Shown piece by piece: positions 1 through 64,000 of a DNA stretch of 64,000 nucleotides. The DNA is from Candidatus Bathyarchaeia archaeon (GTDB lineage Archaea > Thermoproteota > Bathyarchaeia > 40CM-2-53-6): assembly GCA_050013255.1 (NCBI GenBank), contig JBEKFP010000001.1, positions 256,001 to 320,000 of the forward strand, read 5' to 3'. Numbering within the stretch: the stretch's first letter is position 1; the number at the start of each line of letters is the position of its first letter. The position numbers and the translations under genes were made by a program. A model generated the notes under the pieces. It was given only the letters and a program-made list of their open reading frames with translations. It was not told the origin of the DNA and did no database searches.

Positions 1-501
1 CTTCCTAACTTTGGGCGCAATTACAATTTGGCAGTATTGTTGCCTTGGGTTATTCTCGAAGTATTTCTGGTGGTAGTCCTCGGCCTTGTAGAAGGCTTTC
101 AACGGTTCGACTTGCGTAACGATCGGCGCATCCCAAATCCCGGCCGCCGTGATTCCCTTGATCACATGTTCGGCGACCACCCTCTGTTCGCTATTATGGT
201 AGAAAATGACGGAACGGTACTGAGTGCCCACGTCAGCCCCCTGCCGGTTTAGAGTTGTAGGGTCGTGTACGGTGAAGAAGACCTCGAGGATTTCCTTGTA
301 TGAAATTACCTCAGGATTAAAGGTCACTTGCGCTACTTCAGCGTGCCCAGTTCTCCCCGTGCAGACCTGTTCGTAGCTTGGATTTGCAATCGTCCCCCCA
401 GAATATCCGGGCTCTACCTTCACGACGCCCTTCAAGCCACTGAAAACTGCTTCCGTACACCAGAAACAGCCGCCCCCGAGAGTAGCTACTTCATCACTCA
501 T
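1..501 (-). CDS. msrA: Peptide methionine sulfoxide reductase MsrA (3'-truncated by window edge; absent from ORF track)
   Basis: Manual translation from ATG at 501: MSDEVATLGGGCFWCTEAVF...GYSGGTIANPSYEQVCTGRTGHAE...HDPTTLNRQGADVGTQYRS; GCFW active-site motif. Confidence 0.95.
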   Translation of the reverse strand, partial: MSDEVATLGGGCFWCTEAVFSGLKGVVKVEPGYSGGTIANPSYEQVCTGRTGHAEVAQVTFNPEVISYKEILEVFFTVHDPTTLNRQGADVGTQYRSVIFYHNSEQRVVAEHVIKGITAAGIWDAPIVTQVEPLKAFYKAEDYHQKYFENNPRQQYCQIVIAPKVRK

Positions 502-672
502 GCTTTCCTTTTGGGGCAATCATGACGTATAAACTCGAACTTTTGACATCAATGATTAGAATCTCAAAAGGTAGCTCGATACGATTCTGGAAGGGGTCTC
601 TCGCAAATTGAACTCGTTATGATCCAAGCGACTCAGTTCTTTGATACCAAGTCAATATCTAGGGTTGGTTGA

Positions 673-1113
673 ATGGCATATTCAGTGAAGGTGCTTCCTA
701 TGGCTGGGTTGTTTAGTGTTCTTTTGCCTTACACTGCCTATCTTGCATTGTTATTGCGAGTTTGGGTTGGAGCCAACTTTGTTGCTCACGGTTATCCTAA
801 ACTGGGCAAGGCGAAGGCGCAGACGCTTCAATGGACTAAGAGCCTAGGAGTTCCAACAATAGCGACCTACCTGGCGATAATTCTGGAGTTCTTTGGTGGA
901 TTATCTTTGATCATTGGATTCATTGTGCCAATTGTTGCGTTTTTCATCGCACTGGAAATGGTCGGTGCTATACTCCTGAAGAAAACTAAGATGAAGGCGC
1001 CCTACATGGGTCAAAATTCGTATGAGATTGACATAACGTACCTTATGCTCGCCATCGCTCTCTTGGTGCTTGGGGCGGGCCTACTTTCAGTTGACTCTTT
1101 CCTTGGACTTTAG
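673..1113 (+). CDS. DoxX family membrane protein
   Basis: LLLRVWVGANFVAHGYPKL and EFFGGLSLIIG motifs, about 4 TM helices, C-terminal GAG..SVD. Confidence 0.85.
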   Translation: MAYSVKVLPMAGLFSVLLPYTAYLALLLRVWVGANFVAHGYPKLGKAKAQTLQWTKSLGVPTIATYLAIILEFFGGLSLIIGFIVPIVAFFIALEMVGAILLKKTKMKAPYMGQNSYEIDITYLMLAIALLVLGAGLLSVDSFLGL

Positions 1114-1207
1114 GGAAATGAATGAGTCAGGCTGCTATGACTGGTGTAGAACGGCGTGAGTCGATTTGGGTCATAAGAAGACGGAGACCACTTTGGTCGC
1201 GCACTTC

Positions 1208-1260
1208 CTAACGATGACGGTTCAAATTCCGTTGCCCGCACCAGCTGACCCGTACACACG
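1208..1260 (+). repeat. tRNA-3'-end-like repeat, copy 1
   Basis: CTAACGA..GGTTCAAATTCCGTTGCCCGCACCAGCTGACCCGTACACAC; near-identical inverted copy at 3483-3539. Confidence 0.75.
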
Positions 1261-1357
1261 AAAAGTCATATTTCCGTCGCCGCTGCGAGTGAGAAAGTAA
1301 CACACGGCAACTGTTAGAAGTAATACATGAAAGTGTTGGGGCGTAGTTGGAATACGC

Positions 1358-1828
1358 ATGATGAGGAAGGTAGAGCCTGGAAGTTTTGTTGACTGCGTAG
1401 AATCGGTAATGGTTAGCCCCGTTGAAACCGTGAAACCGACCGACCTTCTTCAATACGCGCTGAAGAGGATCGTCAAGAAGAACATCGGGTGTGTGGTGGT
1501 TGTCGAAGGTAAGAAGCCTGTAGGAATTGTCACGGAACGTGATGTGTCTCGAAGAGTTGCGAAGAGTTCGAAGCTTCTGGTAACTCAAGTGAGACGAGTC
1601 ATGTCAAGTCCGCTTATTACTGCAACCCGGGGTACTCCTATCGACAAAGCCGTCTATCTTATGGCTAAGCACGGTATCCGAAGGCTCCCAGTCATCGATA
1701 GAGAGGAACTGGTCGGTCTCGTTTCGGAACGTGACTTGCTACGATGGATGCTTCAAGTGAGCTACGAGCCTCAGGTTCCAATCGAAATCAGACAAATCCT
1801 AGCGAGGAGAGCTGAAGCGAAAACCTAG
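1358..1828 (+). CDS. CBS-domain pair protein
   Basis: VGIVTERD / IRRLPV / LVGLVSERDLL CBS motifs. Confidence 0.9.
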   Translation: MMRKVEPGSFVDCVESVMVSPVETVKPTDLLQYALKRIVKKNIGCVVVVEGKKPVGIVTERDVSRRVAKSSKLLVTQVRRVMSSPLITATRGTPIDKAVYLMAKHGIRRLPVIDREELVGLVSERDLLRWMLQVSYEPQVPIEIRQILARRAEAKT

Positions 1829-1865
1829 CTTAGCGTAGGTGGCTACATACATTTGCTGGGCCTTT

Positions 1866-1896
1866 GTGTGTGGGTCAGCTGGTGCGCACACACACG
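1866..1896 (-). repeat. tRNA-3'-end-like repeat, partial copy 2
   Basis: Minus strand reads GCACCAGCTGACCCACACAC, shared with copies 1 and 3. Confidence 0.7.
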
Positions 1897-2186
1897 AAAT
1901 GCCTATTCAGGCTGTATGAGGTGTAGAATGCGGAACAGTCACTCACTCTTTTTGTTCAGCTGAATCCGATTAAGCGGAACAACGGCACTCGCACTCAATC
2001 AACTATCTGTATTGGCGTCCACGATACAGGGTGCTCTGAATAGGCATCCGCCGATGCCGAACAACCGACACGAACAGTCATAAACCGAACAGAGCCCGCA
2101 TTGCCCGGTTCTTTTGCGTTCGAAATCGCTGCCGGCATTGAGTGGACATCCAGAAATAGTCTCTTCGTGTTCGAGTTTGGTTCGGG

Positions 2187-3386
2187 GTGTATCCGACGAG
2201 CCCAATTGCTCGGCCTAGTTTGTTCAGGGGGGAGATCTTACTCCTGATAATAGTGGACGGGCTTTTCGGGTTCGCGGTTGGCTTCAGCTCTCCCTCCGTC
2301 GCGCCGTTAATCGTCGCCATCGGGGTTAGCATAACATTCGTGGGTCAAGCACAAACCATCGGAGGCCTGGGCGCCACATTTCTTCGCTTGCCCATTGGTG
2401 TCTTGATTGATCGAATTGGGCGAAAACCCTTCATTCTCATAGGGGGACTCGTGACGCTGGTTGGTTTCTTTTCGTACTCTTTCGCCACATACTGGGTTCT
2501 GTTGGGCGCGGGCATCGTGCTAGTGAGTTTGGACCAGGCTATTCGCGGGACAGCTTCGTACGCGGCGCTCGGCCACGCAACCACAACGCAGGGACTTGGA
2601 AAGATTTTCAGCATTGACCTTGGCGTAACTGAAACGGCCGCCACACTGGCACCACTCCTTGGGGGTTTCTTAGCGACCGCGATGGGTCTCCCAAGACAAA
2701 TAATTTTCACAACTTCCGCCGCTCTCGTTGCAACTGCTCTCGGGATCGTGGTTCTGGGCTACAAACCAGAGCGAATCCAGCGAACCGAAGCCGCAGCCGG
2801 GTCTTGGTGGGGGTTCCTACGCCCCGACAAAAGCCTCATACCTTTGCTGGTGGTAGTGGCGCTCGATTCAGTCGCATGGAGAATCAGCTTCCCCTTCTGG
2901 GCGTTGTATATTTTCAAAGAGATGAAATCTACCCAAGAACAGTTAGGGATAGCATTGGCAATCTCCGCTGGAATTCCAGCGCTGACGGGTTTCACGTTGG
3001 GTTCCAAGCTCGACAAGCTCGGCGGGAGGCCTTTTCTGGCGGCTAGTGAATGGTCCGCCATTGGTTGTTTTCTGCCGCTTTTGTTGGGTTGGAGACCTGA
3101 GTTCGCGTACATATCCGCCGTATTCGCTGGTTTCGTCTACAGCTTATGGATGCCCGCCCTAAACGCTCACATTGTTCTACATTACGGGCGAGAGAGATAC
3201 GGTCAGACGTTTGGGATACTGGCGCTCGTTGCCGGCATGGCATCAGCCGTGTCCCCAATCCTGGGTGGGTGGATGTGGGACAACATATCACCACAATCCC
3301 CCTTCATACTCAACCTAGTCCTAGCCATCATAATCGGTTTCATAATCTGGTTCAAAATCAAAGAACCAACTCCAGCGGTGACCTAG
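2187..3386 (+). CDS. MFS transporter
   Basis: GVLIDRIGRKP motif A; about 12 hydrophobic segments. Confidence 0.9.
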   Translation: MYPTSPIARPSLFRGEILLLIIVDGLFGFAVGFSSPSVAPLIVAIGVSITFVGQAQTIGGLGATFLRLPIGVLIDRIGRKPFILIGGLVTLVGFFSYSFATYWVLLGAGIVLVSLDQAIRGTASYAALGHATTTQGLGKIFSIDLGVTETAATLAPLLGGFLATAMGLPRQIIFTTSAALVATALGIVVLGYKPERIQRTEAAAGSWWGFLRPDKSLIPLLVVVALDSVAWRISFPFWALYIFKEMKSTQEQLGIALAISAGIPALTGFTLGSKLDKLGGRPFLAASEWSAIGCFLPLLLGWRPEFAYISAVFAGFVYSLWMPALNAHIVLHYGRERYGQTFGILALVAGMASAVSPILGGWMWDNISPQSPFILNLVLAIIIGFIIWFKIKEPTPAVT

Positions 3387-3482
3387 GAAGCGAGCACGTG
3401 CGGTCAGACACGTGTGGTACCCTTGGTGCGCGCCCCCCAAAATAATGAACGAACGATCGTCTGTGGATTGTTGTTAGTTGTT

Positions 3483-3539
3483 GTGTGTGGGTCAGCTGGT
3501 GCGGGCAAGGGAATTTGAATTGTCGTCCTTCGTCGTTAG
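3483..3539 (-). repeat. tRNA-3'-end-like repeat, copy 3
   Basis: Minus strand: CTAACGACGA...TTCAAATTCCCTTGCCCGCACCAGCTGACCCACACAC. Confidence 0.75.
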
Positions 3540-3599
3540 CAAAAGCGTGTGTGAGCCTAGTCGTTTCGGGCCATGTAGACGAATGGATCGTACCACGAT

Positions 3600-5042
3600 T
3601 TAAGAAGCGGCCGGGAGGCCGGCGAGTGTTCGGGCTAGGTCTTTCTTTCTTTCCAGGTCAGCTAGTTGTTTTATCGTCATTTGCGCGGCTGCAGGGGAGC
3701 CGCCGCCGTGCATGCAGAGCGCGCCTAGTCTCCCCGGGCCGGCAACCATGCTCTCGATGAGCCTAGCCACCCTCAACCTCTTTTCCGCCGTAACTCCATG
3801 CGAGCCACGATAGTACTTTTCCACCAGCGGGCCTATCTTCGGGTTTTTCAAATCGAGTTCGGATGGCATGGAGGATATCATTCCGCCGCCGATGTCTTCA
3901 GCTATCTTCTGAATCTCGTACGGGAGCCTTGTCACACTGATCTTGGTGACGTTGGCTAGGAGGGGGTCGGGGAACCATACGCCAGATGGCGTTGGCTGAC
4001 CCTCGTAAGCAGCACCTAAGGCTTGTGAGTATAAGGCCTCGGATAGGTACGTCATTTCAGCCAACCGGTCGGAGAGTTGCCTAGACAACCCATTGTATTC
4101 AGCCAGAAGTGCGCCAGCCCCAGTTAACACGTCACCACAACCCGCCAAACAACCGCCCAACACCATTCTATGGAGCAAAACGAACTTGGTCACGACATCC
4201 ACAGCGAAGTCGCACTCCCCGTTCATGAAAACGCGTTCTTTGGGAACGAAGACATCATCGAAAACCACGAGCGATTCGGATGAGCCGAAGTTAACGTTCC
4301 CCTTATCGAACCCTCCCTCCAATTTCCTTTCCCCGCCCGGCTGCATGTCAACAACTTGCATCACACCCTCCGCGTTCATTGGCACAGCGAAGGCGACGGC
4401 GTGCTCCTTCTCAGCTTCAGCGAACCCCGTGCCTGGTTGAACGATGATCTCGTGCGAGCCTATTGCGCCGCCAATCATACTCTTGGCGCCCCGCACTACG
4501 ATTCCTTTCTTATTCTCGTCCACTACTCTGAGGTAAACATCCTTGTCAGGTTGGTGTTTCGGTTTCAGGGACCGGTTGCCTTTCGGGTCTGTCAACGCGC
4601 CTGCGCAGGTTAGGTCTTTGCCTTGCACCATCTCGGCGTATCGTTTCAGCCGCTTGTGGTAGTCCGTGCCGAGTTGGGCGTCCATTTCATATGTTGAGTG
4701 CCAAAGCGCGTTGAGGGCGTCCCAACCACAGCAACGGCTCGCTGTACAGACTCCCGTCCATTGACAAACAAGTCGCGCCGCCTTAACGCGGTTTACCAGA
4801 TCCTCCCTGGACCTATGGATTGAGCAGTATGCGCTGATTTTCGACCCGGCTTCACCTGTTCTCGTTAGGAGGCTGTCGTACCTGGGCTGTTTGGAAAGGT
4901 TGTAGATTTCACCAATCCCTTCTAACGCCAGGCGTGTGAACGTGTTTTTTGTTACGTCTTGAATGCGGTCGCCGCGCATGTAGGCCTCAGACTTTAGCCG
5001 CTTCATGCTCTGGATGTATTGTTGTTTAGACTTTAGGACCAT
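3600..5042 (-). CDS. 4-hydroxybutyryl-CoA dehydratase / HpaB-family flavoprotein (AbfD-like, divergent)
   Basis: TGVCTASRCCGWD, GALTDPKGNRS, GIVVRGAK, HR..GGC and MHGGGSP motifs typical of the AbfD family. Confidence 0.8.
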   Translation of the reverse strand: MVLKSKQQYIQSMKRLKSEAYMRGDRIQDVTKNTFTRLALEGIGEIYNLSKQPRYDSLLTRTGEAGSKISAYCSIHRSREDLVNRVKAARLVCQWTGVCTASRCCGWDALNALWHSTYEMDAQLGTDYHKRLKRYAEMVQGKDLTCAGALTDPKGNRSLKPKHQPDKDVYLRVVDENKKGIVVRGAKSMIGGAIGSHEIIVQPGTGFAEAEKEHAVAFAVPMNAEGVMQVVDMQPGGERKLEGGFDKGNVNFGSSESLVVFDDVFVPKERVFMNGECDFAVDVVTKFVLLHRMVLGGCLAGCGDVLTGAGALLAEYNGLSRQLSDRLAEMTYLSEALYSQALGAAYEGQPTPSGVWFPDPLLANVTKISVTRLPYEIQKIAEDIGGGMISSMPSELDLKNPKIGPLVEKYYRGSHGVTAEKRLRVARLIESMVAGPGRLGALCMHGGGSPAAAQMTIKQLADLERKKDLARTLAGLPAAS

Positions 5043-5051
5043 GTAGAACCC

Positions 5052-6215
5052 TCAGAGGAGTTCGTTGGAAATCACGAGTCGTTGAATCTCTGATGTGCCC
5101 TCGTAGATTTCTGTGATCTTCGCGTCCCGGTAGTATCTTTCGAGGGGTAGGTCTGTCATGTAGCCGTATCCTCCGTGGATTTGTAATGCCTTTCGAGCGG
5201 CTTCGACTGCGGTTGATGCGGCGAAGAGCTTAGCCATGCTAGCCTCCTTCGTGTGTTTTCTACCTTGGTCTGTAAGGGTAGCAGCATGGTACGTGAGCAG
5301 TCTCGCGGCTTCAATTTCGGTCGCCATGTCCGCGATCATCCAACGAATCGCTTGTTGGTCGCTGATGGGTTTCCCGAATTGAACCCTCGTCCTTGCATGC
5401 TCGATCGCAGCGTCCAGGGACGCTTGGGCTATGCCTACGGCTTGTGCTGCAATGCTAATCCGCCCACAATCCAGCGTGTCCATTGCAATCTTGAATCCCT
5501 CCCCTGGCCGACCAAGCATGTTCCTTGCCGGAACTCGCACGTTATCGAAAATTACTTCAGAAACCATCGATGAACGTATTCCCATCTTATCAAATATCTT
5601 CCCAATCTTGACGCCAGGCATGTTCCGGTCAACGATGAAACATGATATGCCTCGGTGCGCGAGTGATTTGTCTGTCATCGCGAAGACGAGGTAGGTGCTC
5701 GCCATCGGAGCGTTCACGATGAAGTACTTGCGGCCACGAATCACGTACTCATCGCCGCTCAGCGTCGCCTTCGACTCCATCGACGCAACATCGCTTCCGG
5801 CTCCAGGTTCAGTTAAGCAGAATGACCCGAACTTCGAACCTTGGGCCAATGGTGTCAAGTAGAGCATCTTTTGCGGCTCGGTTCCGTACGATAGCAGTGG
5901 TTGGCTGACAAGTGATACGTGCACAGCTAAGGTAACCCCGAGGGCAGCGGAACCGCGGGAGATTTCCTCTACGGCAAGAATATAGCTCAGTACGTCTTGG
6001 CCGCCTCCTCCATACTTTCTTGGGATCGGCAGGCCAATCAGGCCGGCCTTAGCCATTGCGCGCCAAGTTTCTGTCGGGAATCTCTTGCTCTTGTCCCAAC
6101 CATCAGCCTTCGGTAAGACGAATTTCTCCGCGAAGCTACGGGCTCTTCGCAGCACATCTTCCTGGCGCTTACTTAATGCAGTTCTGTCAAGTTGTCGTCT
6201 GCTAATCAGTTTCAC
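5052..6215 (-). CDS. Acyl-CoA dehydrogenase (short/branched-chain type)
   Basis: FCLTEPGAGSD, QIHGGYGY, RDAKITEIYEGTSEIQR. Confidence 0.95.
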   Translation of the reverse strand: MKLISRRQLDRTALSKRQEDVLRRARSFAEKFVLPKADGWDKSKRFPTETWRAMAKAGLIGLPIPRKYGGGGQDVLSYILAVEEISRGSAALGVTLAVHVSLVSQPLLSYGTEPQKMLYLTPLAQGSKFGSFCLTEPGAGSDVASMESKATLSGDEYVIRGRKYFIVNAPMASTYLVFAMTDKSLAHRGISCFIVDRNMPGVKIGKIFDKMGIRSSMVSEVIFDNVRVPARNMLGRPGEGFKIAMDTLDCGRISIAAQAVGIAQASLDAAIEHARTRVQFGKPISDQQAIRWMIADMATEIEAARLLTYHAATLTDQGRKHTKEASMAKLFAASTAVEAARKALQIHGGYGYMTDLPLERYYRDAKITEIYEGTSEIQRLVISNELL

Positions 6216-6261
6216 TCGCCTGTTTGTTTTAATTGTGCATTCCAGCCATCCAGTGTTCAGT

Positions 6262-6636
6262 CATCAGTTGATGAAGCCGAGTCAACGGCGGGATGTGGGC
6301 TTTCGCCCGAATTAGCCGACTGGGCCGATGTTGGGTATCTGGTTGCTTTTGACCGAGCGTGAAACCCTGACTGTGCGAATGGTCTAGCTGGTTTCGTGAA
6401 TGCGAAACGAGAGCCCTGAGGTTCGGGGCCGTCGCGTCTGCAGGTGAAGCGATGGTATGGGAATCCGAGACTGACGGTAATCCCTCAGTCGATGCAGATG
6501 AGTCAAGGAGACGAAGACTTGACAGAACCCTTAATGCAAACTCCATACGAACCCCCATCAGGGGTAGCGTAAGTACCGGCAAATATCTGTTGGATACGAA
6601 CAATACTTACTATACCGATGGCTTCACCCGTTGATG
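6262..6636 (+). ncRNA. Candidate large structured non-coding RNA (unidentified)
   Basis: 17-bp imperfect terminal helix plus at least 7 internal helices, several with G-U pairs on the + strand; TATA-like TTTTAATT at 6227-6234; no credible ORF. Confidence 0.5.
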
Positions 6637-6730
6637 CCTAAAATACTCTCTGAGAACTCACCCGAGCCGCTTGAGCAAAGGGTAACTATTCAGGCAAAGA
6701 AGCATCTTCGTTGCGCAGGGTCAGTGAATA

Positions 6731-7039
6731 TTGAACGCGTACGTGAAAGTCTGCGAAACAACCGACGTCCCATCCGGAACCATGCACCCAGTTGACGTAG
6801 GCCAGAATAAGCTGATGATCGTCAACGTAGATGGCTTTCTGTACGCATTGAACAGAATATGCTCCCATGAAACCGCAGACCTATCGACCGGTTTCCTCGT
6901 GGGTTCCGTGGTAACTTGCCCGCTACACCTGTCGAGGTTCAATGTGAAAACTGGCGAAGTAGAGAACCTTCCAGCCACAGTGCCCCTTGCCACATATGCT
7001 TTGAAGATTGAAGGGACAAGTGTATACGTCCGAGTGTAG
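6731..7039 (+). CDS. Rieske-type [2Fe-2S] ferredoxin
   Basis: CSH...CPLH Rieske ligands, 102 aa. Confidence 0.92.
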   Translation: MNAYVKVCETTDVPSGTMHPVDVGQNKLMIVNVDGFLYALNRICSHETADLSTGFLVGSVVTCPLHLSRFNVKTGEVENLPATVPLATYALKIEGTSVYVRV

Positions 7040-7117
7040 GCTCAGCAGAGAGAATGAGTTGGAGAACTTATATCACGTCATACACGTTACTTCAACCAAT
7101 GTTCGCCGGTCTAGGTA

Positions 7118-8362
7118 ATGGTCGAAAAAGTTACAACGATAAACGTTTCTAAGCTCCGAGAAGACTTTCCGGTTCTAAAACGCCAAGTCAACGGAAAACC
7201 ACTCATCTACTTCGATAACGCCGCCACATCACAAAAACCCGAATCCGTCATAGAAACCACAGACCGGTACTACAGAGAGTACAATGCGAACATTCATCGC
7301 GGAATCCACAAACTAGCTGAGGAAGCAACACTCGCGCATGAAGAAGCAAGAGAAAAAATCGCCAAATTCATCAACGCAAAGCACACCGAAGAAATAATTT
7401 TCACACGAAACGCAACTGAAGCGATAAACCTAGTCGCCTACACCTGGGGCAGGGCGAACATTGGGAAAGGGGACAAGATTGTCTTAACAATCATGGAGCA
7501 TCACAGCAACATAGTTCCGTGGCAGTTGCTTGCACAAGAAAAGGGCGCCAACGTTGAGTACGTAAAGATTGATAATGGAGGGTTGCTCCGCCTGGATGAA
7601 GTTCACGAGTTGATTGATGAGAGAACGAAGATCGTGTGCGTAACTCAAGCCTCTAACGTGCTTGGAACGATTAACCCAGTTAAGGAGATTGGCAAGGTCG
7701 CCCACCGCTACGGTGCAATGTTCTTAGTTGATGCAGCCCAGTCCGTTCCGCACATGCGTGTTGACGTTAGGGATACTGACAGCGACTTCTTCGCATTCTC
7801 AGGCCACAAGATGTTGGGCCCCACCGGAATTGGAGTCCTCCACGGGAAGAGCGAACACCTCAGGAGAATGCCGCCATTCTTGGGTGGTGGAGAAATGATA
7901 AGGGAAGTTCACACTACCGGAGCCTCGTGGAAGGACATCCCATACAAGTACGAGGCTGGGACACCAAACATAGTCGGCGCCATCGGCCTCGGGACGGCAG
8001 TGGATTATCTCAGCAAGATCGGAATGGAAAACGTCCATGAGCATGAGAGAGAAATCTCCAAGTACGCAATTGGAAGAATGAGCGAAGTAAAGGACCTCAC
8101 CCTATATGGGCCCAGAGACATTGCACAAAGGGTCGGCGTACTCTCTTTCAATTTGGGAGACATCCATGCCCACGACCTCGCTTCAATCTTGGATGAAGAA
8201 GGCATCGCCATAAGGTCAGGGCACCATTGCGCCCAACCCTTGATGGAATTCCTAAACGTCCCCGCCATGTCGAGAGCAAGCTTTTACATTTACAACACGA
8301 AAGAGGAAGTTGACGTATTCATCAACGCCCTTGAGAAGGCCAGGAAGCTATTCGCGCGATGA
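7118..8362 (+). CDS. sufS: Cysteine desulfurase SufS
   Basis: YFDNAATSQKP, MEHHSNIVPWQ, FSGHKMLGPTG, RSGHHCAQP. Confidence 0.96.
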   Translation: MVEKVTTINVSKLREDFPVLKRQVNGKPLIYFDNAATSQKPESVIETTDRYYREYNANIHRGIHKLAEEATLAHEEAREKIAKFINAKHTEEIIFTRNATEAINLVAYTWGRANIGKGDKIVLTIMEHHSNIVPWQLLAQEKGANVEYVKIDNGGLLRLDEVHELIDERTKIVCVTQASNVLGTINPVKEIGKVAHRYGAMFLVDAAQSVPHMRVDVRDTDSDFFAFSGHKMLGPTGIGVLHGKSEHLRRMPPFLGGGEMIREVHTTGASWKDIPYKYEAGTPNIVGAIGLGTAVDYLSKIGMENVHEHEREISKYAIGRMSEVKDLTLYGPRDIAQRVGVLSFNLGDIHAHDLASILDEEGIAIRSGHHCAQPLMEFLNVPAMSRASFYIYNTKEEVDVFINALEKARKLFAR

Positions 8363-8766
8363 GTTCTGAAATCTACAAAGACATTATTTTGGACTATTAC
8401 CGGAACCCGCGCAACTTCGGTGACCTACAGGACCCGGATGTCCGCGCGAAGGACTCGAACCCGTTATGCGGCGACATCATAGAGATGCAGCTGAAGATCA
8501 AGGACGGTAAGGTGGACGATATACGGTTCAAGGGTAAAGGCTGCGCCATTAGCCAAGCCTCAGCTTCAATGCTCACAGAGGCGGTCAAAGGGAAGACACT
8601 TGATGAAATCAAAGCCATGGGCAAACCTAACGTGCTGGAACTCCTAGGCATAGACCCAGGCCCAACTCGAATCAAATGCGCCCTGCTAGGCTTGAAAGTT
8701 CTGAAACTCAGTGTTTACGGCTACCTCGGGCAAGCAGTAACCGATGAAGTAAAGCAACTAGTCTAA
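8359..8766 (+). CDS. sufU: SufU/IscU-type Fe-S scaffold or sulfur-transfer protein
   Basis: NPLCGD, GCAISQASAS, RIKCALL; overlaps the sufS stop. Confidence 0.9.
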   Translation: MSSEIYKDIILDYYRNPRNFGDLQDPDVRAKDSNPLCGDIIEMQLKIKDGKVDDIRFKGKGCAISQASASMLTEAVKGKTLDEIKAMGKPNVLELLGIDPGPTRIKCALLGLKVLKLSVYGYLGQAVTDEVKQLV

Positions 8767-8876
8767 CTGCACCCTTGCAGTCAATTCAATAGTAAGTCAG
8801 ATTGCGGAAACTGACCTTCCCGCCTGTTTTGGTTGGATGAAAAGTTTATGTGAGATGCGGTTAACGTTATGAAGCC

Positions 8877-9485
8877 ATGCCAAACAAATATGTTCTTCCG
8901 GAATTGCCATACAAATACAACGCACTCGAACCAGTCATTTCCCAAGAAATAATGACACTGCACCACGACAAACACCACGCAGCCTACGTCACCGGCGCAA
9001 ACGCGGCCCTCGAGAAACTCGACAAAGCCCGTAAAGGCGAAGCCCAAGTCGACATCAAAGCGGTTCTCAGGGATTACAGCTTCCACTATGGAGGCCACAT
9101 CCTCCACAGCATCTTCTGGCCCAACATGGCCGCTCCCGGCAAGGGAGGCGGAACCCCAGGCGGAGCCATCTCAGACAAGATTAACGCTGACTTCGGCAGC
9201 TTCGACAAGTTCAAACAACAATTCTCTGATGCAGCTAAGACGGTTGAGGGCTCAGGATGGGCACTTCTACTCTACGACAACACAACCGACCAACTCGTCC
9301 TAACACAAATCGAAAAACAAAACCACATGCACCTCGCCCAACTCCCAATACTCCTCGGCATCGACGTATGGGAACATGCATACTATCTAACCTACAAAAA
9401 TGACAGAGGGAAATACGTCGACGAGTGGTGGAAGGTTGTTAACTGGAGCGACGTAGACTCGAGGTTCGGCAAAGCAAAACATTAG
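8877..9485 (+). CDS. sod: Fe/Mn superoxide dismutase
   Basis: LHHDKHHAAYV, GGHILHSIFW, DVWEHAYY. Confidence 0.97.
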   Translation: MPNKYVLPELPYKYNALEPVISQEIMTLHHDKHHAAYVTGANAALEKLDKARKGEAQVDIKAVLRDYSFHYGGHILHSIFWPNMAAPGKGGGTPGGAISDKINADFGSFDKFKQQFSDAAKTVEGSGWALLLYDNTTDQLVLTQIEKQNHMHLAQLPILLGIDVWEHAYYLTYKNDRGKYVDEWWKVVNWSDVDSRFGKAKH

Positions 9486-9528
9486 ACAGAAATTAACCAT
9501 TCTACGGGTCTGAATAGAATCAGACCCA

Positions 9529-9554
9529 CCCATTTTTCTCATAAGCGCATTAGG
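9529..9554 (+). repeat. Direct repeat, left copy (CCCATTTTTCTCATAAGCGCATTAGG)
   Basis: Matches 10406-10430 with one indel and one substitution. Confidence 0.8.
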
Positions 9555-9684
9555 CGAGCGATGTTACTTTCAGCGTCAGAAGAATGAGTGAGCTTGTGCA
9601 TAGAAAACAAAATACTCAGGCGCTGGCAGGAGAGCATTTCATACCGTAAGGGAACGAAAGCTGTAAGGCTTCCTAGGGCAAAAC

Positions 9685-10032
9685 TTAGCGTGACCTAACG
9701 AGGACAGGTTTCGGATATTCTTTGACCGCCTTGTCCATCGCTCCTCTGGCAAGGGCCATGTCCAACCGAACCAGCTGCTTTACGACTTCGTTCTGCCTCG
9801 CGAGCTGATACATAGTGGCTCTGCCAACTGATCTCGTAACCTTGACAGCCCCCGATTTTTCGAGTTCCTTCCAATACTTGAAGAAAGTCACCCGTCCCAT
9901 TCCTAGGTTCTTCACTATCTCGTTCTTGGAATAGTCGGAGAGGGAGTTGTCTAGGAAGAAGTCTATGATTCTCAATATGGGACTGGCTCCCAGATACTTA
10001 AGCAGCAAAGTATCGTTCGGCTTGTATGACAT
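9685..10032 (-). CDS. Small winged-helix DNA-binding protein
   Basis: RIIDFFLDN..DYSKNEIVKNLGMGRVTFFKYWKELEKSGAVKVTRSVGRATMYQL wHTH pattern. Confidence 0.75.
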   Translation of the reverse strand: MSYKPNDTLLLKYLGASPILRIIDFFLDNSLSDYSKNEIVKNLGMGRVTFFKYWKELEKSGAVKVTRSVGRATMYQLARQNEVVKQLVRLDMALARGAMDKAVKEYPKPVLVRSR

Positions 10033-10094
10033 ATGAACTTGATTAGTTTTGAAAGTATTTAAAGCTAGACTCTCAAAGTACCATAAGTGAACTC

Positions 10095-10376
10095 ATGCTT
10101 TCCGACGATCAAATCAAGGCCACTATACTGTTCAAGCTTTACAAAAGAGGAAACTGGGGAGGAAGCCACACTGCGCTCGATAATCTGAAGAAAGGATGGA
10201 GGGCGCAAGATCTCGGCAAGCACAGTCTGGCAAGAGTGGAGAAACTGACGAAACAGCTAATTCGTGAGGGCCTGATTGTTCCCAAGCCCACGGGCTACGG
10301 CCTGCAAGTTTCTCTCAATCCGCGCCAGAACGAGGCCATAATCGTGATCATGAAGAAATTCTTTCCAGAAGTCTAG
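10095..10376 (+). CDS. Small basic hypothetical protein (possible wHTH)
   Basis: 93 aa, WGGSHT and KPTGYG motifs; divergent from 9685-10032 across a shared TATTTAAAG box. Confidence 0.6.
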   Translation: MLSDDQIKATILFKLYKRGNWGGSHTALDNLKKGWRAQDLGKHSLARVEKLTKQLIREGLIVPKPTGYGLQVSLNPRQNEAIIVIMKKFFPEV

Positions 10377-10405
10377 TATGCCCAGCTTCTGCCGCTTGGG
10401 TGCTT

Positions 10406-10430
10406 CCCATTTTCTCATAAGCGCATGAGG
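10406..10430 (+). repeat. Direct repeat, right copy (CCCATTTTCTCATAAGCGCATGAGG)
   Basis: Matches 9529-9554. Confidence 0.8.
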
Positions 10431-10518
10431 TACGGTAACTCGGCATAAGGTTCAAAAAGTACTAGGTACGTAGGCTGTTACAGCCTGCTGACGGCAATAG
10501 TCACAGGGTGTTTTTTAT

Positions 10519-10779
10519 TTGGTATGTGATATTTGTAAAGGAGATGGAGAAGTTGCTTGTGCCAAATGCAAAGGCACAGGCTCAATACCATCGAAATGCG
10601 ACGAATGCAAAGCAACCGGCAAACTGACCACTGAAAAGGGGGTACTTGATTGCGATATTTGCAACGGTACCGGCCTAGTTTCAATCAAGTGCAACGAATG
10701 CTTCGGCGGCGGCAAACTCGTCTGTGAGGCATGCGGCGGAACAGGCGGCAAAGAAAGCGAAATAGACGAATCGATCTGA
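10519..10779 (+). CDS. Stand-alone DnaJ-type CxxCxGxG zinc-finger protein
   Basis: Six CxxCx(G/A)xG repeats, no J domain. Confidence 0.8.
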   Translation: MVCDICKGDGEVACAKCKGTGSIPSKCDECKATGKLTTEKGVLDCDICNGTGLVSIKCNECFGGGKLVCEACGGTGGKESEIDESI

Positions 10780-10896
10780 ATTAGCTATCGCCAAACAGAA
10801 CCAGACCAACCGTCTCGTCAGGCTCGAATGGGCCTGCAATTTGGGAGGCAAGGATAAAGCCTCGCCCGGCTTTCCGATACAGGAGTCTGCTTCGCA

Positions 10897-12450
10897 ATGA
10901 AGACGACGCTCATCTCAAGTCAAGAGAAATTCCCATTCCTTCGAGAGCTGTCCATTCAGGACACTAACCCCGGCTCATGTGCTGGCCCTAAGGATTGGAG
11001 CAGCATCCAAGGGCACGAGCTTCTGGAAGTTGCGACTCCGATTGACGGCTCGGTAATCGCCAAGGTGGCACTCGCATCAGTAGACGACTACGAGCACGTC
11101 GTCAAAACCGCTGAGGGAGCTTTCCTCAAATGGCGTTCAACACCCGCACCGGTTCGAGGCCAAATCGTCCGGGAAGTTGGCGACGAACTTCGCAAGCACA
11201 AGGAACAACTTGGCAAGTTAATAACGCTAGAAATGGGCAAAATTGTCGCGGAAGGCACGGGAGAAGTTCAGGAAGCCATTGATATCGCCGATTTCGCTGT
11301 GGGACTCTCACGCCAGCTCTACGGCCTCACGATGCAATCTGAACGCCCGCTTCACCGAATGTACGAGCAATGGCATCCCTTAGGCGTCGTGGGCATAATT
11401 ACGGCCTTCAATTTCCCAGTCGCGGTCTGGTCATGGAACTCAATGATCGCAACTGTCTGCGGTGACACAATGTTATGGAAACCATCCTCGAAAGTCCCAC
11501 TTAGCGCAATTGCAGTTCAACACATCGTAAACCGAGTATTGGAACGCCACCAGCTAACGGGAATCTTTACACTCGTAATAGGTCGGGGCTCAACGATTGG
11601 GGAACGCCTGATCAATGACAAGAGAATTCCGCTAATATCCTCCACTGGGTCAACCACGATGGGAATGCGCGTTGCCGAGGCAGCGGCGAAACGACTGGCA
11701 CGAACCATACTGGAACTGGGTGGCAACAATGGCATAATTGTAGCTGAGGACGCGAACTTAGACCTCGCCGTGCGCGCGATCCTTTTTGGAGCAGTTGGAA
11801 CAGCGGGACAACGTTGCACAACGACTAGGAGGATAATCGCGCAGAAGAAGATCATGGATGAATTGACTTCGAGGCTTGTAAAAGCCTACGGACAAGTTCG
11901 CATCGGCGACCCCTTGGATCCCAACACGGTGATGGGCCCATTGGTTGACGAGGAGGCAGTTGCCAATATGATGAAGGCGTTGGGAACCTTACCGAACCAG
12001 GGCGGGAAGATTGTTACCGGTGGGAAAAGACTCGAACGACCTGGGTTCTATGTGACACCAGCAATAGTCAGGGTTCCAGGCAATACGCAATTGGTCTGTG
12101 AAGAAACGTTTGCACCGATACTCTACATAATGCCCTACGATACCATTGAAGACGCCGTTAGCCTGCATAACGAAGTCCCGCAGGGACTGTCGTCGGCAAT
12201 TTTCACCGAATCCGTCAAGAAAGCGGAGAAGTTTCTCTCCTCCGTGGGCAGTGATTGTGGCATAGCGAACGTGAACATTGGCACGTCTGGAGCCGAGATT
12301 GGTGGAGCATTCGGTGGAGAGAAGGAGACGGGTGGGGGTAGGGAGGCAGGTTCGGATTCTTGGAAACAGTACATGCGCCGCCAGACGACGACGATTAACT
12401 GGGGCGACCAACTGCCTTTAGCACAGGGCATTAAATTCGGTGAAGAATAG
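10897..12450 (+). CDS. Aldehyde dehydrogenase family 7 (antiquitin / alpha-aminoadipate semialdehyde dehydrogenase-like)
   Basis: LELGGNN, GTAGQRCTT, GAEIGGAFGGEKETGGGRE, LPLAQGIKF. Confidence 0.92.
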   Translation: MKTTLISSQEKFPFLRELSIQDTNPGSCAGPKDWSSIQGHELLEVATPIDGSVIAKVALASVDDYEHVVKTAEGAFLKWRSTPAPVRGQIVREVGDELRKHKEQLGKLITLEMGKIVAEGTGEVQEAIDIADFAVGLSRQLYGLTMQSERPLHRMYEQWHPLGVVGIITAFNFPVAVWSWNSMIATVCGDTMLWKPSSKVPLSAIAVQHIVNRVLERHQLTGIFTLVIGRGSTIGERLINDKRIPLISSTGSTTMGMRVAEAAAKRLARTILELGGNNGIIVAEDANLDLAVRAILFGAVGTAGQRCTTTRRIIAQKKIMDELTSRLVKAYGQVRIGDPLDPNTVMGPLVDEEAVANMMKALGTLPNQGGKIVTGGKRLERPGFYVTPAIVRVPGNTQLVCEETFAPILYIMPYDTIEDAVSLHNEVPQGLSSAIFTESVKKAEKFLSSVGSDCGIANVNIGTSGAEIGGAFGGEKETGGGREAGSDSWKQYMRRQTTTINWGDQLPLAQGIKFGEE

Positions 12451-12482
12451 GATAGAGTAAGCAGAAGTATTCAGTGCGTATC

Positions 12483-13415
12483 TTACGTGACATAATCCAG
12501 CCATTCGGAATACTTCTTACTCCGTCCCCGCACCGCATCATCGAAAGCGGCTTGCAGTTTTCTAGTAATTGGATACTCTCCGTTTCCGATTTTTCTTCCG
12601 TCAACTTCCCTGATTGGAGTTATCTCAGCGGCCGTCCCGCAAAGGAACAACTCATCTGACGTGTACAGTTCTTCCCTGGACATGTCGATGCGGCTGCAAT
12701 GGACGCCGATGTCGCCTGCCAGTTGAATCACACTATCGCGGGTAATTCCTCGAAGTATACCTGCTGCAGCTGGCGGCGTCGAGAGCGCGCCACGCTTTAC
12801 GCGAAAGATGTTCTCACCTGTTCCCTCAGAAACCATTCCATTTGCATTTAACAGGATGGCTTCATCATATCCGGCCTTTATTGCCTCAATCTTTGCGAGT
12901 GCTGCGTTTGCGTAGTTTGCGGAGGATTTTGCTTGGGGTGGCAATGTGAGTGGGCTTATTCGCCGCCACGATGAAACGAGGCAACGGACCCCGTTTTTCA
13001 ACGCATCTTTGCCTAGGTAGGCTCCCCAGCGCCATGCTGCTACGGCGAATTCTACCTTGTTTGGTAGGGGGTTAACTCCCATTTCTCCGTAACCGTAGAA
13101 AGCGATCGGCCTTATGTAACACTCGTCAAGTCCGTTAGCTTTGACGACGGATTTGATTGCTCCGGCCATTTCATCTGGGTTGTATGGCAGTTCCATTAGG
13201 TATATCTTCGCGCTGTTAACCAGGCGCCAGACATGGTCATAGAGCCTGAAAATGGCTGGGCCTCGAGTAGTTTTGTAGCACCTGAGTCCTTCGAAAACTG
13301 CCGTCGCATAGTGTAGAGCATGGGTCAGGACGTGTATCTTGGCGTTGTCCCAGTCTACCAAGCTACCGTTGAGCCAGATCTTACTGAGCTTATCCAACAG
13401 CGAAGGCCTCCGCAC
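12483..13415 (-). CDS. ilvE: Branched-chain amino acid aminotransferase
   Basis: THALHYATAVFEG, YIRP, SEGTGENIF, LRGITR, GTAAEITPI. Confidence 0.95.
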   Translation of the reverse strand: MRRPSLLDKLSKIWLNGSLVDWDNAKIHVLTHALHYATAVFEGLRCYKTTRGPAIFRLYDHVWRLVNSAKIYLMELPYNPDEMAGAIKSVVKANGLDECYIRPIAFYGYGEMGVNPLPNKVEFAVAAWRWGAYLGKDALKNGVRCLVSSWRRISPLTLPPQAKSSANYANAALAKIEAIKAGYDEAILLNANGMVSEGTGENIFRVKRGALSTPPAAAGILRGITRDSVIQLAGDIGVHCSRIDMSREELYTSDELFLCGTAAEITPIREVDGRKIGNGEYPITRKLQAAFDDAVRGRSKKYSEWLDYVT

Positions 13416-13486
13416 CAGATGGCTTAGTCAAATAACTAATAATGATGCACTACGAAAAATCGGGTCCTTTATCGTGGTCAAGTGCT

Positions 13487-13924
13487 CTAAGTGATCTGAA
13501 CGTGGTCTATTTGGTAGTAACGTTTGGCTAGCATGCGAGTCTTGTCTATTGTTCGGCCGTTCTTACCAATGGCTAGAGCTTTGTCCTTAGGGTCAACTTC
13601 TACCACCACAATTTTGCGGTCGGGTCTTTCAGTTATTCGAACTTCCTTAATCTTCGCGGGGGATAGACAGTTTCTAATGAGGCCTTCCGCCGTGTCGGAA
13701 AATTCAACGACTTCGATAGGTCTGCCGGTCATCTTACGGAGGGCGTTGATGTTCTTGCCACCCTTACCAATCGCCAACCCCATCTCTCCGGCTTTGGCGA
13801 CGAAGATTATTCTGTCGTCTTCGGTGTCAATTACGCAATCGTTTGCTGTAGCTCCGGTAATGTTTTCAAAGAGTGCAATGAGTCGCATCGTTTCTCCGGT
13901 GAGTTTTATTCCTGAACTGGCCAT
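13487..13924 (-). CDS. nusA: Archaeal NusA
   Basis: Two KH domains (AIGKGGKNI, AIGKNGRTI); conserved position after rpl30e. Confidence 0.95.
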   Translation of the reverse strand: MASSGIKLTGETMRLIALFENITGATANDCVIDTEDDRIIFVAKAGEMGLAIGKGGKNINALRKMTGRPIEVVEFSDTAEGLIRNCLSPAKIKEVRITERPDRKIVVVEVDPKDKALAIGKNGRTIDKTRMLAKRYYQIDHVQIT

Positions 13925-13927
13925 GTC

Positions 13928-14242
13928 TTAACGCTCTGTTAACTTTAGAATCTCTGAATCGCCCGGTTCCTTGATCGTTAGTACGGCTACTACGAAAGGT
14001 TTCAGGCATGCTGCCCCAAGGTCTATGCTGTTACCTGGAAAGTCGAAAATGGGTACAGAAGATTGCTTGGCATATTGAACAATATCTGTCCTGTATCGCG
14101 CGGGGCAGTTGGAGGAAACTATTAGGAGCTTGGCTTTAGCGAACCTTGCAGCGTCAACGGCTTCCTTAACGCCCAAGGCAACTTTGCCAGTTTTCACAGC
14201 GATTTGAATCTGCTTGGTTACGTCTACTTTTGTGGTTTGCAT
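13928..14242 (-). CDS. rpl30e: 50S ribosomal protein L30e
   Basis: AVKTGKVALG, SSNCP, LGAACLKPF, EPGDSEI. Confidence 0.95.
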   Translation of the reverse strand: MQTTKVDVTKQIQIAVKTGKVALGVKEAVDAARFAKAKLLIVSSNCPARYRTDIVQYAKQSSVPIFDFPGNSIDLGAACLKPFVVAVLTIKEPGDSEILKLTER

Positions 14243-17200
14243 TACTTCTTAACCTTCTCAGGCATGGTCATGTAAACTTCGATGAGTCCTGTACCCATAG
14301 GAACCTGTTGGCCGACGATTACGTTTTCTGCAACTCCGCGTAACATGTCCCGTGTGCCTTTGATTGCCGCATCTACGATTGTGGGTATGGTTATTTCAAA
14401 TGCTGCCTTGGCTAGCGTGCTGGCCTTCTCTCCACTCACACCATGCCTGCCGACTTGGAGGACATCACCTGACGAAGTCATAGCGTCGGCGACGAGCATA
14501 ACGTGCCGTATGTCGACATCGAGGCCTTGCTCTTCGAGAACCGATGCCGCCTCTTTTATGATTACGTTGCGTCCGGCTTCAATTCCCAGCACTTCAGCTA
14601 CCTCGTGCATATTGTTCGAAATTGTTCGGGTCGTATCTACGCCTTCGGTTTCAAGAGTTAATTCGAGGTTGGAACCCTCAGTTCGAATGACCCACTCGCT
14701 TTTCTCGCCGGTTTTCTCTTCCATGACTAGTGCACGTTTCACTTGTGGGATTCCTTTCACGTGCATCAACGGCAGCCGCAACACGAGCCTGTTGAATTGT
14801 GCTATGTCCATATCTTGCGGTGCGATGTGGACGGTGTTCCTTTCCACTTCTACTTTGCATCCGCCCGGGGTCACAGCCGCTTTCACGTCTTTGAGGGATA
14901 CTACTCTTTCCCTCATGGCTTCATTGTTCAGGGTGACGATAATTCGCATCTTTGTGATGTCCGATTCGAGGCTTGAAGCGATGTCGCCTAATGTTGTGTG
15001 AGTGATGCTTGTAGCAACTTCCTGCGCCTTCTCGCGGCTCGCGCGCAGTTTCTTGTCGAGGTAGACTATCATGCTTGGCGTGGATGGAATCTTCCGTGCG
15101 TCAACGATTTCGATTAGTCTTGGAAGGCCTAGGGTCACGTTCTGTTCTCTGACACCTGCAAAGTGGAATGTTCTAAGCGTCATCTGAGTTCCGGGCTCAC
15201 CTATTGATTGGGCTGAGACTATTCCTGCAGCTTCTCCAGGTTCGATCATCGATTTACGGTAGTTTTTGACGGCTTCCTTTATTGCTGCGTCAACTCCCTT
15301 CCGTGTGAGTTTCGCGCGGAGCAGGCTCTCTTTCAGTTGCCCCACGAGGCTTGGGGTGAGGTCTTTCTTGACATCTGCAACTTTCCTCTCAATGTAGGCC
15401 TTGCTAGCCTTTGCACCCTTCTCGATTGTGAGTTGGACCCGTTCCACAAGGCGTTCCGTATTCACTGCTTTGCCGTGGTCGCTTTTGGCGGTGTCAACTC
15501 CGTCTTCGCCATACCTGAATTGTATTATGTCGCCCCTTGAATCGCGAACTGTCCCATCATATTCAACCCGAATGTGTTCGAGTGCATTGATCAGCCTGCG
15601 TTGCATGTAGCCGCTTTGTTGCGTCCTCACCGCCGTGTCCACAAGTCCTTCTCTGCCGCCCATTGAGTGGAAGAAGAATTCCACCGGGGTTAAGCCCTCC
15701 TGGTAGGAGGCGTAGACGAACCCGCGTGCTTCTGCACCTACGTCGCCCCTTTCAAAGAATGGAAGTGCCCTGTCCCTGTAACCCCGCCTGATTCGCTGGC
15801 CTCGGATTGATTGTTGGCCTACAGTGGCCACCATTTGCGCAATGTTTAGCATTGAGCCGCGAGCTCCGGTCTTGGTCATTATGACTCCCGAATTGTCGGT
15901 CTCAGTCTTGAGGTACTGTTCTGCCAGCTCGCCGGCTTGGTCGCGTGCCTTGGAAAGTTCATCCATGATTCGAAGTTCAAGGGATTCTTGAACCGTACGG
16001 CCAGGTAGCCTTTCAAGCGTTTTCTTTTTGTATTGCTCAATAAGCTCTTGAACATGTTCTTCGGCCTTCTTAACCGCCTTAGAAATCTTGTCTCTGACCG
16101 AGGCTGAAATATCGAGTTCATCAATTCCGTAGCTAAATCCTCGCAGCGTTATGAAACGGTCAAGGAGTTTGATCAAGCCGTTTAGGAAGATGCGGCCTGG
16201 TTCAGAACCGCTGTCTTTCACTATCCGGTGGAAGAGGGTTTCGGAACGTTCAGCACCGATTGTGTTCTTGTCGATGACTCCTTCGATTAACATCCCGTCT
16301 TTTACTACGACAGAGCTACCGTCTTCCTGCGTGACCATGCTCGATTTGGCCACGAAGTTGAAACCCGCCGGAAGGAATAAGCTGAAGATTTGCTTTCCGC
16401 TCCAGAGCTCATCCGGGCGCTTTATCTCGGGTGCCGGGAGTTCCCCGTTGTACCCTGCCGCAACCAGGAGCCTTCCAACCTCTTCTTTGGTCAAGTAGGT
16501 TGACTTTCTTGTGAGGAGATATGCTGACGTGAGCAAGTCGGTTTTTGCGCCAATTATTGGGCCTCCATAGCGTGGTGAGAGAATCTGGTCTTGTACTTGC
16601 ATGAGGAGTTTTGCTTCCGTTCTTGCCTCCTCGCCTTGGGGGACATGAAGGTTCATTTCGTCGCCATCAAAGTCCGCATTGTACGGCGGGCATACGCATG
16701 GGTTGAGCCTGAAGGTCTTGTAGGGGAGTACTTTCACAGTGTGCGCCATTATCGACATTCGGTGAAGCGAAGGTTGTCGGTTGAAGAGGACAATGTCTCC
16801 ATCCCTAATGTGGCGTTCCACAATGAACCCTGGCTGAATTGCGTCAGCTAGGCTTTCACGTTCAGTGACGAATTCCAATCTGACTCTGCGCCCATCGGGC
16901 CTTACAATGTAGAGGGCGCCAGGGTATTGGTCTGGGCCGTTTCTGATGAGTCGTTTCAACTCATCAACATTCCAAGGTGTGACCCTCTCGGGAATAGTGA
17001 GTCGCTGGGCGACGTCGAGTGGTACGCCGACTTCGTTGATGTCGATATTTGGATCGGGTGAGATTACGGTCCTAGCCGAGAAGTCAACACGCTTTCCAGA
17101 AAGGTTACCCCTGAATCTTCCTTCTTTGCCTTTGAGCCTTTGGCTGAGCGTTTTCAGGGCACGCCCAGACCTATGTCGTGCAGGTGGTAGGCCGGAAACC

Positions 17201-18054
17201 TCGTTGTCAAAGTAGGTAGTGACGTGATATTGGAGTAGTTCGTGAAGTTCCTGGATGATGTTGACGGGAACACCTGACTCTAGGGCTTCCTTCAGTTTCT
17301 GATTTATCCTGATAATGTCGACAAGCTTGTGCGTAAGGTCGTCCTCTGAGCGTATTCCTGACTCGAGTGTGATGGAGGGGCGGACCGTTACAGCCGGGAC
17401 GGGTAGAACTTGCAGGATCATCCACTCAGGCCGTGCAGCGGTGGGCTCCATACCTAATAATCGAAGGTCGTCGTCTGGGATCCTTTCTAGCCGCTCGCGA
17501 ATCTGGCTTGGGTTTAACCTAGCGGCGCCGCCTTCCACCATTTCATGGAAGGTTGTTGGTTTCGCATGTTCAATTGGGTTTTGACGAGCTCCGCAGTGTG
17601 GGCATTCCTGGCTCTTCTTCGCATCCTTCATGACAGTTTCGTAGAATGTAGATGGAATTTCGTTGAGTTGCTTCTGCTGTCTTTGCATCAGTTCATTATA
17701 TGACTTGATTTTGTCGGCTGAGAGTAATATGCGTCCACAGTTTCGGCACGTCACTTGGAGCAGTTTGTGAAGCAGCTTCGCAAAAGCTACGTGAACCACT
17801 GGTTCCGCTAGCTCGATATGTCCGAAGTGTCCGGGGCATGCAGAGGCAGTGTTGCCGCACGTCTTGCATTTCTGTCGTGGTTCTAAGGTGCCTAGTCGGC
17901 CGTCCATCAAGCCCGAAACGATTGGGAGACCATCCTCGTCGTACGTGTCGGCCGTTTGGATCTCTACCGCGGAGAGTTTGCGTATTTCGCTCGGGGAAGT
18001 GAGAGTGAAATGTATACTGCCGATTACCTTAGTTGGTTCTTCAGCTACTGACAT
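14242..18054 (-). CDS. rpoA: DNA-directed RNA polymerase subunit Rpo1, unsplit (A'+A'' fused)
   Basis: NADFDGD catalytic motif and the A''-type AQSIGEPGTQMTLRTFH in one ORF; likely start at ATG 18054. Confidence 0.97.
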   Translation of the reverse strand: MSVAEEPTKVIGSIHFTLTSPSEIRKLSAVEIQTADTYDEDGLPIVSGLMDGRLGTLEPRQKCKTCGNTASACPGHFGHIELAEPVVHVAFAKLLHKLLQVTCRNCGRILLSADKIKSYNELMQRQQKQLNEIPSTFYETVMKDAKKSQECPHCGARQNPIEHAKPTTFHEMVEGGAARLNPSQIRERLERIPDDDLRLLGMEPTAARPEWMILQVLPVPAVTVRPSITLESGIRSEDDLTHKLVDIIRINQKLKEALESGVPVNIIQELHELLQYHVTTYFDNEVSGLPPARHRSGRALKTLSQRLKGKEGRFRGNLSGKRVDFSARTVISPDPNIDINEVGVPLDVAQRLTIPERVTPWNVDELKRLIRNGPDQYPGALYIVRPDGRRVRLEFVTERESLADAIQPGFIVERHIRDGDIVLFNRQPSLHRMSIMAHTVKVLPYKTFRLNPCVCPPYNADFDGDEMNLHVPQGEEARTEAKLLMQVQDQILSPRYGGPIIGAKTDLLTSAYLLTRKSTYLTKEEVGRLLVAAGYNGELPAPEIKRPDELWSGKQIFSLFLPAGFNFVAKSSMVTQEDGSSVVVKDGMLIEGVIDKNTIGAERSETLFHRIVKDSGSEPGRIFLNGLIKLLDRFITLRGFSYGIDELDISASVRDKISKAVKKAEEHVQELIEQYKKKTLERLPGRTVQESLELRIMDELSKARDQAGELAEQYLKTETDNSGVIMTKTGARGSMLNIAQMVATVGQQSIRGQRIRRGYRDRALPFFERGDVGAEARGFVYASYQEGLTPVEFFFHSMGGREGLVDTAVRTQQSGYMQRRLINALEHIRVEYDGTVRDSRGDIIQFRYGEDGVDTAKSDHGKAVNTERLVERVQLTIEKGAKASKAYIERKVADVKKDLTPSLVGQLKESLLRAKLTRKGVDAAIKEAVKNYRKSMIEPGEAAGIVSAQSIGEPGTQMTLRTFHFAGVREQNVTLGLPRLIEIVDARKIPSTPSMIVYLDKKLRASREKAQEVATSITHTTLGDIASSLESDITKMRIIVTLNNEAMRERVVSLKDVKAAVTPGGCKVEVERNTVHIAPQDMDIAQFNRLVLRLPLMHVKGIPQVKRALVMEEKTGEKSEWVIRTEGSNLELTLETEGVDTTRTISNNMHEVAEVLGIEAGRNVIIKEAASVLEEQGLDVDIRHVMLVADAMTSSGDVLQVGRHGVSGEKASTLAKAAFEITIPTIVDAAIKGTRDMLRGVAENVIVGQQVPMGTGLIEVYMTMPEKVKK

Positions 18055-18055
18055 T

Positions 18056-21000
18056 CTAAGCACGCTCCGATACTTCTAGGCGCGGCGCTATGCCGAGCGC
18101 CATCAGTTCCTGCAGTAACAGTTTGAATGCGTAGGACAGCTGCACGCCGGATATGACGGCTTTGTCGCCGTCGATCCGACAAACGTACTTGTTCTGTTTC
18201 ACGTCGTGGTAGGCCAATAAGCCGCACACTTCGCAAACCATAACCGTGTACTTATCGGATTCCTCAAGGAGCCGGTCTCGCAAGAGCGCCGACGCGCCGT
18301 GGCCAATTAAGCAATCCCGTTCCATTTCGCCGAATCTGAGGCCCCCGCCCCTAGCGCGACCTTCTGTTGGTTGTCGTGTGAGCATCTGTACTTGCCCGCG
18401 AGCGCGTGCATGCATTTTGTCGGCGACCATGTGGTGTAGTTTCTGGTAGTAGACGACTCCGATGAAGACATCGGCGACAAGTTTCTTGCCGTCTATTCCG
18501 TTGTAGAGGACTTCTCTTCCGCTGTGTTGGAAACCTAACTCGAGAAGCTCATCCCGCAAAGCAGCGGGGCCTTCGTTACTGAAAGCGGTTCCATCGACGG
18601 GTTCGCCTCGAAGGCTTGCAACCTTCCCTCCGACTGCTTCAACAAACTGGCCGATAGTCATGCGCGATGGGATCGCATGCGGATTAATGATAACGTCGGG
18701 CACGATTCCCTGTTCGGTGAAGGGCATGTTCTCTTGTGGGATCAGCGTTCCGATGACACCTTTTTGTCCGTGCCTTGATGCGAATTTGTCACCGAGTTCT
18801 GGTATCCGCGTGTCTCGAACGCGGGCTTTCACTAGCCGGTTGCCCTCAATCGATTCGCTGAGGAAAACTGCGTCCACTATGCCTTGTTCTGATGGGCGCA
18901 TGCCGACCGATGAATCCCGTTTTGTTGGCCCCTTGACCTCGAATTCCCGGTATTCTTCAAGGAACCTTGGTGGGCTCGTTCTACCGATTAGCACGGAGTT
19001 TCCGGTGACTTCTGATTCAACCGAAATGACACCGTCTTCTTCCAAGAGCCTGTAGTACCTGTCACCCCTGTAGCCTCGAATTCCCGCTTCAGGTACTTCG
19101 AACTTATCGCGTAGGCCACCGAGGTATTGCCTGCACTCTCCTTCGTAGACTCTGTAGAAGGTTGAACGGAAGAGTCCGCGGTCGACGGATGACTTGTTGA
19201 TGATGATAGCGTCTTCCATGTTGTAGCCTTGGTAGCAGAGAAGTGCTACCACGCAATTCTGTCCGGCCGGCCTGCTGTCATACTTGATGATGTCCATGGG
19301 TTTCGTTCTGACGACAGGAACCTGTGGGTAGTGTAGGATATGGGCACGGGAGTCAGTGCGGTTTGCGTAGTTAACGCAGAAAACGCCAAGCGCTTGCTTC
19401 GCCATCGCTGATTCGTAGGCGTTGCGTGGTGATTGGTTGTGTTCTGGATAGGGAATCAGGGATGCACAGATCCCGAGTATTGTGTATGGGGCAATTTCGA
19501 GGTGTGTGGTTTTTTCGTTGATTCGGTTTGGTGATGGTGCGATTAGAGTGCTTTCTTCCTCGTCGGCGTCCAAGTACTCAATGACGCCTCTGTCCACCAA
19601 ATCTTCCCAACGCATCTCGCCCCGCTGAACTGCTTCTACGTGTTCACGCGTTAAGCGTGGCTTAGAATTCTCAACGATAATTAGCGGCCTTCTCACTCGA
19701 CCTTGGTCGCAGTTAACGTAAAGATCCTGTCTTCCTCCTTCAAATTGTGGCGGGGAATAGGCGACATTCACTTCGGAACTTATTTCAGCACTTCTTCGCA
19801 TCTGAATGAGTTCCGCCGAAAGCTTGTCTGCTTCGCTAACGTACCCTGCAATCAGGCCGTCAACGAAAACCTTCGCGCCCACTTCACGAAGCTTGCTGTC
19901 GGCTTCATCTACTGTGATTACACCCATCCTTCGGAGTTTGGAAACGAATTCTCGCGAATCAACACCGATGGATATGACGGCGCTGAGGGCGAGGTTCTTG
20001 ACGAGACCGCAGTTCGAGCCTTCAGGGGTTTCGCTGGGACAGAGCCTCCCCCAATGTGTTGGGTGTAGGTCTCTGGCTTCTAGGTTTGGTTGGCTCCTGC
20101 TCAGCGGAGATTGGAGCCTTCGAAGGTGACTTAGTGTTGATGCGTAATTTGTTCGATCTAGGAGTTGGGTTACGCCGACTCGACCGCGAACCCAATTGCC
20201 GGTGGCTATCGCGTGCTGGATTCGTTCAGTGATAATTCCTGGACGAATTGCGTTACTTATTGAAAGTTCAGCGTGCCTGCGAATCGTGATTCTTTCAAGC
20301 TGATACTTGAGGTCACGGATGAGGTTCCGGAAGGATATTCGGAAAAGTTCGGCTAGTAGAGACCCCGCGAGCTTCAACCGTTTGTTCGCGTAATGGTCCT
20401 TGTCGTCGGGCCCCCTCATTCCAAGTTTCAGTTCAATTACTCTGCATCCGACTTCCGCGATGCATGCCGCCTTCTCCTTCCTGTCCTCAGGGTTCCGTCC
20501 AATATGTGGGAGAAAGTTTCTGTCAACGGAAGCTTCGGCCTTCTTTAACCGGTAATCTTCGACCTGGCCGGGAGCCAACCTGTTGCCAATGTAGAGGAGT
20601 GCGTCCCTCTGCGTGACGACTCCGACGGACTTCTCGAAGGTTGGTGCAAGTTGATTTTGAAGCGTCTCGTCAGTGGATATCATTTCGGCGATTTTCGAAT
20701 CTTCTTCGTAGCCGAGCGACTTTATCATCACTACTATTGGAATGTCCGATGGGACTCCAGGCATTGTGATGTACATAGCGCCGTCAGTTTTCAGAGTGAC
20801 TTCTGTTCTAGCCCTGAAGCCGACGGTAGTCGAGAAAATCTTGGCCTTATAGGTCGGGTGAACACCTGTTTGCTCTTTGTCCACGAGAATCTTGTTCGCT
20901 GCCAAATCTTCTAGCGCGACTACGACGCGTTCCGCGCCATTTACTATGAAGTAACCACCGGGGTCAATCGGGTCCTCACCAATGCTGATGAGTTCTTCAG

Positions 21001-21418
21001 GCGCCATGCGGGAAAGTGGGCAGATTTTCGAGCGGAGCATTACGGGGAAGTCCCCGATGTAGACAATCTCGGTCTGCCCTTCTCTTTCGCCAATAACTGG
21101 CGTCATTTCCAGATGTAAGGGAGCCGCGTAGGTGAGATTGCGAATTCTGGCTTCAGTGGGAAAAATCTGCCGTTCCGATCCGTCTACTTCAGTAACACGC
21201 GGCGTTCCAATCTCGATCTTCCCCAGCTTGATCTTCAGCGGGTAGTCTTCAATTTCAATCGGTATTTCTCCTGTCTCGTCGACAATAGCTTGCAGCCCAG
21301 TTTCGATGAATTCGTTATACGAGTCGATGTGCTGCCTAACCAGCCCTTTCTCGTCCAGGAAATGTTTGATTAGATCCCAGATTTGAGGGCTAACCATTCC
21401 ACTTGCTGTTACAGTCAT
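18056..21418 (-). CDS. rpoB: DNA-directed RNA polymerase subunit Rpo2 (B), unsplit
   Basis: GDKFASRHGQKG, RQPTEGRARGGGLRFGEMERD, C-terminal Zn ribbon. Confidence 0.97.
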   Translation of the reverse strand: MTVTASGMVSPQIWDLIKHFLDEKGLVRQHIDSYNEFIETGLQAIVDETGEIPIEIEDYPLKIKLGKIEIGTPRVTEVDGSERQIFPTEARIRNLTYAAPLHLEMTPVIGEREGQTEIVYIGDFPVMLRSKICPLSRMAPEELISIGEDPIDPGGYFIVNGAERVVVALEDLAANKILVDKEQTGVHPTYKAKIFSTTVGFRARTEVTLKTDGAMYITMPGVPSDIPIVVMIKSLGYEEDSKIAEMISTDETLQNQLAPTFEKSVGVVTQRDALLYIGNRLAPGQVEDYRLKKAEASVDRNFLPHIGRNPEDRKEKAACIAEVGCRVIELKLGMRGPDDKDHYANKRLKLAGSLLAELFRISFRNLIRDLKYQLERITIRRHAELSISNAIRPGIITERIQHAIATGNWVRGRVGVTQLLDRTNYASTLSHLRRLQSPLSRSQPNLEARDLHPTHWGRLCPSETPEGSNCGLVKNLALSAVISIGVDSREFVSKLRRMGVITVDEADSKLREVGAKVFVDGLIAGYVSEADKLSAELIQMRRSAEISSEVNVAYSPPQFEGGRQDLYVNCDQGRVRRPLIIVENSKPRLTREHVEAVQRGEMRWEDLVDRGVIEYLDADEEESTLIAPSPNRINEKTTHLEIAPYTILGICASLIPYPEHNQSPRNAYESAMAKQALGVFCVNYANRTDSRAHILHYPQVPVVRTKPMDIIKYDSRPAGQNCVVALLCYQGYNMEDAIIINKSSVDRGLFRSTFYRVYEGECRQYLGGLRDKFEVPEAGIRGYRGDRYYRLLEEDGVISVESEVTGNSVLIGRTSPPRFLEEYREFEVKGPTKRDSSVGMRPSEQGIVDAVFLSESIEGNRLVKARVRDTRIPELGDKFASRHGQKGVIGTLIPQENMPFTEQGIVPDVIINPHAIPSRMTIGQFVEAVGGKVASLRGEPVDGTAFSNEGPAALRDELLELGFQHSGREVLYNGIDGKKLVADVFIGVVYYQKLHHMVADKMHARARGQVQMLTRQPTEGRARGGGLRFGEMERDCLIGHGASALLRDRLLEESDKYTVMVCEVCGLLAYHDVKQNKYVCRIDGDKAVISGVQLSYAFKLLLQELMALGIAPRLEVSERA

Positions 21419-21427
21419 AAATCCACC

Positions 21428-21694
21428 CTAACTATCAACAACATAACGATAAACGACAACTTCGCCAGCGGTCGCGCTCTTACGGGTAATACGCAAGATG
21501 TCACCCATCTTTGCTCCCAGGACTTCAGCAGTAGGATCACTACTCTTGATGTATGGGAGCTGATATGGCCTGATATGAAATTCCCGCATCAGTTCTTCTG
21601 CTTCTTTCTTGGAAAGAAGTTCATGTTTAGGGACAAAGGAATGTCCGAAAATATTGTATGACCTCTCCTTTTCGGTATCTTTCAATCTAGGCAT
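21428..21694 (-). CDS. rpoH: RNA polymerase subunit Rpo5 (H)
   Basis: HSFVPKHELL, LPYIKSSDP, RKSATAG..VYRYV; likely start at ATG 21694. Confidence 0.95.
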   Translation of the reverse strand: MPRLKDTEKERSYNIFGHSFVPKHELLSKKEAEELMREFHIRPYQLPYIKSSDPTAEVLGAKMGDILRITRKSATAGEVVVYRYVVDS

Positions 21695-21923
21695 TCTCTC
21701 CACGGAGAAAAGGTTCATCCGGCCCTCGTTTGAAGCCCTTCCGAAACTTTCCGTACATGCACCGGGACCCACGCTAATAAAGTTTCGTCCACATCAAAGC
21801 GCTCCGCTAGACGAAGAAGCTGCTTCCGAAGCGAAATTTCGGAGCAGACGACGACTCGACGATCACATTCTATGTGGGAGCTCATTAATTATGTTTGAGG
21901 CACCCCAAACTAATCCAATCCCT

Positions 21924-22700
21924 TCACTCACGTCGATAAACCAGGGTTGAGCTTGCCTGGTCGGTAGGCAGCAAGACGATTTCGCTAACGTTAACGTGTG
22001 AGGGCCTGGTTATTGCGTAAAATACCGTGTCGGCAACATCATCAGCTGTTAACGGAGTCATACCCTTATAGGTCTGGGTGGCGCGCTCCCGGTTGCCACG
22101 AAACCTGACCTGCGCAAATTCAGTTTCCACAAGCCCCGGGCTAATTGTTGTAACACGGATTGGTGTGCCCAACAGGTCTTGCCTTAACCCATCCGACAGG
22201 ACCCTAACTGCAGCTTTGGATGCACAGTAGACGTTCCCACGAGGATATGTCTGGATGCCAGCAATGGAAGCAATGTTAACCACATGCCCCTTCCCTCGTT
22301 TCACCATCCCTGGAACAACCAGACGGGTGACGTAGAGCAGGCCTTTGACGTTGCTATCAATCATCTCTTCCCAGTCTTCGATATGCCCCTCATGCAACTT
22401 GTCGAAACCACGAGCGAGACCCGCATTGTTAATCAACACACCGATAGACTGCCACTCATTAGGGAGCGTTTCGAGAGCGGTCTTGACCTGGTCAGAGTTG
22501 CGGACGTCGAATGGCAGAACGAGGCTTGAAGTGCCGTAGCGCTCCTTCAATTCTGCAGCTAAGGCATTAAGGCGCTCCTCTCTACGTGCGTTCAAAATGA
22601 CTCTGGCACCGTTCTTGCTGCATACCCGTGCGCAAGCTGCGCCGATCCCGCTACTCGCGCCCGTGATTAGAACAATCTCATTCGTCAGCGTCTGCAACAC
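21924..22700 (-). CDS. Short-chain dehydrogenase/reductase, YdfG-like
   Basis: TGASSGIG, NNAGLARG, YCASK, PGLVETEF. Confidence 0.9.
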   Translation of the reverse strand: MLQTLTNEIVLITGASSGIGAACARVCSKNGARVILNARREERLNALAAELKERYGTSSLVLPFDVRNSDQVKTALETLPNEWQSIGVLINNAGLARGFDKLHEGHIEDWEEMIDSNVKGLLYVTRLVVPGMVKRGKGHVVNIASIAGIQTYPRGNVYCASKAAVRVLSDGLRQDLLGTPIRVTTISPGLVETEFAQVRFRGNRERATQTYKGMTPLTADDVADTVFYAITRPSHVNVSEIVLLPTDQASSTLVYRRE

Positions 22701-22813
22701 CTACCTATAGACGAAGCAGTAAATCTGCCGTATATCAGAGCTTGCGTGCGCAGGTTAGGATTATCGTTAGTCTACCGGCTAGTATAGAGACTACAGACGG
22801 CATGGATATACTG

Positions 22814-22846
22814 TATTCTAATCTTCGAATATTCGGCGAATGGAAT
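22814..22846. promoter_or_regulatory. Tandem ATTC-N8-GAAT palindromic operator (putative ArsR/SqrR-type site)
   Basis: ATTC taatcttc GAAT (22815-22830) followed immediately by ATTC ggcgaatg GAAT (22831-22846), between a TATA-like GATATA (22805-22810) and the ArsR start. Confidence 0.6.
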
Positions 22847-23189
22847 GCTCTCGCCGACTAAGCAACGAATCCTGCAGCTACAATCTGAAATCTGTAAGAT
22901 ACTCTCCAATCCGAAACGCCTCCAAATCCTTCACGAACTCCGTGGTGGCGAAAAGACCGTGGGTGAATTGGCATCCAGCACCGCCTTGAAACAAGCAAAC
23001 GTTTCGCAGCATCTAGCGCTTATGCGACACCGAATGATTGTGGTTGAAAGGCGTGTTGGCAACACAGTGTTCTATCGAATTTCAGACCGGCGCATCAACG
23101 AGGCTTGTGACATCATGCAACAAGTCCTACTCACGCAGGCTGGCGAGGACTCGAAGTTGGTTAGGTTGGCGGTCACGTCCAGTCGCTAA
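22845..23189 (+). CDS. ArsR/SmtB family transcriptional regulator
   Basis: LSNPKRLQIL, VSQHLALMR, VFYRI; two Cys (EICK, EACD). Confidence 0.92.
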   Translation: MLSPTKQRILQLQSEICKILSNPKRLQILHELRGGEKTVGELASSTALKQANVSQHLALMRHRMIVVERRVGNTVFYRISDRRINEACDIMQQVLLTQAGEDSKLVRLAVTSSR

Positions 23190-23197
23190 AAAAGGAG

Positions 23198-23704
23198 ATG
23201 AAAAAAATGCAAACCTTAGAACAGAAAACTGCTCCGCCGTTGAAACGAAATAGGCTCGTCATAATTTGCTCGAAAGGCAGCTTGGATATGGCTTATCCGC
23301 CGTTAATGTTGGCAACGACAGGCGCGGCGATGGGCATGGACGTACACCTCTACTTCACCTTCTGGGGAATGAACATGATTACGAAGAAGACAATTGACTC
23401 ACTAAAAATCTCCCCCGTCGGAAACCCAGCCCTCCCAATGCCGAACATTCTTGGAATGATTCCTGGAATGAGCAGCATGGTGACCTCAATGATGACAAAG
23501 AAAATGCAGAAAATGAAGATGCCCAGCATCAGAGAAATGATAGCTACTGCCAAGGAGAGCGGCGTCAAATTCCACGCGTGCTCCCCATCAATGAACATGA
23601 TGGGCCTGAAGAAGGAAGACTTGATTCCGGAAGTGGACGACATCATCGGCGCAACAACATACCTCGACCTAGCATCAGAAGACGCCATAACACTCTTCGT
23701 GTAA
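23198..23704 (+). CDS. DsrE2/DsrE-F-like sulfurtransferase
   Basis: SKGSLDMAYPP, YFTFWG, FHACSPSM. Confidence 0.88.
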   Translation: MKKMQTLEQKTAPPLKRNRLVIICSKGSLDMAYPPLMLATTGAAMGMDVHLYFTFWGMNMITKKTIDSLKISPVGNPALPMPNILGMIPGMSSMVTSMMTKKMQKMKMPSIREMIATAKESGVKFHACSPSMNMMGLKKEDLIPEVDDIIGATTYLDLASEDAITLFV

Positions 23705-23718
23705 ACTGAGGAACCCCC

Positions 23719-23979
23719 ATGTCAACACCTGAAACTGCAATCAAAACCCCCATCGTAGTTGACTCACGGGGCACAATGTGCCCCGGCCCCATTACGGACC
23801 TATTCAAAGCCTACCGCCACGCAAACATCGGCGACGTAATCGAACTCCTCGCCACCGACCCTGCGGCAAAAAGCGACACTCAGGCTTGGGCAAAACGAAG
23901 CGGAAACGAAATTCTGGAAATCGTTGACGAGAAAGACTACGTTCGAATCAAAGTACACATCGTCAAGAAAGGCCGGTAG
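23719..23979 (+). CDS. tusA: TusA/SirA-like sulfur carrier
   Basis: DSRGTMCPGP (CPxP), LATDP..KSDTQAWA. Confidence 0.9.
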   Translation: MSTPETAIKTPIVVDSRGTMCPGPITDLFKAYRHANIGDVIELLATDPAAKSDTQAWAKRSGNEILEIVDEKDYVRIKVHIVKKGR

Positions 23980-23991
23980 CAAGAAGTATCT

Positions 23992-25203
23992 ATGATGGCC
24001 CAACACCGGATCAACATTGTCATTGTTGGGGGTGGAACGGGAGGAACGTTAGCCGTTAATCTGTTGGCGAGCCACCTTCACCGGGAAATAAGAGCAGAAC
24101 AGGTGGGGGTGCAGCTCATCTGCGGCCAAAAGACCCACATTTTTCAACCTGGTTACCTACACGTCGCCTTCAAGGGCCTGAACCCGAGCGATATCATCCG
24201 CTCCGAAGAAGAGCTCGTCAATTCGGGCGTGAAGCTCATAGCTCAAGATGCGCAACGAATCGAATTGGCAGCGAAGACAGTGACGCTCGTATCCGGAGAG
24301 AAGATTAGCTATGACTATTTGGTAGTAGCAACGGGAAGCGTTCCGGACCCATCAGCGATTCCCGGCTTAAGTAAAGCTTCTCTAAACTTTCACACCAGCC
24401 CTGAGGAATCAAGAAAAATCTGGAATGCAATCCAGAACTTTGATGGAGGCCACGTCGTCGTCGGAATCGCCGGTGTACCACACAAGTGCCCCCCGTCGCC
24501 AAATGAAGCGGCCTTCCTAGTCGACGATTATTTCAGGGAGCAGGGTACACGTGATAAGGTGAAGATAACTTTCGTTACTCCATACCCACGGCCTTACCCT
24601 GCCGAGCCCATGTCCAAGGTTATCGAACCGCGTTTTCAGAAGCGCGGGATTGAAGTCGTGACATTCTTCAATGTTGAGTCCGTGGACCCAACAAAGCGTG
24701 AGGTCTATTCCCTCGAAGGCGAATCATTACAATACGATTTACTCATAATGGTTCCACCGCATCGTGGCGCTGACGTTGTGATGAAGTCGGGAATCGGAGA
24801 CGCGGATGGATGGATTCCCACCGACAAGGGCACACTTCGAATTGTAGACTATGAGAACACGTACGCGATTGGGGATGCTACGAACATCCCTGTCTCGAAG
24901 ACTGGCGTCACCGCACACCTGGAATCAATCGTTGCCGTAGACAACATCATATCCTCTATTCGGAAGAGCGGTAAGCTCTTCAAGTACAACGGGCGAATTA
25001 ACTGCCCGTTCGAGATGGGTTCGGGGCAAGCTTCGTTTGTCGTCGGATCCTACGACATGCCGGTGAAACAAATTCAGCCCTCACGAATTCGTTATATGAT
25101 GAAGAAAGCATTTGCCCGATTTTACTGGCGAACGTTGTCCGGAAGTTGGGATTGGTTGCTGAAAGCATATTTCGGGAGAACGTACACCATCGACACGACA
25201 TAA
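23992..25203 (+). CDS. Sulfide:quinone oxidoreductase-like flavoprotein (type III-like)
   Basis: GGGTGG, HKCPPSPNE, VPPHRG, AIGDAT, YNGRINC. Confidence 0.85.
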   Translation: MMAQHRINIVIVGGGTGGTLAVNLLASHLHREIRAEQVGVQLICGQKTHIFQPGYLHVAFKGLNPSDIIRSEEELVNSGVKLIAQDAQRIELAAKTVTLVSGEKISYDYLVVATGSVPDPSAIPGLSKASLNFHTSPEESRKIWNAIQNFDGGHVVVGIAGVPHKCPPSPNEAAFLVDDYFREQGTRDKVKITFVTPYPRPYPAEPMSKVIEPRFQKRGIEVVTFFNVESVDPTKREVYSLEGESLQYDLLIMVPPHRGADVVMKSGIGDADGWIPTDKGTLRIVDYENTYAIGDATNIPVSKTGVTAHLESIVAVDNIISSIRKSGKLFKYNGRINCPFEMGSGQASFVVGSYDMPVKQIQPSRIRYMMKKAFARFYWRTLSGSWDWLLKAYFGRTYTIDTT

Positions 25204-25217
25204 CGGGTGCAAGTGAG

Positions 25218-25685
25218 ATGGCTGCACAAGTTTCATTGAAATTAGAGCGGGTTAAGGATCTTAAGTTCAACGTCAACCTACAGGACGGCCGCAGAATCGA
25301 ACTGAACTCAGCGGACGAGATGGGACAGGCCTTCACTCCCATGGAGCTCTTCTTGATCGGTTTGGCAGGTTGCACTGCGATGGATGTGCAATGGATTATG
25401 GATAAGCAGAGGCAGCAGGTTGACCGGCTAGAGATTTCAGCCCGGGGAACACGGCGCGATGAAGATCCGAGGTATTATGAAACCATAGACCTAGAATACA
25501 CGCTCGCAGGCCCGAGCATCAGAAAGGATGCCGTTGAAAAGGCAATTAGACTCTCACAGGAAAAATACTGTTCAGTACGGGCCATGGTAACGAATAATGT
25601 CAAAATTAACATAACATACAAGATTGCGAACGGAACCGAACCCGAGCAAAAGTACGTCTACACTCCGCCGCAGGCTTCAGATTGA
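25218..25685 (+). CDS. OsmC/YhfA family protein
   Basis: PMELFLIGLAGCTAMD...LSQEKYCSV; likely start at ATG 25218. Confidence 0.9.
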   Translation: MAAQVSLKLERVKDLKFNVNLQDGRRIELNSADEMGQAFTPMELFLIGLAGCTAMDVQWIMDKQRQQVDRLEISARGTRRDEDPRYYETIDLEYTLAGPSIRKDAVEKAIRLSQEKYCSVRAMVTNNVKINITYKIANGTEPEQKYVYTPPQASD

Positions 25686-25949
25686 AGAACTTGAGCCACC
25701 GCATGGATGACAACGTCGCTTTTATCCCGGTTGGACCTTAACTTACCTAGATGAACATTGGGTAACCCTAAGATGGTTCGTAAGAAAAAGAAAGAACAGG
25801 CTAAACCCGCATCTACGGGTCAGACGCCGTCCTCAGGACATTAACCGCCCCCTAGCTAGTTCCGAATCGCCTGCGTCAAAGAACTCGACTTTATGTACGT
25901 AAGTCTCTATTGGGCCACAGCGATTCACAACTTCGGCGGACCTGACCAA

Positions 25950-27122
25950 ATGCAGCAAACAGACCCCAAAGAATTCTACCAATACGACCCCGACAAAAGG
26001 GCCCTTGCTGCGCGTTACGAAAATGTGAAACTAATTCTAGAGCCCATAACTGGAACCATCGTTCCAGTCGCATTTTCTCTCCTTCTACTATTCTCAGGCA
26101 CTTCAGTGTGGCTCGTACACTATCTCGCTTCAACGACCGATTCCTATTGGGTGACATTGGGTGTGTACCTTGTCATCTTCGTGAGCCTCCTTCAGCTTGT
26201 AGAGGCCCCAATCTCATTCTATTCCGGGTTCGTAGTTGACCACAGATTTCATCTTTCGACACAGAATCTGAAGGGCTGGGCCGTGGACGAGTTAAAGAGC
26301 CTAGGAATCGAGGTAGCGTTTGGCGTTCTTGCGGTAACAATCCTCTATTATCTGATAAGGTCGGTGAGTTTGTGGTGGCTCGCGGCAGCAGTCCTATTTG
26401 CGATTTTCTCAATCTTGCTTTCAATAATCCTGCCCTACGTCCTCATGCCCATATTTTACAAAGTGATACCGCTCACCGATTCATCATTGAAGGATACTCT
26501 TCTTGAAATGTCCAGAAAAGTCGGAGCTAAGAGCGTTGACCGTGTCATAGTGGCAGATGAAAGCAGAAAATCCGTCAGAGCGAACGCATTCTTCTCTGGA
26601 ATCGGTAAGAGTAAAGCGATCGTACTATTCGATACGTTGTTAAGCAATTTCACACGGAGAGAAGTGATTACCGTGGTTGCTCACGAGCTTGGCCATTACG
26701 TGAATAAGGATATTTGGAAGGAGGCGATTCTATCAGGTTTCTTGACTGTACCGCCCTTCTTCATTGCTGACTACGTTCTGAGGTTGGGCGCGGGCAACTT
26801 GGGGCTGACTGGAGCAGCTGACCCTGCAGGTGTTCCCGTAATCTTCGCCATCCTAATAGGCGTGAGCTTCGTCCTTCAACCCATCTCCAATGGAATCTCA
26901 CGAACAATGGAGAGTAAAGCAGATGAGTTTGCTCTCCGAGCCGCGGATGATTCAGAGGCGCAGTCGTCAGCCGAGAGGAGGCTGGCCGACCTGAGCCTTG
27001 CAGTCGACAAGCCGAACCGGCTGGTGGAACTCGTCTTCTACTCTCATCCTTCGCCCTCCAAACGCGTGCAATTGGCTGACGGTTGGAGGAAAGAGCATAC
27101 GAGCGGAAAAAACGTCGGGTAG
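25950..27122 (+). CDS. M48 family (Ste24-like) membrane zinc metalloprotease
   Basis: ANAFFSG, AHELGH (HExxH), ESKADEFA, YSHP. Confidence 0.92.
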   Translation: MQQTDPKEFYQYDPDKRALAARYENVKLILEPITGTIVPVAFSLLLLFSGTSVWLVHYLASTTDSYWVTLGVYLVIFVSLLQLVEAPISFYSGFVVDHRFHLSTQNLKGWAVDELKSLGIEVAFGVLAVTILYYLIRSVSLWWLAAAVLFAIFSILLSIILPYVLMPIFYKVIPLTDSSLKDTLLEMSRKVGAKSVDRVIVADESRKSVRANAFFSGIGKSKAIVLFDTLLSNFTRREVITVVAHELGHYVNKDIWKEAILSGFLTVPPFFIADYVLRLGAGNLGLTGAADPAGVPVIFAILIGVSFVLQPISNGISRTMESKADEFALRAADDSEAQSSAERRLADLSLAVDKPNRLVELVFYSHPSPSKRVQLADGWRKEHTSGKNVG

Positions 27123-27138
27123 AATGTGTCTCGAGACC

Positions 27139-27678
27139 TTATCGGTAGACCTTTCTGATTCGCGAGATTAGGGACGGGCCAATCGCGGCAAGCAATATTG
27201 CTGTGGTTAACTCGTGCGCTAGGCCGAAAGGATAAACGCTTGTACCACCCGTGATGAATGGAACGTAGAGGGCAAGGACCGCGCTCACCCAAGGATAGCT
27301 GAAAAGTAAGGCATCGATGATAGAGGTCCCAATATCGAAGATCATGGTCAGCAAGTAACCTACCCCCGCCATTTTCCACCGATTAAGCGAGCTGGCATGA
27401 TACCATAGAAGACCCGCGAATAATCCAACTATGGCCATACAGCTTGAAGTCTCCAGGGTCCATATACCAGCCCCGTATGGGCTGACCAAATCGCTAAGCG
27501 TCATGGAAAGCCAACCCACGGCAAACCCGGCCAGGGGGCCGCCGATCACTCCGCCAACGATGACAAGAAAGGCAATTGGCTTGACGTTAGGTGGGCCCCA
27601 AGCGAGAGCGAACCTGAAGGCGACGTTCGCCGCGGAGAGTGAGGCTACGAGGGCCAAGAGCCTTGTCTTGCTTGGCAA
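27139..27678 (-). CDS. ECF transporter S-component, CbrT-like (possibly cobalamin)
   Basis: About 6 TM helices; PPNVKPIAFLVIVGG and G.G.WT motifs typical of CbrT-like S components. Confidence 0.7.
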   Translation of the reverse strand: MPSKTRLLALVASLSAANVAFRFALAWGPPNVKPIAFLVIVGGVIGGPLAGFAVGWLSMTLSDLVSPYGAGIWTLETSSCMAIVGLFAGLLWYHASSLNRWKMAGVGYLLTMIFDIGTSIIDALLFSYPWVSAVLALYVPFITGGTSVYPFGLAHELTTAILLAAIGPSLISRIRKVYR

Positions 27679-27681
27679 GCA

Positions 27682-27820
27682 CGATGCTACCTGGATGGAT
27701 TATCCAGGCCACCACATGTAAATCCTTCCCAAGGCACGAGACGGATTTCCGGAATGAAACACTACCACCACTCGCGCAACCTTGGGAACTCTGCCGGCAG
27801 CATCGAGCATTTTGCTGGCT
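27682..27820 (-). promoter_or_regulatory. Structured 5' leader / candidate riboswitch of the ECF S-component
   Basis: 10-bp closing helix 27796-27805/27682-27691; inner helices 27780-27788/27726-27734 and 27771-27777/27734-27740; TATA-like TTTAAG about 27848-27853 on the minus strand. Confidence 0.55.
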
Positions 27821-27908
27821 GAATGATTGGACGGATCGTCTATGAAACTTAAATCTAGGCACGAATTCCAAGCTCGAATCTATTGTCTGTAGGAGAAGAC
27901 TGAGAAAG

Positions 27909-29462
27909 TTGTCTAAAACAAGAAGCGCGATCTGTCTTGCAATTGTCCTGCTCATGGTCGGTGGGGCGACGATTCCAATTCTAGCTTTCAATGTGAAGGA
28001 CACGCCTTCCAAGATTCAGCACATCATTTTCATAATCCAAGAAAACCACTCCTTCGACAACTATTTCGGAACCTATCCAGGCGCGAATGGCTTTCCACTT
28101 GGAATCACGATTCCAGTCGATCCCAATCAAACGAACCTAGGGGGTGTTCAACCCTTTCATCTGAATGTAACCCAGCCAGTCCTGATTGTGGGGGATGAGT
28201 TGCCCCCAGGTGTTTCCGACCCTTCGCAGTTAGGAGATGAAGGAAACGGTTCGATGGCGCCTTTCCCATTTGATAATGAATCGATCAACGGTGATCTTAA
28301 CCACGCATGGAGGGTTGCACACGTAGACTATGATGGAGGTAAGATGGATGGGTTCGTTGCCGGCGAGGGGAGCACACTAACGATGGGGTACTACGATAGA
28401 AGTGACATACCTTACTATTGGGATTACGCTGACAATTATGTATTGGACGATAATTTCTTTTCTTCTCAGATGGGTCCGAGCTTTACGAACCATCTGTACA
28501 TCGTCTCTGGGACCAACGGCCCAACGAATGGACTGACTTATCGTTGGGTATTGCACAACGGCGTAATCGATAACCCAGGCAATGGGTTTGGTTGGCAGGG
28601 AGTCAGCCTCTCGTGGGCCACGCTCGCAGAAGAAATGAGCGACGCGAATGCCCCCTGGACTTGGTACGACGGCGACCTGAAACCTCTAGATCCTTCAATC
28701 TGGAACGTCCTCCCCCTCTTCACCTACTTCCAGAACCATCCTGACCAGTTGAAGGAGCATGTGAAGAACACACAACACTTCATCTCAGACGTTCAAAGCG
28801 GACAATTGCCTGCTGTTTCTTGGATAATCCCTGGAGGATGGCATCCGCCCGGTTGGCCGACTGTGTGTATTGGACGATCAACGAGCGAGCATCCACCCTC
28901 CAGAATTGATTGCGGAATGGATTACGTTGCCTACTTGATCAACCAAGTGATGCAGAGCCAATACTGGGAGTCCACCGCTATCGTGCTGACGTGGGATGAT
29001 TATGGAGGGTTCTACGACCACGTCCCCCCGCCGCAAGTAGATCAATACGGTGAGGGGTTCCGGGTCCCAACCCTCGTAATCTCGCCTTGGGCAAAACACC
29101 ATTTCATCGACAACACCCAATACGAATTCGGTTCGTTCTTGAAACTGGCAGAAGAAACATTCAACTTGCCATCACTCGGGACGAGGGATGTAAAAGCGAA
29201 CGACATGATGAATTCGTTTGATTTCAATCAAGCTCCACAATCAGGACTAAATGAGCCAGCTAATTTTGTGGGGCCTGCCCAGTCATCGACGACAACGCAG
29301 CTCTCAACCCAAACGATTGGAACCACAAGTACTGAGTCAGCGATACTCTCGGCGATGGGTTTCTTCTACATCGTTGCGACAGCGGTAGTGGTTACCGCGG
29401 CAATCATAGCCGCGATCGTAATTCGACGATGGAACAGTAGGTTACCGCAAGGGTCTCATTAG
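27909..29462 (+). CDS. Phosphoesterase / phospholipase C family protein, secreted with C-terminal membrane anchor
   Basis: Signal peptide; [41 protein letters not shown]; S/T-rich linker and TM helix. Confidence 0.9.
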
Positions 29463-30476
29463 AACCTCGCCGGCCGTCCTTCGAGGAGTCGGCTTGACAC
29501 CTGGACCATAGCCTAGGCGTAGGAGAAGCTGCGGAAAGCCCCTCACGCCCAAAATCTCCCGAAGCCTGGGGAGCAGCTCAGGGACTTCGATCGGTTGGTT
29601 CAAGAAAGATGCCCAGACCTGTTCAGCGCGGCCGCTTAACAATACTCTTTCCAAGGCTTGGCCCGTTGACAACCAGTTCTCTGGGGCATTGGCGTCTGAC
29701 CCAAGCACCGCCAAAACCGGGGACCCAGTGGCAAGTTGACGGTCTTTAGCAGCTTGCCCTTTCCCAAAGTCGAAGGTTCGTACGATAATAGGCGCAAGGG
29801 TGGAAGTGAGGCCTCCCAAACCAAGAGCGAAGCCGGGCATGCCATCGTGGCTAACGTCCCGATTGCGATGCATCCAAGCGGCGAGTTCACGGCGAAAAGA
29901 CGCGTTAGCCATTTGAATGTTGTCACCTTCAGCGACCAGGTCGGCAACTTTGTTGCGGTCACTTTCGCCGAGGATGAAATGAAGCCACGCATCTTCTTTG
30001 CTTGCCGCCGCCTTCAGCTTTGAGAGGACTTTCTCTGGAACCTCACGAGGTTCGAACGGCATACGGTTTGTGTGGCGTTGGGGGATTGCATGGAAGAGTG
30101 AATCATCCTCTGCGGTAGGCTTTCGTTTTTCGCCAAAACCCACGCGTGCCAGAAGGTCGGGTTCATTCTTATCTGGGAAAGTCTTCACTTTGCCCTCATA
30201 ACCAAAATGTCGGAGGGCCACGCGCAAGTTGAGGAGGGCCGCACCACACGCCATCACTAGTTCTCGGTCTTCAGGGTCACAAACGGCGAGAGCCCGAGTT
30301 CGGTCAGCATATAGCTCGACCTCTTCTCCCACGATCTTGAACAGCCAAGGTTGGGAATTGTGTCCTGATGGTGCCAGGGCTGCATAGTTCAAGAGGTAAC
30401 GCAGCTTGTCTGAGGGCTTTCCCTTTTTCGGAAAGATTCGCTCGGAAATCTCCCACGGATTCCATAATTCTGACAT
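29442..30476 (-). CDS. Acg-family FMN-binding nitroreductase-like protein
   Basis: [37 protein letters not shown]. Confidence 0.88.
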
Positions 30477-30604
30477 TTCAGAACTCCCCGAATTTCGTGA
30501 AATTTCGGAGTCGCCCAGCTATTAAGAGAATTGCCCAGTTCCCTTGCTAGAACACCAAAAGTCTGTTATCGCTCCTTAACCGATTTTCGCTTCGATGGCC
30601 TACC

Positions 30605-32044
30605 ATGAAGGAGTACGACGTTATCGCAATCGGTACTGGTTCAGCGATGTATGTTCTCGAAGGTTTGATGCAACGGAATCCGAACATCAAAATCGCTGTC
30701 ATAGACAAGGATGAGCCTGGCGGAATATGCCTGACTCGAGGATGCATCCCCTCTAAGATTCTACTATACCCAGCAGAAGTCATCCGCACAATTCAACGGG
30801 CGAAAGTCTTCGGGATTGAGGTCGACTTGAAGACCGTGAATTTTGCGAAGGTAGTGAAACGGATGAGAACGATAATAGACAAAGATATAGAATCAATAAG
30901 GCAAGGCCTATCCAGTTCCCCAAACATCGACTACTACCACGCCACCGCTGAATTTACCGGCCCGTACACGCTCAAGGTTCAAGGTGAGACGATCAGGTCG
31001 AACATGATTCTCCTCTCCACGGGCTCACAGACGGCCATACCCCCCATTGATGGCTTGAAGGAAGCAGGATACTACACCAGCGACACCATTCTTTACGAAA
31101 CGAAACTACCCAGAAGCATTGCAATCGTCGGGGGCGGCTACATAGCGGCCGAATACGGCCATTTCCTATCGGCGATGGGTTCGAAGGTTACGATAATTGG
31201 CAGAAACCCGCAGTTCCTCCCACAAGAAGAGCCTGAGGTCTCTGCACTCGCCAAAGAGGAGCTAGGGAAACACATGACTATCCTGACAAATTATGAGGTC
31301 ATGCAAGTGGGTAAGACGCCCGGCGGCAAGAAGAAACTCGTTGCTGTGGATAGAGAAACTGGGCAGAAAACACCGATTACCGCTGATGAAGTAATGATTG
31401 CCACAGGGCGAGGACCTGGCACCGACATTCTTCACCCGGACCGCGCTGGAATTCAGACTGACGCGCACGGGTGGATTGTAGTCGACGAGTATTTGCAAAC
31501 AACGTCCCCAAACGTCTGGGCGTTCGGCGACGCGAACGGCAAGTACCTCTTCAAACACAAAGCCAACTACGATGCTGAAATAGTCTATTACAACGCTGTC
31601 CTGGGGAGGAAGACTCCCTTCGACTACCACGCCGTCCCACACGCCGTCTTCACAGATCCTGAAATTGCGAGCGTCGGGCTGGGGGAGGAAGAAGCGGTAG
31701 AACGACTCGGCCCGGGCAGGATTCTGATCGGTTTTGAACGATATGAGGACACGGCCAAAGGAGAAGCCATGGCTGTGAAGAACTTCTTCGTTAAGGTAAT
31801 CTTGGAAAGGGATAGCCTCCGCATACTGGGCGCTCACCTTATCGGTCCAGAGGCGTCCGTCCTAATCCAGGAAATCATCAACCTCATGTACACGCCGGAC
31901 CAGAGCGCGCGGCCCCTGATGGCTGCGATGCACATTCACCCCGCGCTGAGCGAGGTAATCCAGCGAGCGTTCGGATCACTAATGACGCCTGAACAGTACC
32001 ACCACCAACTAGGCCACATGATGGGACACGAAGAGCACGCCTGA
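30605..32044 (+). CDS. Pyridine nucleotide-disulfide oxidoreductase (dihydrolipoamide dehydrogenase / mycothione reductase-like)
   Basis: GGICLTRGCIPSK, VGGGYIAAE, HIHPALSE. Confidence 0.9.
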   Translation: MKEYDVIAIGTGSAMYVLEGLMQRNPNIKIAVIDKDEPGGICLTRGCIPSKILLYPAEVIRTIQRAKVFGIEVDLKTVNFAKVVKRMRTIIDKDIESIRQGLSSSPNIDYYHATAEFTGPYTLKVQGETIRSNMILLSTGSQTAIPPIDGLKEAGYYTSDTILYETKLPRSIAIVGGGYIAAEYGHFLSAMGSKVTIIGRNPQFLPQEEPEVSALAKEELGKHMTILTNYEVMQVGKTPGGKKKLVAVDRETGQKTPITADEVMIATGRGPGTDILHPDRAGIQTDAHGWIVVDEYLQTTSPNVWAFGDANGKYLFKHKANYDAEIVYYNAVLGRKTPFDYHAVPHAVFTDPEIASVGLGEEEAVERLGPGRILIGFERYEDTAKGEAMAVKNFFVKVILERDSLRILGAHLIGPEASVLIQEIINLMYTPDQSARPLMAAMHIHPALSEVIQRAFGSLMTPEQYHHQLGHMMGHEEHA

Positions 32045-32177
32045 AGGATACAACGAGCGCAATGGAACGTTAGAGTATGCATACCATGTCAGCGCCCAAA
32101 TAGCACCAATGACCAAGTATGCGCTCACAATTTGAAATCTTAATCTGTTATCAGCGTTAACCATCTCGGAGTTTAGA

Positions 32178-32444
32178 TCACAATATGCGCCGAAACGCGA
32201 TTATGGCCAATAATACCATCATCCCAGTGAAGGTATCCTCTGTAGGCGACAGGACAGTTACCAACATACGTTGGAGAGTTGTCTTACCGGCACCGTTAGG
32301 CCCTATGAGTCCGAACACTTCATGCTTGATTTCAAGATCCAAATGATCGACTGCTGTGAAGTCGCCCGAATTTTTTCGTAATGCCAAAAGTCTGCACAGC
32401 TAGATCCAGTGGGAGTCGCCATCCGGATTGTTTTCGAGCTCCAT
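32178..32444 (-). pseudogene. ABC transporter remnant (ATPase N-terminus fused to a permease-like C-terminus)
   Basis: Walker A GPNGAGKTT followed about 15 codons later by a hydrophobic MMVLLAIIAFRRIL end; in-frame TAG between ATG 32444 and the ATPase segment. Confidence 0.65.
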
Positions 32445-32463
32445 GAAGGATGAAGTCTGCCGG

Positions 32464-33270
32464 TTAGATAACGACCCGTGGGTACAGTTTGGCAGCGATG
32501 GCAACGTTTATCGCGGTGGCAACAAGCAGGAATAGTAGGTCGAAGGGCACTCCGTACACGGTGGGTCCGTTGCTGAGCATCAAAGCTCGCAGCGCATCAA
32601 CCTCATAAGTTAACGGATTAATCTGCGAGATAACCTGCAACCAACTTGGCATTATCGAGATCGGGTAAATTGCATTGCTTGCAAAGAAGAGTGGCATGGT
32701 AAGAATTTGGCCTATTCCCATGAATCGCTCGCGTGTTTTCACCAAGCATGCTATGATCAAAGAGAACGTGGAGAATAAGGCAGACCCCAGAATTATGACC
32801 ACCACAACCGCCAGGAGCGAAATAATGTTCCAACTCAAGCGTACACCGAGGGCAAGAGCGAGGGCGTAGACGATAACTGCTTGAGCTAGGCCTCGTTCTC
32901 CCGCGGAAAGCGCTTTTCCGAGAACTAACGCTGATCGAGGAGTCGGTGTGGCCAAGAATTTGTGAACGATACCGAGATCACGCTCCCAAATGATCGCTAT
33001 GCCGTAGAAGATGGCGATGAAGAGGACGCTTTGTGCTAAGATTCCAGGAGCCATGAAATCAATGTACGGCAGGTTGCCGGTTGGGATGGCCCTGATCTGA
33101 GCCAATACCTCGCCGAAAATTAACAGCCAGAGGGCCGGCTGAACCGCACGTGTTATGAGTTCGGTCGAGTCGTGGTGGAGTTTGCGAGCTTCCAGTTCAG
33201 CGATTGTCAGGGTTTTCCCTGTGAAATTAGCTATGACGCCGAAATAGTCAATGATTCCGAGCCTTTGCAT
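32464..33270 (-). CDS. ABC-2 type (DrrB-like) permease
   Basis: FMAPGILAQS, WERDLG, NPLTYEVDALR. Confidence 0.92.
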   Translation of the reverse strand: MQRLGIIDYFGVIANFTGKTLTIAELEARKLHHDSTELITRAVQPALWLLIFGEVLAQIRAIPTGNLPYIDFMAPGILAQSVLFIAIFYGIAIIWERDLGIVHKFLATPTPRSALVLGKALSAGERGLAQAVIVYALALALGVRLSWNIISLLAVVVVIILGSALFSTFSLIIACLVKTRERFMGIGQILTMPLFFASNAIYPISIMPSWLQVISQINPLTYEVDALRALMLSNGPTVYGVPFDLLFLLVATAINVAIAAKLYPRVVI

Positions 33271-34106
33271 TAACCCACCCTTCTCGCTACTCGCCTTACT
33301 CTCGATGTCTCACGAAAACCTCCAGCTGAGTCAACCTCAGCACCGGAGTAGTACGCAAACACATCATCCAGTGTGGCACCATCTCCGACAGACGACTTCA
33401 GTTCGGACGGGCTACCGATCGCAGCGACTTTGCCAAGGTGCATTATTGCAAGGCGAGCACACAGTTGCTCAGCTTCGTCCATGTAATGCGTGGTTAGAAG
33501 GAGGGTCGTCCCGTAATCTGCTCGCAGTTGCTGAATGTGTTGCCACACTGCCTTGCGAGCCACCGGGTCCAAGCCTACGGTAGGTTCGTCCAAGAATAGA
33601 ACCTTGGGTCTATGTAGCATGGCTTGTGCGATTTCCAGCCGCCTAATCATACCGCCGGAATATGTCCGCACAAGCTTGTCTGCGAAGTCTGATATTCCCA
33701 TGAAGTCGAGAACATCGCTAATCCGTTGCTGGCGTACTTTGCGTGGGATATCGTAGAGTTTAGCGAAGATCAATAGATTCTCGTAGCCCGTTAGGCCGCC
33801 GTCGGCTGAGAGAAGCTGTGGAACATATCCGATTACTCTCCTCACTCCCACCGCTTCATGGGTAATACTGTGGCCGTCCACAGAAGCATTTCCAGCGGTT
33901 GGAGGCAGTAAAGTTGTAAGCATTTTGATTACAGTAGTCTTACCTGCTCCATTTGGTCCAACTAGGCCAAATATTTCCCCAGGTTCAATCGAAATTGTCA
34001 ACTCGGCAACAGCAGTAAAATCACCGAAACGTTTAGTGAGCGACTGTGTTTGAAGTATCGCGCCAGCTTTGCTCTCTTGTTGTGTTACCGACTCAATTCT
34101 TTGCAG
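33270..34106 (-). CDS. ABC transporter ATP-binding protein (DrrA-like); probable CTG start at 34106
   Basis: GPNGAGKTT, YSGGM, LFLDEPTVGLDP, TTHYM; GGAGG 8 nt upstream of CTG. Confidence 0.9.
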   Translation of the reverse strand: MQRIESVTQQESKAGAILQTQSLTKRFGDFTAVAELTISIEPGEIFGLVGPNGAGKTTVIKMLTTLLPPTAGNASVDGHSITHEAVGVRRVIGYVPQLLSADGGLTGYENLLIFAKLYDIPRKVRQQRISDVLDFMGISDFADKLVRTYSGGMIRRLEIAQAMLHRPKVLFLDEPTVGLDPVARKAVWQHIQQLRADYGTTLLLTTHYMDEAEQLCARLAIMHLGKVAAIGSPSELKSSVGDGATLDDVFAYYSGAEVDSAGGFRETSRVRRVARRVG

Positions 34107-34575
34107 AGTCTTTCCCTCCGGTAAAGAGTTCGCTGAGCATTCGCATGGCTGTCGTAATAGTGGCGCGGTCAGATGCGGAAAGCTGGCGGAGCCTCTCTTC
34201 CAAGTTAGCCATGGTCGCCGCACGCGCAGATTCAAGTCTGGCGCGCCCAGCCTCCGTAAGCGTCAGCGTCATACGCCGTCGATCCTCAGGGTCTGTTCGA
34301 CGACTGACCAATCCACGAGCAACCAATCCATCGACGAGCAATGACATGGTTGGGAGGGTTAATCCAATGTGGTCGCCTACTTCGGATAGCGAAGCGCCCT
34401 CGTTTCTGTATACAAAAGCCAACGTTCGATACTGCGGCACAGACATTTCCTTGGCACCGTGCTTTCGCAACTCGGCTCGAATCACTCGGAAGACCATTGG
34501 CACAACGTCTAGGACTTCGTGTGCACACTCTCCTACAGAAGACCGTATCGTGCTCGCTTGCATTTTCGTTCGCAA
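34093..34575 (-). CDS. MarR family transcriptional regulator
   Basis: LVDGLVARGLVSRRTDPEDRRRMTLTLTEAG. Confidence 0.92.
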   Translation of the reverse strand: MRTKMQASTIRSSVGECAHEVLDVVPMVFRVIRAELRKHGAKEMSVPQYRTLAFVYRNEGASLSEVGDHIGLTLPTMSLLVDGLVARGLVSRRTDPEDRRRMTLTLTEAGRARLESARAATMANLEERLRQLSASDRATITTAMRMLSELFTGGKDSAKN

Positions 34576-34689
34576 ACTGAACTGTTTGGAGACCTAAGTA
34601 TTTACAGTTAATGGGTGATCTCTGTCTTGGAAAATGAGCCGACGCACCTTAACCGGCCCTTTTCTAAACTAACTTTAGGCGGTCAAGGC

Positions 34690-35154
34690 GTGATAGCAAC
34701 TATTGAAGAACTTAGGAGACTGCTGGTGGCCGTTGACGGTTCAGACAACGCTGCCCGTGCAGCTAAAGTTGCTGTGGCTTTAGCCAAAAAGTTCGGAGCG
34801 GAACTGATTGTATGCCATGTCATTCCAACGCCAACTTATTCGCTCGCCCAAGCAGACGTGTTAGGCGCAGGCGGACTATTGCTCGATTACTTTGAGAGCG
34901 CTCACAAAGACGCGAAGAAACTGGTGGATGGAGTTGTCAAGCTTGCAGAAGCGGACGATGTGAAAGCCATCGGTGTGATACGCGATAACGTGTTCTCGGT
35001 CGTGGAGGCCATAGTGAACCTTGCAGAAGACAGGAACACTGATGTAATCGTAATTGGAACGCGTGGATTGACTGGTTTCAGAAAACTGCTAGTCGGAAGC
35101 GTATCATCAGGAGTGATTGCCCACGCCCATTGCTCAGTGTTCATAGTTAGATAA
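34690..35154 (+). CDS. Universal stress protein (UspA family)
   Basis: LLVAVDGS, IVIGTRGLTG..LLVGSVS..AHCSVFIVR. Confidence 0.92.
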   Translation: MIATIEELRRLLVAVDGSDNAARAAKVAVALAKKFGAELIVCHVIPTPTYSLAQADVLGAGGLLLDYFESAHKDAKKLVDGVVKLAEADDVKAIGVIRDNVFSVVEAIVNLAEDRNTDVIVIGTRGLTGFRKLLVGSVSSGVIAHAHCSVFIVR

Positions 35155-35267
35155 GGAATGAACTTTACGACTGGAATGAGTCAGTTCATTTCCTCCTCCA
35201 TTCGCAGACTCGCTCACTCACTTTCGGTCTTCGACACGCAAAGTAAAAGGCTTAGTAGAGAAAATTC

Positions 35268-35457
35268 TGGCGGGCCCGCCGGGATTTGAACCCGGGACCC
35301 TTCCCCAAGAAGGCTTCTCGGCCGGTTTCTTTTCGGGTGGCTTCCCATGGGTTCTAAAAGCCCAGAGGTAAAAGCATCACCGACACCCGCTCGGCGTCTC
35401 CGATGCTCTACCTTTTCAGGATCCAATTTCGAAAGGATCTGACTGAGCTACGGGCCC
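35268..35457 (-). tRNA. tRNA-Lys(UUU) with four BHB introns (35414-35440, 35376-35399, 35339-35368, 35301-35332)
   Basis: Spliced product GGGCCCG TA GCTC AGTCAGGTA GAGC A TCGGG CTTTTAA CCCGA GGGTC CCGGG TTCAAAT CCCGG CGGGCCC G CCA; each intron bounded by a BHB motif. Confidence 0.88.
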
Positions 35458-35509
35458 CGAAGGCTCACAGCACGGACCACTATCAAAAGCGTTTCGCACG
35501 TATGAAGTT

Positions 35510-36457
35510 CTATGATGGTGCTTCTCCAAGAACCACAGTTACCGTGCCTTGTCCGTTGTTGCGCCCGATCGAGAGTTCGAGGTTCTCGCCGACCTTCTTG
35601 TTCTGGACAGAATGCTGCAAATCCTCCCAGCTCTTCAGCGGCTTCTTGTCGGCTTCTAGGATTACGTCGCCGGCGGATACGCCGCCCTGGTTAGCAGGGC
35701 TACCCCTCCCCACTTTGACAACCAATACGCCGTTCTCGCTTGGGATATCGTATGATTCAGCTATATCCCTGTTCAATGTCATACCTGAGATTCCTAGGTA
35801 CGGTCGGACAACTCGTCCGTTCTGTAAGATTTCCTTCGCAATTCTCCTGGCCGTATTGATTGGGATGGCGAACCCAATGCCCTGCGCAAACGGTATGTTC
35901 GCCGTGTTAACACCGATAACCGACCCCGTGCTGTCAACCAATGGGCCGCCGCTGTTTCCCGGGTTGATTGCTGCGTCGGTCTGAATCAAATCCTCATACA
36001 TGTGATCTTCGATGTGTATGTGCCTCCTCAGCGCACTTACTACGCCAACGGTTGCAGTCGGCCCTGGAAGCAAGAACCCGTATGGGTTACCAATCGCTAT
36101 GGCAATTTGTCCAACGACTAGGTTGTCCGAATCCCCCAACTTCACTTTAGGCAGGTCTTCGCCGTCCACGCGAACGACGGCAATGTCGGACATGGCGTCC
36201 GAGCCTAGAACTTCGCCTTTGAATTTCTTGCCTTCAGGGGTTACGACTTCGACGCGCGACGCATCTTCAACTATGTGGTGGTTGGTTAAGATTCCGCCAT
36301 TAGAATCAAATATTATGCCTGACCCTAAACCGCGTAATGGTATTGTGTCGAAGAAATTCTCGCGAATCACACGTAGAGTCGCCACAGTCACTACGGCGGG
36401 GCTGACTGTCTGGATCGCAGCAGTTACATCCTTCTCGTTAACAGGAATCAATTCCAA
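35510..36457 (-). CDS. HtrA/DegP-family serine protease with PDZ domain
   Basis: LTNHHIV, SDIAVV, TDAAINPGNSGGPL and a PDZ domain; no obvious signal peptide; probable TTG start at 36457. Confidence 0.93.
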   Translation of the reverse strand: MELIPVNEKDVTAAIQTVSPAVVTVATLRVIRENFFDTIPLRGLGSGIIFDSNGGILTNHHIVEDASRVEVVTPEGKKFKGEVLGSDAMSDIAVVRVDGEDLPKVKLGDSDNLVVGQIAIAIGNPYGFLLPGPTATVGVVSALRRHIHIEDHMYEDLIQTDAAINPGNSGGPLVDSTGSVIGVNTANIPFAQGIGFAIPINTARRIAKEILQNGRVVRPYLGISGMTLNRDIAESYDIPSENGVLVVKVGRGSPANQGGVSAGDVILEADKKPLKSWEDLQHSVQNKKVGENLELSIGRNNGQGTVTVVLGEAPS

Positions 36458-36740
36458 TGATACCTCGGAGCAAAATGAAAACAACCGCGCTCTATTTAAT
36501 GACTAACTGATGACAAAATCAGACAAGAGGGCTAACGAGATGGCTGAAGAAGTTCCTTAGGTGCGGAAAATGTGGTTACGAATCCCTTTCCGAAACGTTG
36601 AACTCACCATGCCCTAAATGCAAGAGCCAAACGCTCGAAGAGAAAGACACGAAAGCCTTGTCGGGCTTCGATGATTAGACAGACGTCACTGCACTAGCGT
36701 CTTGGCCAGTCTTTATTGTAGAGGAGTGCCGAACGCGGGT

Positions 36741-36845
36741 TGGCGCCCTTCGCCAGGAGAAGCCTAGGCTGCTCCTTTGGGCGGGATTCGAACCCGCGTC
36801 GACGACGTGACAGGCCGTCATCCTAGACCACTGAACGACCAGGGC
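36741..36845 (-). tRNA. tRNA-Asp(GUC) with a BHB intron (36749-36777) in the acceptor stem at 68/69
   Basis: GCCCTGG..CTGTCAC..GCGGG TTCGAAT CCCGC CCA[29 nt]GGGC G CCA; perfect BHB CGCC-CA^A-AGGAG..CTCCT-GGCG-AA^G. Confidence 0.9.
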
Positions 36846-36971
36846 ATCGGCATCCCAGAAATCGCTGTGCCAGCTTAAAGCATTGCTACAATATACACTC
36901 CCGGAACAGAGAAGACGCCTACCTTACGCTTCTTCGCAAGGATGTGACGAGATACGGACTCATATTCGATT

Positions 36972-37088
36972 ATGTTGCTAATCATTGTCGCGGCGCTGAT
37001 TCTTGTACCAGTCATCGTAGCCTACGCACATGTTCGTCAACGCCTGCTTGAAAGAATCTTTAAGAATAATTTCATCGGCGGGTTGTAA
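36972..37088 (+). CDS. Possible small single-TM membrane protein (38 aa)
   Basis: MLLIIVAALILVPVIVAYAHVRQRLLERIFKNNFIGGL; below the ORF-track cutoff. Confidence 0.3.
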   Translation: MLLIIVAALILVPVIVAYAHVRQRLLERIFKNNFIGGL

Positions 37089-38793
37089 GAACCTCTGCGA
37101 AATCGCTCTCGAAATATTCATCCTTATCCCTTGTTAGGGAACTTCTCTGGTTGGTTTCGAGTTTCCGCAGGTCTGTCCTCTTGATCTTTCCGCTCACAGT
37201 CTTAGGCAATTCGTTTACGAATTGTATGATCCGCGGCCGTTTGTAAGACGCCATCCGTTGCCTAGTGAAGCTGAATATCTCCAAGGCCAATTCTCTGGAA
37301 GCAATCAATTTTGGCTTTAGCATCACATACGCTTTTGGAACGAACCCTCTCAACGGATCTGGGCTTGCAACGACAGCAACCTCCGTTATGGAAGGGTGGA
37401 CCAGAAGTTCGCTCTCTACTTCGAAGGCACTGATCCTGTAGTCTGAGCTCTTGAATACGTCGTCGGCTCTTCCTATGAACCAGAAGTAGCCGTTGGCGTC
37501 GCGTGATGCCAGGTCGCCAGTAAGGTACCAATCGCCGACGAAGACTTCCCGATTCTTTTCGCGCGGGTCGATATAGCCTTCCATCACGCCAACCGGCCTT
37601 CGCGGCTTGACTCGAATAGCAAGAATGCCATCAGTTTTTGGTGGAACGGGATTATATTCATCGTCCAAGATTTCTACGTTGAACCCCGGAGCCACAATAC
37701 CCATCGACCCCAATTTGATTTCCATCCCTGGGAAGAAACCAACTGTTATGGTTGTTTCAGACTGCCCGAAGCCTTCTCGTATGGTGAGCCCCGTTGCATC
37801 GTGCACTTTCTGGTTTATTTCGGGGTTCAATGGTTCGCCGGCGCTAATGAGTTCTCTGAGAGAGAAGTGGTAGTCCTTCAAGTTCTCCAAGAGTAGGAAT
37901 CTCCATACTGTTGGAGGGGCGCAGAGGGTTCTCACGTCGTGGCTCTCAATCACGCTTAGAACGCGTTTGGGGTCGAATTTTCCAGAATAATTGTAGAGGA
38001 AACTTGTGGCTTCTGCGTTCCAGGCCCCGAAGATGCTGCTATACGCGTACTTAGCCCAACCAGGCGCACTGATGTTGTAATGTACATCACCCTTCCTAGC
38101 CCCAATCCAGTACATGGTGCTTAGGTGCCCAACCGGATAGCTTCCGTGGGTTTGAAGAACAAGTTTAGGTTTCGCAGTCGTTCCCGATGTGAAGTAGATG
38201 AGGAGTTCGTCTTCAGAGCTAAATGTATCCTCGGTTCTAAAGTTTGCAGACTGATCGTCTATCTCCGCATAATCTGTCCAGCCATTCCTTCCTCCTCCAA
38301 CACTAACCTTAGACACGGAGTCAGGTATCGAGGCTGAATCAATTCTACTAGTTAGCTGTGCGCCGGTGAAGACGCACTTAGCTTTCCCCCTCCCAATTCT
38401 GTCTCGAATGTCGTCAACCGTCAGTAGGGTGGAAGCAGGTATGATTACGCATCCAGCCTTCATCGCTCCGAGAAAAACTTCGAACAATTCAACGGAGCTA
38501 GGCATCATAAGCATGATTCGGTCCTTCTTCTTGAGTCCTAGGGTCATCAGGAAATTGGCTGCCTTGTTGGACCGCTCTTTCATCGCTTGAAAAGTGACCT
38601 TCGTCTCTAACCCTTTGTCGTCTACGTACATTAGAGCAGGGTTGGAACATTTCCCCGCCAGAGTGTCGAAGTAATCCAATGCCCAATTGAACTGATTCCG
38701 CTGTGGCCAGTCGAATCCGGCCTTCGCTTCCTGGTAGTTGTGTGCGTTGAGAAGGAAATCTCGAGCTGCCGTGAATTCTCTTAGGCCTGCCAA
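37072..38793 (-). CDS. Acyl-CoA synthetase (ACSM/medium-chain type, AMP-forming)
   Basis: YFTSGTTAKPK, SAGEPLNP, GFGQSET, GRADDVFKSS, LPKTVSGKI. Confidence 0.92.
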   Translation of the reverse strand: MAGLREFTAARDFLLNAHNYQEAKAGFDWPQRNQFNWALDYFDTLAGKCSNPALMYVDDKGLETKVTFQAMKERSNKAANFLMTLGLKKKDRIMLMMPSSVELFEVFLGAMKAGCVIIPASTLLTVDDIRDRIGRGKAKCVFTGAQLTSRIDSASIPDSVSKVSVGGGRNGWTDYAEIDDQSANFRTEDTFSSEDELLIYFTSGTTAKPKLVLQTHGSYPVGHLSTMYWIGARKGDVHYNISAPGWAKYAYSSIFGAWNAEATSFLYNYSGKFDPKRVLSVIESHDVRTLCAPPTVWRFLLLENLKDYHFSLRELISAGEPLNPEINQKVHDATGLTIREGFGQSETTITVGFFPGMEIKLGSMGIVAPGFNVEILDDEYNPVPPKTDGILAIRVKPRRPVGVMEGYIDPREKNREVFVGDWYLTGDLASRDANGYFWFIGRADDVFKSSDYRISAFEVESELLVHPSITEVAVVASPDPLRGFVPKAYVMLKPKLIASRELALEIFSFTRQRMASYKRPRIIQFVNELPKTVSGKIKRTDLRKLETNQRSSLTRDKDEYFESDFAEVLTTRR

Positions 38794-38929
38794 ACTTATC
38801 GTGCCCGAGTCGAATAGAGTTTCTTCTAAGGGTTGTTTCTAATTCCTTGCATTAGCAAGAAGCTTGAGAAATCATTCATTGTCTCTAACCTTAAGTTGCT
38901 AAATATCGCAGCCGACAAAGACAAACAAA

Positions 38930-39415
38930 TTGGTTGAGGGTAGATTGCCGAGGAAAACTTCGATCAGCGAGAGCAAAGAGGCCCCCGATTTCGCCCTCGT
39001 GGACCATGCGGGTAAGTTGGTAAGGCTTCGTGATTTTCGCGGGAAAAAGGTTGTTCTCTTCTTCTATGTTCGCGATGATACGCCAGGGTGTACGAAGGAA
39101 GCGTGCAGCTTCCGTGACGGCTATGGACCCTTGAAAGCCAGGGGTGTTGTGTTGCTAGGCATCAGCCCAGACCCGATAGAATCGCACAAAAGTTTCGCGG
39201 ACAAATACGATCTTCCGTATCCTTTGCTTGTTGACGCGAAGGCGGAGTTCGCAAAGAGGTTCGGCGTTTGGGGTAAGAAGAACATGTATGGCAGAACCTT
39301 CTTTGGGGTAATTCGCTCCACTTTCATCATCAACGAGAAGGGTAAGGTGGTGAAGGAATACAGGCGTGTGAAGGTGGATGGACACTTGGACCAAATTCTC
39401 AAGGACTTGGGATGA
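38930..39415 (+). CDS. bcp: Peroxiredoxin BCP/PrxQ
   Basis: DDTPGCTKEACSFRD. Confidence 0.92.
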   Translation: MVEGRLPRKTSISESKEAPDFALVDHAGKLVRLRDFRGKKVVLFFYVRDDTPGCTKEACSFRDGYGPLKARGVVLLGISPDPIESHKSFADKYDLPYPLLVDAKAEFAKRFGVWGKKNMYGRTFFGVIRSTFIINEKGKVVKEYRRVKVDGHLDQILKDLG

Positions 39416-39915
39416 CCATTAGGGCAACTGTCCTTAGCAGTGTAAATCCCATGGTAAACTTGGATGTCGCGTATGTCCCAACCCCCAAGGACATCGTTCG
39501 AAGAATGCTGAGGCTGGCAAGCGTACGTCGCGGTGAAACCGTTTTCGACCTTGGAGCGGGAGACGGGCGCATCCTGATTGAGGCGGTGAGAAGGTTTGGG
39601 GCTAAAGCCATAGGCGTGGAGGTGGACCCGGAACGCCTGGTTCGGATCAAAGAACGACTAACCGCGACTGGCACAGAGGCCGCGGTGATCCAAGGAGACT
39701 TTATGGAGGTCAACGTCTCTTCGGCCGATGTTGTCGCCATCTACCTTTCTGACTCTGTCAACGCTAAGCTGGCATCAAAGCTGAAGAACGAGCTCAAAGC
39801 TGGGGCGCGGGTCGTTTCCTTGGATTATACACTCCCAGGCTGGGCACTAGAGAAGGAGCTGACGGTCAAAAGCGGTGGTATTTCGCGCAAAATATACCTC
39901 TATAGGGTCGAATGA
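39412..39915 (+). CDS. Class I SAM-dependent methyltransferase
   Basis: YVPTP..V..ML, DLGAGDGRI, GARVVS. Confidence 0.88.
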   Translation: MTIRATVLSSVNPMVNLDVAYVPTPKDIVRRMLRLASVRRGETVFDLGAGDGRILIEAVRRFGAKAIGVEVDPERLVRIKERLTATGTEAAVIQGDFMEVNVSSADVVAIYLSDSVNAKLASKLKNELKAGARVVSLDYTLPGWALEKELTVKSGGISRKIYLYRVE

Positions 39916-40029
39916 GTCACGCACGTGCCATAGGAAAGTGGCATCTACATAAGTTACCCAGATGCCGGTCGAAACTTGTAAATAAAGAAGCATGCTACGC
40001 AGGTAGCAGGTTAGCATAGGGGAGGTGAG

Positions 40030-40248
40030 TTGTTGTCTAAGTTCAAGCTCCTCCTTCCTGCTATAGTCCTGGTCGTCTTAGTAGTCCTAATTCTGACCTC
40101 AAGCAACGCAAGTTACTTTTCGCCCGCCTGGTTATCCAAGGCTCTCTTGGGTGATGGAACTGGCGGAGGCGGACACGGCATTGCTAAGGCACTCTTGGGT
40201 GATGGTACTGGAGGCGGCGGTCACGGTCTCGCTAATGCTCTATTCTAG
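40030..40248 (+). CDS. Secreted/membrane-anchored precursor peptide with tandem KALLGDGTGGGGHG repeats
   Basis: SD GGAGGTGA before TTG; N-terminal basic plus hydrophobic segment; two 16-codon repeats differing almost only at synonymous sites. Confidence 0.8.
   Translation: MLSKFKLLLPAIVLVVLVVLILTSSNASYFSPAWLSKALLGDGTGGGGHGIAKALLGDGTGGGGHGLANALF
40138..40233 (+). repeat. 48-bp in-frame tandem repeat (2 full copies, plus a NALF remnant at 40234-40245)
   Basis: aaggctctcttgggtgatggaactggcggaggcggacacggcattgct / aaggcactcttgggtgatggtactggaggcggcggtcacggtctcgct. Confidence 0.92.
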
Positions 40249-40343
40249 AGAGGGGAACTTCCAGTTCATCCTCCTCCCGTTTTTGTGCAAAATATAAAGC
40301 TATTATACTCGCTGAGCCATCCCCGCTGAAACGGCGAACAAGG

Positions 40344-41507
40344 ATGCTTGCGACCGAGAAGGTTGGGTTCCTCCAAAGACACAAAATTGTTACGGAGATC
40401 ATTAAGCAACTCGACAGTACGAATATCAAGATTCTTTCCGCCTTGTGGGAAACTGGCCCACGGAACCTTCTCGAAGTTTCTCGGAAAACGGGAATACCAT
40501 TTACCTCTGTGTATCACCGTGTGGGCAAAATAGAGACAAAGTCGAAACGCCTCGCCGCTGTAATTCCGCAGGTTTCCAAACTTGGAATGGTGAGGATGGT
40601 TCTTCTCACCACTGCGAATCCGGGCTTCGAAGAGAGCGTAACTGCGGCGTTGAAAATACCAAACCTTTGGCGTTCCGTGAACCGATGCGAAGGCGCCTTC
40701 ACACACCTGTCAGTTCACGTCGTCCCCATACAATTCATGAAACATTTCAGGACATACCTGAAACGACTTTCCGAATTAGATTTGATTAAACAATCGAAAG
40801 TGTTCCTTGCAGGAGAATACATCCCTAACTTCCCGGCCTTCAAGTACTACGACCCTGCCTCTAATCAATGGACATTTGACTGGGGGCGCTGGTTGAACGC
40901 GCTTAAGCGGGACCCCACTAAGACGATCGAAGACCCGGAAAGCTATGCTATGCTTGCGGATGAGAAAGACCTAATGATTATCAAGGAACTTGAGAAGAAT
41001 GCCCGAAAGAGCTTCGCAGAGATTGCGCCGTTGTTGGGAATATCTTTGCAAGGCGTCAAGTACCATTACGACAAGAAACTGGTGCCATCTGAAATTGTGA
41101 AGTATTTTGGTTTCGATGTCTGGCCGTATCCCGAAGAAGTGTCGGCTTATCATGAGGTCTTGCTTAAGTTTACTAGCAGCGTAGAGATGAACCGGTTCTT
41201 CAGCTTAGTCGATGAGTTGTTCTTTGTACTCGGTGTCTCGAAGGTCCTACATCATAACTCGCTGATGGTACGAACCTACATGCTACAGAGCCAGGTGTGG
41301 AGCATGTTCTCTTTCTTCTCTCAAATGGCAAAGGAAGGAATGCTTGAGTCATATTCTTCTGTTAGGCAAGATTTCAGCGGCAGAGAGACACAATCAATAT
41401 CGTACGAACTCTTCGACCGCGAGAAGGGATGGACTTTCGATTTGGATAACTGCCTGTCAGAGCTGGCGAAACTAACTCAACTCACGCCAGTGGTCCAAAA
41501 GGTCTAA
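40344..41507 (+). CDS. Tandem (double) Lrp/AsnC-like wHTH transcriptional regulator
   Basis: Two AsnC-type HTHs: LDSTNIKILSAL..EVSRKTGIPFTSVYHRV and DEKDLMIIKELEKNARKSFAEIAPLLGIS..GVKYH. Confidence 0.8.
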   Translation: MLATEKVGFLQRHKIVTEIIKQLDSTNIKILSALWETGPRNLLEVSRKTGIPFTSVYHRVGKIETKSKRLAAVIPQVSKLGMVRMVLLTTANPGFEESVTAALKIPNLWRSVNRCEGAFTHLSVHVVPIQFMKHFRTYLKRLSELDLIKQSKVFLAGEYIPNFPAFKYYDPASNQWTFDWGRWLNALKRDPTKTIEDPESYAMLADEKDLMIIKELEKNARKSFAEIAPLLGISLQGVKYHYDKKLVPSEIVKYFGFDVWPYPEEVSAYHEVLLKFTSSVEMNRFFSLVDELFFVLGVSKVLHHNSLMVRTYMLQSQVWSMFSFFSQMAKEGMLESYSSVRQDFSGRETQSISYELFDREKGWTFDLDNCLSELAKLTQLTPVVQKV

Positions 41508-41510
41508 TGC

Positions 41511-41664
41511 TGGTCCCGCGGGCCGGATTTGAACCAGCGACGCTCCGGTTTCCGTTGTTAGCCTAGTAGGCTGACATGGGTACGCCTTGGGCGCACACCT
41601 ACAGCGTCTCCGTCGCTCCGAATAAGAGAGACTCGGAAGCTCTACCAGGCTGAGCTACCGCGGG
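41511..41664 (-). tRNA. tRNA-Tyr(GUA) with two BHB introns (41606-41633 at 30/31; 41550-41598 at 37/38)
   Basis: C1-G72 acceptor CCCGCGG/CCGCGGG; spliced anticodon arm TCCGG CTGTAGA CCGGA; encoded CCA. Confidence 0.9.
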
Positions 41665-41797
41665 ACCGATTCAAAGCCTTCGCTCTGTAGCCTATAAGGT
41701 TTCATGAACCATACGCCGAGCTTTCCGGCTTTCGTCTGAAAATATGCACCCGAGTTAAATTCCAGGAACAATTATTCTCGGCCTTGGGTTAGTTGCG

Positions 41798-42205
41798 ATG
41801 GCATTCAAGCGTTCATTTCGTGTTCACTGGGTTGACACAGACACCGCGGGTGTCATGCACTTCAGCAATTTCTTTCGTTACTTCGAAGCTTGCGAAGAAG
41901 AATTCTATCGTTCCCTTTCTCTGCCCCTGACTGAGATTCGCGATAGGTTAGGCGTATTGTTACCGCGCGTCGAGGTCCACTGTCAATACAAAGCTGCATG
42001 CAGACTCGATGAGCTGATCGATATTACGTTGAAGGTTCGCGAGGTCCAGGAGAAGACCATTATCTACGATTTCCAGATAATCCGTCAATCAGATGGAAAA
42101 CTGGCGGCGGAAGGTTTCGTGAAATGCATTGCTGTAAATTCAGAATGGAAAGCTGTACCCTTACCCGCTGAAGTCGCAAGAACGGTTCGTAACAGCATAG
42201 TGTAG
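41798..42205 (+). CDS. Acyl-CoA thioesterase (4HBT/YbgC hot-dog fold)
   Basis: DTDTAGVMHFSNFFRYFE. Confidence 0.9.
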   Translation: MAFKRSFRVHWVDTDTAGVMHFSNFFRYFEACEEEFYRSLSLPLTEIRDRLGVLLPRVEVHCQYKAACRLDELIDITLKVREVQEKTIIYDFQIIRQSDGKLAAEGFVKCIAVNSEWKAVPLPAEVARTVRNSIV

Positions 42206-42248
42206 AGGTTGGACTGTGGTTGAAACTATACAATGTAAAAGTTAGAAG

Positions 42249-42911
42249 CTATCGCTGCGACCGTCCACACTTCTCGCAGAACGTTAGGTCCCTGGTATTC
42301 TTCGCGCTGCAGAATTTGCATTTCCAGCGATCAGTTTGACCTGAAATTGCGTCATGCTTTTGTCCACTCTTGATTCCGAGTAGGCATAGGATGATTCCTA
42401 CTAGCAAGATCTCGTAGCCGGCGAACTCGATAATTGGATTCAGGAGGGTTGCGTTCTCGACGGTGTTTAAGCTGAAGATTACGACTCGGCGAGCTGTGTC
42501 CTGGTTGTCGAAGACGAAGTAATAGGTGCTGCTAGTTGTGGGTGTGAAGGTGAAGTTGGAGGAGATGACCGTTGGCCGCGCTAGGATGATTGCGCTGGGC
42601 TCTCCTGCTCGCCATTGTGAGAAGTTTCCCTGGTCCATCACGTAGAATGCTACTTCATGCCCATCCGCAACTTCCAACGCCCCTTCCACTTGGGTGCCCC
42701 CTCTTAGGTCGGCCGAGAGGGCGGTGTAGTTTGTGGCTGGCACTGCTATGAGTGTGGTGGGTAGGACTGGGATCTCAGTCTGATAGTGCGATGCTAAACC
42801 CAAGGTCTGTGCAATTGGGCTGAGAAACAGTGGGCCCTGCTCAAGCGTAAACACTCCCGCTAGGAACAGGAGCAGGCCGATTGTCAAAATTTTCCTTCGC
42901 ATCGTGGTCAC
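42249..42911 (-). CDS. Membrane protein with extracellular beta-sandwich and C-terminal RanBP2-like zinc ribbon
   Basis: N- and C-terminal TM helices, TYYFVFDN, WKCKFC..N...FCEKCG. Confidence 0.7.
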   Translation of the reverse strand: MTTMRRKILTIGLLLFLAGVFTLEQGPLFLSPIAQTLGLASHYQTEIPVLPTTLIAVPATNYTALSADLRGGTQVEGALEVADGHEVAFYVMDQGNFSQWRAGEPSAIILARPTVISSNFTFTPTTSSTYYFVFDNQDTARRVVIFSLNTVENATLLNPIIEFAGYEILLVGIILCLLGIKSGQKHDAISGQTDRWKCKFCSAKNTRDLTFCEKCGRSQR

Positions 42912-42955
42912 CGTTATTCAGTTTAGTTTAATTGCTCGATAGCTTCTAGAAAAGG

Positions 42956-43070
42956 TGGCGGGCCCGCGGGGATTCGAACCCCGGATCCCAGGCTTTCACC
43001 GCATCCGCTCCGAAGGCTTACACGAATCTGACGCATCTCTGTGTCTTAATCCTGGCTCGACTACGGGCCC
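42956..43070 (-). tRNA. tRNA-Arg(UCG) with two BHB introns (43018-43038 at 29/30; 42995-43009 at 37/38)
   Basis: Spliced anticodon arm CAGGC CTTCGGA GCCTG; BHB ACAC-AG^A..GTGT-AA^G. Confidence 0.9.
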
Positions 43071-43276
43071 GTGTTGTCGGCAGCCATAGGCGAAGATTGG
43101 TGTATATGGTTAGCGAAGCACCCGTGGCCCGACCTCCGGAAGCTTAGGTGACGGTCATCCACGCCCCATTGACGTCACACCGAGGATGATACTCCTCTGA
43201 TATTCCTGGAGGGGGAAAGGGAATAGTGTTAGGTACCATACGTCTACTCTTTGCGTCGAACATGTGGTGAAAACAA

Positions 43277-43711
43277 CTGCCGATCTTATCCGGTGAGGAA
43301 ATTGAAAGGCGCGTGCGAAACGGCTCACTGGCCCTCACGCCTTTCGAACGGGGGTGCCTGAATGGAGGCGGTTACGACCTGCGCCTGGCAATGGAGGTGG
43401 TCATTCCACCCGGAGAACATCGCTTGGTAGCAACTCTTGAGAGAGTTGAGTTGGAAGATGATATAGCTGGGACATTGCATCTTCGCTCCTCACTTGCACG
43501 CAAGGGAATAATCGCCAGCCTAGCATTGGTAGACCCGGGCTTTCGCGGGCAACTAACGATTTCTCTCTTCAACGCCGGAGCCGAACCATTCAAAATGAGT
43601 AGGAATGACAGGTTCGTGCAGATGGTGCTACATGAGCTTAGCAGCAAGACGCATTACGTGTACGGTGGGAAGTACCAAGATAGCCAAGGAATTGTAGATA
43701 GCCACGTCTAG
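43277..43711 (+). CDS. dcd: dCTP deaminase; probable CTG start at 43277
   Basis: (L)PILSGEEI N-terminus, YDLRL, LRSSLARKG, VDPGFRGQLT, YGGKYQ; SD GGTGA at 43266-43270. Confidence 0.9.
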   Translation: MPILSGEEIERRVRNGSLALTPFERGCLNGGGYDLRLAMEVVIPPGEHRLVATLERVELEDDIAGTLHLRSSLARKGIIASLALVDPGFRGQLTISLFNAGAEPFKMSRNDRFVQMVLHELSSKTHYVYGGKYQDSQGIVDSHV

Positions 43712-43813
43712 GCACGCTACTCTTTGTGTCAATACATGTCGAAAGTATTATTACTAGTGGGCATGGGCATGTGAATATCCTTACTTGTCAACTCGACTAC
43801 AGAAGGCGGCATC

Positions 43814-44563
43814 TTGAAAACAGGTTCACGTATATCCGACCTAAAGTACAAGCTCATGACCATTGAGCTCCTCAACCTAGCGAAAAACTACTACACATAC
43901 AGAGAACTCGCACAAATCATCGGACTCCCTGAGACCGTTCTAAGCAGATACGTAAAGGGTCACGTGCTACCGACGATAGATCGAGCGCAGAACATCAACA
44001 GAACCCTCCAGAAAATAATGCGTCTCGAAGGGGAGATTCAGCAAAGAATCCGTTTCGACGAATCAGGGTACTTCGACAACACTAAACTCATCTCAGACAC
44101 ACTACTCCTCGAACGCGCAGTTCAACATGCCGTAAACGCATTTGCTGGTATGCGCATTACAAAGATCCTTGCGGCAGCCGTTGACGGTGTACCTTTGGCG
44201 GCGCTTCTAGCACACAGGCTTGGTGTTGGCCTCATAATTGCAAAGAAGACAAGGGAAGTAGGAGTACGAGAGTTCATCGAGGAAATCTACATCCCCAACA
44301 GGACTGCAATAATGGTCAGTCTATACGTCCCACGAGACGCGCTAAGAAAAGGGGATTGCGTACTCATAGTGGACGATGTTATCGATAGCGGCGAAACACA
44401 GATTGCATTAACCCGAATCGTTCAGAAAGCCAAAGCAGAAGTCACAGGCATGTACGCTCTCATCAGTACGGGTTCAGAGTGGAAGAGCAGGATCGAAGCA
44501 GTCACTCATTGCCCAGTAGAAATCGTTTTGCAAGTAGGCAAGAAACCACTACAAGAAGTCTGA
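43814..44563 (+). CDS. HTH plus phosphoribosyltransferase (adenine PRTase/PurR-like) protein
   Basis: YRELAQ..LSRYVKGHVLP HTH; VLIVDDVIDSGET PRPP motif. Confidence 0.88.
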   Translation: MKTGSRISDLKYKLMTIELLNLAKNYYTYRELAQIIGLPETVLSRYVKGHVLPTIDRAQNINRTLQKIMRLEGEIQQRIRFDESGYFDNTKLISDTLLLERAVQHAVNAFAGMRITKILAAAVDGVPLAALLAHRLGVGLIIAKKTREVGVREFIEEIYIPNRTAIMVSLYVPRDALRKGDCVLIVDDVIDSGETQIALTRIVQKAKAEVTGMYALISTGSEWKSRIEAVTHCPVEIVLQVGKKPLQEV

Positions 44564-44663
44564 ATCAAGTTCGGACTTCGTTCGGCAACCAGCCCAGTTA
44601 CGGCTCGCTCTGCACGTCCGCAAGGCGGGGCATATTACAATATCCAGCTGACGTGTCAACCCG

Positions 44664-45707
44664 CTAGCTTTCATGTACGGACAACTTAGCTTCTAGCGTA
44701 TCCTGGGTTAGCAGGCCCTTTTCTGTGATGAAACCTGTTACAAGCTCAACCGGTGTGAGGTCAAATGCGGGGTTGAAGACCGGAACACCTTTCGGTACAA
44801 TTCGTTTTCCTCCCATGTGAGTGACTTCTTGCGGGCTCCTTTCCTCGATTCTTACTTCAGACTGCTCGGTCCTAAGGTCGAAGGTTGATGCGGGTGCAGC
44901 AACGTAGAATGGAATCTGGTTTGCTTTCGCTGCCAGCGAAATAAGATAAGTACCAACCTTATTGGCGACGAACCGCTTTGTGATTCTGTCCGCACCTACG
45001 AAGACGCTTTGTACCATGCCCTTACTCATCACGTATCCAGCAGCCCCGTCAACAATTAATGTCACTGGGATTCCGTCCCGGAGAAGTTCGTAGGTGGTTA
45101 ATTTGGCTCCTTGGAGCCTAGGCCGCGTCTCAGTAGCGATCACGCGAACCCTTTTGCCCTGCCCGATCGCTGTGCGAACCGGAGCGATGGCTGTGCCGTA
45201 ACTGACAGTCGCGAGCGTTCCAGCGTTGCAGTGGGTTAGGACCTGATCGCCGTCGTTAATCAGTCTGGCGCCATATTCGCCAATTTTTCGGTTTGCCTGA
45301 ATATCCTCCTCAGCCATTTTCTGAGCCTCGGCGACGATATGGGATGCTATTTCATTCGGTCCCCCCGCTGTTTGTCGAGCTTTTCGAAGGATCCTGTCAA
45401 TAGCCCAGAACAGGTTCCATGCTGTTGGGCGACTCTTTCGAAGTGCTTCCGCCGCTGTTTCAAGGTCCTGCATGAAATGCTCTTTATTTTTCGTTCTGCT
45501 CGCGTTGGCGGCGAGGGCTAGCCCCATGGCCGCGGCGACGCCTATTGCTGGTGCGCCACGAACGGTCATTTCTTTTATGGCCTTGGCAACCTGCGGGTAA
45601 TCTCTGAGGGATACGTAGGCAAACTTGTACGGTAATCTTGTTTGGTCTATCATTCTCACTCGGCCGCCAACCCACTCGACAGTTCTCAGTTCGGACATCG
45701 GCCGCAA
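44664..45707 (-). CDS. mtnA: Methylthioribose-1-phosphate isomerase
   Basis: VRGAPAIG, RPTAWNL, LTHCNAG.LAT, ETRPRLQG, NPAFDLTP. Confidence 0.9.
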   Translation of the reverse strand: MRPMSELRTVEWVGGRVRMIDQTRLPYKFAYVSLRDYPQVAKAIKEMTVRGAPAIGVAAAMGLALAANASRTKNKEHFMQDLETAAEALRKSRPTAWNLFWAIDRILRKARQTAGGPNEIASHIVAEAQKMAEEDIQANRKIGEYGARLINDGDQVLTHCNAGTLATVSYGTAIAPVRTAIGQGKRVRVIATETRPRLQGAKLTTYELLRDGIPVTLIVDGAAGYVMSKGMVQSVFVGADRITKRFVANKVGTYLISLAAKANQIPFYVAAPASTFDLRTEQSEVRIEERSPQEVTHMGGKRIVPKGVPVFNPAFDLTPVELVTGFITEKGLLTQDTLEAKLSVHES

Positions 45708-45906
45708 GTAAATCGCCTGTTGACGAGAATGGTCGCGCGCGTTGGATTAGCTTTCCCATGCGAATCAATACCATGACTCTCTGCAAGATTCAATGTCGAA
45801 GAAGTTCCGTTTGAGGATACTTAGGAGTGAATTATCGCTCTCCAGTGCACTTGGTCACAAAAGCATTAAGGGATGAACGTATCAGCGGTGAGTCGAGTGC
45901 CCTATC

Positions 45907-46470
45907 ATGGAGAACAACCCCAGCGCAGCACCTCAAACTCCCGCGCAAGTCCAAGAAAAACCACCGTTTACCCCTTGGATCGCGGTGTCCGGCCCGGGTT
46001 TGGTATACCTACCCTACAAATCTGAACTCATGGAGCTTAGGGACCGAGGATTCGGCGACCTCCGGAACGACAGGCTTGTCCTTTCTCCGTACGAATCATT
46101 CTACCTTCTAGAGAAACAGAAGATTCGAGTGTTTGCCAAGGATGCAAGCCGGGAGTTGGAGCTTCGAGACTTAGTCCAGAAGTATTCAGTTGGCAAACCC
46201 GAGATCTGGATCAAGTACTTGGTCTACCGTGACCTACGGGACCGTGGGTACATAGTCCGCGAGTCCACTAAAGCCTTCGACTTTGACATTTACGGAAAAG
46301 GGCCGCTGAGGCGTTTAATCTCAATCGTTTACGAAGGTGGCGAAGCGAGCCTTCAGAAATTAAGTAAACTGCTTCAATATTCTGACAAGGAGAAGAAGGA
46401 ATTGATACTAGCCGTTGTTGACAGGCGGACCGACATAGTGTACTATACGTTGAGTTCGTTGAATGTCTAG
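45907..46470 (+). CDS. tRNA splicing endonuclease, structural (non-catalytic beta-type) subunit
   Basis: LSPYESFYLLE, KYLVYRDLRDRGYIVR, LILAVVD..DIVYY; lacks the catalytic His after the DFxxY motif. Confidence 0.82.
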   Translation: MENNPSAAPQTPAQVQEKPPFTPWIAVSGPGLVYLPYKSELMELRDRGFGDLRNDRLVLSPYESFYLLEKQKIRVFAKDASRELELRDLVQKYSVGKPEIWIKYLVYRDLRDRGYIVRESTKAFDFDIYGKGPLRRLISIVYEGGEASLQKLSKLLQYSDKEKKELILAVVDRRTDIVYYTLSSLNV

Positions 46471-46486
46471 CAACGGTTACTATAGC

Positions 46487-47005
46487 CTATTGGGGCTGCC
46501 GCGCGTTGCAGTGAGGACAAATAAGTTCCCCACCCTGTAGCTGAGCACCGCACTGGACGCAATACTTGACCTGAGCTACACCTGTTCCGGGCTGGGGAAT
46601 TGATTGTGGTATGGCAGTCCCGGCGCCACGATGACGAATCGCACCTCCGATGGCTCCGCCGAAGGCACCTGCAACCAGACTTGTCAGCAATATGAAAATG
46701 ACTGCCTCCTGCAACTGCGATAACGGGGGGGTCGGCGTGTTTGGGATAGGTATTACTTCGAAGATCAGGAAGATTTGGGAGACTCCAAGGAAGAATGGTA
46801 CATTGAGAATTCCTGCAAGGGCACCAACCGCAGCTGCCTGACCAACCTTACCGTAAAGAACGTATGCAGCGACAACTCCTCCAACCACTGCTCCTATCAC
46901 TGTCGAGAATTGCAAATCACCGATGCTTAAAACAGCTGATAATAGGCCGCCTACAATCAGACCGCTCAACGTTGCAGCCCAAAGGTCTTTGCTTTTAGTG
47001 AACAT
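46487..47005 (-). CDS. Membrane protein with C-terminal double zinc ribbon
   Basis: Four Gly-rich TM helices; YCVQCG..ICPHC. Confidence 0.7.
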   Translation of the reverse strand: MFTKSKDLWAATLSGLIVGGLLSAVLSIGDLQFSTVIGAVVGGVVAAYVLYGKVGQAAAVGALAGILNVPFFLGVSQIFLIFEVIPIPNTPTPPLSQLQEAVIFILLTSLVAGAFGGAIGGAIRHRGAGTAIPQSIPQPGTGVAQVKYCVQCGAQLQGGELICPHCNARQPQ

Positions 47006-47124
47006 AGCAGCTCCAATTGCCAGAATTCCCGCCTCGCTATAAAGCATTGTACCTTCGATGTCCCGAATTCGACTCAACATTATAGGAGAGGCTCTCTTTA
47101 CTGCGAAGATTAGCGTGTGGAAAC

Positions 47125-48438
47125 TTGGTCGCAAAAGCGTTCACGCTCCCGCGAGGGATTAGAGATACAGATTCAGTTGAGATGAATCGAAGGCTTTGGC
47201 TCTATGGTAAGATACGCGATGTGGTCCGCAGATACGGGTTCCAAATGGTTGAACCTGCAACGATTGAGAACCTCAATACGCTTGAAGCCAAGAGTGGGCC
47301 AGCCATACGGAAGGAAATCTACTGGTTCAAGGACAAGGGCGGGAGAAGCCTTGGCCTTCGCTTCGACCTCACCGTCGGCATAGCAAGGATGATCGCGAAC
47401 CGATCCGACCTACCCGAGCCTATAAAATTCGCCACAATTGGCGGGAACTGGCGCTATGACGAGCCACAATACGGGAGATATCGCTACTTTACCCAATGGG
47501 ACGTAGAAATCTTCGGCTCAGAAAGCCCTTTGGCAGACGCAGAGGTGATCTGTGTCGGGGCAGACATCCTAAGCAGCGTCGGGTTGAAAGACTGCATTAT
47601 CAGAATAAGCAACAGGAAACTCACAGAAGCTTACCTCAAGCAATTGGGCATCAGGTCGGGCAAGAGACTTGATCAGTGCCTTAGAATCATCGATAAGCTG
47701 AGAAAGGCCAACCGCGAGCAACTGGAAAAGGAATTCCAAGCTGCCAAGATCGGGAAAGAAGCAGTAAAGGGAATTTTCTCGTTCATCTCCCTGAACGGAC
47801 GCCCAGCGAGTGTCCTTGGGAAGCTAGACAGTTTCACCTTCAGTGAAGAGAATGCTAAGAAAGGCTTGGAGGAGTTGAAGATTCTAGCAGACGCCCTAGC
47901 ATCACTAGGGCGTTTAGGGATCTGCGTATATGACCTAAGCATAGTGCGCGGAATTGGATACTACGACGGAATTGTCTTCGAAGCTTTCGATAAGGGTGGG
48001 GAAGATGTTGGCTCAATCTTCGGTGGCGGAAGATACGACCGGTTATGCAGAATATACGGAAAGCGGGACATACCGGCAACTGGCGTGGCAGGTGGAATTG
48101 AGCGCCTAATGATTTCCCTGGAACGAGACAACCTGTTCCCGAAGAGCCCTATGGGTGCCAAAGTTTTCATCGCAACGGTTCAAGAAGGCCTCAAGCAAGA
48201 AGCAACGAAGCTGGCACAGAAGCTTCGAGATAACGGAATCGCAACTGAGGTTGACTTGAAAACACGCCCGTTGGGGAAGCAGTTAGAATACGCGAACGCA
48301 GCTAAAATCCCGTTCTTGATAGTGCTTGGCCCACAAGAACTTCAAACCCAAACCGTCAAAGTTAAGGAAATGGCCACTCGAAACGAGATGCCCGTACCTC
48401 TCGACGCTCTTGTGGAAAAGCTCCAGTCTTTGAATTAG
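47125..48438 (+). CDS. hisS: Histidyl-tRNA synthetase
   Basis: LRFDLT, WRYDEPQYGRYR, IVRGIGYYDG, GGGRYD, GIERL. Confidence 0.96.
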   Translation: MVAKAFTLPRGIRDTDSVEMNRRLWLYGKIRDVVRRYGFQMVEPATIENLNTLEAKSGPAIRKEIYWFKDKGGRSLGLRFDLTVGIARMIANRSDLPEPIKFATIGGNWRYDEPQYGRYRYFTQWDVEIFGSESPLADAEVICVGADILSSVGLKDCIIRISNRKLTEAYLKQLGIRSGKRLDQCLRIIDKLRKANREQLEKEFQAAKIGKEAVKGIFSFISLNGRPASVLGKLDSFTFSEENAKKGLEELKILADALASLGRLGICVYDLSIVRGIGYYDGIVFEAFDKGGEDVGSIFGGGRYDRLCRIYGKRDIPATGVAGGIERLMISLERDNLFPKSPMGAKVFIATVQEGLKQEATKLAQKLRDNGIATEVDLKTRPLGKQLEYANAAKIPFLIVLGPQELQTQTVKVKEMATRNEMPVPLDALVEKLQSLN

Positions 48439-48863
48439 TCGCCGCCGATGAAGATTTCTTTCTCATGGGACTGCAAGATTGCAGTTAGAGTTGCGCGCTC
48501 ACCGACTAAATCTCGCATCGAAACAACTCCAACCGGTTTCCCCTGCTCATCGACCACTACGACGTGCCTTATCTTATTCTTGTTCATCGCTTTGGCGGCC
48601 TCAGCCACGTCCGAGCTGGCTTTTGCGGTGATAACATGTTTCGTACTCACTTCGTCCACTGCTGCGTTCAGCTTTTTGCCCGATGCTATGGCTTTCATAA
48701 TGTCCCTTTCTGAGATTACGCCGGCGAGGTTTGTTCTTTCTTTTGGGTCGCATATGACTAGGAGGCCCATGTTGTTGTCAACCATGAGTTTTGCTGCATC
48801 GAGCATTGTCGTGCCCGAGGGAATCATGACTAAGGGCCGTTGCAGAATATCTCCAATGTTCAT
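48435..48863 (-). CDS. CBS-domain pair protein
   Basis: GVISERDI, IRHVVVV, GVVSMRDL. Confidence 0.9.
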   Translation of the reverse strand: MNIGDILQRPLVMIPSGTTMLDAAKLMVDNNMGLLVICDPKERTNLAGVISERDIMKAIASGKKLNAAVDEVSTKHVITAKASSDVAEAAKAMNKNKIRHVVVVDEQGKPVGVVSMRDLVGERATLTAILQSHEKEIFIGGD

Positions 48864-48868
48864 GCTTG

Positions 48869-50035
48869 CTAATCCTCCTCCCTACCAAGCCTGGAATCCA
48901 TCGGAGTATAAGGTAAACCTGTTTTCCCTACGTAGAGAGCTTTAGGTCGAATCAGCCTGTTAGCTTTCAAGTATTCAATTGAGTGCGCCGTCCAACCTGC
49001 AATTCTGCTCATCGCGAAGATTGGCGTGAACAGGTCGGTCGGGATTCCCAAGATGTGGAAAACGATACCCGAGTATGAGTCAACGTTCGGAAAAATGGGT
49101 AAACCTGCAAGGTGTTTAAGGGCGCTGGCCTCAATGGCGACGGCAGTCTCGAATAACTTTGTCTGATTCCGCTTTGCTGCAAGTTCCCCACCGAGTTTCT
49201 TGAGAATAACGTACCTGGGATCCCAAGTCTTGTACACTCGGTGGCCGAAGCCCATGATCTTTTTCTTTTGAGCCAGGGCTTCAACAACGTAGCCTTCAGC
49301 TCTGGACGGGTCACCGACCTCCATAACCGTTTGGAGAGCAACCTCATTTGCGCCGCCGTGAAGAGGGCCCCTCAATGTTGCGATACCGGAGGTCATTATG
49401 GAGTACATATCAGCTAAAGTTGAAGCCGTTACCGTGCATGAGAAGGTTGATGCGTTCATTTCGTGTTCCGCGTGGAGGATCAGAGCGACGTCCATGACAT
49501 GGGCATCATATGGATCAGGCTCTTTCCCGGTCAGCATGTATAGGAAATCCGCAGCATGGCTCAAGCCCTGCTTGGGCAAAACAGGTTCCTTTCGGTTTCT
49601 GATTCGGTCAAATGCTGTAATGATCGCCGGCGTTTTCGCTAAGATTCTGAGCGCCTTGTCGATTCGTCCCTCGATGCTATCGGTCGTTGGTTGGGGGTCG
49701 TACAAGCCGAGGGCTGAAACTGTTGTTCGCAAAACGTCCATCGGATCGCTCTTGATGGGAAGTGACCGGATTAATCGTAATACTTCAGGTTCAAGGGACC
49801 GATCAGACTCGATTCGCCCGTTGAATTCTGCCAACTGGGATTTTGTTGGAAGCCAGCCGTAAATTAGAAGATAGGCAGTTTCCTCGAAGGTGGCACGCTC
49901 AGCCAAGTCTTCGATGCTGTAGCCTCTGTAGAAGAGTTTGCTGGCTTCACCATCAATGAAGCAGATCTTACTCTCCTTCACGTACACGTTGTCGAGCCCT
50001 TTGTGGATGACAACGGGTTCTCTTACGGGAGACAA
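48869..50035 (-). CDS. gltA: Citrate synthase (or 2-methylcitrate synthase)
   Basis: HAEHEMNAST, GPLHGGAN, MGFGHRVYK, FPNVD, RLIRP. Confidence 0.93.
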   Translation of the reverse strand: MSPVREPVVIHKGLDNVYVKESKICFIDGEASKLFYRGYSIEDLAERATFEETAYLLIYGWLPTKSQLAEFNGRIESDRSLEPEVLRLIRSLPIKSDPMDVLRTTVSALGLYDPQPTTDSIEGRIDKALRILAKTPAIITAFDRIRNRKEPVLPKQGLSHAADFLYMLTGKEPDPYDAHVMDVALILHAEHEMNASTFSCTVTASTLADMYSIMTSGIATLRGPLHGGANEVALQTVMEVGDPSRAEGYVVEALAQKKKIMGFGHRVYKTWDPRYVILKKLGGELAAKRNQTKLFETAVAIEASALKHLAGLPIFPNVDSYSGIVFHILGIPTDLFTPIFAMSRIAGWTAHSIEYLKANRLIRPKALYVGKTGLPYTPMDSRLGREED

Positions 50036-50126
50036 GCTGACCTGAATGGGCTCCCACGTGGTTGTTTATACAAATTGTCCAGTACAGACAAGGGAGCCTT
50101 GCGGGGCCTCTGGAGTGGGTCAATGG

Positions 50127-50918
50127 TTAGGTGATTCTTATTGTGCCGTCTCCAGTGAACCAAAACGGCGGACTGTAAACAGAATCAAGGGGGTCCCTCG
50201 ATTCCAAACTGCTGAAGGGCGCGACAGTATTGTATACGGAAGTGAATACGGTATTGCCCCTTGCCAGGTAGTAGAACATAGCGCCGGTCAGATCGTCGAT
50301 TTGTCCGAAAGCGAGGGTGATGCTTCCATTGCAAGAGATTACAGCCTTAACGCCTGCTTTGATGAAATAGCTGGCAATGAGGACAGAATTTGATGAAATC
50401 AACACTACCAATTTGACGTTCTTGAGAGAGTCCGCCTGCAAGTGCTCGCTCAGGAATTGGATACTAATGCCGAGGACTCCAGCATTCCCATTAACTCGCC
50501 CCAAGTCGAAGTCATCCGCGTATTTCCGTTCGGCAGCTAGATTGACGGTCTGTCCGACGTACCAGTAAGTTGTGTGTGCGAATGAATACGTATTCGTGCG
50601 CCAGACGATCACATCGTAGTTGTTCAGTTGAGTCGTGATGAAGTCAAGTGTCACAGCAGAGTTGGAAAGGAAACTCACTTGAAACCCGGCGTGAGCTAAA
50701 TCGTATTTGAGTGTCGTGGCATAGTAGCCCATTGGGGCTAGTGCCTCGAGCGAAGAAAGGATCACAGCCTTGCGCTGCGGTTGGGCCTGAACCGGCGCAA
50801 TCGCCACCAACGCCAATGAAACTAGGGCTAATATGAACGCAGCAAGTAACTTTCGTTGCAAATTCGTACACCTACGCGGCCACGAAGGATTCTGTGAGAT
50901 AAAGGGTGTCTTAGCCAA
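50127..50918 (-). CDS. Secreted hypothetical protein
   Basis: Signal-peptide-like RKLLAAFILALVSLALVAIAPVQA; the true start is probably later than in the track. Confidence 0.65.
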   Translation of the reverse strand: MAKTPFISQNPSWPRRCTNLQRKLLAAFILALVSLALVAIAPVQAQPQRKAVILSSLEALAPMGYYATTLKYDLAHAGFQVSFLSNSAVTLDFITTQLNNYDVIVWRTNTYSFAHTTYWYVGQTVNLAAERKYADDFDLGRVNGNAGVLGISIQFLSEHLQADSLKNVKLVVLISSNSVLIASYFIKAGVKAVISCNGSITLAFGQIDDLTGAMFYYLARGNTVFTSVYNTVAPFSSLESRDPLDSVYSPPFWFTGDGTIRIT

Positions 50919-51109
50919 CTGACAAATGCAAGTAAAAGACTCACCACAATTCTATCCGGAGTTACTTCTAGGATGCAACAAGGCCATGGACGCGAGTACG
51001 ACAATGTGTTCAGTTTGCCATGCGCTTTCCAGTCATTTCTCATTGCAAGGCCGTCAGCGCGGCAAGAATGGTTTCCTGCTGTTATCGTCTCTTGAGATAA
51101 ATGTGAGAT

Positions 51110-51304
51110 TCACTTACTGAAGCGAATAAGCAAGAGTCCGATTACTACTAGGATGCTTCCGCGGAAAATCGTGTCCCATGCGAGGTTGAATGGGCCAAAA
51201 CGCCAGTAAGCTGCCCCGTAAGCGTTGCCTAAGTAGACTCCGCCAAAAGTGCAAATCAAACCGCCGAGATATTTCATGAATTTCGAGACCAACACCATCG
51301 CCAT
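51110..51304 (-). CDS. Small membrane protein
   Basis: Two hydrophobic segments, 64 aa. Confidence 0.5.
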   Translation of the reverse strand: MAMVLVSKFMKYLGGLICTFGGVYLGNAYGAAYWRFGPFNLAWDTIFRGSILVVIGLLLIRFSK

Positions 51305-51407
51305 ACTAGGGAGACATGGCGCTTTGGATTATGGTTAATGGGTTTCCATCCATTGAACTGAAACATTAATATACATAAAATGGTACACTAGTGTTTCGGC
51401 GCCCGAC

Positions 51408-52181
51408 ATGTCCCACGCTTTCAGACCGCAACCCCCTACCGCGGACATCGAGACTAGGTCGGCGACTTTCCCAGCACTCATCCAACTTCCCCAGCCACTG
51501 CTGGACTACAGCATCATCATTGCCATCATCAAGGGAGACGTCGGGGCAGTTAACATACTCAAAGACGCGATGAGCATTTCAAAAGACCTGCACATCGACA
51601 ACCTCCTCCTCGCATTAGGACCCACTACACCTCTATCCCTCCAACCACCCCCAGGATCAAGGATACTTTGGGCAACCTTCACGGACGGCCAAAACCTCCT
51701 CAACGGCCCCCGACTCACAATAGTGCCACCAAACCACCTAACAGACCTAAGCCTGAACCTTGAAAAACTCTCAAAGACAAGAACCGGCCGCATACCACTA
51801 ATCATCGGGGACTTCCTCGACAACGTGCTTTCCGTTTCATCCGCTCCAGCAGGACTCTACTCCTTCCTTTGCAAACTCTTCACGAGAATTCGAACAAACG
51901 GGCAGACCGCGTTCTTCCTAGCGACAGAAGACATGCACGACTCAAAGAAAACTGCGATACTCAAAAGATTCGCTGACGTTGTCATAGAGTACCGGGCAAT
52001 ACAAGAAATCGCCAACTACCGGCTTGAGGCTCGAATCCTCGACCACGCACAAAACCATTACAGCATATGGGACAGCAGCGAAAGCCCGGATTCAGAATAT
52101 GAAAACCAACCTTTTCCAAGCAACCAGCTCCCTAAGATCGGGCGCCAACCAAACCTCCTCCGAGAGCCCATCCCGGCTTGA
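51408..52181 (+). CDS. Degenerate KaiC/RecA-fold protein lacking Walker A
   Basis: PLIIGDFLD Walker-B-like strand and MHD..TAILKRFADVVIEY typical of archaeal KaiC-like C-terminal halves. Confidence 0.55.
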   Translation: MSHAFRPQPPTADIETRSATFPALIQLPQPLLDYSIIIAIIKGDVGAVNILKDAMSISKDLHIDNLLLALGPTTPLSLQPPPGSRILWATFTDGQNLLNGPRLTIVPPNHLTDLSLNLEKLSKTRTGRIPLIIGDFLDNVLSVSSAPAGLYSFLCKLFTRIRTNGQTAFFLATEDMHDSKKTAILKRFADVVIEYRAIQEIANYRLEARILDHAQNHYSIWDSSESPDSEYENQPFPSNQLPKIGRQPNLLREPIPA

Positions 52182-52212
52182 ATGCGAAGCTTCAGGAAAG
52201 CCATTTGGCCAG

Positions 52213-53949
52213 TCACGCGGTTCTTATCGAGGCTGCTTCTTCCAACCCTAGTTCCTTAGTCGAAATCTCTCGCATCTTGAATTTTTGGACCTTCCCGGTA
52301 ATCGTCATTGGAAACGTTTCTGTGAACTTGAAGTAGGCTGGAACCTTGAAGTAGGCAATTCTAGTTTTGCAGAATTCCTGTAATTCCTCAGCGGTGGCTG
52401 TCTCGCCCGGTCTCAGTTTAACCCAAGCCATAACCTCTTCTCCGTACTTTCGGCTGGGAACACCGATAACCTGCACGTCAGAAATCTTAGGATGTGTGTA
52501 GAGGAAATCTTCCACCTCCCTTGGGAAAACCTTCTCTCCACCCCGGCTGATCATGTCCTTCGTGCGCCCAACTATGTTCACATAACCATTCGGCTGCATG
52601 ACCGCGAGATCCCCTGTATGCATCCACCCTTCCTGGTCAATGGCTTCCCGCGTAGCTTCCGGGTTGCTCCAGTACTTGAGCATCACAAGGTAACCGCGTA
52701 CGCAAAGCTCACCAGCTGTCCCACATGGGAGGGTGCGGTTGGTTAGTGGTTCGATGATCTTTGCTTCCACATGTGGAAGTGGACGGCCGACGGTTGATAC
52801 TCGAAGCTCTAAGGAATCGTCGAGTCGGGTTTGAAATGAGACGGGGGAGGTTTCCGTCATTCCATAACAAATTGTGATCTCACGTATGCCCATGTTCGAG
52901 ATGACTTTCTTCATGACCTCGACCGGGCATGGGGAACCCGCCATGACACCTGTTCTCAGGCTTGACAAGTCGAATTGGTTGAAGTTGGGATCGTTCAGTT
53001 CGGCGACAAACATTGTTGGTACGCCATGAAGCGCCGTACACCTTTCTTCCTCCACGGTTCGGAGCACGGCTTCCGAGCTGAAAGCATCAGACGGAAGAAC
53101 CATGGTGGCACCATGGGTTACGCACGCGAGGTTTCCTAACACCATGCCGAAACAATGGTAGAAGGGGACTGGGATGCATAGTCTGTCGTGGTGGGTGAAT
53201 TTCATTTCTTCGCCAACGAAGAAACCGTTATTCAAAATGCCGTGATGAGTTAGGGTCGCACCTTTCGGAAAACCGGTAGTTCCCGAAGTATATTGAATGT
53301 TGATGGCATCATAGCACTCAAGCATCCTTTCTCTTTCCTTGAGTTCCATTGGGGAGGAGTTCATTGTTCCGATTTCTAGAAAACGTTCCCAGGGAAGCAT
53401 TGAAGATGGAGAAGGCTCACCCCCATTGCTGAGTGTTACGATTCGACGTAGTGCCGGGACACGAGCCGCCTTGATTTCTTGGCCAGCCCCTATCTTCGGG
53501 AGTTTTCTAATTTCAGGTGCCAGTTCTGTTATCATCCAATGGTAATCCGAGGTTTTGAATTGCTTGGCCGTTATGAGGAGACTTATCCCGGATTGGTTCA
53601 GCGCATACTCCAACTCTTGAACTCGGTATGCGGGGTTGACGTTGACTAGGATCGCCCCAACCTTTGCAGTAGCGAATTGGGTTAGGATCCATTCCGCATT
53701 ATTTGGCGACCAGATACCCACACGGTCTCCCTTCCGTACGCCGAAACCAAGAAGCGCTACGGCGAACTCATCCACCCGCTCCTTCAGTTGGGCGTAGGTC
53801 ATTCTCAGGCCCTGATGCCTAGAAACGAGCGCTTCTGCATCCCCATGCCTCGAAACGACCCCGTCGAAGAACCCCCCAACTGTCTTTTCGATTAGAGATT
53901 TCTCTGTTGGGCCTTGTTCGTAGCTTGGGTCGGGCCCTTTTTCCTTCAT
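52213..53949 (-). CDS. AMP-dependent acyl-CoA synthetase (ACSF2-like)
   Basis: IQYTSGTTGFPKG, CYGMTETSP, WMHTGDL, PMTITGKVQK. Confidence 0.93.
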   Translation of the reverse strand: MKEKGPDPSYEQGPTEKSLIEKTVGGFFDGVVSRHGDAEALVSRHQGLRMTYAQLKERVDEFAVALLGFGVRKGDRVGIWSPNNAEWILTQFATAKVGAILVNVNPAYRVQELEYALNQSGISLLITAKQFKTSDYHWMITELAPEIRKLPKIGAGQEIKAARVPALRRIVTLSNGGEPSPSSMLPWERFLEIGTMNSSPMELKERERMLECYDAINIQYTSGTTGFPKGATLTHHGILNNGFFVGEEMKFTHHDRLCIPVPFYHCFGMVLGNLACVTHGATMVLPSDAFSSEAVLRTVEEERCTALHGVPTMFVAELNDPNFNQFDLSSLRTGVMAGSPCPVEVMKKVISNMGIREITICYGMTETSPVSFQTRLDDSLELRVSTVGRPLPHVEAKIIEPLTNRTLPCGTAGELCVRGYLVMLKYWSNPEATREAIDQEGWMHTGDLAVMQPNGYVNIVGRTKDMISRGGEKVFPREVEDFLYTHPKISDVQVIGVPSRKYGEEVMAWVKLRPGETATAEELQEFCKTRIAYFKVPAYFKFTETFPMTITGKVQKFKMREISTKELGLEEAASIRTA

Positions 53950-54024
53950 TTGCGTTCGCGTGCCGATTGGGGCTTGGTGTGGAAGAATAATTCTTAGTAC
54001 CTTTACTAATTATGGTAAGATGCA

Positions 54025-54174
54025 TGGCGGGCCCGCGGGGATTTGAACCCCGGACTTCTGTACCAGTGCTGGGCTGGTTCTACAGCTTTTTCCGGGTGTT
54101 CCTTAGGGGGTTCGGCAACAAATTCCGCTTTCTCAGCGGAGCCTGCCGCTCTATCCAACCTGAGCTACGGGCCC
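54025..54174 (-). tRNA. tRNA-Arg(CCU) with three introns (54111-54142 at 30/31; 54088-54103 at 37/38; 54056-54079 at 45/46)
   Basis: Spliced arm GCAGC CCCCTAA GCTGT AGGTC; perfect BHB CTGT-AG^A-ACCAG..CTGGT-ACAG-AA^G; C at position 33. Confidence 0.8.
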
Positions 54175-54264
54175 AAGGGGGGAACGGGGCGGGTAAAGTA
54201 AAAGGATTAAGGCGCAGCAATTCGAAGAAGTTTAAAGAACCAACCGGATTTCCTTTGTCTCTGT

Positions 54265-54426
54265 GCGGGGATACCCGAGCCAGGTCAAAGGGGCAGGACC
54301 ACCCGGCGTGGTGGGGCCACACTTAAGATCAGAACTTGCCTTGGGTGACGAGAAGACATCCTGTGGCGTAGAGCCAGCGGATGGGCGCGTAAGCCTTCAG
54401 GGGTTCGAATCCCCTTCCCCGCACCA
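54265..54426 (+). tRNA. tRNA-Leu(UAA) with three introns (54298-54320 at 30/31; 54328-54357 at 37/38; 54372-54392 in the variable arm)
   Basis: Spliced GCGGGGA..CAGGA CTTAAGA TCCTG TGGCGTAGGCCTTC AGGGG TTCGAAT CCCCT TCCCCGC A CCA. Confidence 0.88.
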
Positions 54427-54464
54427 CCCACCTACAAGTATAACGTATGTGAGTCGTGTAATGG

Positions 54465-54704
54465 TTACCTGATTTTTCGGGTAAGCAGTAGGCTGAATGA
54501 AATGGAAAGCAGCAGTATGACTCCTAACATTATCGCAACCAACTTCCCCAATGACAAGACCGTCAACACCAAGACCCCTACGATTAAGAGAAGAACGAGG
54601 TTGAACCTGACTCCCCCAACGTTTCTTAACTTGACGACTGAAGCAACCAAACCCACAACCACAAGTAACACAAACAGGTCTACGAGAAGACTGAGCAAAC
54701 TCAT
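54465..54704 (-). CDS. Small hydrophobic membrane protein
   Basis: 79 aa, about 3 TM helices. Confidence 0.6.
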   Translation of the reverse strand: MSLLSLLVDLFVLLVVVGLVASVVKLRNVGGVRFNLVLLLIVGVLVLTVLSLGKLVAIMLGVILLLSISFSLLLTRKIR

Positions 54705-54871
54705 TCAGGCCGCCTCTACAAAATAGCGGGTTGTGAGGTAAGGTTCATCCGCGGAAAGGAAAAAACCACCAAGAGAAATGGAAGAATTAGAGTCCGCATT
54801 CAACCAATCCAAAGCCAATATTCAGTATCAGTCCGACCTAGACTTAATTGATTCTTGAATACAAGGTAATC

Positions 54872-54972
54872 GGGGCCGTAGTTCAATCAGCGAATCCGCA
54901 GGGCAATCTTGCACTGCACGATGATGTCGCGAAGAAAGGTGCGGAGGATGGGTTTGTAAGCCCCAAGGTCTC
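54872..54972 (+). ncRNA. Degenerate tRNA-like element (tRNA-Ala(UGC)-like)
   Basis: GGGGCCG TA GTTC AATCAGC GAAT CCGCA..CTTGCA..TGCGG AGGA TGGG TTTGTAAGC CCCA AGGTCTC; TATA-like CTTAATT about 25 nt upstream; no CCA. Confidence 0.4.
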
Positions 54973-55038
54973 GGTGAATATTATGAGAAATGTTAGGTGT
55001 GAAAGTTAGGTTGATGGTATTGCCGATGTCTGTCTGAG

Positions 55039-55515
55039 CTAGTAAACGTTGTAGTACCATATGACTCGAACGTAGATGTCGCCGAAGAAAAATAGTGGCG
55101 GTACCCATTGATCAGCCTGGAATGCTGATGGGGTTACGAATAACCCGGAGACTACTACGCTTGACCCAGCTAAGCTCGCTGGAACTCGCACTTTGTCTGA
55201 GAGTATCATCCGATAGTTGCGCCCGTTAACTATAACGTAGAAAATTTGCGTCTCCGGGTTTGAACAAGGATTGACTGCCAGACTGCATGTTGGTGCCAAA
55301 GTCAAAACCTTTAGCGTCCCTAGCACGGTCACGTTCTCGTGAATTGGTTGGATTCCACCTCCCACTCCGACAGATGGTGGGGGTGCGGCCAAGATGTGAG
55401 GTTTAACCATCGAATTGTTGGGAACTACAGAATTGTAAGAGTAAACGGCAGCCATTACCAGGAAAGCAACCGCGACTAACGATATGGCGGACTTTACGTG
55501 CTTTCGATTTTTCAC
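55039..55515 (-). CDS. Secreted/membrane-anchored hypothetical protein
   Basis: N-terminal basic plus hydrophobic helix, a Cys pair, beta-rich C-terminus. Confidence 0.65.
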   Translation of the reverse strand: MKNRKHVKSAISLVAVAFLVMAAVYSYNSVVPNNSMVKPHILAAPPPSVGVGGGIQPIHENVTVLGTLKVLTLAPTCSLAVNPCSNPETQIFYVIVNGRNYRMILSDKVRVPASLAGSSVVVSGLFVTPSAFQADQWVPPLFFFGDIYVRVIWYYNVY

Positions 55516-55899
55516 ATCAACCAGCCGCTAGAGTGACATCTACCATGGTGCAAAGCTGGGAAACCTAAAGGAACTCTTGACTAAACGTATCAAATCTCAA
55601 AACCCACCCGTAATCAAATTGATAATAACTAGCTACCTTATCTCGGAAAGTGCGACAGAATAAACTGCAACCTAATGGAACCACCTAATGGGAAGAGGGA
55701 TAATTCTAGCTGTCTAGGATTATATCCCAGTTCCCATTGCGTCACGTTGAAGCTTCCGAACACACCGCGGGTTCTCCCCTCAGGCTTCGCACGCCCTTAG
55801 GTGTAAGGAACCGGCGTAGGCCCTGACATTTTTCAATAGACTGTTGGCTTATTATACGACCATCCAAAGCCTTCCCTACTGCACGGAAGTGAAAATCTG

Positions 55900-57057
55900 T
55901 TGGCGAAGAAGTTCAAACGGATTGACACCAAACTCATCCATGCTGGCGAACCCGAACCACGCATTATGGGCGCGGTTAGCATGCCGATATTTCAGTCGGC
56001 AATGTTTGAATATTCTGGCGAGACAAGCTACCACGACCTCAAATACATTCGCTTGAACAACACCCCAAACCATACGGCGCTCCACGAAAAGTTGGCAGCC
56101 CTCGAAAACGCTGAAACCGCATTGGTCACAGCCAGCGGGATGGCAGCCATCTCAACGACCTTACTGTCGATTCTCTCCACAGGCGACCATTTGCTTTCCC
56201 AAAACTGCCTATACGGAGGAACACACGATTTTGTAACGAAGGATTTCCGCACATTCGGCATATCTTACGATTTCATTGACGCTAACGACCCAGAGTCGTG
56301 GAAGAAAAAGCTGCGGCCAAATACCAAGGCAATTTACGTAGAAACGATAACAAACCCTACGATGCAGGTTGCCGACCACAAGGCGATCGTCAAATTTGCA
56401 AAAGCTAACGGGCTGGTAACGCTAATCGACAACACCTTCGCGAGCCCGATCAACTTCCGTCCAACAGAATGGGGCTTCGACCTATCCCTGCACAGTTGTA
56501 CAAAGTATCTGAACGGCCATTCCGACATCGTTGCCGGCGCGGTCATAGGCCGCGCAGAATTGGTTGAGAAGGTCAAGCATAAGCTCGATCATCTAGGCGG
56601 TTCGCTCGACCCTCACGCCTGCTTTCTACTCCATAGAGGAATCAAAACGCTTGGAGTTAGGGTCAGGTACCAGAACGAGAGCGCAATCAAGATCGCAAAA
56701 TTCCTGTATGAACATCCGGCTGTCGAGAAAGTCAACTACCCAGGCCTCGAAACACACCCGCAGTACTCGAGAGCAAGAGAACTCTTTGACGGTTTCGGAG
56801 GTATGTTAAGCTTCGAACTCAAGGGCGGGGTTGCGGCAGCGCGCCGCTTCATGGGTCACACGACGCTACCCGTAATAGCGCCCAGCCTTGGAGGCGTAGA
56901 AACCTTACTCACCCTACCAGCCACTACATCACACTCCGGAATGTCCGCAGAAGACCGAAAGGCACTTGGCATCTCAGACGGGCTCATCCGCATGTCAGTT
57001 GGAATAGAAGCAACCGAAGACATAATCGAGGATTTCCAACAGGCTCTCGGTAACTAG
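55900..57057 (+). CDS. Cys/Met metabolism PLP enzyme (cystathionine gamma-lyase/synthase family)
   Basis: ASGMAAI, LYGGT, IDNTFASP, HSCTKYLNGHSD, SLGGVETL. Confidence 0.93.
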   Translation: MAKKFKRIDTKLIHAGEPEPRIMGAVSMPIFQSAMFEYSGETSYHDLKYIRLNNTPNHTALHEKLAALENAETALVTASGMAAISTTLLSILSTGDHLLSQNCLYGGTHDFVTKDFRTFGISYDFIDANDPESWKKKLRPNTKAIYVETITNPTMQVADHKAIVKFAKANGLVTLIDNTFASPINFRPTEWGFDLSLHSCTKYLNGHSDIVAGAVIGRAELVEKVKHKLDHLGGSLDPHACFLLHRGIKTLGVRVRYQNESAIKIAKFLYEHPAVEKVNYPGLETHPQYSRARELFDGFGGMLSFELKGGVAAARRFMGHTTLPVIAPSLGGVETLLTLPATTSHSGMSAEDRKALGISDGLIRMSVGIEATEDIIEDFQQALGN

Positions 57058-57109
57058 GAACTAGACGTTAAAATGCCCGTCGTCCGAATTCATTTCTCTC
57101 GAGATCAAT

Positions 57110-57910
57110 TTGACAACAAGTAGGACGAATGAAAGAAGAACCGCTCTAATTACGGGCGCGTCTAGCGGGATCGGCTTGGAACTCACCAAGCTCTTCGCCC
57201 GGGACGGGTACAACCTAGTGGTTGTAGCGAGAAATCACGAGGCTCTAACCCAACTTGGAAATGACTTGGAAGAGAAAAACGGGGTTTCCGTGAAGGCCAT
57301 TGCGAAGGATCTTTCCTCCCCTTCGGCTCCACAGGAGATCTATGATGAACTCCAAAAGTTATCGGTGAAGGTTGACGTTCTCGTCAACTGCGCAGGCTTC
57401 GGATCATTAGGTCCCTTCTCAGACATGGATCTCCCCACGGAAATTAACATGATAGAAGTTAACATCGTGGCGTTGACGAAACTGACCAAACTTTTCCTGA
57501 AGGACATGCTGCTGAAGCGGCAGGGAGGAGTTTTGAATGTTGCATCCACAGCCGCCTTCCAACCAGGCCCTTTTATGGCGGTCTATTACGCAACGAAAGC
57601 TTACGTCTTATCCTTCTCTGAAGCTCTTGCTGAAGAAATCCGGGAGTCCGGAGTTGTCGTAACAGCCCTTTGCCCAGGACCCACGAGAACTGACTTTCAA
57701 AGCAAGTCTGGTACAGAGCAATCGAGGCTTTTCAGAAGCAGGGGGATTTTGGGTGCCGAGACGGTGGCGAGAGCCGGATATGAGGGTTTCAAGAACAAGG
57801 AGACAGTGATTATTCCGGGGTTCATAAACAGGCTGCGCGCCCTGGACGTGAGATTAGCTCCAAGGGACTGGGTAACAAAAGTTGCGCGAAGAATGAATGA
57901 AAAAGTGTAG
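57110..57910 (+). CDS. Short-chain dehydrogenase/reductase (DltE-like)
   Basis: TGASSGIG, NVASTAAFQPGP, YYATK, LCPGPT. Confidence 0.92.
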   Translation: MTTSRTNERRTALITGASSGIGLELTKLFARDGYNLVVVARNHEALTQLGNDLEEKNGVSVKAIAKDLSSPSAPQEIYDELQKLSVKVDVLVNCAGFGSLGPFSDMDLPTEINMIEVNIVALTKLTKLFLKDMLLKRQGGVLNVASTAAFQPGPFMAVYYATKAYVLSFSEALAEEIRESGVVVTALCPGPTRTDFQSKSGTEQSRLFRSRGILGAETVARAGYEGFKNKETVIIPGFINRLRALDVRLAPRDWVTKVARRMNEKV

Positions 57911-57913
57911 CGC

Positions 57914-58321
57914 TCACTGAGAATCTTCATGGACGCTGTCAGGCACTATCTCATGCAGAAGTCGGTCTCCGTGGCTGTTGAAAACTCCGATGTCACTGTA
58001 CGTTTGGAAGGGGTAAGCTATGATTACCATAATTCTTCCGTAGAAGTGGTTTATGTCATGCATTGAAGGCTGATTAGAACCGGAAGGGTGCGAATGCGAA
58101 ACGCCCATTATGCTTAGGTCCATTGGTAGCATTGTGCTCGAGAAGCTGGAAAAACCACGCCCATGCGTCGCGAGAGGCGGAATCAAAACTTCGTTGATCA
58201 ACATCCCGTCTTTGCCCGCTTTACCGCGAAGTAGAAGGATTGCCTCCTTCGGGTACGCGTCTATTGCATAGCTGAGAAGGCTGTCCGCAACAGACTTCTC
58301 GAATCGAACGAGGCTAATCAT
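57914..58321 (-). CDS. JAMM/MPN+ metalloprotease
   Basis: YPKE...HSHPSG...S..D intact JAMM motif; likely start at ATG 58321. Confidence 0.9.
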   Translation of the reverse strand: MISLVRFEKSVADSLLSYAIDAYPKEAILLLRGKAGKDGMLINEVLIPPLATHGRGFSSFSSTMLPMDLSIMGVSHSHPSGSNQPSMHDINHFYGRIMVIIAYPFQTYSDIGVFNSHGDRLLHEIVPDSVHEDSQ

Positions 58322-58613
58322 TGCAAGGGGAACCTGTCCTAACAGTTGCTTCGAGACTTGATTACGCTTGCTGTTGTGCAAGTTGGACTGCGAAGTATGC
58401 CAGGAGGCCAAGGTAAAGCGCAAGCTCCAATGTGTCAGGTAACAAGTAACTGAACGACCTCGCGTTAGTAGCTACCCACTCCACTATGTTGCCAAACTTA
58501 TGGCGACTGCTGGTTAATGAACTACGCCCCGTAGTTGATATTGTCTTCGAAGGAATATATAACAAGGCTGGATAAATCATCCTCAGTGTCCATCAAAGAG
58601 ATGAGACGGTATC

Positions 58614-58826
58614 TTGAGTCAGAAGAGGCGCGTGTCGGCTCTTGCCTACGTGTTGACCGCTGTGGGTATATTGGGAATCGTTATTTCTCTTGTCATAGAA
58701 CAATCCGATTACGACCCAGTTGCGTTTGGAATCGCCACCATTTCGATTCTGATAGCGATAGCAGGCCTCGCCCTTGCCTTCAAAGTTCCAGCTGGCATTG
58801 ACCAGCCGAAAGAAGGCGCTCCTTAA
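58614..58826 (+). CDS. Small 2-TM membrane protein
   Basis: Two hydrophobic helices, 70 aa. Confidence 0.6.
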   Translation: MSQKRRVSALAYVLTAVGILGIVISLVIEQSDYDPVAFGIATISILIAIAGLALAFKVPAGIDQPKEGAP

Positions 58827-58991
58827 GGGAATCCAACAATCGCTCTGCCCTCGTCCCCTGCACTAAACCAGTCAAGGCAAGGCCATTCCGGACACCCTCA
58901 ACCGCAGAGTCCATCTCTGTTATGGTGAATATTTGAGGTTGTGAAGAGTTTTTTTGAGAGGATGAGTTTGGCGTAGGTTCGTGTCGAGACC

Positions 58992-60428
58992 GTGCAGTAT
59001 CGGTGGGTTGTCCTTTCAGTAACGACAGTCGGCATCTTCATGGCCGGCCTTGATACGCGAATAGTACTGATCGGCCTTCCCACGATAGCTGAATCGCTCC
59101 GAACAGACCTTGAGACGTTGCTATGGGTGACGCAGGGCTATCAAATCGCGATAACTATTGGCCTGCTCTTTCTCGGTCGGTTCACTGACATCTTTGGGCG
59201 GGTGAAGGTTTACAATCTGGGTTTTGCGATTTTCACCGTCGGTTCGGGGCTTTGCGTTTTTGCTCAAACGGGGAACCAGCTCATAATTTTCCGCATTATC
59301 CAAGGCGTGGGGGCGGCCATGTTGATCACTAATAGCGCCGCCCTAATCACCGATGCCTCGCCGGCGGCGGAGCTTGGGTTTTTCCTTGGAGTTAACCAAA
59401 TTGCGTTCACGCTTGGTGCTGTCCTTGGGTTGACGGTGGGCGGTGTCTTGATCGACACGGTAGGGTGGAGAAGCATATTCACACTAAACGTTCCCATCGG
59501 AATCTTCGCCACTCTCTGGGCTCACCTCCGCCTGAAGGAAACTGCCCAGACCGAAAAGCATGCTGGCTTTGACTATTCGGGCCTCTTCCTATTCACGACT
59601 TCCTTGACATTGCTTCTGGTGGTCATCAGCTTACAGACTATGGCCGCAATAGATAACATCGAAGCCGCGGTCCTTTATCTCATCAGCATAGTTACATTTG
59701 CACTCTTTCTCTACGTCGAACCGCGCATGGCTGAACCGATTCTGGATATGCGGCTGTTCAAGATTCGGCTCTTTTCGGCAGGGAACGTTAGTCAATTCTT
59801 GTATTCTCTCGGTTTTGGCTCTCTAAGCCTTATCATAATTCTGTACTTTGAACTGATCCGCGGATTTGATGCCCTCACGGCCGGGCTTCTCTTTCTCCCA
59901 TTAGATGTGGCTTTCGTCACCATCGCCCCAATAAGCGGGAAACTTTCTGATCGGTACGGAACACGCTGGCTAGCCACTCTAGGTATGGCCGTGGGAACCG
60001 TTGGTTACGTTGCCCTCGCATTTCTTCTCAACACAACAACCCCGCTAGTACAGATAGAGCTCATTCTCATTTTGGTCGGCCTCGGTCTGGGGCTCTTCTC
60101 ATCTCCAAACATTAGCGCAGTGATGGGCTCTGTTCCCCCTCAACGGCGTGGGGTTGCTTCAGGAATCAGAGCAACGGTCTTCAATACGGGTAGTGTCGTA
60201 AGCATCGGCCTCGTAGCGTACATAATCACGACGGCTATACCGTACCAAGTTGTCTCCGGCATAATTACTGGCGGCTACACGACCCTTACGTCTGGAGAGG
60301 CGTTAGGGTTTGTGAGCGGTATCGGGCGTGCGTTTCTTGTAGCCGCTGTAATCACCTTCGTAGGAATGTTCGCATCCAGCCTACGCGGACCTGAAACGAA
60401 AACACATACAGACCTCAGCACAAAATGA
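58992..60428 (+). CDS. MFS drug:H+ antiporter (DHA2/EmrB-QacA-like)
   Basis: GRFTDIFGRVK, RIIQGVG, WRSIFTLNVPIG; about 14 TM helices. Confidence 0.92.
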   Translation: MQYRWVVLSVTTVGIFMAGLDTRIVLIGLPTIAESLRTDLETLLWVTQGYQIAITIGLLFLGRFTDIFGRVKVYNLGFAIFTVGSGLCVFAQTGNQLIIFRIIQGVGAAMLITNSAALITDASPAAELGFFLGVNQIAFTLGAVLGLTVGGVLIDTVGWRSIFTLNVPIGIFATLWAHLRLKETAQTEKHAGFDYSGLFLFTTSLTLLLVVISLQTMAAIDNIEAAVLYLISIVTFALFLYVEPRMAEPILDMRLFKIRLFSAGNVSQFLYSLGFGSLSLIIILYFELIRGFDALTAGLLFLPLDVAFVTIAPISGKLSDRYGTRWLATLGMAVGTVGYVALAFLLNTTTPLVQIELILILVGLGLGLFSSPNISAVMGSVPPQRRGVASGIRATVFNTGSVVSIGLVAYIITTAIPYQVVSGIITGGYTTLTSGEALGFVSGIGRAFLVAAVITFVGMFASSLRGPETKTHTDLSTK

Positions 60429-60456
60429 TTTTGAAACACCCAACCGGCACTTGACC

Positions 60457-60945
60457 CTAGCTCTCGCTTATGTCAGCAATCTTTGGGCTCAGAATGGCAA
60501 CCATGTCTCTGGTCCTGACCTCCAGTAGCTTGTTAACGTCTCCCCCACCAACTATTGCTGTTTCCTTCTCGAGAACTTGAGGGTCCAGCAGAATACGAAT
60601 GATGTTGCTGAAGGGTGGCACACCTCCGGCAGGGTACCCCGAATGCCTTAGCACTTCTTCGGGGGTAGCGAGCCGCACATCCCTGACAGCGAGCATGCGC
60701 TTGAGTTTCTTGTGGCTGACTTTGCTCTTCGCCGGCACAATTGCAAGTAATGAATCGCCTGCTGAGTCAACCATCACGATGGATTTGGCTATTTTCTCCA
60801 CCTGAACCTTTCTGCCGGCCTGTTCAACCGTCTTCACGGGCTCGCTGAACTCGATGAAGCGGTGCCACACGTTCTTGGAGCTGAGGACGAGTTCAAGTTT
60901 CTCAGAGTAGCTCAATGCTGGCGTCTTCTCCGCATGAAAGGCCAT
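60457..60945 (-). CDS. YbaK/EbsC aminoacyl-tRNA deacylase family protein
   Basis: IAKSIV, GYPAGGVPPF, VGGG. Confidence 0.88.
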   Translation of the reverse strand: MAFHAEKTPALSYSEKLELVLSSKNVWHRFIEFSEPVKTVEQAGRKVQVEKIAKSIVMVDSAGDSLLAIVPAKSKVSHKKLKRMLAVRDVRLATPEEVLRHSGYPAGGVPPFSNIIRILLDPQVLEKETAIVGGGDVNKLLEVRTRDMVAILSPKIADISES

Positions 60946-61066
60946 CGGAGGAACCCGCTTCCCGAATCTCAGCGATTAAAGTAAACGTATTGCCTAAGCA
61001 AATTGGGAGAACTCGAAAGCCGTATAGCTAATAGCGCATGAACCTTCATCTTGTAAGGTGAGTTGA

Positions 61067-61471
61067 ATGCCGCCTCGCAAAGGGCTAACAGCTGCGGACA
61101 TTATGACTGAACGTGTCGTGACCGGTGGGCCACACGACGGCCTCTGGAGAATCGCTAATGAGATGCAACGTCACAATATTGGGTCGGTCGTGATCGCGGA
61201 GAAGGGAAAGATACTTGGCATATTGACAGAGAGGGATTTTGTTCGAATAGTCGAACACGTAGGGGCTTTGCTTGAGAAAAATCTAGCTATACACCACATG
61301 TCCAAGCCCGTTCTTACCGTGCAATCGGACGCCTCGGTGGCGGACGTCATCAAGCTCATGCGTGAGAATCATGTTAGGCATTTGATTGTGCTAAACAAAG
61401 CTGGTGAAGTTGCAGGCATAATAAGCTCGCGGGACTTGATGAAGGTCGCAGCGGACGTTATGTCAGTATAA
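61067..61471 (+). CDS. CBS-domain pair protein
   Basis: GILTERDF, VRHLIV, GIISSRDL. Confidence 0.9.
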   Translation: MPPRKGLTAADIMTERVVTGGPHDGLWRIANEMQRHNIGSVVIAEKGKILGILTERDFVRIVEHVGALLEKNLAIHHMSKPVLTVQSDASVADVIKLMRENHVRHLIVLNKAGEVAGIISSRDLMKVAADVMSV

Positions 61472-61591
61472 CAAGATTCCTCGTTGATGCGCGGCCAAAC
61501 GCTCCTTCAAGGACATGAAGAAGTTTTGTGCTTACTCTCGATTATTTCGAAGCGTATTGATGATTGATTCCAAATTGAAGTAGCGTTTCGC

Positions 61592-62056
61592 TTATGTAAA
61601 TTCGGCCACGGTTGGATTGGCTAGCTTGGTGAGGGCTTGCGTACTAATCTTCACGCTCTTCGTGTGCGAGCCAGGGTTGAAGTACACATATTCCTGGCGC
61701 AAGATCGCACTATCAAACAACGTTTCGAGGTTAATGATGTTTCCCAGCGGGTAGACGCAGCCCACTGAGCATTGCGCAATCTCTTCTGCTTCCATCTTCG
61801 GGGCCAAGATGACAGGTGCTCCCTTGGTGACCAGGCCTAACCTGTGGAAGTCAATCTTCCTGTTCCCTGGGAGAACGGCGAGCAAGTAGGTCCCGTCGCT
61901 CTTCTTCACTATCATTGACTTGGCTATGTGGGCTTCATCGGTCTTCAGGAAATTCGCCATCTGGGGGCAGGTGTATACGGAGTCGTGTTCGAAGACCTCG
62001 TATTCTATTCCATGCGCCTTGAGCGCAGACAGGATTTTTTCTTCTACCTCAGTCAT
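61592..62056 (-). CDS. YbaK/ProX-family aminoacyl-tRNA editing domain protein
   Basis: IAKSMIVK, GCVYPLG, FNPGSHT.SV. Confidence 0.85.
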   Translation of the reverse strand: MTEVEEKILSALKAHGIEYEVFEHDSVYTCPQMANFLKTDEAHIAKSMIVKKSDGTYLLAVLPGNRKIDFHRLGLVTKGAPVILAPKMEAEEIAQCSVGCVYPLGNIINLETLFDSAILRQEYVYFNPGSHTKSVKISTQALTKLANPTVAEFT

Positions 62057-62062
62057 GTAGGC

Positions 62063-63676
62063 CTAGTTCACGATCCACCGTGATTGTTCGCGCATGAATT
62101 GCTGCACGTAATTCGGACCTAACCCGCTTTTGCCGGTAGACCCGCTGCCTTTCCATCCCCCGAAGGAGTTGACCCCGGGCCATGCACCAGTCGTCGCGCC
62201 TGCGCGCCTATTCGCGTAAGTTACTCCAGCCTGAATTTGGTCGAAGAATGTTTGCATTTCCTTCTTGTCCTTCGTGTAGATTCCGGCGCAGAGTCCGAAC
62301 TCGCTCTCGTTCGCAAGTCTCAGGGCTTCATCGAAAGATTCTACGCCTGCGACCACCACGAACGGTACGAACAATTCTTCCTTGAAGAGGCGGTGAGTTG
62401 TCGGTAGGCCGTCAACGATCGCTGGTTCGACGAAGTAGCCGTTTCCGTACTCGGCAGCCTGTGGTGTGCTGCCCCCGCTGATGAATTTCGCGCCATCTCG
62501 CTTTGCCTCCTCTGCCGCCCGCTGGTATGTTTCGACGGCGGCTTTGTTGATTATTGGCCCCAGGAATGTCTCTTTGCGCGTGGGGTCGCCTACCTTCACG
62601 TATTTCTGGGTGTAGTCTCTCAGAAGTTCTAAGAACTTGCTCTTGACACGTTGGTCGACGTATACGCGGGAACAGGCGCTGCATTTCTGCCCTCCGAAAC
62701 CGAAGGCTGCACGCATGACCCCTTCCGCAGCTTGGCCTAGATCTGCGTTAGCGGTGACTATGGCTGGGTTCTTGCCCCCCATCTCGGCTATGACGGGCTT
62801 GGGGTAGTCCTTTGCGAAGTGGTGGTACACTTGCATTCCCACATCCTTTGAGCCCGTGAAGACGAGCCCATCAACCCCAGGGTTGTCCTGCAACTCGGCC
62901 CCCACGGTCGCACCCGGTCCAGTTACAAAATTGTATACGCCTCGTGGGACGCCGGCGTCAACGAAGGCTCTGCAGAGCTCATATCCTAGAAGTGGAGAGT
63001 CGCTTGAGGGTTTGAAAACGGCTGTGTTACCGGCGGCGAGGACGCCCGTAGACATGCCAGTGGTCAATGCGAGGGGGAAGTTCCAGGGGCCGATAACAGC
63101 CCAGACTCCAAACGGTCGAAGCATGCTCTCTGTCTCCTGTCCTGGTCCCGGCGATTCAAGTGGCCGCAAGAAGGCTTTGTTAATTTCCATCTGCTCGCAG
63201 TAGTATCGAACCAGCTCAGCGGCTTCGTGAACCTCCGCTAACGATTCGGCGCGGTTCTTCCCGACTTCGAAGGCCATCCAAGCTGAGAGCTCGAATCGCC
63301 TTTCAATCATCAAGTCAGCGGCTTTGCGTAGGATCCCAATGCGGTCCTTGTATGGAGTCGCGGCCCATTTTGGATACGCTTCTCTAGCTGCTGCAATTGC
63401 AGCTTTTACATCGTCGCTGGTTCCCTTCGGAAAGTAGCTCACGATAATGCGGGTATCTATGGGGCAAACATGGACCATCTCTTCACCGGTCGCTGCCCGC
63501 TTCTCCCCGTTGATGAACATCTGGTAGTGGTTGCCAAGCTTGGCTCTTGCTTGTTCAACTGCCTCGTCGTACGCCTTGTCGTCCTCAGGTGTGACCTTAA
63601 GCGTTGCGTACGTAATTCGAGGTACTTTCGCCGACGCCTTACTTTTCGTCTTACTCTTCGTTTTCTTACGTCCCAT
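62063..63676 (-). CDS. Aldehyde dehydrogenase (1-pyrroline-5-carboxylate dehydrogenase-like)
   Basis: PWNFP, AEMGGKN, FGFGGQKCSACSR, EELF.P, FGGWKGSG. Confidence 0.88.
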   Translation of the reverse strand: MGRKKTKSKTKSKASAKVPRITYATLKVTPEDDKAYDEAVEQARAKLGNHYQMFINGEKRAATGEEMVHVCPIDTRIIVSYFPKGTSDDVKAAIAAAREAYPKWAATPYKDRIGILRKAADLMIERRFELSAWMAFEVGKNRAESLAEVHEAAELVRYYCEQMEINKAFLRPLESPGPGQETESMLRPFGVWAVIGPWNFPLALTTGMSTGVLAAGNTAVFKPSSDSPLLGYELCRAFVDAGVPRGVYNFVTGPGATVGAELQDNPGVDGLVFTGSKDVGMQVYHHFAKDYPKPVIAEMGGKNPAIVTANADLGQAAEGVMRAAFGFGGQKCSACSRVYVDQRVKSKFLELLRDYTQKYVKVGDPTRKETFLGPIINKAAVETYQRAAEEAKRDGAKFISGGSTPQAAEYGNGYFVEPAIVDGLPTTHRLFKEELFVPFVVVAGVESFDEALRLANESEFGLCAGIYTKDKKEMQTFFDQIQAGVTYANRRAGATTGAWPGVNSFGGWKGSGSTGKSGLGPNYVQQFMREQSRWIVN

Positions 63677-63813
63677 TCATAATTCCCTCACAACCAGTTC
63701 AGTTCTGATTACTTAACGGGCCTCTTTTACATTACTGTGAGATGAGGGTGGTAGCGCTTGGTCGGCGTGAACTTCATTCTCCGCAAACTATTGCCAGTTC
63801 TAAGCATAGTTGA

Positions 63814-64000
63814 TCACGAAGCCTGCACGCCCAGGTAAAGCCTGCCAAGTTCCTTGTGTTCGAGGAGTTCACGAGCAGTTCCTTCGAAAGCATTTTTTCC
63901 GCCAACGAGTAGATAAGCAACGTCACCTATCTCCAAGGCGCGCCTTGCGTTTTGTTCTGCAAGGAGTATGGTTAGGCCGATGTCTTTGGCAAGTGACGAA
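63814..64000 (-). CDS. Branched-chain amino acid ABC transporter ATPase (LivF-like), C-terminal fragment at window edge
   Basis: Manual translation: GLTILLAEQNARRALEIGDVAYLLVGGKNAFEGTARELL..LGRLYLG*. Confidence 0.85.
   Translation of the reverse strand, partial: SSLAKDIGLTILLAEQNARRALEIGDVAYLLVGGKNAFEGTARELLEHKELGRLYLGVQAS

Follow-up and report, generated by a model that had tools for sequence, protein, structure and literature searches.

Elements of the IS200/IS605 and IS607 types are known carriers of TnpB guide RNAs, as are, in outline, some DDE transposons. The IS6 family has its own hallmarks, which are GG(T/C)(T/A)CTGT ends and 8-bp duplications. The omega RNA (reRNA) of TnpB has been described for IS200/IS605-type elements such as ISDra2 (Karvelis et al. 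2021, PMC8612924, and Altae-Tran et al. 2021, PMC8929163, as cited in PMC10691335), and its guide is the host DNA just past the right end of the element (PMC10691335; PMC10055086). Gene-less IS605-type (PATE-like) elements encode omega RNAs that are used in trans (Meers et al. 2023, PMC10055086). TnpB branches associated with DDE transposases (DDE-1 to DDE-6) have also been distinguished, and the IS630-linked DDE-6 has symmetrical ends (Altae-Tran et al. 2023, PMC10691335). The main text of that paper names IS630, not IS6, and ORF-less guide-only derivatives do not appear in it. Our literature search turned up no paper in which TnpB and the IS6 family are connected.

We analyzed a window of 64,000 nucleotides from a Candidatus Bathyarchaeia archaeon (GCA_050013255.1 JBEKFP010000001.1:256001-320000). 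Positions given without a contig name are counted from its first letter. In this window, an acyl-CoA dehydrogenase (ACAD) ORF on the minus strand (5052-6215) and a Rieske gene on the plus strand (6731-7039, assigned by Pfam) are separated by 515 bp. The first-pass annotation had described this interval as gene-free and had proposed that it encodes a novel large noncoding RNA of ~375 nt, a ribozyme, or a conformational switch. We found instead that the sequence is multicopy and mobile and that its RNA shares homology with tnpB 3' ends. The interval is made up of part of an ORF-less IS6-type miniature element (MITE) of 350 bp on the plus strand (6180-6529), the severed start of the ACAD gene (6530-6546), and ~170 bp of true intergenic DNA, and it is not simply gene-free. 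A minus-strand ORF of 124 aa (6229-6603) was considered as a possible gene and rejected. It had no Pfam match and arises where the frame of the former ACAD start continues into the element.

The left terminal inverted repeat of the MITE is AGTTCTGTCAAGTTGTCGTC (6180-6199), and the right one is GACGAAGACTTGACAGAACC (6510-6529). When the left end is compared with the reverse complement of the right end, 17 of 20 bases are equal. The right repeat also forms an arm of the last hairpin and the 3' end of the RNA scaffold described below. On either side of the element is an exact 8-bp direct repeat, CTTAATGC, the target-site duplication (6172-6179 and 6530-6537). A search of the same genome with the gap as query returned five full and several partial copies of 6259-6529, with 74 to 89% identity. 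When copies were aligned together with their flanks, the similarity broke off at ...ACAGAACC (6529) in every one. To the left of 6260, it continued for ~80 nt more, up to a conserved end, (A/G)GTTCTGT.... Four further ORF-less copies in this genome each have an 8-bp duplication of their own, and the flanks of sister copies are unrelated to one another. Of the 104 other genomes searched in the order, 17 had MITE copies as well, mainly in the same family, and most of these copies likewise had inverted repeats at their ends and their own 8-bp duplication. A search of the assembly for SSU rRNA gave no match. DNA of the window was found in peat and wetland metagenomes as well, and the runs listed for this stretch included no RNA run. 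In DNA contigs from two such runs, the depth at 6415-6496 was 10 to 70 times that of the flanks, so the community has many copies of the element's core.

The insertion site itself could be reconstructed. In-silico excision of 6180-6537 gives an ACAD start that reads MEFALSKRQEDV..., with its ATG at 6546 on the minus strand. The severed start (6538-6546, minus strand) is ATG GAG TTT, which encodes the opening three residues of MEFALSK..., and the relatives read MEFTLS... at the start of their ACAD. The element of the window is inserted in ACAD codons 4 to 6 and severs the gene behind codon 4. A GTG (6215) within the left end of the element now opens the ACAD ORF, and its first 12 codons (6180-6215) are element derived, their 12 residues replacing the first four of the protein. 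In four sister species that do not have the element, the ACAD gene aligns up to 6178, and the next aligned block (6530-6615) overlaps it by 7 nt, so there is a single copy of the target in those species. In DNA contigs from two peat/wetland metagenome runs, a joint from 6171 to 6530 skips 358 nt (350 + 8), with 9 letters that fit either side. The contig with this joint shares ~92% identity with the window, and the empty site thus persists in a wild relative. The mobility of the element and its boundaries at 6180 and 6529 are demonstrated by its inverted repeats, its duplication, its sister copies, and these empty sites. The first-pass annotation had itself allowed that homologues might reveal a MITE, and the inverted ends, the duplications, and the absence at the orthologous site do so.

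These boundaries decide which of the proposed RNA pairings can stand. From 6530 onward, the DNA is the ancestral ACAD start followed by a conserved leader, which is kept in relatives without the element. This DNA is ancestral and the flanks of sister copies are unrelated, and pairings with it fall outside the element. Several helices of the first-pass annotation are lost for this reason. The terminal helix 6262-6278/6620-6636 has its 3' arm outside the element, 6455-6460/6543-6548 has a partner beyond 6529, and the hairpin 6569-6575/6604-6610 and the alternative partner for 6443-6450 (6621-6628) are both outside. A free-standing novel RNA, ribozyme, or switch of ~375 nt (6262-6636) proper to this locus is, in our estimation, highly improbable. 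It would account for the lack of an Rfam match, for a minimum free energy (MFE) z-score of -3.15, and for an imperfect complementarity of 17 nt between 6262-6278 and 6620-6636. However, the homologues contradict it. The conserved unit stops at 6529 in all copies, and its inverted ends, its duplications, and an empty site mark it as mobile. Furthermore, 6530-6636 is ACAD start and leader in element-free relatives, and the minus strand scores equally well (z of -3.13), so the z-score alone says nothing about the strand. The Rfam result itself agreed with the first-pass annotation, which had matched no consensus motif of RNase P, SRP, group I/II introns, or known riboswitches, although the lack of a family counts as negative evidence only. 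There was no match at an E value of ≤10 in positions 5500-7500 except a chance U6 match (E = 6.3) outside the element, no family in the whole window, and none at an E value of ≤1 in four sister copies.

The ends of the MITE led to larger elements in the same genome. Terminal inverted repeats of ~20 bp and of the GGTTCTGT type are common to the MITE, a tnpB element, and a 3,139-bp transposase element. The last of these (contig C1:182371-185509) has the same ends, the duplication CGCATCAG, and a gene for a 416-aa DDE transposase with an N-terminal zinc-finger region. This transposase matched PF13610 (DDE_Tnp_IS240) above the cut-off, and its best NCBIfam match was the IS6 family, at 114.8 bits and so below the cut-off of 125. 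A second transposase that matched PF13610 above the cut-off is at C2:560244-560660. Like the IS6 family (IS26, IS257, and IS240) and archaeal MITEs, these elements have GG(T/C)(T/A)CTGT ends and an 8-bp duplication, and the genome has a transposase of the DDE_Tnp_IS240 type. Unlike in the IS6 family, the transposase is longer (and just under the NCBIfam cut-off for IS6), and the cargo is TnpB with its omega RNA or the RNA alone. The 3,139-bp element also has four or five more small ORFs without Pfam matches, and the bases to the left of its duplication are TC, not T and a purine.

The tnpB element is 1,279 bp long (C2:62149-63427), is flanked by the duplication CAGGATCT, and has a 404-aa TnpB as its sole gene. 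In relatives, six tnpB elements have terminal inverted repeats and their own 8-bp duplications. Altogether, the genome of the window has two apparently intact TnpB genes inside such ends (C2:62206-63420 and C1:854101-855252). Both proteins pass PF07282 and NCBIfam NF040570 (RNA-guided endonuclease TnpB), and their closest solved relatives are Cas12f and TnpB. Both also have D/E/D motifs (IDRN, MERL/MEQL, and DRDVNAARNI) and two CxxC pairs, to which catalytic roles are assigned by motif. We also considered and discarded the reading of the MITE as a PATE of the IS200/IS605 type. IS605-type carriers have asymmetric hairpin ends and make no target duplication, whereas the window element has inverted ends and 8-bp duplications, and a search of its whole genome for a Y1 TnpA of the IS605 type (PF01797) found no match.

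The RNA of the MITE can be traced to tnpB. Over its last ~135 nt, the repeat coincides with the 3' ends of the two tnpB ORFs of ~400 aa in the same genome, and an nhmmer profile of the ORF-less copies matched the 3' ends of nine intact tnpB genes (these two and seven in relatives). In tblastn searches, the C terminus of TnpB (residues ~324 to 404) was detectable in the ORF-less copies. By these comparisons, the RNA is homologous to tnpB 3' ends. Of the two TnpB-linked scaffolds in the genome, that of C2:62206 is the nearer, but with only ~81% identity over 95 nt. For the 5' 128 nt of the RNA, tblastn and motif comparison gave weak homology to tnpB codons, and local DNA alignment of 6260-6402 with the two tnpB elements of the genome was no better than with shuffled sequences. 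Motif comparison suggests that the whole 270 nt (6260-6529) are what remains of the final ~90 codons of tnpB, starting at the zinc ribbon, together with the right end of the element, and the 5' domain probably derives from the zinc-ribbon codons.

The left 80 nt of the element correspond to the inverted repeat and a short tnpB leader. Within them is an A/T-rich, TATA-like box, TTTTAATT (6229-6236, plus strand), a putative promoter that is 24 to 31 nt before the first conserved base of the RNA (6260). The first-pass annotation had also pointed to a sequence ~28 nt upstream. Sister copies have an A/T-rich box in the same position, and the tnpB element at C1:854101 has one 23 to 31 nt before the tnpB ATG. 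From its sequence and position, the box fits an archaeal TATA box with a leaderless start.

To define the fold, we aligned 19 full-length ORF-less copies with MAFFT (alignment A2; mean column identity of 70%), derived a consensus with RNAalifold, dropped one spurious end pair, and scored the result by pair counting. The consensus has 69 pairs, with 95.7% of the cells in standard pairs, and compensatory changes occur in 26 pairs (104 cells). None of 500 column shuffles reached any of these measures, and sliding the pairing partners by one to three columns reduced the paired cells to 26 to 42%. When nine tnpB-linked 3' ends were added (alignment A3), the same core helices held, and 17 of 29 core pairs covaried. 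One example is the change from GUCUGCA/UGCAGAU to GCUUCCA/UGGAAGC. The strand is fixed as plus by several pairs that are G-U in almost every copy, in line with the argument from G-U pairs in the first-pass annotation. The claim of a strongly structured RNA in the gap is confirmed by the plus-strand z-score and the covariation in 19 homologues.

The consensus has two parts. The 5' domain (6260-6387, plus strand) consists of the helices 6262-6265/6270-6273, 6276-6283/6318-6325 (in which six of eight pairs have compensatory changes), 6287-6289/6315-6317, 6297-6298/6307-6308, 6328-6332/6356-6360, 6334-6336/6352-6354, and 6369-6372/6381-6384. The core, a scaffold resembling an omega RNA (6388-6529, plus strand), is the part that aligns with nine tnpB 3' ends and shares covarying helices with them, and it ends at the element boundary. 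Its helices are 6388-6397/6402-6411, 6413-6419/6423-6429, 6435-6447/6489-6500, 6449-6450/6455-6456, 6459-6462/6481-6484, 6465-6467/6475-6477, and 6502-6505/6520-6523. Four hairpins proposed from the single sequence (6297-6308, 6391-6397/6402-6408, 6413-6419/6423-6429, and 6502-6507/6518-6523) coincide with covariation-supported helices. The helix that had been seen as crossing the others, CGTCTGCA/TGCAGATG (6435-6442/6493-6500), is real and covaries, but it is not a pseudoknot. It is nested and closes the domain 6443-6492. The proposed helix 6469-6474/6485-6490 (GACTGA/TCAGTC) fared less well, as its outer 4 bp are invariant, its inner 2 bp are broken in most copies, and it does not covary. 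Its outer part, which crosses 6459-6462/6481-6484, could be a 4-bp pseudoknot.

In two copies, one in the same genome (C2:426183-426560) and one in a relative (L013, on G019 C4), the loop of helix 6413-6429 contains an additional hairpin of 26 nt (GCGCTGG-N4-CCAGCGC followed by a U-rich tail), an expansion segment that the fold tolerates. Another sister copy (C2:82803-83527) has ~390 nt that split the 5' domain from the core scaffold, and this interruption holds a reverse-strand ORF of ~100 aa.

The MITE might be a decaying relic, a dead derivative of a tnpB transposon whose fold was inherited without function and whose sole effect was to disrupt the ACAD start. Some copies do look like debris. 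The sister copy at C3:219767-220037 has lost its left end and duplication, one copy holds a 390-nt insertion, and 112-bp mini-copies retain the ends only. However, all full ORF-less copies share one deletion junction, so their compensatory changes, including those in the 5' domain, postdate the loss of tnpB. These changes are many, the pairing is maintained at 95.7% while the mean column identity is 70%, and the position of the A/T-rich box is kept. This argues that the RNA itself has been under selection since the loss of tnpB, and we regard a relic as unlikely. The RNA at 6260-6529 is most likely a TnpB guide-RNA scaffold. We further consider it probable that 6180-6529 is a gene-less internal-deletion derivative of a TnpB-carrying, IS6-ended element, which would serve as a promoter and omega-RNA unit used in trans.

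A TnpB guide RNA is expected to be accompanied by a short motif 5' of the target, as in ISDra2. The duplication in the window is directly preceded by TTA (6169-6171, plus strand), with T at -2 and a purine at -1. A T followed by A or G was found just 5' of the duplication in 22 of 22 readable elements (15 ORF-less and 7 tnpB carrying), and the mirror positions to the right of the duplication were not conserved. This one-sided motif, linked to orientation, resembles a TAM, for which TTA would be the candidate here, but it could instead reflect an insertion preference. The predicted guide segment (6530-6549, plus strand), assigned by its position and by analogy with TnpB omega RNAs, would consist of the right copy of the duplication (6530-6537) and then flanking DNA.

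In several respects, the window RNA is like the ISDra2-type omega RNA. It is structured, overlaps the tnpB 3' end, and stops at the right element boundary, and a short motif stands 5' of its putative target. Unlike ISDra2-type omega RNAs, it has no Rfam or sequence match to those described. Also, because the element makes target duplications, its predicted guide starts with the duplicated target. The window RNA is best read as a variant on the known omega-RNA theme and not as a new RNA class. Like PATE-like elements, the MITE is protein-less and keeps its ends and scaffold, and its TnpB and transposase would be supplied from elsewhere. PATE-like elements depend on a Y1 HUH transposase, whereas the likely mobilizer here is a DDE (IS6-like) enzyme that makes target duplications. 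A second difference from PATE-like elements is that the MITE has the putative tnpB promoter fused directly to the RNA. The resemblance to the DDE-linked TnpBs of PMC10691335 is that TnpB is within a symmetrical-ended DDE transposon and that many copies have no transposase.

By analogy with the described TnpB systems, we infer transcription, TnpB binding, cleavage, and homing in the following form. Because both terminal inverted repeats are kept, an IS6-like DDE transposase encoded elsewhere could move the element and make the 8-bp duplication. The element would retain the tnpB leader, with its TATA-like box, and the last ~270 nt of the tnpB unit as the omega RNA scaffold. A transcript would begin near 6260 and exit through the right end of the element. 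Since the scaffold ends where the element ends, the 3' guide would start with CTTAATGC and continue into the flank. TnpB from one of the full elements would bind this RNA in trans, and that of C2:62206-63420 is the closer match. The complex would target the unoccupied allele, TTA followed by CTTAATGC and AAACTCC... (TTA-CTTAATGCAAACTCC...), which alone combines the matching target with the right neighboring bases on its left. The occupied allele would be spared, because the match at the left junction stops after 8 to 9 nt and the right junction is preceded by AACC, not by T and a purine. Empty alleles that had been cut could then receive a copy of the element by recombination.

The movement of IS6-family elements is usually ascribed to copy-in or cointegrate routes, with the donor left intact. 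Therefore, the logic of repair after excision that applies to IS605 elements is not directly transferable, and it is harder to see what a nuclease would bring to such an element. We suggest only tentatively, leaning somewhat against it, that TnpB and its omega RNA on an IS6-like transposon, together with guide-only MITEs, might form a distributed library for the homing of elements that do not excise, in which the guide of each copy starts with its own target duplication and sends TnpB to the empty allele beside a T-purine motif. If so, RNA-guided homing would be independent of excising single-strand transposons. Occupied and empty alleles are both present in public peat metagenomes, so the predicted TAM, target, and guide can be read exactly. 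The analysis also removes a false lead to a novel ribozyme and explains an apparent gap of 515 bp, and it points to a guide scaffold on duplication-making IS6-like ends that persists as a stand-alone promoter-RNA unit.

The RNA could alternatively serve as a regulatory guide, either with TnpB or as an antisense or read-through RNA acting on its neighbors (the old ACAD leader or the Rieske-SufS operon). It heads toward the Rieske gene, 200 nt downstream, no T run was noted after 6529, and a preprint reports domesticated relatives of TnpB that work as RNA-guided repressors (bioRxiv 10.1101/2023.11.30.569447). However, the nuclease motifs are kept in both TnpBs, and the copies occupy unrelated contexts. 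We also compared the predicted guides of nine elements with the genome, and none had a second match at zero or one mismatch over 16 nt, which counts against a trans-regulatory role. We consider regulation quite improbable, less so than a locus-specific ribozyme or switch but more so than a relic, and a guide scaffold for TnpB remains our preferred reading.

Further observations concern the variety of elements and the ACAD locus. A 112-bp mini-copy (C1:685790-685901) extends scarcely beyond its two ends and is flanked by the duplication CCTAACTC. The same type is visible in peat contigs as a joint from 6221 to 6513. A 445-bp ORF-less element (C1:681796-682240) has the same GGTTCTGTTAAG ends and the duplication CAAAAGTG, and its interior is unrelated. 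At the window locus, the old ACAD start (6546) now opens a frame of 100 codons, which runs antisense through the element to a stop at 6229-6231, and 13 nt separate this stop from the GTG (6215) at which the present ACAD ORF starts. If transcribed from the old promoter, ACAD could stay expressed through termination and reinitiation.

Upstream of the ancestral ACAD start is an inverted repeat, GTAAGTAC ... GTACTTAC (6567-6611). It is near-invariant in five species, without covariation, and in three of the five a 9-nt duplication (GAACAATAC) lengthens its spacer. A protein-binding or leader element of ACAD seems a better description of it than a part of the RNA. In three sister species, the spacer between ACAD and the Rieske gene has 1.3 to 3 kb of extra DNA at the equivalent of ~6615, starting with GGTTCCGCTAACTTGTC... 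(L018 at ~2694-4233 in G014, L019 at ~2275-5265 in G004, and L020 at ~2636-3979 in G018). The extra DNA of G004 includes a partial copy of the 3' half of the scaffold, with 92% identity. This spacer seems to be a recurrent landing place for elements with such ends.

Follow-up and report, generated by a model that had tools for sequence, protein, structure and literature searches.

The evidence supports a real tRNA-Lys(UUU) gene with four separate bulge-helix-bulge (BHB) introns in the window, the 64,000-nucleotide stretch of DNA analysed here, which belongs to a Bathyarchaeia genome labelled G000 with the three contigs C1, C2 and C3. Four lines of evidence speak for the four-intron reading: the sequence itself, covariation, naturally intron-less counterparts, and a genome that encodes matching enzymes. 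The locus is very probably a functional, single-copy tRNA-Lys(UUU) gene of peat and soil Bathyarchaeia with four protein-spliced introns, for which stepwise processing is proposed. The features are listed in Table 1.

Table 1. Features of the tRNA-Lys(UUU) locus and a nearby endonuclease-like gene (window coordinates)
Feature	Position	Strand	Length	Description
tRNA-Lys(UUU) gene	35268..35457	-	190 nt	five exons, four introns, encoded CCA
Candidate BRE/TATA-like box	35481..35495	-		GAAAC GCTTTTGATA; ~24-37 nt upstream of mature 5' end
Exon 1	35441..35457	-	17 nt	acceptor 5' strand, U8, A9, D-stem 5' strand, D-loop to C17
Intron 1	35414..35440	-	27 nt	D-loop 17/17a; TCAG-TC^A ... CTGA-AA^A; inner helix GATCC/GGATC
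Exon 2	35400..35413	-	14 nt	D-loop remainder, D-stem 3' strand, position 26, anticodon stem 27-30
Intron 2	35376..35399	-	24 nt	30/31; CATC-GG^A ... GGTG-AT^G; inner helix 5-6 bp, outer helix 4 bp
Exon 3 (micro-exon)	35369..35375	-	7 nt	G31 and anticodon-loop 32-37 with anticodon UUU; invariant
Intron 3	35339..35368	-	30 nt	canonical 37/38; CTTT-TA^C ... GAAG-CC^A
Exon 4 (micro-exon)	35333..35338	-	6 nt	A38 and anticodon stem 3' strand 39-43
Intron 4	35301..35332	-	32 nt	43/44; relaxed BHB ACCC-GA^A ... GGGG-AA^G; inner helix AAGAA/TTCTT
Exon 5	35268..35300	-	33 nt	variable loop GGGTC, T-arm, acceptor 3' strand, discriminator G, encoded CCA
Second, non-catalytic EndA-like subunit gene	45907..46470	+	187 aa	PF01974 + PF02778

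The introns account for 113 of the 190 nt, and the joined exons form a 77-nt sequence with CCA that is called tRNA-Lys(ttt) by ARAGORN. All 21 stem pairs of the mature cloverleaf are formed, with zero stem mismatches, in a structure that has a 7-bp acceptor stem, a 4-bp D-stem, a 9-nt D-loop, a 5-bp anticodon stem and a 5-nt variable loop. The conserved bases U8, A14, G18G19, U33, a purine at position 37, the T-loop TTCAAAT and the discriminator G are present, and the anticodon UUU sits in the 7-nt loop CUUUUAA. An encoded CCA follows 43 of the 52 tRNA-like anchors in the G000 genome. An earlier, sequence-only reading of the window had given the same intron total and a canonical cloverleaf after four removals; both are borne out, its nine segment boundaries are all right, and the BHB strings that it quoted are all present in the sequence.

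The BHB register is the same at each intron: the four exon bases before the 5' bulge pair with the four intron bases before the 3' bulge. There are two bulges per intron, of 3 nt each, and the predicted cut falls after the second base. The central helix (H) has four of four pairs in introns 1-3. In intron 4, it has three of four pairs in G000 and most congeners owing to an A38.G mismatch, which makes the motif a relaxed one, and all four pairs in five aligned species that carry T for the last G. The inner helices (h') of introns 1-4 measure 5, 6, 2 (plus 4 past one mismatch) and 5 bp, and the outer helices (h) 1, 4, 1 and 3 bp, so that a flanking helix of at least 2 bp is present at all four introns. 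The boundaries of introns 1 and 4 are ambiguous by 1-2 nt in the sequence, with the product unchanged.

Comparison of 19 full-length orthologues provides a measure of how far these helices have been maintained. The register is kept for all four introns in every one of the 19 aligned species. Helix cells are paired in 95.7% of cases, compared with 36-52% when the partners are slid by 1-3 columns. Double compensatory changes are found at seven pairs, against 0-3 in the slid controls, and none of 500 shuffles reaches the observed values. The helix of intron 1 shows a compensatory change from A-U to G-C, and four of the five pairs in the inner helix of intron 2 show double compensatory changes. 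Energy-based folding gives a more mixed picture: the central helix of intron 3 is weak and is missing from the fold of its isolated hairpin, the local minimum-energy fold of intron 2 has a different register, and the whole precursor reaches its minimum (-86.6 kcal/mol) in a structure other than the four-hairpin one (-51.7 kcal/mol). The whole-precursor fold was not counted as evidence either way.

Two other classes of interrupted gene were considered and rejected. Self-splicing group I or II introns are excluded, as the segments are only 24-32 nt long and a ribozyme core spans hundreds of nt; a scan of the window with Rfam gave no match to an intron family. A split or permuted tRNA gene is likewise excluded, with all exons colinear on one strand within 190 nt and no trans-splicing needed.

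The intron arrangement was also examined with our own SPLITS-like solver, a type of check that the sequence-only reading had suggested. Starting from anchored acceptor ends, the solver lists possible BHB-like introns and rates the cloverleaf left after splicing; the 187 nt between those ends were its only input, and it returned four introns. In its first pass, introns 2-4 were placed at exactly the boundaries proposed earlier, and all four were recovered once BHB quality was scored. The first-pass alternative for intron 1 (15/40 instead of 17/44) is weaker and is ruled out by intron-less orthologues. The cloverleaf score of 28.5 lies ∼4.4 SD above that of 60 interior shuffles (mean 20.4 ± 1.8, maximum 24.5), none of which reached it. 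The solver is permissive, with ∼200 BHB-like candidates within the 187 nt, and solutions scoring 24.5 or less are not distinguishable from shuffles.

The expectation that annotators would miss or misassign the gene holds for ARAGORN, which makes no call in default mode and in intron mode reports a tRNA-Lys(ctt) with one 119-nt intron. The latter call was rejected: its 'anticodon' lies inside intron 1, which is absent from nine congeners. The Rfam scan of the window at the gathering threshold also leaves the gene uncalled; a sensitive search of the genome gives an RF00005 match spanning the gene at 31.8 bits.

A neighboring gene has its best matches in Candidatus Bathyarchaeia or Bathyarchaeota metagenome-assembled genomes (MAGs) from SPRUCE peat and Danish soils, so the host is a member of the Bathyarchaeia and belongs to neither Thermoproteales nor Asgard. 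The tRNA-Lys(UUU) gene is present in all 22 congeneric species genomes searched. The sequencing runs that contain the locus number at least 20, all from peat or wetland, and no RNA run was listed for it. In the alignment of orthologues, almost all exon columns are invariant, including every column of exon 1 save one, and the intron loops vary in sequence and length. The sole change in an exon stem is compensatory (27:43, T-A to C-G, in G001). Every within-gene variant in four peat and wetland metagenome assemblies falls in an intron loop, and no joined, intron-less form of the locus was found in these DNA assemblies. A box similar to the candidate BRE/TATA-like element occurs at the same distance in 19 of 19 orthologous loci while the remaining flank varies; we infer that it is the promoter.

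It is extremely improbable that the four-intron structure is a product of chance or assembly, as would be the case for a chimeric contig or for a permissive motif search in unrelated sequence such as overlapping open reading frames (ORFs). The number of BHB-like candidates, the shuffle scores of up to 24.5 and the presence of ORFs of 70 and 193 aa overlapping the region lend this idea what weight it has. The score of the real gene stands far above the shuffles, however, and the gene recurs in 21 species assemblies as well as in 20 or more independent runs from peat or wetland. Moreover, indels among the orthologues are mostly not multiples of three, and conservation tracks the exon/intron map and not a reading frame.

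Natural presence and absence of the introns provides boundary checks that are independent of the BHB motif. Within genus g1, 12 species including G000 carry all four introns, and nine species lack intron 1 and carry introns 2-4. All four are present at the same sites in G033, a member of another family of the order. Intron 2 alone is absent from G034, introns 1 and 2 are both absent from G025, and intron 4 alone is absent from G040, from G037 and from G023 of the same family but another genus, the last two having been assigned by hand. Each absence is exact. Removal of intron 1 (24-27 nt) in the nine congeners and G025 leaves a normal 9-nt D-loop, intron 2 is missing at the predicted junction, and the relatives without intron 4 have the 5-nt variable loop of the predicted splice product. 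The canonical intron 3 is the only intron found in every relative examined. The exon 2-3-4-5 junction sequence is contiguous in 36 public metagenomic contigs, 27 of which are called as uninterrupted tRNA-Lys(ttt) by ARAGORN, and the uninterrupted homologues, from other metagenomic archaea, match the predicted mature tRNA except in the D-loop, at the covarying 27:43 pair and at T-loop position 59.

These exact absences bear on the suggestion that only three of the segments are true introns and that one, most plausibly intron 1 or 4, is kept in the mature tRNA as an expansion, or that boundaries are shifted by 1-2 nt. Such a reading draws on the three of four central pairs of intron 4, for which an alternative register (CCCG/TGGG) can be drawn by eye, on the ambiguous boundaries of introns 1 and 4, which yield the same product, and on an Asgard preprint according to which annotators routinely leave D-arm inserts inside 'mature' tRNAs. 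In contrast, the motif of intron 1 is a textbook H(4)-B(3)-h'(5) that includes a compensatory change, and this intron has been deleted exactly several times; the alternative register of intron 4 would produce a 7-nt variable loop that is seen in no uninterrupted homologue. Fewer than four introns, or shifted boundaries, is thus an improbable outcome, and four introns with the boundaries of Table 1 is the preferred reading.

A tree of a single syntenic upstream gene from 14 taxa requires at least 3-4 changes in the state of intron 1, and species with and without it are sisters in two cases, G018 (with) and G021 (without), and G008 (with) and G005 (without), each with support of 100/99. The D-loop intron is present at the same site in five other genera, represented by G023 of the same family and by G033, G034, G037 and G040 of four other families; hence repeated exact loss is the simpler reading, as far as a single-gene tree can tell. 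The presence of all four introns in G033 means that the four-intron state is not peculiar to the G000 species. All four introns probably predate the genus, with precise losses recurring in different lineages.

Related sequences were noted elsewhere among the relatives. In G026, from a different family, a tRNA-Met(CAT) gene (C21:11500-11960, minus strand) has a D-loop intron that shares the site of Lys intron 1 and almost matches it at the ends (AGATCC...GGATCCTGAAA), and a second intron at 30/31, which suggests that tRNA genes whose D-arms are identical share introns or copy them from one another. Apparent paralogues in three relatives proved not to be Lys(CUU) genes; they are 5'-truncated copies of the Lys(UUU) gene (G018:C2:471163-471596, G020:C7:48575-49015 and G011:C4:150323-150739). 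They span the 3' end of exon 2 and introns 2-4 through to CCA; those in G020 and G011 lie 1-2 kb from the intact gene, and that in G018 is degenerate. Integration at the tRNA gene may have left the truncated copies behind, or they may stem from partial duplication.

The dependence of the host on this gene can be judged from its codon usage. In long ORFs, AAA makes up 10,810 of 24,135 lysine codons (∼45%), and so a UUU tRNA is indispensable. The locus is the only gene with a TTT anticodon found in G000. The sequence-only reading had raised the prospect of an intron-less tRNA-Lys(UUU) elsewhere in the genome; a search by the permissive solver and BLAST of G000, a MAG with an estimated contamination of 8.55%, found no other TTT-anticodon candidate or similar sequence. 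A decaying or non-functional pseudogene, with AAA read by another gene that is unassembled or unrecognised, is conceivable because G000 is a MAG in three contigs, the solver census recovered no more than roughly half of the tRNA genes expected, and truncated, partly degenerate copies do exist in three relatives. We regard it as very unlikely. The exons are invariant or covarying over at least 21 species in several families while the introns drift, the stems contain no mismatches, the promoter-like box is conserved, and no second TTT-anticodon candidate is present in a genome estimated to be 100% complete. The truncated copies display what decay looks like, and the Lys(UUU) gene is unlike them.

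The tRNA genes of G000 are extensively interrupted. Two other genes are resolved by the solver into four BHB introns with 0-1 stem mismatches, tRNA-Pro(GGG) (C3:122293-122469, plus strand, solver score 27.5) and tRNA-Pro(CGG) (C1:1387439-1387611, plus strand, score 26.5), both outside the window, so Lys(UUU) is not the only four-intron tRNA gene of this genome. Leu(CAG), with a score of 24.5, and Glu(CTC), with 25.0, were not counted as confirmed. Among the 23 genes scoring 25.5 or more, 22 are interrupted and 44 introns are present in total, giving ∼1.9 per gene, a rough lower bound since the remaining genes are probably the most fragmented.

The Lys(CUU) gene (C1:855328-855465, plus strand, outside the window) has approximately three introns, including ones at 30/31 and in the T-stem at 51/52. 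Its 30/31 intron lies where Lys(UUU) has intron 2; in the 4-bp outer helix, G22 pairs with C34 in Lys(CUU) and with U34 in Lys(UUU). A 229-nt candidate tRNA-Trp(CCA) (C2:632656-632884, plus strand, outside the window; acceptor GGGGCCG/CGGCCCC) shows the right ends at the acceptor and T-arm and a CCA anticodon context; it also carries an intron in the T-loop and several other inserts, and the solver returned no clean cloverleaf for it. Three further genes lie on the minus strand of the window. The tRNA-like gene at 54025-54174 (150 nt) has the acceptor stem and 5' end of Lys(UUU) (GGGCCCGTAGCTCAG...) and an encoded CCA; it is reported as Leu(tag) with a 57-nt intron by ARAGORN and as a poor Arg(CCT) by the solver. 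The gene at 41514-41664 is a Tyr(GTA) with two introns and a score of 28.0, miscalled as Val(aac) by ARAGORN, and that at 42956-43070 is an interrupted class II tRNA gene, called Leu(aag) by ARAGORN.

Removal of archaeal tRNA introns of this kind would depend on the endonuclease EndA and the ligase RtcB. G000 has two genes with EndA domains. The catalytic subunit, of 190 aa, is encoded on contig C2 (171513-172085) and matches the catalytic chain of A. pernix (3p1z_B) and the EndA chain of S. tokodaii (2cv8_A) with E values of 1e-38 to 1e-37. It keeps the Tyr/His/Lys residues, and its K43 and K45 align to K44 and R46 of the crenarchaea-specific loop (CSL) of the A. pernix enzyme (APE). Experimental work has demonstrated that the CSL and its lysine enable the enzyme to cut introns in the D-loop and at non-canonical positions (PMC3241643). 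In the second subunit, both the catalytic His and the entire CSL are missing, and this protein is predicted to be the structural partner of the catalytic subunit. Its gene lies ∼10 kb from the four-intron Lys(UUU) gene, with the catalytic subunit on another contig. RtcB is also encoded (C1:110968-113778, minus strand, outside the window); the match is split by ∼1.4 kb inside one 1039-aa open frame, which suggests that the protein contains an intein. Taken as a set, these genes point to a crenarchaeal-type two-subunit EndA with a broad-specificity loop, predicted to cut non-canonical sites, together with RtcB.

Splicing and its order can be inferred from the predicted structures. Transcription from the gene's own BRE/TATA-like promoter would probably yield a 190-nt precursor with CCA already encoded. 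Each intron would form a local BHB hairpin with an intron-intron inner helix, the two-subunit EndA would be expected to cleave each of the eight sites, after which the exons would be ligated by RtcB. The earlier reading had argued that splicing is probably ordered because the BHB motifs overlap exon stems. This does not apply to the four H + h' cores, which are independent local hairpins that can coexist and are the same whichever other introns are present; hence no strict splicing order is required. The argument does apply to the outer helices, which depend on neighboring introns and are mutually exclusive. The 4-bp outer helix of intron 2 pairs positions 21-24 with 32-35, the same bases that form the central helix of intron 3. 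For intron 3, the outer helix spans 1 bp as long as intron 2 is present and extends to 5 bp after its removal, and in full it needs positions 39-43, of which 39-41 are engaged in the central helix of intron 4. The 3-bp outer helix of intron 4 uses the last three bases of intron 3 and is lost once intron 3 is gone.

The size of the internal exons imposes a further constraint. If both flanks of a 6- or 7-nt exon were cut at once, that exon would be released, for which reason a stepwise cut-and-ligate pathway is proposed. Together, the micro-exons and the mutually exclusive outer helices argue for stepwise processing with intron 3 most likely the last to be removed. One hypothetical order is the removal of introns 1, 2 and 4, followed by that of the canonical intron 3 in a complete anticodon stem.

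The published archaeal maximum is three introns per tRNA gene, a figure still stated in the tRNAscan-SE 2.0 paper and reviews (PMC8450103, PMC4033280), and the Lys(UUU) gene exceeds it. The view that four introns go beyond what has been described, as the sequence-only reading stated, was correct for the Thermoproteales-era literature and is now out of date. Supplementary Data 4 of a 2024 study of Asgard archaea from wetlands (PMC11291895) contains columns for an 'intron 4', and the Lys TTT gene of Atabeyarchaeia-1 is listed there with four tRNAscan introns, three of which are supported by R2DT. An October 2026 preprint describes up to five intervening sequences per Asgard tRNA gene, with a mean of 2.2 in three Asgard families. 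The Lys(UUU) gene is notable for its intron count, its micro-exons and its lineage, and four introns are no longer a record. A literature search for tRNA introns in Bathyarchaeota or Bathyarchaeia found no relevant account.

With the other four-intron genes of G000, the locus extends extreme tRNA fragmentation beyond the hyperthermophilic Thermoproteales and the Asgard archaea. A practical consequence is that standard annotation will under-call the tRNAs of abundant peat and sediment archaea and lower tRNA-based quality metrics for MAGs. The clean presence/absence series of introns 1, 2 and 4 in one order provides a natural data set on the loss of BHB introns, and the micro-exons raise the question of how the endonuclease/ligase pair avoids losing them. 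A broader picture can be offered tentatively, as one that we consider possible but doubtful: the peat and soil Bathyarchaeia order would be a third hot spot of tRNA introns, apart from the Thermoproteales and Asgard families, with approximately two or more introns per tRNA gene, several genes having four to five; the outer-helix interlock would force stepwise splicing such that the 6-7-nt micro-exons are never released; and the repeated D-loop intron losses would occur through frequent recombination with reverse-transcribed spliced tRNA.

Multiply interrupted tRNA genes are known in diverse systems. In the red alga Cyanidioschyzon merolae, a eukaryote with multi-intron nuclear tRNA genes, a tRNA-Ile(UAU) with three introns has been described (PMC3728597, PMC9602550). 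Split and tri-split tRNAs (Nanoarchaeum equitans, Caldivirga maquilingensis) and permuted tRNAs rely on the same EndA/ligase chemistry at BHB-like motifs and show that very small pieces are possible; unlike these, the Lys(UUU) gene consists of five colinear exons on one strand within 190 nt, presumably in one transcript. The multi-intron tRNA genes of Thermoproteales such as Pyrobaculum, Thermofilum and Caldivirga (Sugahara 2007/2008 and Fujishima 2010, via PMC4033280 and PMC8450103) are likewise colinear and carry short introns with BHB or relaxed-BHB motifs, some at the canonical site and others elsewhere. Their hosts also have a two-subunit EndA containing the crenarchaea-specific loop, and similar introns recur in more than one tRNA gene. 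In Thermoproteales, however, the maximum is three introns per gene and the richest genome has ∼1.5 per gene, whereas the Lys(UUU) gene has four and the 23 genes of G000 have a rough mean of ∼1.9; the Thermoproteales are also hyperthermophilic, and the host of G000 is a mesophilic peat Bathyarchaeia. Very few tRNA genes of Asgard archaea are free of introns, many genes being interrupted in the D-arm at sites overlooked by annotators, and counts per gene reach four or five; the wetland-soil habitat is similar as well. Asgard archaea belong to a different phylum from the Bathyarchaeia, which fall in the TACK group (Thermoproteota in GTDB).

What the first reader, a model, noticed from the sequence alone, without database searches (positions are those of the whole stretch)
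36741..36845. tRNA-Asp(GUC) with an intron inside the 3' strand of the acceptor stem (position 68/69)
Seen: the tRNA body is intact up to C66-C67-A68. Then 29 nt (36749-36777) intervene before G69-G70-G71-C72-G73-CCA. The insert forms a textbook BHB: helix CGCC/GGCG, bulges CA^A and AA^G, inner helix AGGAG/CTCCT, outer CC/GG. Excision restores CCAGGGC pairing with the 5' GCCCTGG. Established, from memory: non-canonical archaeal introns cluster in the D, anticodon, variable and T arms, and an intron four nt from the discriminator is outside the positions I recall. Inference: the BHB competes with the T and acceptor stems, so splicing must precede end maturation. The intron also breaks the tRNA 3' half typically used as attB by viral integrases.
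Basis: partly seen in the sequence, partly recalled or inferred. Interest (0 to 1): 0.85.

Follow-up and report, generated by a model that had tools for sequence, protein, structure and literature searches.

The report
Acceptor-stem tRNA-Asp intron with trailer clamp
The only aspartate tRNA gene of this uncultured Bathyarchaeia archaeon is interrupted four bases from its 3' end by a protein-spliced intron; this is a rare site for a known kind of intron, and wherever it occurs the gene also carries a short downstream sequence that appears to hold the RNA in the shape needed for cutting.

Summary
On the minus strand, 36845-36778 is tRNA-Asp(GUC) up to A68. A 29-nt insert follows (36777-36749), then GGGC-G-CCA (36748-36741). 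The insert forms a canonical hBHBh' motif, and cutting after the second base of each bulge restores a perfect 7-bp acceptor stem.

It is a real intron:
- It is the only tRNA-Asp gene in the genome.
- All 22 sister species keep the insert at this site, with a variable loop and a covarying inner helix.
- Related genera carry the intronless gene with exactly the predicted junction.
- The genome encodes alpha- and beta-type EndA and RtcB.

No RNA evidence could be obtained.

Introns in the acceptor stem are already known as a rare class, so the site alone is a new member or variant, not a new kind.

The new result is a trailer element. Every intron-bearing gene (18 genera in several Bathyarchaeia orders, plus a tRNA-CAU) has, 0-17 nt after CCA, a sequence complementary to the 5' strand of the T stem. 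It covaries with that strand. It is absent from every intronless ortholog examined. In folding models it switches the precursor from T stem to BHB.

Earlier AI notes of this scan report similar "helper flanks" on other DNA.

The parts
36778..36845 (-). tRNA-Asp(GUC) exon 1, positions 1-68 (acceptor 5' strand, D arm, anticodon arm, T arm, then C66-C67-A68)
   Evidence: Sequence. ARAGORN and Rfam RF00005 at 43.4 bits. Nearly invariant across 22 sister species.
36749..36777 (-). 29-nt BHB intron between positions 68 and 69. Its first A completes bulge 1. It then holds h' AGGAG ... CUCCU, the bottom strand of H (GGCG), and the AA of bulge 2.
   Evidence: Length varies from 24 to 32 nt and the loop sequence is free while the helices are kept. 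Intronless orthologs have the exact junction CC[A/T]GGGCGCCA.
36741..36748 (-). tRNA-Asp exon 2: G69-C72, discriminator G73 and encoded CCA
   Evidence: Invariant in alignment A1.
36733..36740 (-). 3' trailer element ACCCGCGU. Together with A76 it is complementary to the 5' strand of the T arm. It is the proposed clamp that frees the T-stem 3' strand for the BHB.
   Evidence: Conserved in all 22 species of the genus, while the sequence just beyond it diverges. Present at offsets of 0-17 nt in every intron-bearing ortholog and absent from every intronless ortholog examined. Covaries with the T arm. Acts as a fold switch in silico.
36791..36799 (-). Partner of the trailer element: ACGCGGGUU (variable-loop A-C, T-stem 5' strand G49-G53, then U54-U55), lying inside exon 1
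   Evidence: RNAduplex gives -21.4 kcal/mol, z = -4.9 against shuffled trailers. Pair table.
36873..36880 (-). TATA-like box CTTTAAGC about 28 nt upstream of G1, a probable archaeal promoter (inference)
   Evidence: Read. A similar TTTAAG lies upstream of the orthologs. Not tested further.
45907..46470 (+). Diverged EndA paralog (187 aa), probably the structural beta subunit of a heterotetrameric splicing endonuclease
   Evidence: PF01974 hit at 58 bits. Weak matches to NCBIfam beta-subunit models and to EndA structures. The catalytic alpha-like copy lies elsewhere, at G000 C2:171801-172055, and matches 3p1z_B at 1.5e-38.

Best explanation
This is the single, essential tRNA-Asp(GUC) gene of a Bathyarchaeia archaeon. 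A 29-nt protein-spliced (BHB) intron interrupts it between positions 68 and 69, in the 3' strand of the acceptor stem.

In the precursor, T-stem residues C63-C65 plus C66 pair with the last GGCG of the intron to form the 4-bp central helix. C61-C62 pair with G70-G71 to form the outer helix. Because of this, the T stem and the acceptor stem cannot coexist with the splicing motif.

A conserved element directly after CCA (A-ACCCGCGU) pairs with the freed 5' strand of the T arm (ACGCGGGUU). This locks the 3' third of the transcript into one long hairpin that presents the BHB.

The proposed sequence of events is as follows. The heterotetramer-type EndA cuts at CA^A and AA^G. RtcB joins A68 to G69. 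The trailer is then removed and the cloverleaf folds.

Shown here: the motif, its conservation and covariation, the intronless junction in relatives, the presence of the enzymes, and the strict co-occurrence and covariation of the trailer element. Inferred: actual splicing, the clamp function, and the order of maturation.

My odds are about 0.93 that it is a spliced intron and about 0.6 that the trailer works as a splicing clamp.
For: - Single copy: one Asp gene by ARAGORN, Rfam, BLAST and an anticodon-arm scan.
- Acceptor stem: 3 mismatches unspliced, 7 of 7 pairs spliced, with G73 and CCA.
- Genus conservation: the insert sits at the same site in 22 of 22 species of the genus; the loop is free in sequence and length.
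- Inner helix h': 5 of 5 pairs show double changes.
- Central helix H: it also covaries. T stem CCGGG/CCCGG goes with CGGC/GCCG in G033 and in other orders.
- Intronless orthologs in genera g2, g3, g5, g8, g10, g13, g16, g23, g33 and g38 show the predicted junction.
- Enzymes: two EndA paralogs and RtcB are encoded.
- Trailer pairing energy: genus medians are -12.2 to -20.6 kcal/mol in 11 intron-bearing genera, against -1.8 to -7.8 in 8 intronless genera. Three of these contrasts fall within a family (f1, f2, f10).
- Trailer in other orders: the same pattern holds in seven further genera.
- Trailer pair types by genus: position 49 is G:C in 11 and C:G in 7; position 48 is C:G in 15 and A:U in 1.
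- A tRNA(CAU) in genome G107 has the same site and a matching trailer.
- Folding model for this gene: P(H) = 0.94 and P(T stem) = 0.00 with the native trailer; 0.00 and 0.99 without a trailer; 0.34 and 0.51 with shuffled trailers.
- Precursor energies: the precursor MFE of -56.0 kcal/mol is the clamp hairpin; a BHB-enforced fold gives -52.6 and a T-stem-enforced fold gives -49.6.
Against: - No RNA evidence. The metagenome scan for the spliced junction found only intronless genes of other lineages.
- The outer helix h has only 2 bp.
- The unconstrained MFE prefers a 2-nt second bulge over the canonical 3-nt one.
- In family f5 the trailer does not displace the T stem in the model, and in several f2 and f9 genes P(H) is low although the T stem is lost.
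- In the model the trailer helix still dominates the ensemble after splicing. Release would therefore need trailer removal or tertiary folding, and neither was tested.
- Within the genus the trailer is almost invariant, so its covariation rests on comparisons between genera.
- The pairings were chosen by an energy optimiser; they were controlled only by shuffling.
Confidence: 0.85

Rival explanations
1. The intron is real and spliced, but the trailer complementarity serves another purpose, and the BHB forms with help from proteins alone. Other purposes could be a 3'-end processing or termination signal, protection of the precursor from premature RNase Z, CCA or aminoacylation steps, or quality control.
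For: In family f5 and some f2 and f9 genes the modelled trailer does not raise the probability of the central helix. After splicing, the trailer helix still competes with the cloverleaf, which would fit a role in delaying end maturation. No experiment links the trailer to cleavage.
Against: The element is absent from every intronless ortholog examined, including sister genera within the same families. A general 3'-processing signal would not behave this way. Its offset from CCA varies from 0 to 17 nt while its complementarity is kept and covaries. For this gene the model shows an almost complete switch.
Confidence: 0.25
2. The insert is not removed. The gene is either a decaying pseudogene or yields a tRNA ending near 36771 with a mismatched acceptor stem, as ARAGORN and Rfam annotate it.
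For: Standard tools call an intronless tRNA at 36771/36773-36845. No spliced RNA was seen.
Against: That acceptor stem has 3 mismatches in 7 pairs and lacks G73-CCA. It is the only tRNA-Asp gene. The exons are nearly invariant, and the BHB is conserved with compensatory changes across several orders.
Confidence: 0.02
3. [quoted passage not shown]
For: The trailer AACCCGC resembles the T-stem 3' strand AAUCCCGC. tRNA 3' halves are common integration targets (general knowledge).
Against: No integrase or cargo lies nearby; the neighbours are an HtrA-like protease and an AMP-binding enzyme. The trailer continues as GU(C), complementary to the variable loop, and not as CCAGGG, which a duplicate would carry. 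The insert is only 24-32 nt long and keeps a covarying BHB.
Confidence: 0.02

Closest known systems
Non-canonical BHB introns of archaeal tRNA genes (Thermoproteales, Thaumarchaeota, Asgard; Marck & Grosjean 2003; Sugahara 2007/2008; reviewed in PMC4090602 and PMC4033280)
   Same: It has a 4-bp helix flanked by two 3-nt bulges with cuts after the second bulge base. The intron is short. The genome has the heterotetramer-type EndA that accepts non-canonical sites, plus RtcB. The organism is very intron-rich. The exon contributes half of the motif.
   Different: The site, 68/69, is four bases before the discriminator. The held reviews list D-arm, anticodon-arm, variable and T-arm sites, and name 3/4 as the extreme acceptor-stem case. 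Acceptor-stem introns are described as few (PMC12397907; bioRxiv 10.64898/2026.10.13.758758). I found no description of a matching trailer element.
Leader/trailer helices next to the BHB in split and permuted tRNAs (Nanoarchaeum, Caldivirga, Thermofilum; PMC3218864, PMC3978253) and in archaeal pre-rRNA processing stems (PMC7714728)
   Same: Sequence outside the mature RNA pairs so as to build or stabilise the structure that EndA cuts, and is then discarded.
   Different: In those cases the flanks pair with each other and form the motif itself. Here a 3' trailer pairs with a strand of the mature tRNA (the T-stem 5' strand). It acts as a decoy, so the strand's normal partner can join the BHB.
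Helper flanks noted earlier in this scan (AI notes e1-2477861, e1-715326 and e1-2434308; unchecked)
   Same: Each is a conserved leader or trailer sequence that pairs with part of an intron-bearing archaeal tRNA and is proposed to aid splicing.
   Different: They concern other tRNAs, other sites and partly other lineages. None concerns a 68/69 intron or a trailer directed against the T stem. They are leads, not independent evidence.

Membership tests
Archaeal EndA-spliced (BHB) tRNA intron | Central 4-bp helix flanked by two 3-nt bulges on opposite strands | tested here: met
   CGCC/GGCG with bulges CAA and AAG. Kept in every homolog. It changes to CGGC/GCCG where the T stem changes.
Archaeal EndA-spliced (BHB) tRNA intron | Outer helices h (exon) and h' (intron) of at least 2 bp, the hBHBh' definition in PMC7714728 | tested here: met
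   h is C61C62/G70G71, 2 bp and invariant. h' is 5 bp, and all five pairs show compensatory changes.
Archaeal EndA-spliced (BHB) tRNA intron | Cutting after the second base of each bulge restores a canonical tRNA | tested here: met
   The spliced product is a 76-nt cloverleaf with a 7 of 7 paired acceptor stem, and P(T stem) = P(acceptor) = 1.00 in the model. It is identical at the junction to intronless orthologs.
Archaeal EndA-spliced (BHB) tRNA intron | Splicing endonuclease and RNA ligase encoded in the genome | tested here: met
   Two PF01974 genes, one alpha-like (3p1z_B at 1.5e-38) and one diverged and beta-like. RtcB PF01139 is present.
Archaeal EndA-spliced (BHB) tRNA intron | Spliced RNA observed | not testable with these tools
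The metagenome scan gave only genomic intronless genes of other lineages.
tRNA-Asp | GUC anticodon in a 7-nt loop on a 5-bp stem, cloverleaf, and G73 | tested here: met
   ARAGORN calls Asp(gtc). Rfam tRNA scores 43.4 bits even unspliced. Acceptor GCCCUGG/CCAGGGC-G-CCA is shared with tRNA-Asp of many archaea.
Split or permuted tRNA gene | Exons at separate loci or in reversed order | tested here: not met
   Both exons lie in order on one strand, 29 nt apart.
Integration scar (attL/attR) in a tRNA gene | Duplicated tRNA 3' segment with an integrase or cargo between or beside the copies | tested here: not met
   Neighbours are an HtrA-like protease and an AMP-binding enzyme. The trailer matches the complement of the T-arm 5' strand and variable loop, not a copy of the 3' end.

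The most novel reading that the evidence does not exclude
The trailer element is an obligate conformational switch acting in cis. It mimics the T-stem 3' strand, captures the 5' strand and so licenses EndA to cut an intron whose motif must be built from T-stem residues. This enforces splicing before 3'-end maturation. It would also be one instance of a general rule in intron-rich archaea: leader or trailer decoy strands allow introns to persist at sites where the mature fold would otherwise hide the splicing motif.
Probability: 0.5. Interest if true: 0.7.

Novelty: new variant of a known kind. Interest (0 to 1): 0.55.

Why it matters
Where a tRNA intron can persist is thought to be limited by whether the exon can supply half of the BHB motif. 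Here the motif can form only by dismantling the T stem. The gene carries a co-evolving sequence outside the mature tRNA that, at least in folding models, does exactly that.

[quoted passage not shown] It would give a concrete, testable order of maturation steps. It would also suggest that intron finders and tRNA annotators should look at flanks; ARAGORN and Rfam both mis-end this essential gene.

The finding also adds Bathyarchaeia to the lineages with extreme tRNA gene fragmentation.

Tried and rejected
- Metagenome scan: a scan of metagenome contigs for the spliced junction returned 11 loci. All were genomic intronless tRNA-Asp genes of other lineages (T loop TTCAAAT), not spliced RNA of this genus.
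- Literature: the primary catalogues of intron positions are not held. A slash cannot be searched. A search for "position 68" and similar terms gave nothing relevant. So I could not establish whether 68/69 is already listed.
- Second tRNA-Asp: the only other hit to the T arm (C1:221627-221659) is a multi-intron tRNA-Glu.
- Simple folding: folding the 108-nt stretch without the trailer gives an unremarkable energy (z = -1.4) and keeps the T stem. The BHB conformer appears only once the trailer is included.
- Integration scar and pseudogene readings were rejected (see the rival explanations).
- Other genes with this feature: a scan of the 3' ends of tRNA-like genes with intact T arms in this genome found no other gene with an interrupted 3' acceptor strand. 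The feature is specific to tRNA-Asp here.

Full report
**1. What is there**

Read on the minus strand, window 36845-36741 contains a tRNA-Asp(GUC) body that is intact up to C66-C67-A68 (36845-36778). Then come 29 nt, AAGGAGCAGCCTAGGCTTCTCCTGGCGAA (36777-36749), and then GGGC-G-CCA (36748-36741).

ARAGORN and Rfam both report an intronless tRNA-Asp ending at 36771/36773, and the Rfam alignment marks three non-pairs in its acceptor stem. Removing the 29 nt gives a 76-nt tRNA with acceptor GCCCUGG/CCAGGGC, G73 and an encoded CCA.

The insert forms a canonical hBHBh' motif:
- outer helix C61C62/G70G71;
- bulge A-A-G69;
- central helix C63-G64-C65-C66 with GGCG;
- bulge C67-A68-A;
- inner helix AGGAG/CUCCU.

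Cuts after the second base of each bulge give the 68/69 junction.

**2. Is it a real intron?**

The genome is 2.46 Mb in 3 contigs with 50% GC. It has only 21 Rfam tRNA hits, nearly all over-long, which marks a very intron-rich archaeon.

It holds a single tRNA-Asp gene. BLAST with this gene and with the sister-genus type, plus a scan for every GUC anticodon arm, found no other. The only similar T arm belongs to a multi-intron tRNA-Glu.

All 22 other species of the genus carry the insert at the same place. Their exons are almost invariant, while the loop varies in sequence and in length (24-32 nt).

On a 25-sequence alignment spanning five families, all five inner-helix pairs show changes on both sides and 99% of cells are paired. 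No shuffle out of 500 reached the observed score, and slid controls drop to 37-48% paired.

The central helix also covaries. Where the T stem is CCGGG/CCCGG instead of GCGGG/CCCGC, the intron ends in GCCG instead of GGCG (G033; other orders).

Sister genera of the same family (g2, g3) and several other families carry the gene without this insert. They read CCCGC-CC[A/T]-GGGC-G-CCA, which is exactly the predicted junction, and base 68 covaries with base 5.

The genome encodes two EndA paralogs and RtcB. One EndA copy is close to the crenarchaeal catalytic alpha subunits (3p1z_B, 1.5e-38). The other is diverged and beta-like, and lies in this window at 45907-46470.

I put the odds that this is a spliced intron at about 0.93. 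Direct RNA evidence is missing.

**3. Where it occurs**

A covariance model of the T arm, intron and 3' end was searched across 105 genomes of the order. It found the intron in genus g1 (22 of 22) and in families f2, f5, f7, f9 and f10 (in part). It found the intronless form in g2, g3, f3, f6, f8 and parts of f2 and f10.

A sample of 151 genomes of the class found the intron in further orders: f23, f16, f31, f29 and f25.

An exact-pattern scan of one genome per species for 185,579 species hit 42 contigs. Nearly all are titled Bathyarchaeia or Bathyarchaeota. Three of the four titled as bacteria (L127, L130, L140) carry genus-type tRNA-Asp sequence, and one of these is identical to a Bathyarchaeia contig, so they look mis-binned; the fourth (L147) was not parsed. 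This confirms the taxon named in earlier scan notes.

Among the genes with an intact T arm in this genome, only tRNA-Asp has an interrupted 3' acceptor strand.

**4. The new observation: a trailer element tied to the intron**

In the genus, the eight bases after CCA (ACCCGCGU, 36740-36733) are conserved, while the sequence beyond them diverges. Together with A76 they are the reverse complement of ACGCGGGUU, which is the end of the variable loop, the T-stem 5' strand and U54-U55 (36799-36791).

- **Co-occurrence.** Every intron-bearing tRNA-Asp examined has such a complement 0-17 nt after CCA, and no intronless one examined does. This covers 11 genera in this order and 7 in other orders. Genus-median duplex energies are -12.2 to -20.6 kcal/mol for intron-bearing genes, against -1.8 to -7.8 for intronless ones. 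Three of these contrasts fall within a family.
- **Covariation.** The pairing covaries. Position 49 is G:C in 11 genera and C:G in 7. Position 48 is C:G in 15 and A:U in 1. Further changes occur in the variable-loop part.
- **A second tRNA.** A tRNA(CAU) in another order has an intron at the same 68/69 site, and its trailer CCCGCGA matches its own UCGCGGG.
- **Not a duplicate.** The element is not a copy of the tRNA 3' end. After CCCGC it continues as the complement of the variable loop, not as CCAGGG.

**5. How it probably works**

The BHB needs residues 61-66, so it excludes the T stem and the acceptor stem.

| RNA modelled | P(central helix) | P(T stem) |
|---|---|---|
| Ends at CCA, no trailer | 0.00 | 0.99 |
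| Native trailer | 0.94 | 0.00 |
| Shuffled trailers (mean) | 0.34 | 0.51 |

All 22 genus members behave the same way. Other families lose the T stem but show varied central-helix probabilities, and family f5 does not switch in the model.

The 121-nt precursor has an MFE of -56.0 kcal/mol in the clamp hairpin. A BHB-enforced fold gives -52.6 and a T-stem-enforced fold gives -49.6.

After splicing, the clamp and the cloverleaf are close in energy. Without the trailer, the cloverleaf is certain.

My reading is that the trailer acts as a decoy for the T-stem 3' strand, so splicing comes before 3' trimming. This is an inference from comparative and thermodynamic evidence, at about 0.6.

**6. Comparison with what is known**

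Non-canonical BHB introns and multi-intron tRNAs are well described. Reviews list many D-arm, anticodon-arm, variable-region and T-arm sites and, 4 an extreme case (PMC4090602). A 2025 paper names the acceptor stem among known regions (PMC12397907). A 2026 census of Asgard tRNAs found only "few" there (bioRxiv 10.64898/2026.10.13.758758). tRNAscan-SE 2.0 extends candidates to catch introns near the ends (PMC8450103).

So the site is rare, but the kind is known. I could not check whether 68/69 itself is listed.

Flank helices that build the BHB are known for split and permuted tRNAs and for pre-rRNA. I found no description of a trailer that pairs with a mature T-arm strand to unmask a BHB.

Earlier AI notes of this scan report comparable helper flanks in other archaeal tRNAs, including a tRNA-Asn of this genome. 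I treat these as leads only.

**7. Verdict**

The intron reading is supported. The novelty of the site is overstated, and the integrase-protection idea is untested. The trailer clamp is the part worth an experiment.

Noticed in passing
window 35268-35457 (G000 C1:291271-291457, minus strand): A second tRNA lies about 1.3 kb downstream. It is called Lys(CUU) by ARAGORN's intron mode, while an earlier scan note reads it as Lys(UUU). It is 187-190 nt long and reaches only 31.8 bits in Rfam, which fits several introns. The earlier scan note reads four BHB introns in it.
   Followed up: no
window about 41511-41664, 42956-43070 and 54025-54426: Further T arms followed by acceptor strand and CCA lie in the window (C1:297538, 298983, 310052, 310399). 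Default ARAGORN misses them and finds only tRNA-Asp in 64 kb. These are probably more intron-interrupted tRNA genes.
   Followed up: partly
L075-L083 (genus g2), L074 (g3), L030, L034: In sister genera the tRNA-Asp gene lacks the 68/69 intron but has three or more others. One appears to sit at 4/5 in the 5' acceptor strand, directly opposite 68/69 in the helix. A copy of the 5' acceptor strand (GCCCAGG or GCCCTGG) lies about 30 nt upstream in the leader and may be a leader decoy analogous to the trailer element. This was read by eye only.
   Followed up: partly
window 36778-36845 compared with L024-L028 and L074-L083: The tRNA-Asp of this genus has a different D arm (GUUCAGUGGUCUAGGAU) from all other families of the order (UAGUAUAGCCCGGUC...). 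It has lost every other intron but shares the 3' part, the intron and the trailer. The gene may be a chimera or a replacement of the 5' two-thirds.
   Followed up: no
L165 (G107 C7:64851-65187): A tRNA with a CAU anticodon in another Bathyarchaeia order carries an intron at the same 68/69 site (CCC|CGGC), with H CGCC/GGCG and a trailer CCCGCGA complementary to its own T-arm 5' strand. The architecture is therefore not limited to tRNA-Asp.
   Followed up: partly
G000 C1:110968-113778 (outside the window): The RtcB match is split into two pieces about 1.4 kb apart within one 1039-aa open frame, which suggests an intein inside the ligase gene.
   Followed up: no
L127, L130, L140, L147: Four contigs matching the intron-bearing tRNA-Asp pattern are deposited in MAGs titled Acidiferrales, Acidoferrum, Methylomirabilota and Phycisphaerales. 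Three of them (L127, L130, L140) carry this genus's tRNA-Asp, and L130 is identical to a Bathyarchaeia contig, so they are most likely mis-binned. L147 was not parsed.
   Followed up: partly
window 36598-36678 (+): A small ORF with a CPKC zinc-ribbon-like motif lies between the HtrA-like gene and the tRNA, convergent with the tRNA. An earlier scan note describes a 46-aa version in a related genome. It ends about 55 nt from the trailer element and does not overlap it.
   Followed up: no
L026, L027, L094, L098, L099 (family f5): Trailers in this family carry a second conserved block (GAUGCGGGCGCG) after the CGCGUUG complement. It resembles the T-stem 5' strand and can form a hairpin with the first block. 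Its role is unknown, and it may explain why the model shows no switch in this family.
   Followed up: no

Follow-up and report, generated by a model that had tools for sequence, protein, structure and literature searches.

The window analysed here, a stretch of 64,000 nucleotides from a Candidatus Bathyarchaeia archaeon, carries an open reading frame of only 72 codons ahead of a gene for a much larger putative regulator, and the locus raises the question whether the small frame encodes a genuine exported peptide and, if so, whether this peptide works together with its neighbour. Bathyarchaeia are abundant, uncultured and active in the carbon turnover of peat and sediment. A sequence-only reading had interpreted the locus as a precursor with repeated glycine-rich cores, possibly of the RiPP kind, whose product may be released at an "A-KALL" site and sensed by the adjacent regulator. 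Of this interpretation, the real and conserved gene, the selection on the core and the linkage to the regulator stood, while the A-KALL register and the RiPP idea were not supported. The features of the locus are collected in Table 1.

Table 1. Features of the peptide-regulator locus, in window coordinates
Feature	Position	Strand	Remark
SAM methyltransferase gene	39412-39915		immediately 5' of the peptide gene
Upstream element A-T-A-A-G-T-T-A-C-C (TTACC core)	39949-39958	+	followed after about 25 nt by the TATA-like box
TATA/BRE-like promoter element TTGTAAATAAAG of the peptide gene	39976-39987	+	conserved in relatives
Shine-Dalgarno-like GGAGGTGA	40021-40028	+	ahead of the TTG start
Peptide gene (P0001), putative exported peptide precursor	40030-40248	+	TTG start, 72 aa
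Signal-peptide-like region, residues 1-27	40030-40110	+	basic n-region, 19 hydrophobic uncharged residues, S-N-A
Spacer, 13 residues (28-40)	40111-40149	+	ends K-A-L-L like a unit
Direct repeat, 48 nt each	40138-40185 / 40186-40233		83% identical
Unit 1, residues 41-56	40150-40197	+	G-D-G-T-G-G-G-G-H-G, then hydrophobic tail ending A-L-L
Unit 2, residues 57-72 (protein C-terminus)	40198-40245	+	same 10-residue core, tail ending A-L-F
T5 run 3' of the peptide gene, then A/T-rich TATA-like box AAATATAAAG ahead of the regulator gene	40280-40299	+	
Tandem-fused Lrp/AsnC (feast/famine regulatory protein) homologue, 387 aa	40344-41507	+	95 nt downstream of the peptide ORF

Comparison with related loci established, at the level of sequence conservation, that the small frame is a real gene under purifying selection. 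The homologues have an ATG where P0001 has its first TTG, and both expression signals that had been noticed in the window are present in relatives: GGAGGTGA or GGTGGTGA stands 4-8 nt ahead of the start codon in all 20 loci compared, and the TATA/BRE-like element is near-invariant in eight orthologous loci, in which the intergenic DNA around it has diverged, and takes a variant form in the remaining clades. In metagenome contigs the 31-mer at this element has approximately twice the depth of the flanking unitigs, which indicates that it is common to relatives. The two-unit sequence recurs without differences on contigs from four other peat/wetland sequencing runs and is therefore not an assembly artefact. 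Rfam reported no RNA family match over the peptide gene, and a scan for sigma-70-type promoters and terminators, which is unsuited to archaea, returned nothing useful.

Two further elements flank the gene. A TTACC-type element occurs at the equivalent place in most of the 20 peptide loci, also in the second paralog clade and at the divergently oriented locus, and we regard it as a candidate operator or second promoter element. A genome-wide search with its 12-mer found two sites, approximately the chance expectation, and hence no evidence of a regulon; the second site (G000:C1:564852) lies ahead of a thiolase-like gene. On the 3' side, the pair of T-run and A/T-rich box is kept in the closest orthologues, and this arrangement suggests that the peptide and regulator genes may form separate transcription units.

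The direct repeat within the gene is the sole tandem repeat reported by TRF in the window. The two 14-codon cores differ at six positions, all synonymous, exactly as listed before from the third codon positions, and outside these six the repeat copies differ only by ATT/CTC (Ile/Leu); within the 10-residue cores of the two units, 5 of the 30 nucleotides differ, all of them synonymously. Since in the clade of this genome every core difference, both within and between precursors, is synonymous, the earlier proposal of selection on the peptide holds, and we regard the core as being under purifying selection. The register of the repeat is a different matter. In single-unit relatives the unit starts after V-x-A and runs to the C-terminus, so that "KALL" represents the hydrophobic tail of the unit and not a processing site; as read from these relatives, the unit register is G-D...A-L-L/F. 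The spacer is probably a decayed first unit, and in one relative (P0060) the matching stretch is still legible as a degenerate unit with G-G-H. At the junctions of the multi-unit clade L or M precedes G-D; these are not signal-peptidase sites, and the release of separate units would therefore need another protease.

Over 80 distinct small proteins of 42-82 aa, from metagenomes of peat and soil, make up the peptide family; they fall into 63 clusters at 90% identity and are covered by 29 representatives at 50%. Typical members (42-45 aa) consist of a Sec-type signal peptide and then a product of 15-17 aa with the pattern G-D-x-x-G-G-G-(x)-H-x-I-I-x-A-L-F. In single-unit members the signal peptide has 26 or 28 residues, and before G-D position -3 is always Val and position -1 always Ala. 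The search for the core across related genomes that had been recommended thus revealed a conserved core with a variable number of repeats: either a single unit or, in nine family members including P0001, two units together with a decayed copy. The signal-peptide-like N-terminus noted in the window likewise belongs to a conserved gene; the sequence features of Sec-type export and type I signal peptidase processing are present and strongly conserved in relatives, with a less canonical site in the P0001 clade. The genome encodes an archaeal type I signal peptidase, and cleavage of the signal peptide is predicted. A class III (pilin-type) signal peptide was rejected upon inspection by eye, because no K/R-G/A motif precedes the hydrophobic stretch and the conserved motif follows it. 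A metal-binding role centred on the His of the core was discarded as a general explanation, because distant family members lack this residue. A scan of 1.84 billion representatives reported, outside the small-peptide family, only two long repeat proteins (P0064 and P0080), which we judged to be low-complexity chance matches and did not accept as members.

Among 23 genomes of one genus of peat and soil Bathyarchaeia, 11 contain exactly one copy of the peptide gene, and each of these copies lies approximately 100 nt upstream of a gene for a ~390-aa tandem-fused Lrp/AsnC protein; none of the 23 genomes has an orphan peptide gene, and none of the genomes searched has two peptide cassettes. The peptide profile found no match in 278 genomes from 106 other Bathyarchaeia genera. 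The same pairing was found on eight metagenome contigs, on another contig (L102) in which the two genes are arranged head-to-head, as after an inversion, and in a second cassette clade (L027, L032 and L033), which occupies another locus and has no methyltransferase gene. The co-occurrence of the core with the double-AsnC regulator, which had been put forward as a check, was thus seen in all 11 genomic copies and at every testable metagenome locus. The two genes have stayed strictly linked through duplication, relocation and inversion.

The 387-aa neighbour, in which two AsnC-type HTH modules had been recognized, is confirmed as a tandem Lrp/AsnC protein. Pfam assigned HTH_20 to residues 24-62 and HTH_24/HTH_AsnC to residues 206-243, and a PDB sequence search matched both halves to PH0061, LrpA and PH0140 of Pyrococcus and to ST1022 of Sulfolobus, with residues 23-162 and 205-337 aligning to whole feast/famine regulatory proteins (FFRPs). 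The AlphaFold model (pLDDT 92) and its Foldseek matches agree with the tandem Lrp fold. The winged HTH and the RAM domain (beta-alpha-beta-beta-alpha-beta) characteristic of Lrp/AsnC are found twice in one chain, and each half resembles the above proteins both in sequence and in fold; the difference is that two such units are fused here and that each carries an additional conserved extension of ~35 residues (a W-T-F-D strand and a helix). The two HTH regions rank with the best-conserved parts of the protein (invariant R40, N41, P52, V56, R59, R221 and K239), which is consistent with DNA binding. Structurally similar tandem-Lrp clusters were found in several archaeal phyla and in Actinomycetota.

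The best explanation of these observations is a peptide-regulator module, and that the peptide gene and the tandem Lrp gene form a functional module at all we consider highly probable. In the ancestral and commonest precursor (42-45 aa), signal peptidase I would remove the Sec-type signal peptide after V-x-A and free a product of 15-17 residues, whose head (G-D-x-x-G-G-G-x-H) is rich in glycine and whose tail (I-I-x-A-L-F) is hydrophobic. In the lineage of this genome the unit was duplicated, which left two intact copies behind the decayed one, and the two-unit precursor would give either one product of 45 residues or, with an additional cut ahead of each G-D, a pair of almost identical 16-mers. 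The conserved promoter region ahead of the peptide gene is most likely bound by the regulator, whose activity, in the reading we prefer, would also respond to the exported peptide, which would constitute an autoinducer-like loop. We infer the release of separate units, the binding at the peptide promoter and the sensing of the peptide, and the signalling loop as a mechanism is advanced tentatively, as somewhat short of an even chance. Counted against it are the lack of a transporter, protease or importer gene linked to the cassette, the need for a further protease at the unit junctions of the multi-unit clade, the absence from distant family members of the His that seems central in this genome, and the fact that we know of no peptide ligand in the Lrp/AsnC family. 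The genome encodes approximately ten Opp/Dpp-type peptide-binding proteins, which show only a general import capacity. A complex prediction for the regulator and precursor residues 28-72 returned a score of 0.00, which we counted neither for nor against the loop.

The cassette can be described as a new combination of exported peptide and regulator, with a layout like that of the RRNPP peptide systems of Bacillota but not homologous to them in its parts. In the RRNPP(A) systems of Bacillota and their phages (Rap-Phr, NprR-NprX, PlcR-PapR and AimR-AimP; PMC11343458; PMC10075063) a propeptide of 40-80 aa, which begins with a basic n-region and a hydrophobic signal sequence and ends in a conserved product, is likewise encoded beside a cytoplasmic DNA-binding or regulatory protein, and in this Bathyarchaeia genus a predicted export-signal propeptide stands beside a candidate receptor at every testable locus. 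Duplicated product units in some precursors are a further likeness, tandemly duplicated pheromone propeptides being known from Rap-Phr (PMC11343458). The receptors differ, however: those of RRNPP(A) are cytoplasmic TPR-type proteins, whereas TPR repeats are absent from the regulator studied here, an archaeal protein with the tandem Lrp/AsnC fold. Moreover, the peptide gene lies upstream and has a promoter of its own, and its predicted product of 15-17 residues would be made by signal peptidase alone, while RRNPP(A) peptides are 5-10-mers trimmed by exoproteases, which in mature form are re-imported and bind the receptor. The Rgg/SHP systems of streptococci share with the cassette a very small precursor, a hydrophobic C-terminal stretch that contains glycines and an acidic residue and, in SHP, is the active part, and a gene adjacent or divergent to that of the regulator, as in L102, but show no sequence or fold relationship to it. 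In streptococci PptAB exports the SHP precursor, which Eep cuts, and the receptor Rgg is of the TPR type. Yeast alpha-factor and cyanobactins likewise have identical copies of a product unit within an exported precursor; the cassette differs from them in having no dibasic Kex2-type sites, no PatA/PatG-type proteases or recognition sequences, and a single unit in most members of the peptide family.

To our knowledge, no peptide-based signalling has been demonstrated in Archaea; literature searches found neither such a system nor an earlier description of a cassette of peptide and double-Lrp, which we regard as a credible candidate for peptide signalling in this domain. The wider proposal of archaeal cell-to-cell signalling, with a glycine-rich 15-17-residue peptide, released by signal peptidase and doubled within the precursor in this lineage, sensed by a dedicated tandem-Lrp protein adapted from amino-acid sensing, as one version of a wider archaeal class of micro-peptide and double-Lrp, is at present doubtful. 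The cassette is a synthesizable test case, requiring a peptide, ~130 bp of DNA and a purified protein. Should the peptide be the ligand, the Lrp/AsnC family would be extended to peptide sensing and the propeptide-receptor layout would have evolved convergently in another domain of life; otherwise, an undescribed family of exported micro-proteins with a dedicated regulator would remain.

The strongest alternative is that the peptide is only an output: the tandem Lrp protein would sense a small metabolite and switch on the peptide gene, and the product would not be sensed but would act outside the cell or in the membrane, e.g. as an antagonistic, surface-active or matrix peptide. Local regulators commonly control an adjacent gene, relatives share the promoter elements ahead of the peptide gene, and the ligands known from the Lrp/AsnC family, amino acids and further small molecules, bind at the RAM-domain interfaces (the listed structures include complexes with Gln, Ile, Leu and Phe), which also counts against the loop. 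Furthermore, cassette clades with regulators of only ~50% identity have much the same peptide core; such conservation is easier to reconcile with a fixed effector than with a private signal and, together with the finding of no more than one cassette per genome, gives no sign of diverging signal-receptor specificities. On the other hand, typical bacteriocin loci have linked immunity, transporter or maturation genes, none of which accompanies the peptide gene, the product is short and neutral to slightly acidic, unlike most membrane-active peptides, and the strict one-to-one keeping of a ~390-aa regulator for a 15-residue product would be unusual. We consider an output-only role rather unlikely.

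It is less likely still that the protein remains uncleaved, as an N-in/C-out single-pass anchor that displays the glycine-rich units at the cell surface, where it might act, e.g. by modulating a membrane protein or serving as one of its small subunits. Such an anchor would agree with the 19-22 uncharged residues that follow a basic N-terminus (as judged from composition) and with the residues after this stretch in the P0001 clade, S-N-A-S, N-V-S-Y and N-A-G-H, which represent a weaker cleavage motif than V-x-A. However, V-x-A before G-D is invariant in ~45 single-unit relatives, while the hydrophobic stretch varies freely, which is the pattern of a cleaved signal peptide and not of a functional transmembrane helix.

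Linkage by mere descent, with the small gene and the regulator as neighbours devoid of a functional tie, we regard as very improbable. The carriers all belong to one genus, hence many linked loci share ancestry, and the methyltransferase gene is likewise syntenic without an apparent functional tie; yet the pair is kept at a second, unrelated locus and after the head-to-head inversion, orphans are missing from the 23 genomes, and the methyltransferase gene behaves differently in that it stays in genomes without the peptide gene and is missing from the second cassette.

Sirohaem decarboxylases have a conserved catalytic H-x-Y-x-R motif in the C-terminal sheet domain (PMC4145669). The weakest alternative, a RiPP-like precursor modified by the upstream methyltransferase, or a double-Lrp protein that is an enzyme of this decarboxylase type (NirDL/AhbA-AhbB), is largely refuted and retains hardly any probability: NirDL (4ch7, TM 0.55/0.66) is the best full-length structural match and the only solved one to the fused double-Lrp architecture, but identity is 12%, H-x-Y-x-R occurs neither in the 387-aa protein nor in 21 of the 22 aligned family members (its presence in one was judged a chance match), no Pfam or NCBIfam decarboxylase model matches, the sequence matches being DNA-binding FFRPs, and the methyltransferase gene, beside the regulator with another or no small gene in six genomes and absent from the second peptide cassette, is, by its genomic context, merely a syntenic neighbour, so that the RiPP idea finds no support. 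The co-inheritance of precursor and modifying enzyme that characterizes RiPPs was thus not observed, and no other modifying enzyme is linked to the peptide gene at the loci examined.

In the fetched flanks of distant relatives of the regulator (30-41% identity, from other Bathyarchaeia genera) no signal-peptide mini-ORF could be recognized, and the type of the upstream small gene tracks the regulator tree. A 65-aa "type B" mini-protein exhibits a weak similarity (27% identity, E = 0.17) to a 184-aa V4R-like protein, only a suggestion that the two may be related. In some sister cassettes a V4R/MopR-like protein with a small-molecule sensor fold occupies the slot of the peptide, which suggests that this slot holds an input component.

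The predicted exported mini-peptide and the putative DNA-binding double-Lrp protein encoded next to it (Lrp/AsnC modules fused in tandem) are a conserved and very probably functional pair. Exactly one peptide gene is found in 11 of the 23 genomes of the genus, each time with a gene of the 387-aa regulator family ~100 nt downstream; a search of 278 genomes from 106 other Bathyarchaeia genera returned no copy. The same pair is present on metagenome contigs with enough flanking sequence (L092, L093, L095, L097, L098, L100, L103 and L104), and on contig L102 the two genes are arranged head-to-head. The relatives that carry homologues are peat and soil Bathyarchaeia MAGs, and the peptide-gene sequence of the window recurs without any difference in contigs of four other peat/wetland runs. 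The host genome (G000, 2.46 Mb; window at G000:C1:256001-320000) provides the features listed below.

Coordinates of the peptide-regulator cassette, its candidate cis elements and the second cassette of the same genome
Feature	Position	Strand	Remarks
TTACC-containing element	39949-39958		~25 nt upstream of the TATA/BRE-like element; kept in most of 20 peptide loci
TATA/BRE-like element	39976-39987		~45-55 nt before the start codon; kept across 20 peptide loci
Shine-Dalgarno-like GGAGGTGA	40021-40028	+	ahead of the peptide ORF; kept across 20 peptide loci
Peptide precursor ORF	40030-40248	+	TTG start, 72 aa
Tandem Lrp/AsnC regulator ORF	40344-41507	+	387 aa, starts 95 nt after the peptide ORF
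Second tandem-Lrp paralogue of G000	G000:C1:1393470-1394558 (locus L029), outside the window		54% identical to the window's regulator
Type B small ORF of G000	L029:1310-1504		65 aa, C-x-H-C, conserved helical segment

The sequence-only reading had described the small ORF with its repeat, six third-position differences between the copies, and a downstream neighbour with two HTH modules. The ORF and the direct repeat are present (40138-40185 and 40186-40233, 83% identity; the sole tandem repeat reported by TRF over the 64-kb window), the six differences are exact, and Pfam matches fall in both halves of the neighbour. At the protein level the two copies of the 16-codon repeat differ only by an Ile/Leu change. 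The conserved core, the linkage to the double-AsnC regulator and the varying repeat number, which that reading had proposed to look for, are all seen among the relatives.

The small ORF belongs to a real gene family. With a profile built from the alignment of ten genomic homologues, a collection of 5.8 billion proteins yielded 63 clusters (90% identity), and an exhaustive HMM scan over 1.84 billion proteins yielded 29 representatives (50% identity); the latter scan reported no sequence relatives beyond the small-peptide family. The matches are 37-82 aa long, apart from two long repeat proteins that were set aside as low-complexity chance matches. About 45 members contain a single unit. In these, a basic n-region leads into ~19 hydrophobic residues, Val is invariant at -3 and so is Ala at -1, and a product of 15-17 residues follows that starts with G-D, contains a glycine run and usually His, and closes the protein with an I-I-x-A-L-F-type hydrophobic tail. 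The signal-peptide part is 26 or 28 residues long; its hydrophobic positions are free to vary while the V-x-A motif and the product are constrained, as would be expected if a Sec signal peptide were cleaved there. G000 has a single gene for an archaeal type I signal peptidase. The literature searched contained no description of the peptide family or of its pairing with the double-Lrp protein.

Nine members, including that of the window (P0001), contain two units. Alignment to the single-unit forms sets the register of the unit as G-D...A-L-L/F, which places K-A-L-L in its hydrophobic tail and displaces the "A-KALL" repeat proposed earlier. In P0001, unit 1 is separated from the signal peptide by 13 residues that finish with a unit-type tail and are probably a decayed third unit, since the corresponding stretch of the homologue P0060 retains a degenerate G-G-H. 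The cores of the two units differ at 5 of 30 nt in P0001 and likewise in P0014 (all synonymous in both), at 3 nt in P0060, at 1 nt each in P0002, P0017 and P0024, and nowhere in P0011; from this spread we conclude that the family holds both old duplicates under purifying selection and products of recent duplication or gene conversion. Core differences from precursor to precursor in the G000 clade are also synonymous throughout, which upholds the earlier proposal of selection on the peptide. Over whole genes, synonymous and non-synonymous codon changes are about equal in number, the latter lying largely within the signal peptide and never in the cores. The closest relative, G014, whose regulator is 88% identical to the window's, encodes a one-unit precursor (L003:1217-1396) with a His-rich C-terminus ending in G-H-H, which arose by deletion inside the second unit; this variant, also seen in P0042 and P0047, is kept in at least 3 clusters.

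In the regulator, Pfam identified HTH_20 at residues 24-62 and an HTH_24/HTH_AsnC-type domain at 206-243. The AlphaFold model (pLDDT 92, pTM 0.89) consists of two successive units, each with a three-helix winged HTH, a beta-alpha-beta-beta-alpha-beta domain and an extra strand and helix. Profile searches of PDB sequences aligned the first half (residues 23-162) with whole ST1022-type proteins and the second (residues 205-337) with PH0061, PH0140, LrpA, LrpC and AsnC; Foldseek reported the same FFRPs for each half. Many invariant residues of the family fall in the two HTH regions. For the full-length model Foldseek reported the fused sirohaem decarboxylase NirDL (TM 0.55/0.66, 12% identity); this function was rejected, as the family lacks the H-x-Y-x-R motif of sirohaem decarboxylases (PMC4145669), apart from one occurrence among 22 members judged a chance match, and none of the decarboxylase family models matches. 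Clusters with a similar tandem-Lrp make-up are found in several archaeal phyla and in Actinomycetota, thus the fusion in itself is no novelty. At four loci (L008 of G019, L022 of G016, L092 and L097) the regulator gene beside an intact peptide gene appears broken into two pieces or shortened (318 of 387 residues); some of these cases probably reflect frameshift errors in long-read contigs, and others may represent true decay of the regulator with the peptide retained.

Each genome encodes 2-4 paralogues of the regulator. The first peptide clade, which includes P0001, occupies the peroxiredoxin-methyltransferase locus; the second (L027, L033, L032) lies elsewhere, beside a different paralogue, where its neighbours are a metallo-beta-lactamase-fold gene and one for a zinc-ribbon protein and there is no methyltransferase. 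Other paralogues, including that of L029, carry in the upstream slot a different, non-secreted small gene ("type B", ~55-85 aa, C-x-H-C motif), which recurs in at least 8 genomes of the genus. The methyltransferase still adjoins the regulator where the small gene is of type B or absent, hence it is a syntenic neighbour outside the cassette; the RiPP-like module suggested earlier fails this co-inheritance test, by which the locus is not a RiPP locus. In one further regulator clade the slot is occupied by a 184-aa protein (L039:963-1514 in G006; L034 in G010), whose model (pLDDT 69) resembles the MopR/DmpR/PoxR aromatic-sensor (V4R) and Bet3 folds (TM about 0.5), with a weak Pfam match to XylR_N (E = 0.017); the model thus resembles a V4R-type small-molecule-binding fold. 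The type of upstream gene follows the regulator clades (5 changes, 17 expected from shuffles on a quick maximum-likelihood tree, a measure inflated by kinship).

The DNA around the conserved promoter elements of the peptide gene diverges among loci. The TTACC element, which is not enriched genome-wide in G000, is a candidate operator or second promoter element. Between the two genes lie a T5 run and an A/T-rich box, which suggest two transcription units. In metagenome unitigs, 39970-40000 (peptide promoter element) and 40444-40481 (part of the regulator's first HTH) form separate unitigs at 2-3x the depth of their flanks; by this depth, both stretches are common to co-occurring relatives or paralogues.

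As a mechanism we tentatively prefer an autoinducer-like loop, in which the peptide would be exported and then freed by signal peptidase, and the regulator would act on the peptide promoter and respond to the peptide. This preference is based on the propeptide architecture, the one-to-one pairing, strictly kept when the cassette was duplicated, relocated or inverted, the occupation of the upstream slot by a sensor-fold protein in sister cassettes, and the about 10 Opp/Dpp-type binding proteins of G000, which point to a general ability to import peptides. Release of separate units in the clade of G000 would need further protease cutting between L/M and G-D. Two points weigh against sensing: the peptide varies little across the cassette clades, and we know of no peptide ligand in the Lrp/AsnC family. 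The main rival, that the peptide is a regulated output only, is just somewhat less likely than the loop. An uncleaved membrane anchor is less likely again, given the invariant V-x-A in the relatives, though it is harder to discount for G000's own clade, in which the site after the hydrophobic stretch is weaker.

The nearest systems in layout to the cassette are the RRNPP systems of Bacillota, among them those whose Phr propeptides contain duplicated pheromones (PMC11343458; PMC10075063). RRNPP receptors are TPR proteins and the regulator is not, so the cassette is outside that family: a known kind of layout, made from new parts.

Several neighbours deserve mention. A tRNA-like gene with long insertions (41509-41670, minus strand, with T-arm and acceptor end with CCA) ends 2-4 nt past the regulator stop codon. 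The one tRNA that ARAGORN reported across the window is tRNA-Asp (36771-36846), thus intron-rich tRNAs escape it. An Rfam tmRNA match at 42956-43070 (minus strand; 16.6 bits, far under the gathering score) probably represents a further tRNA with an intron, not a tmRNA. An HtrA/DegP-like serine protease with a PDZ domain is encoded 3.5 kb upstream of the peptide gene (35510-36484, minus strand), and on some relatives' contigs (L095:795-1748) its gene lies immediately upstream of the methyltransferase.
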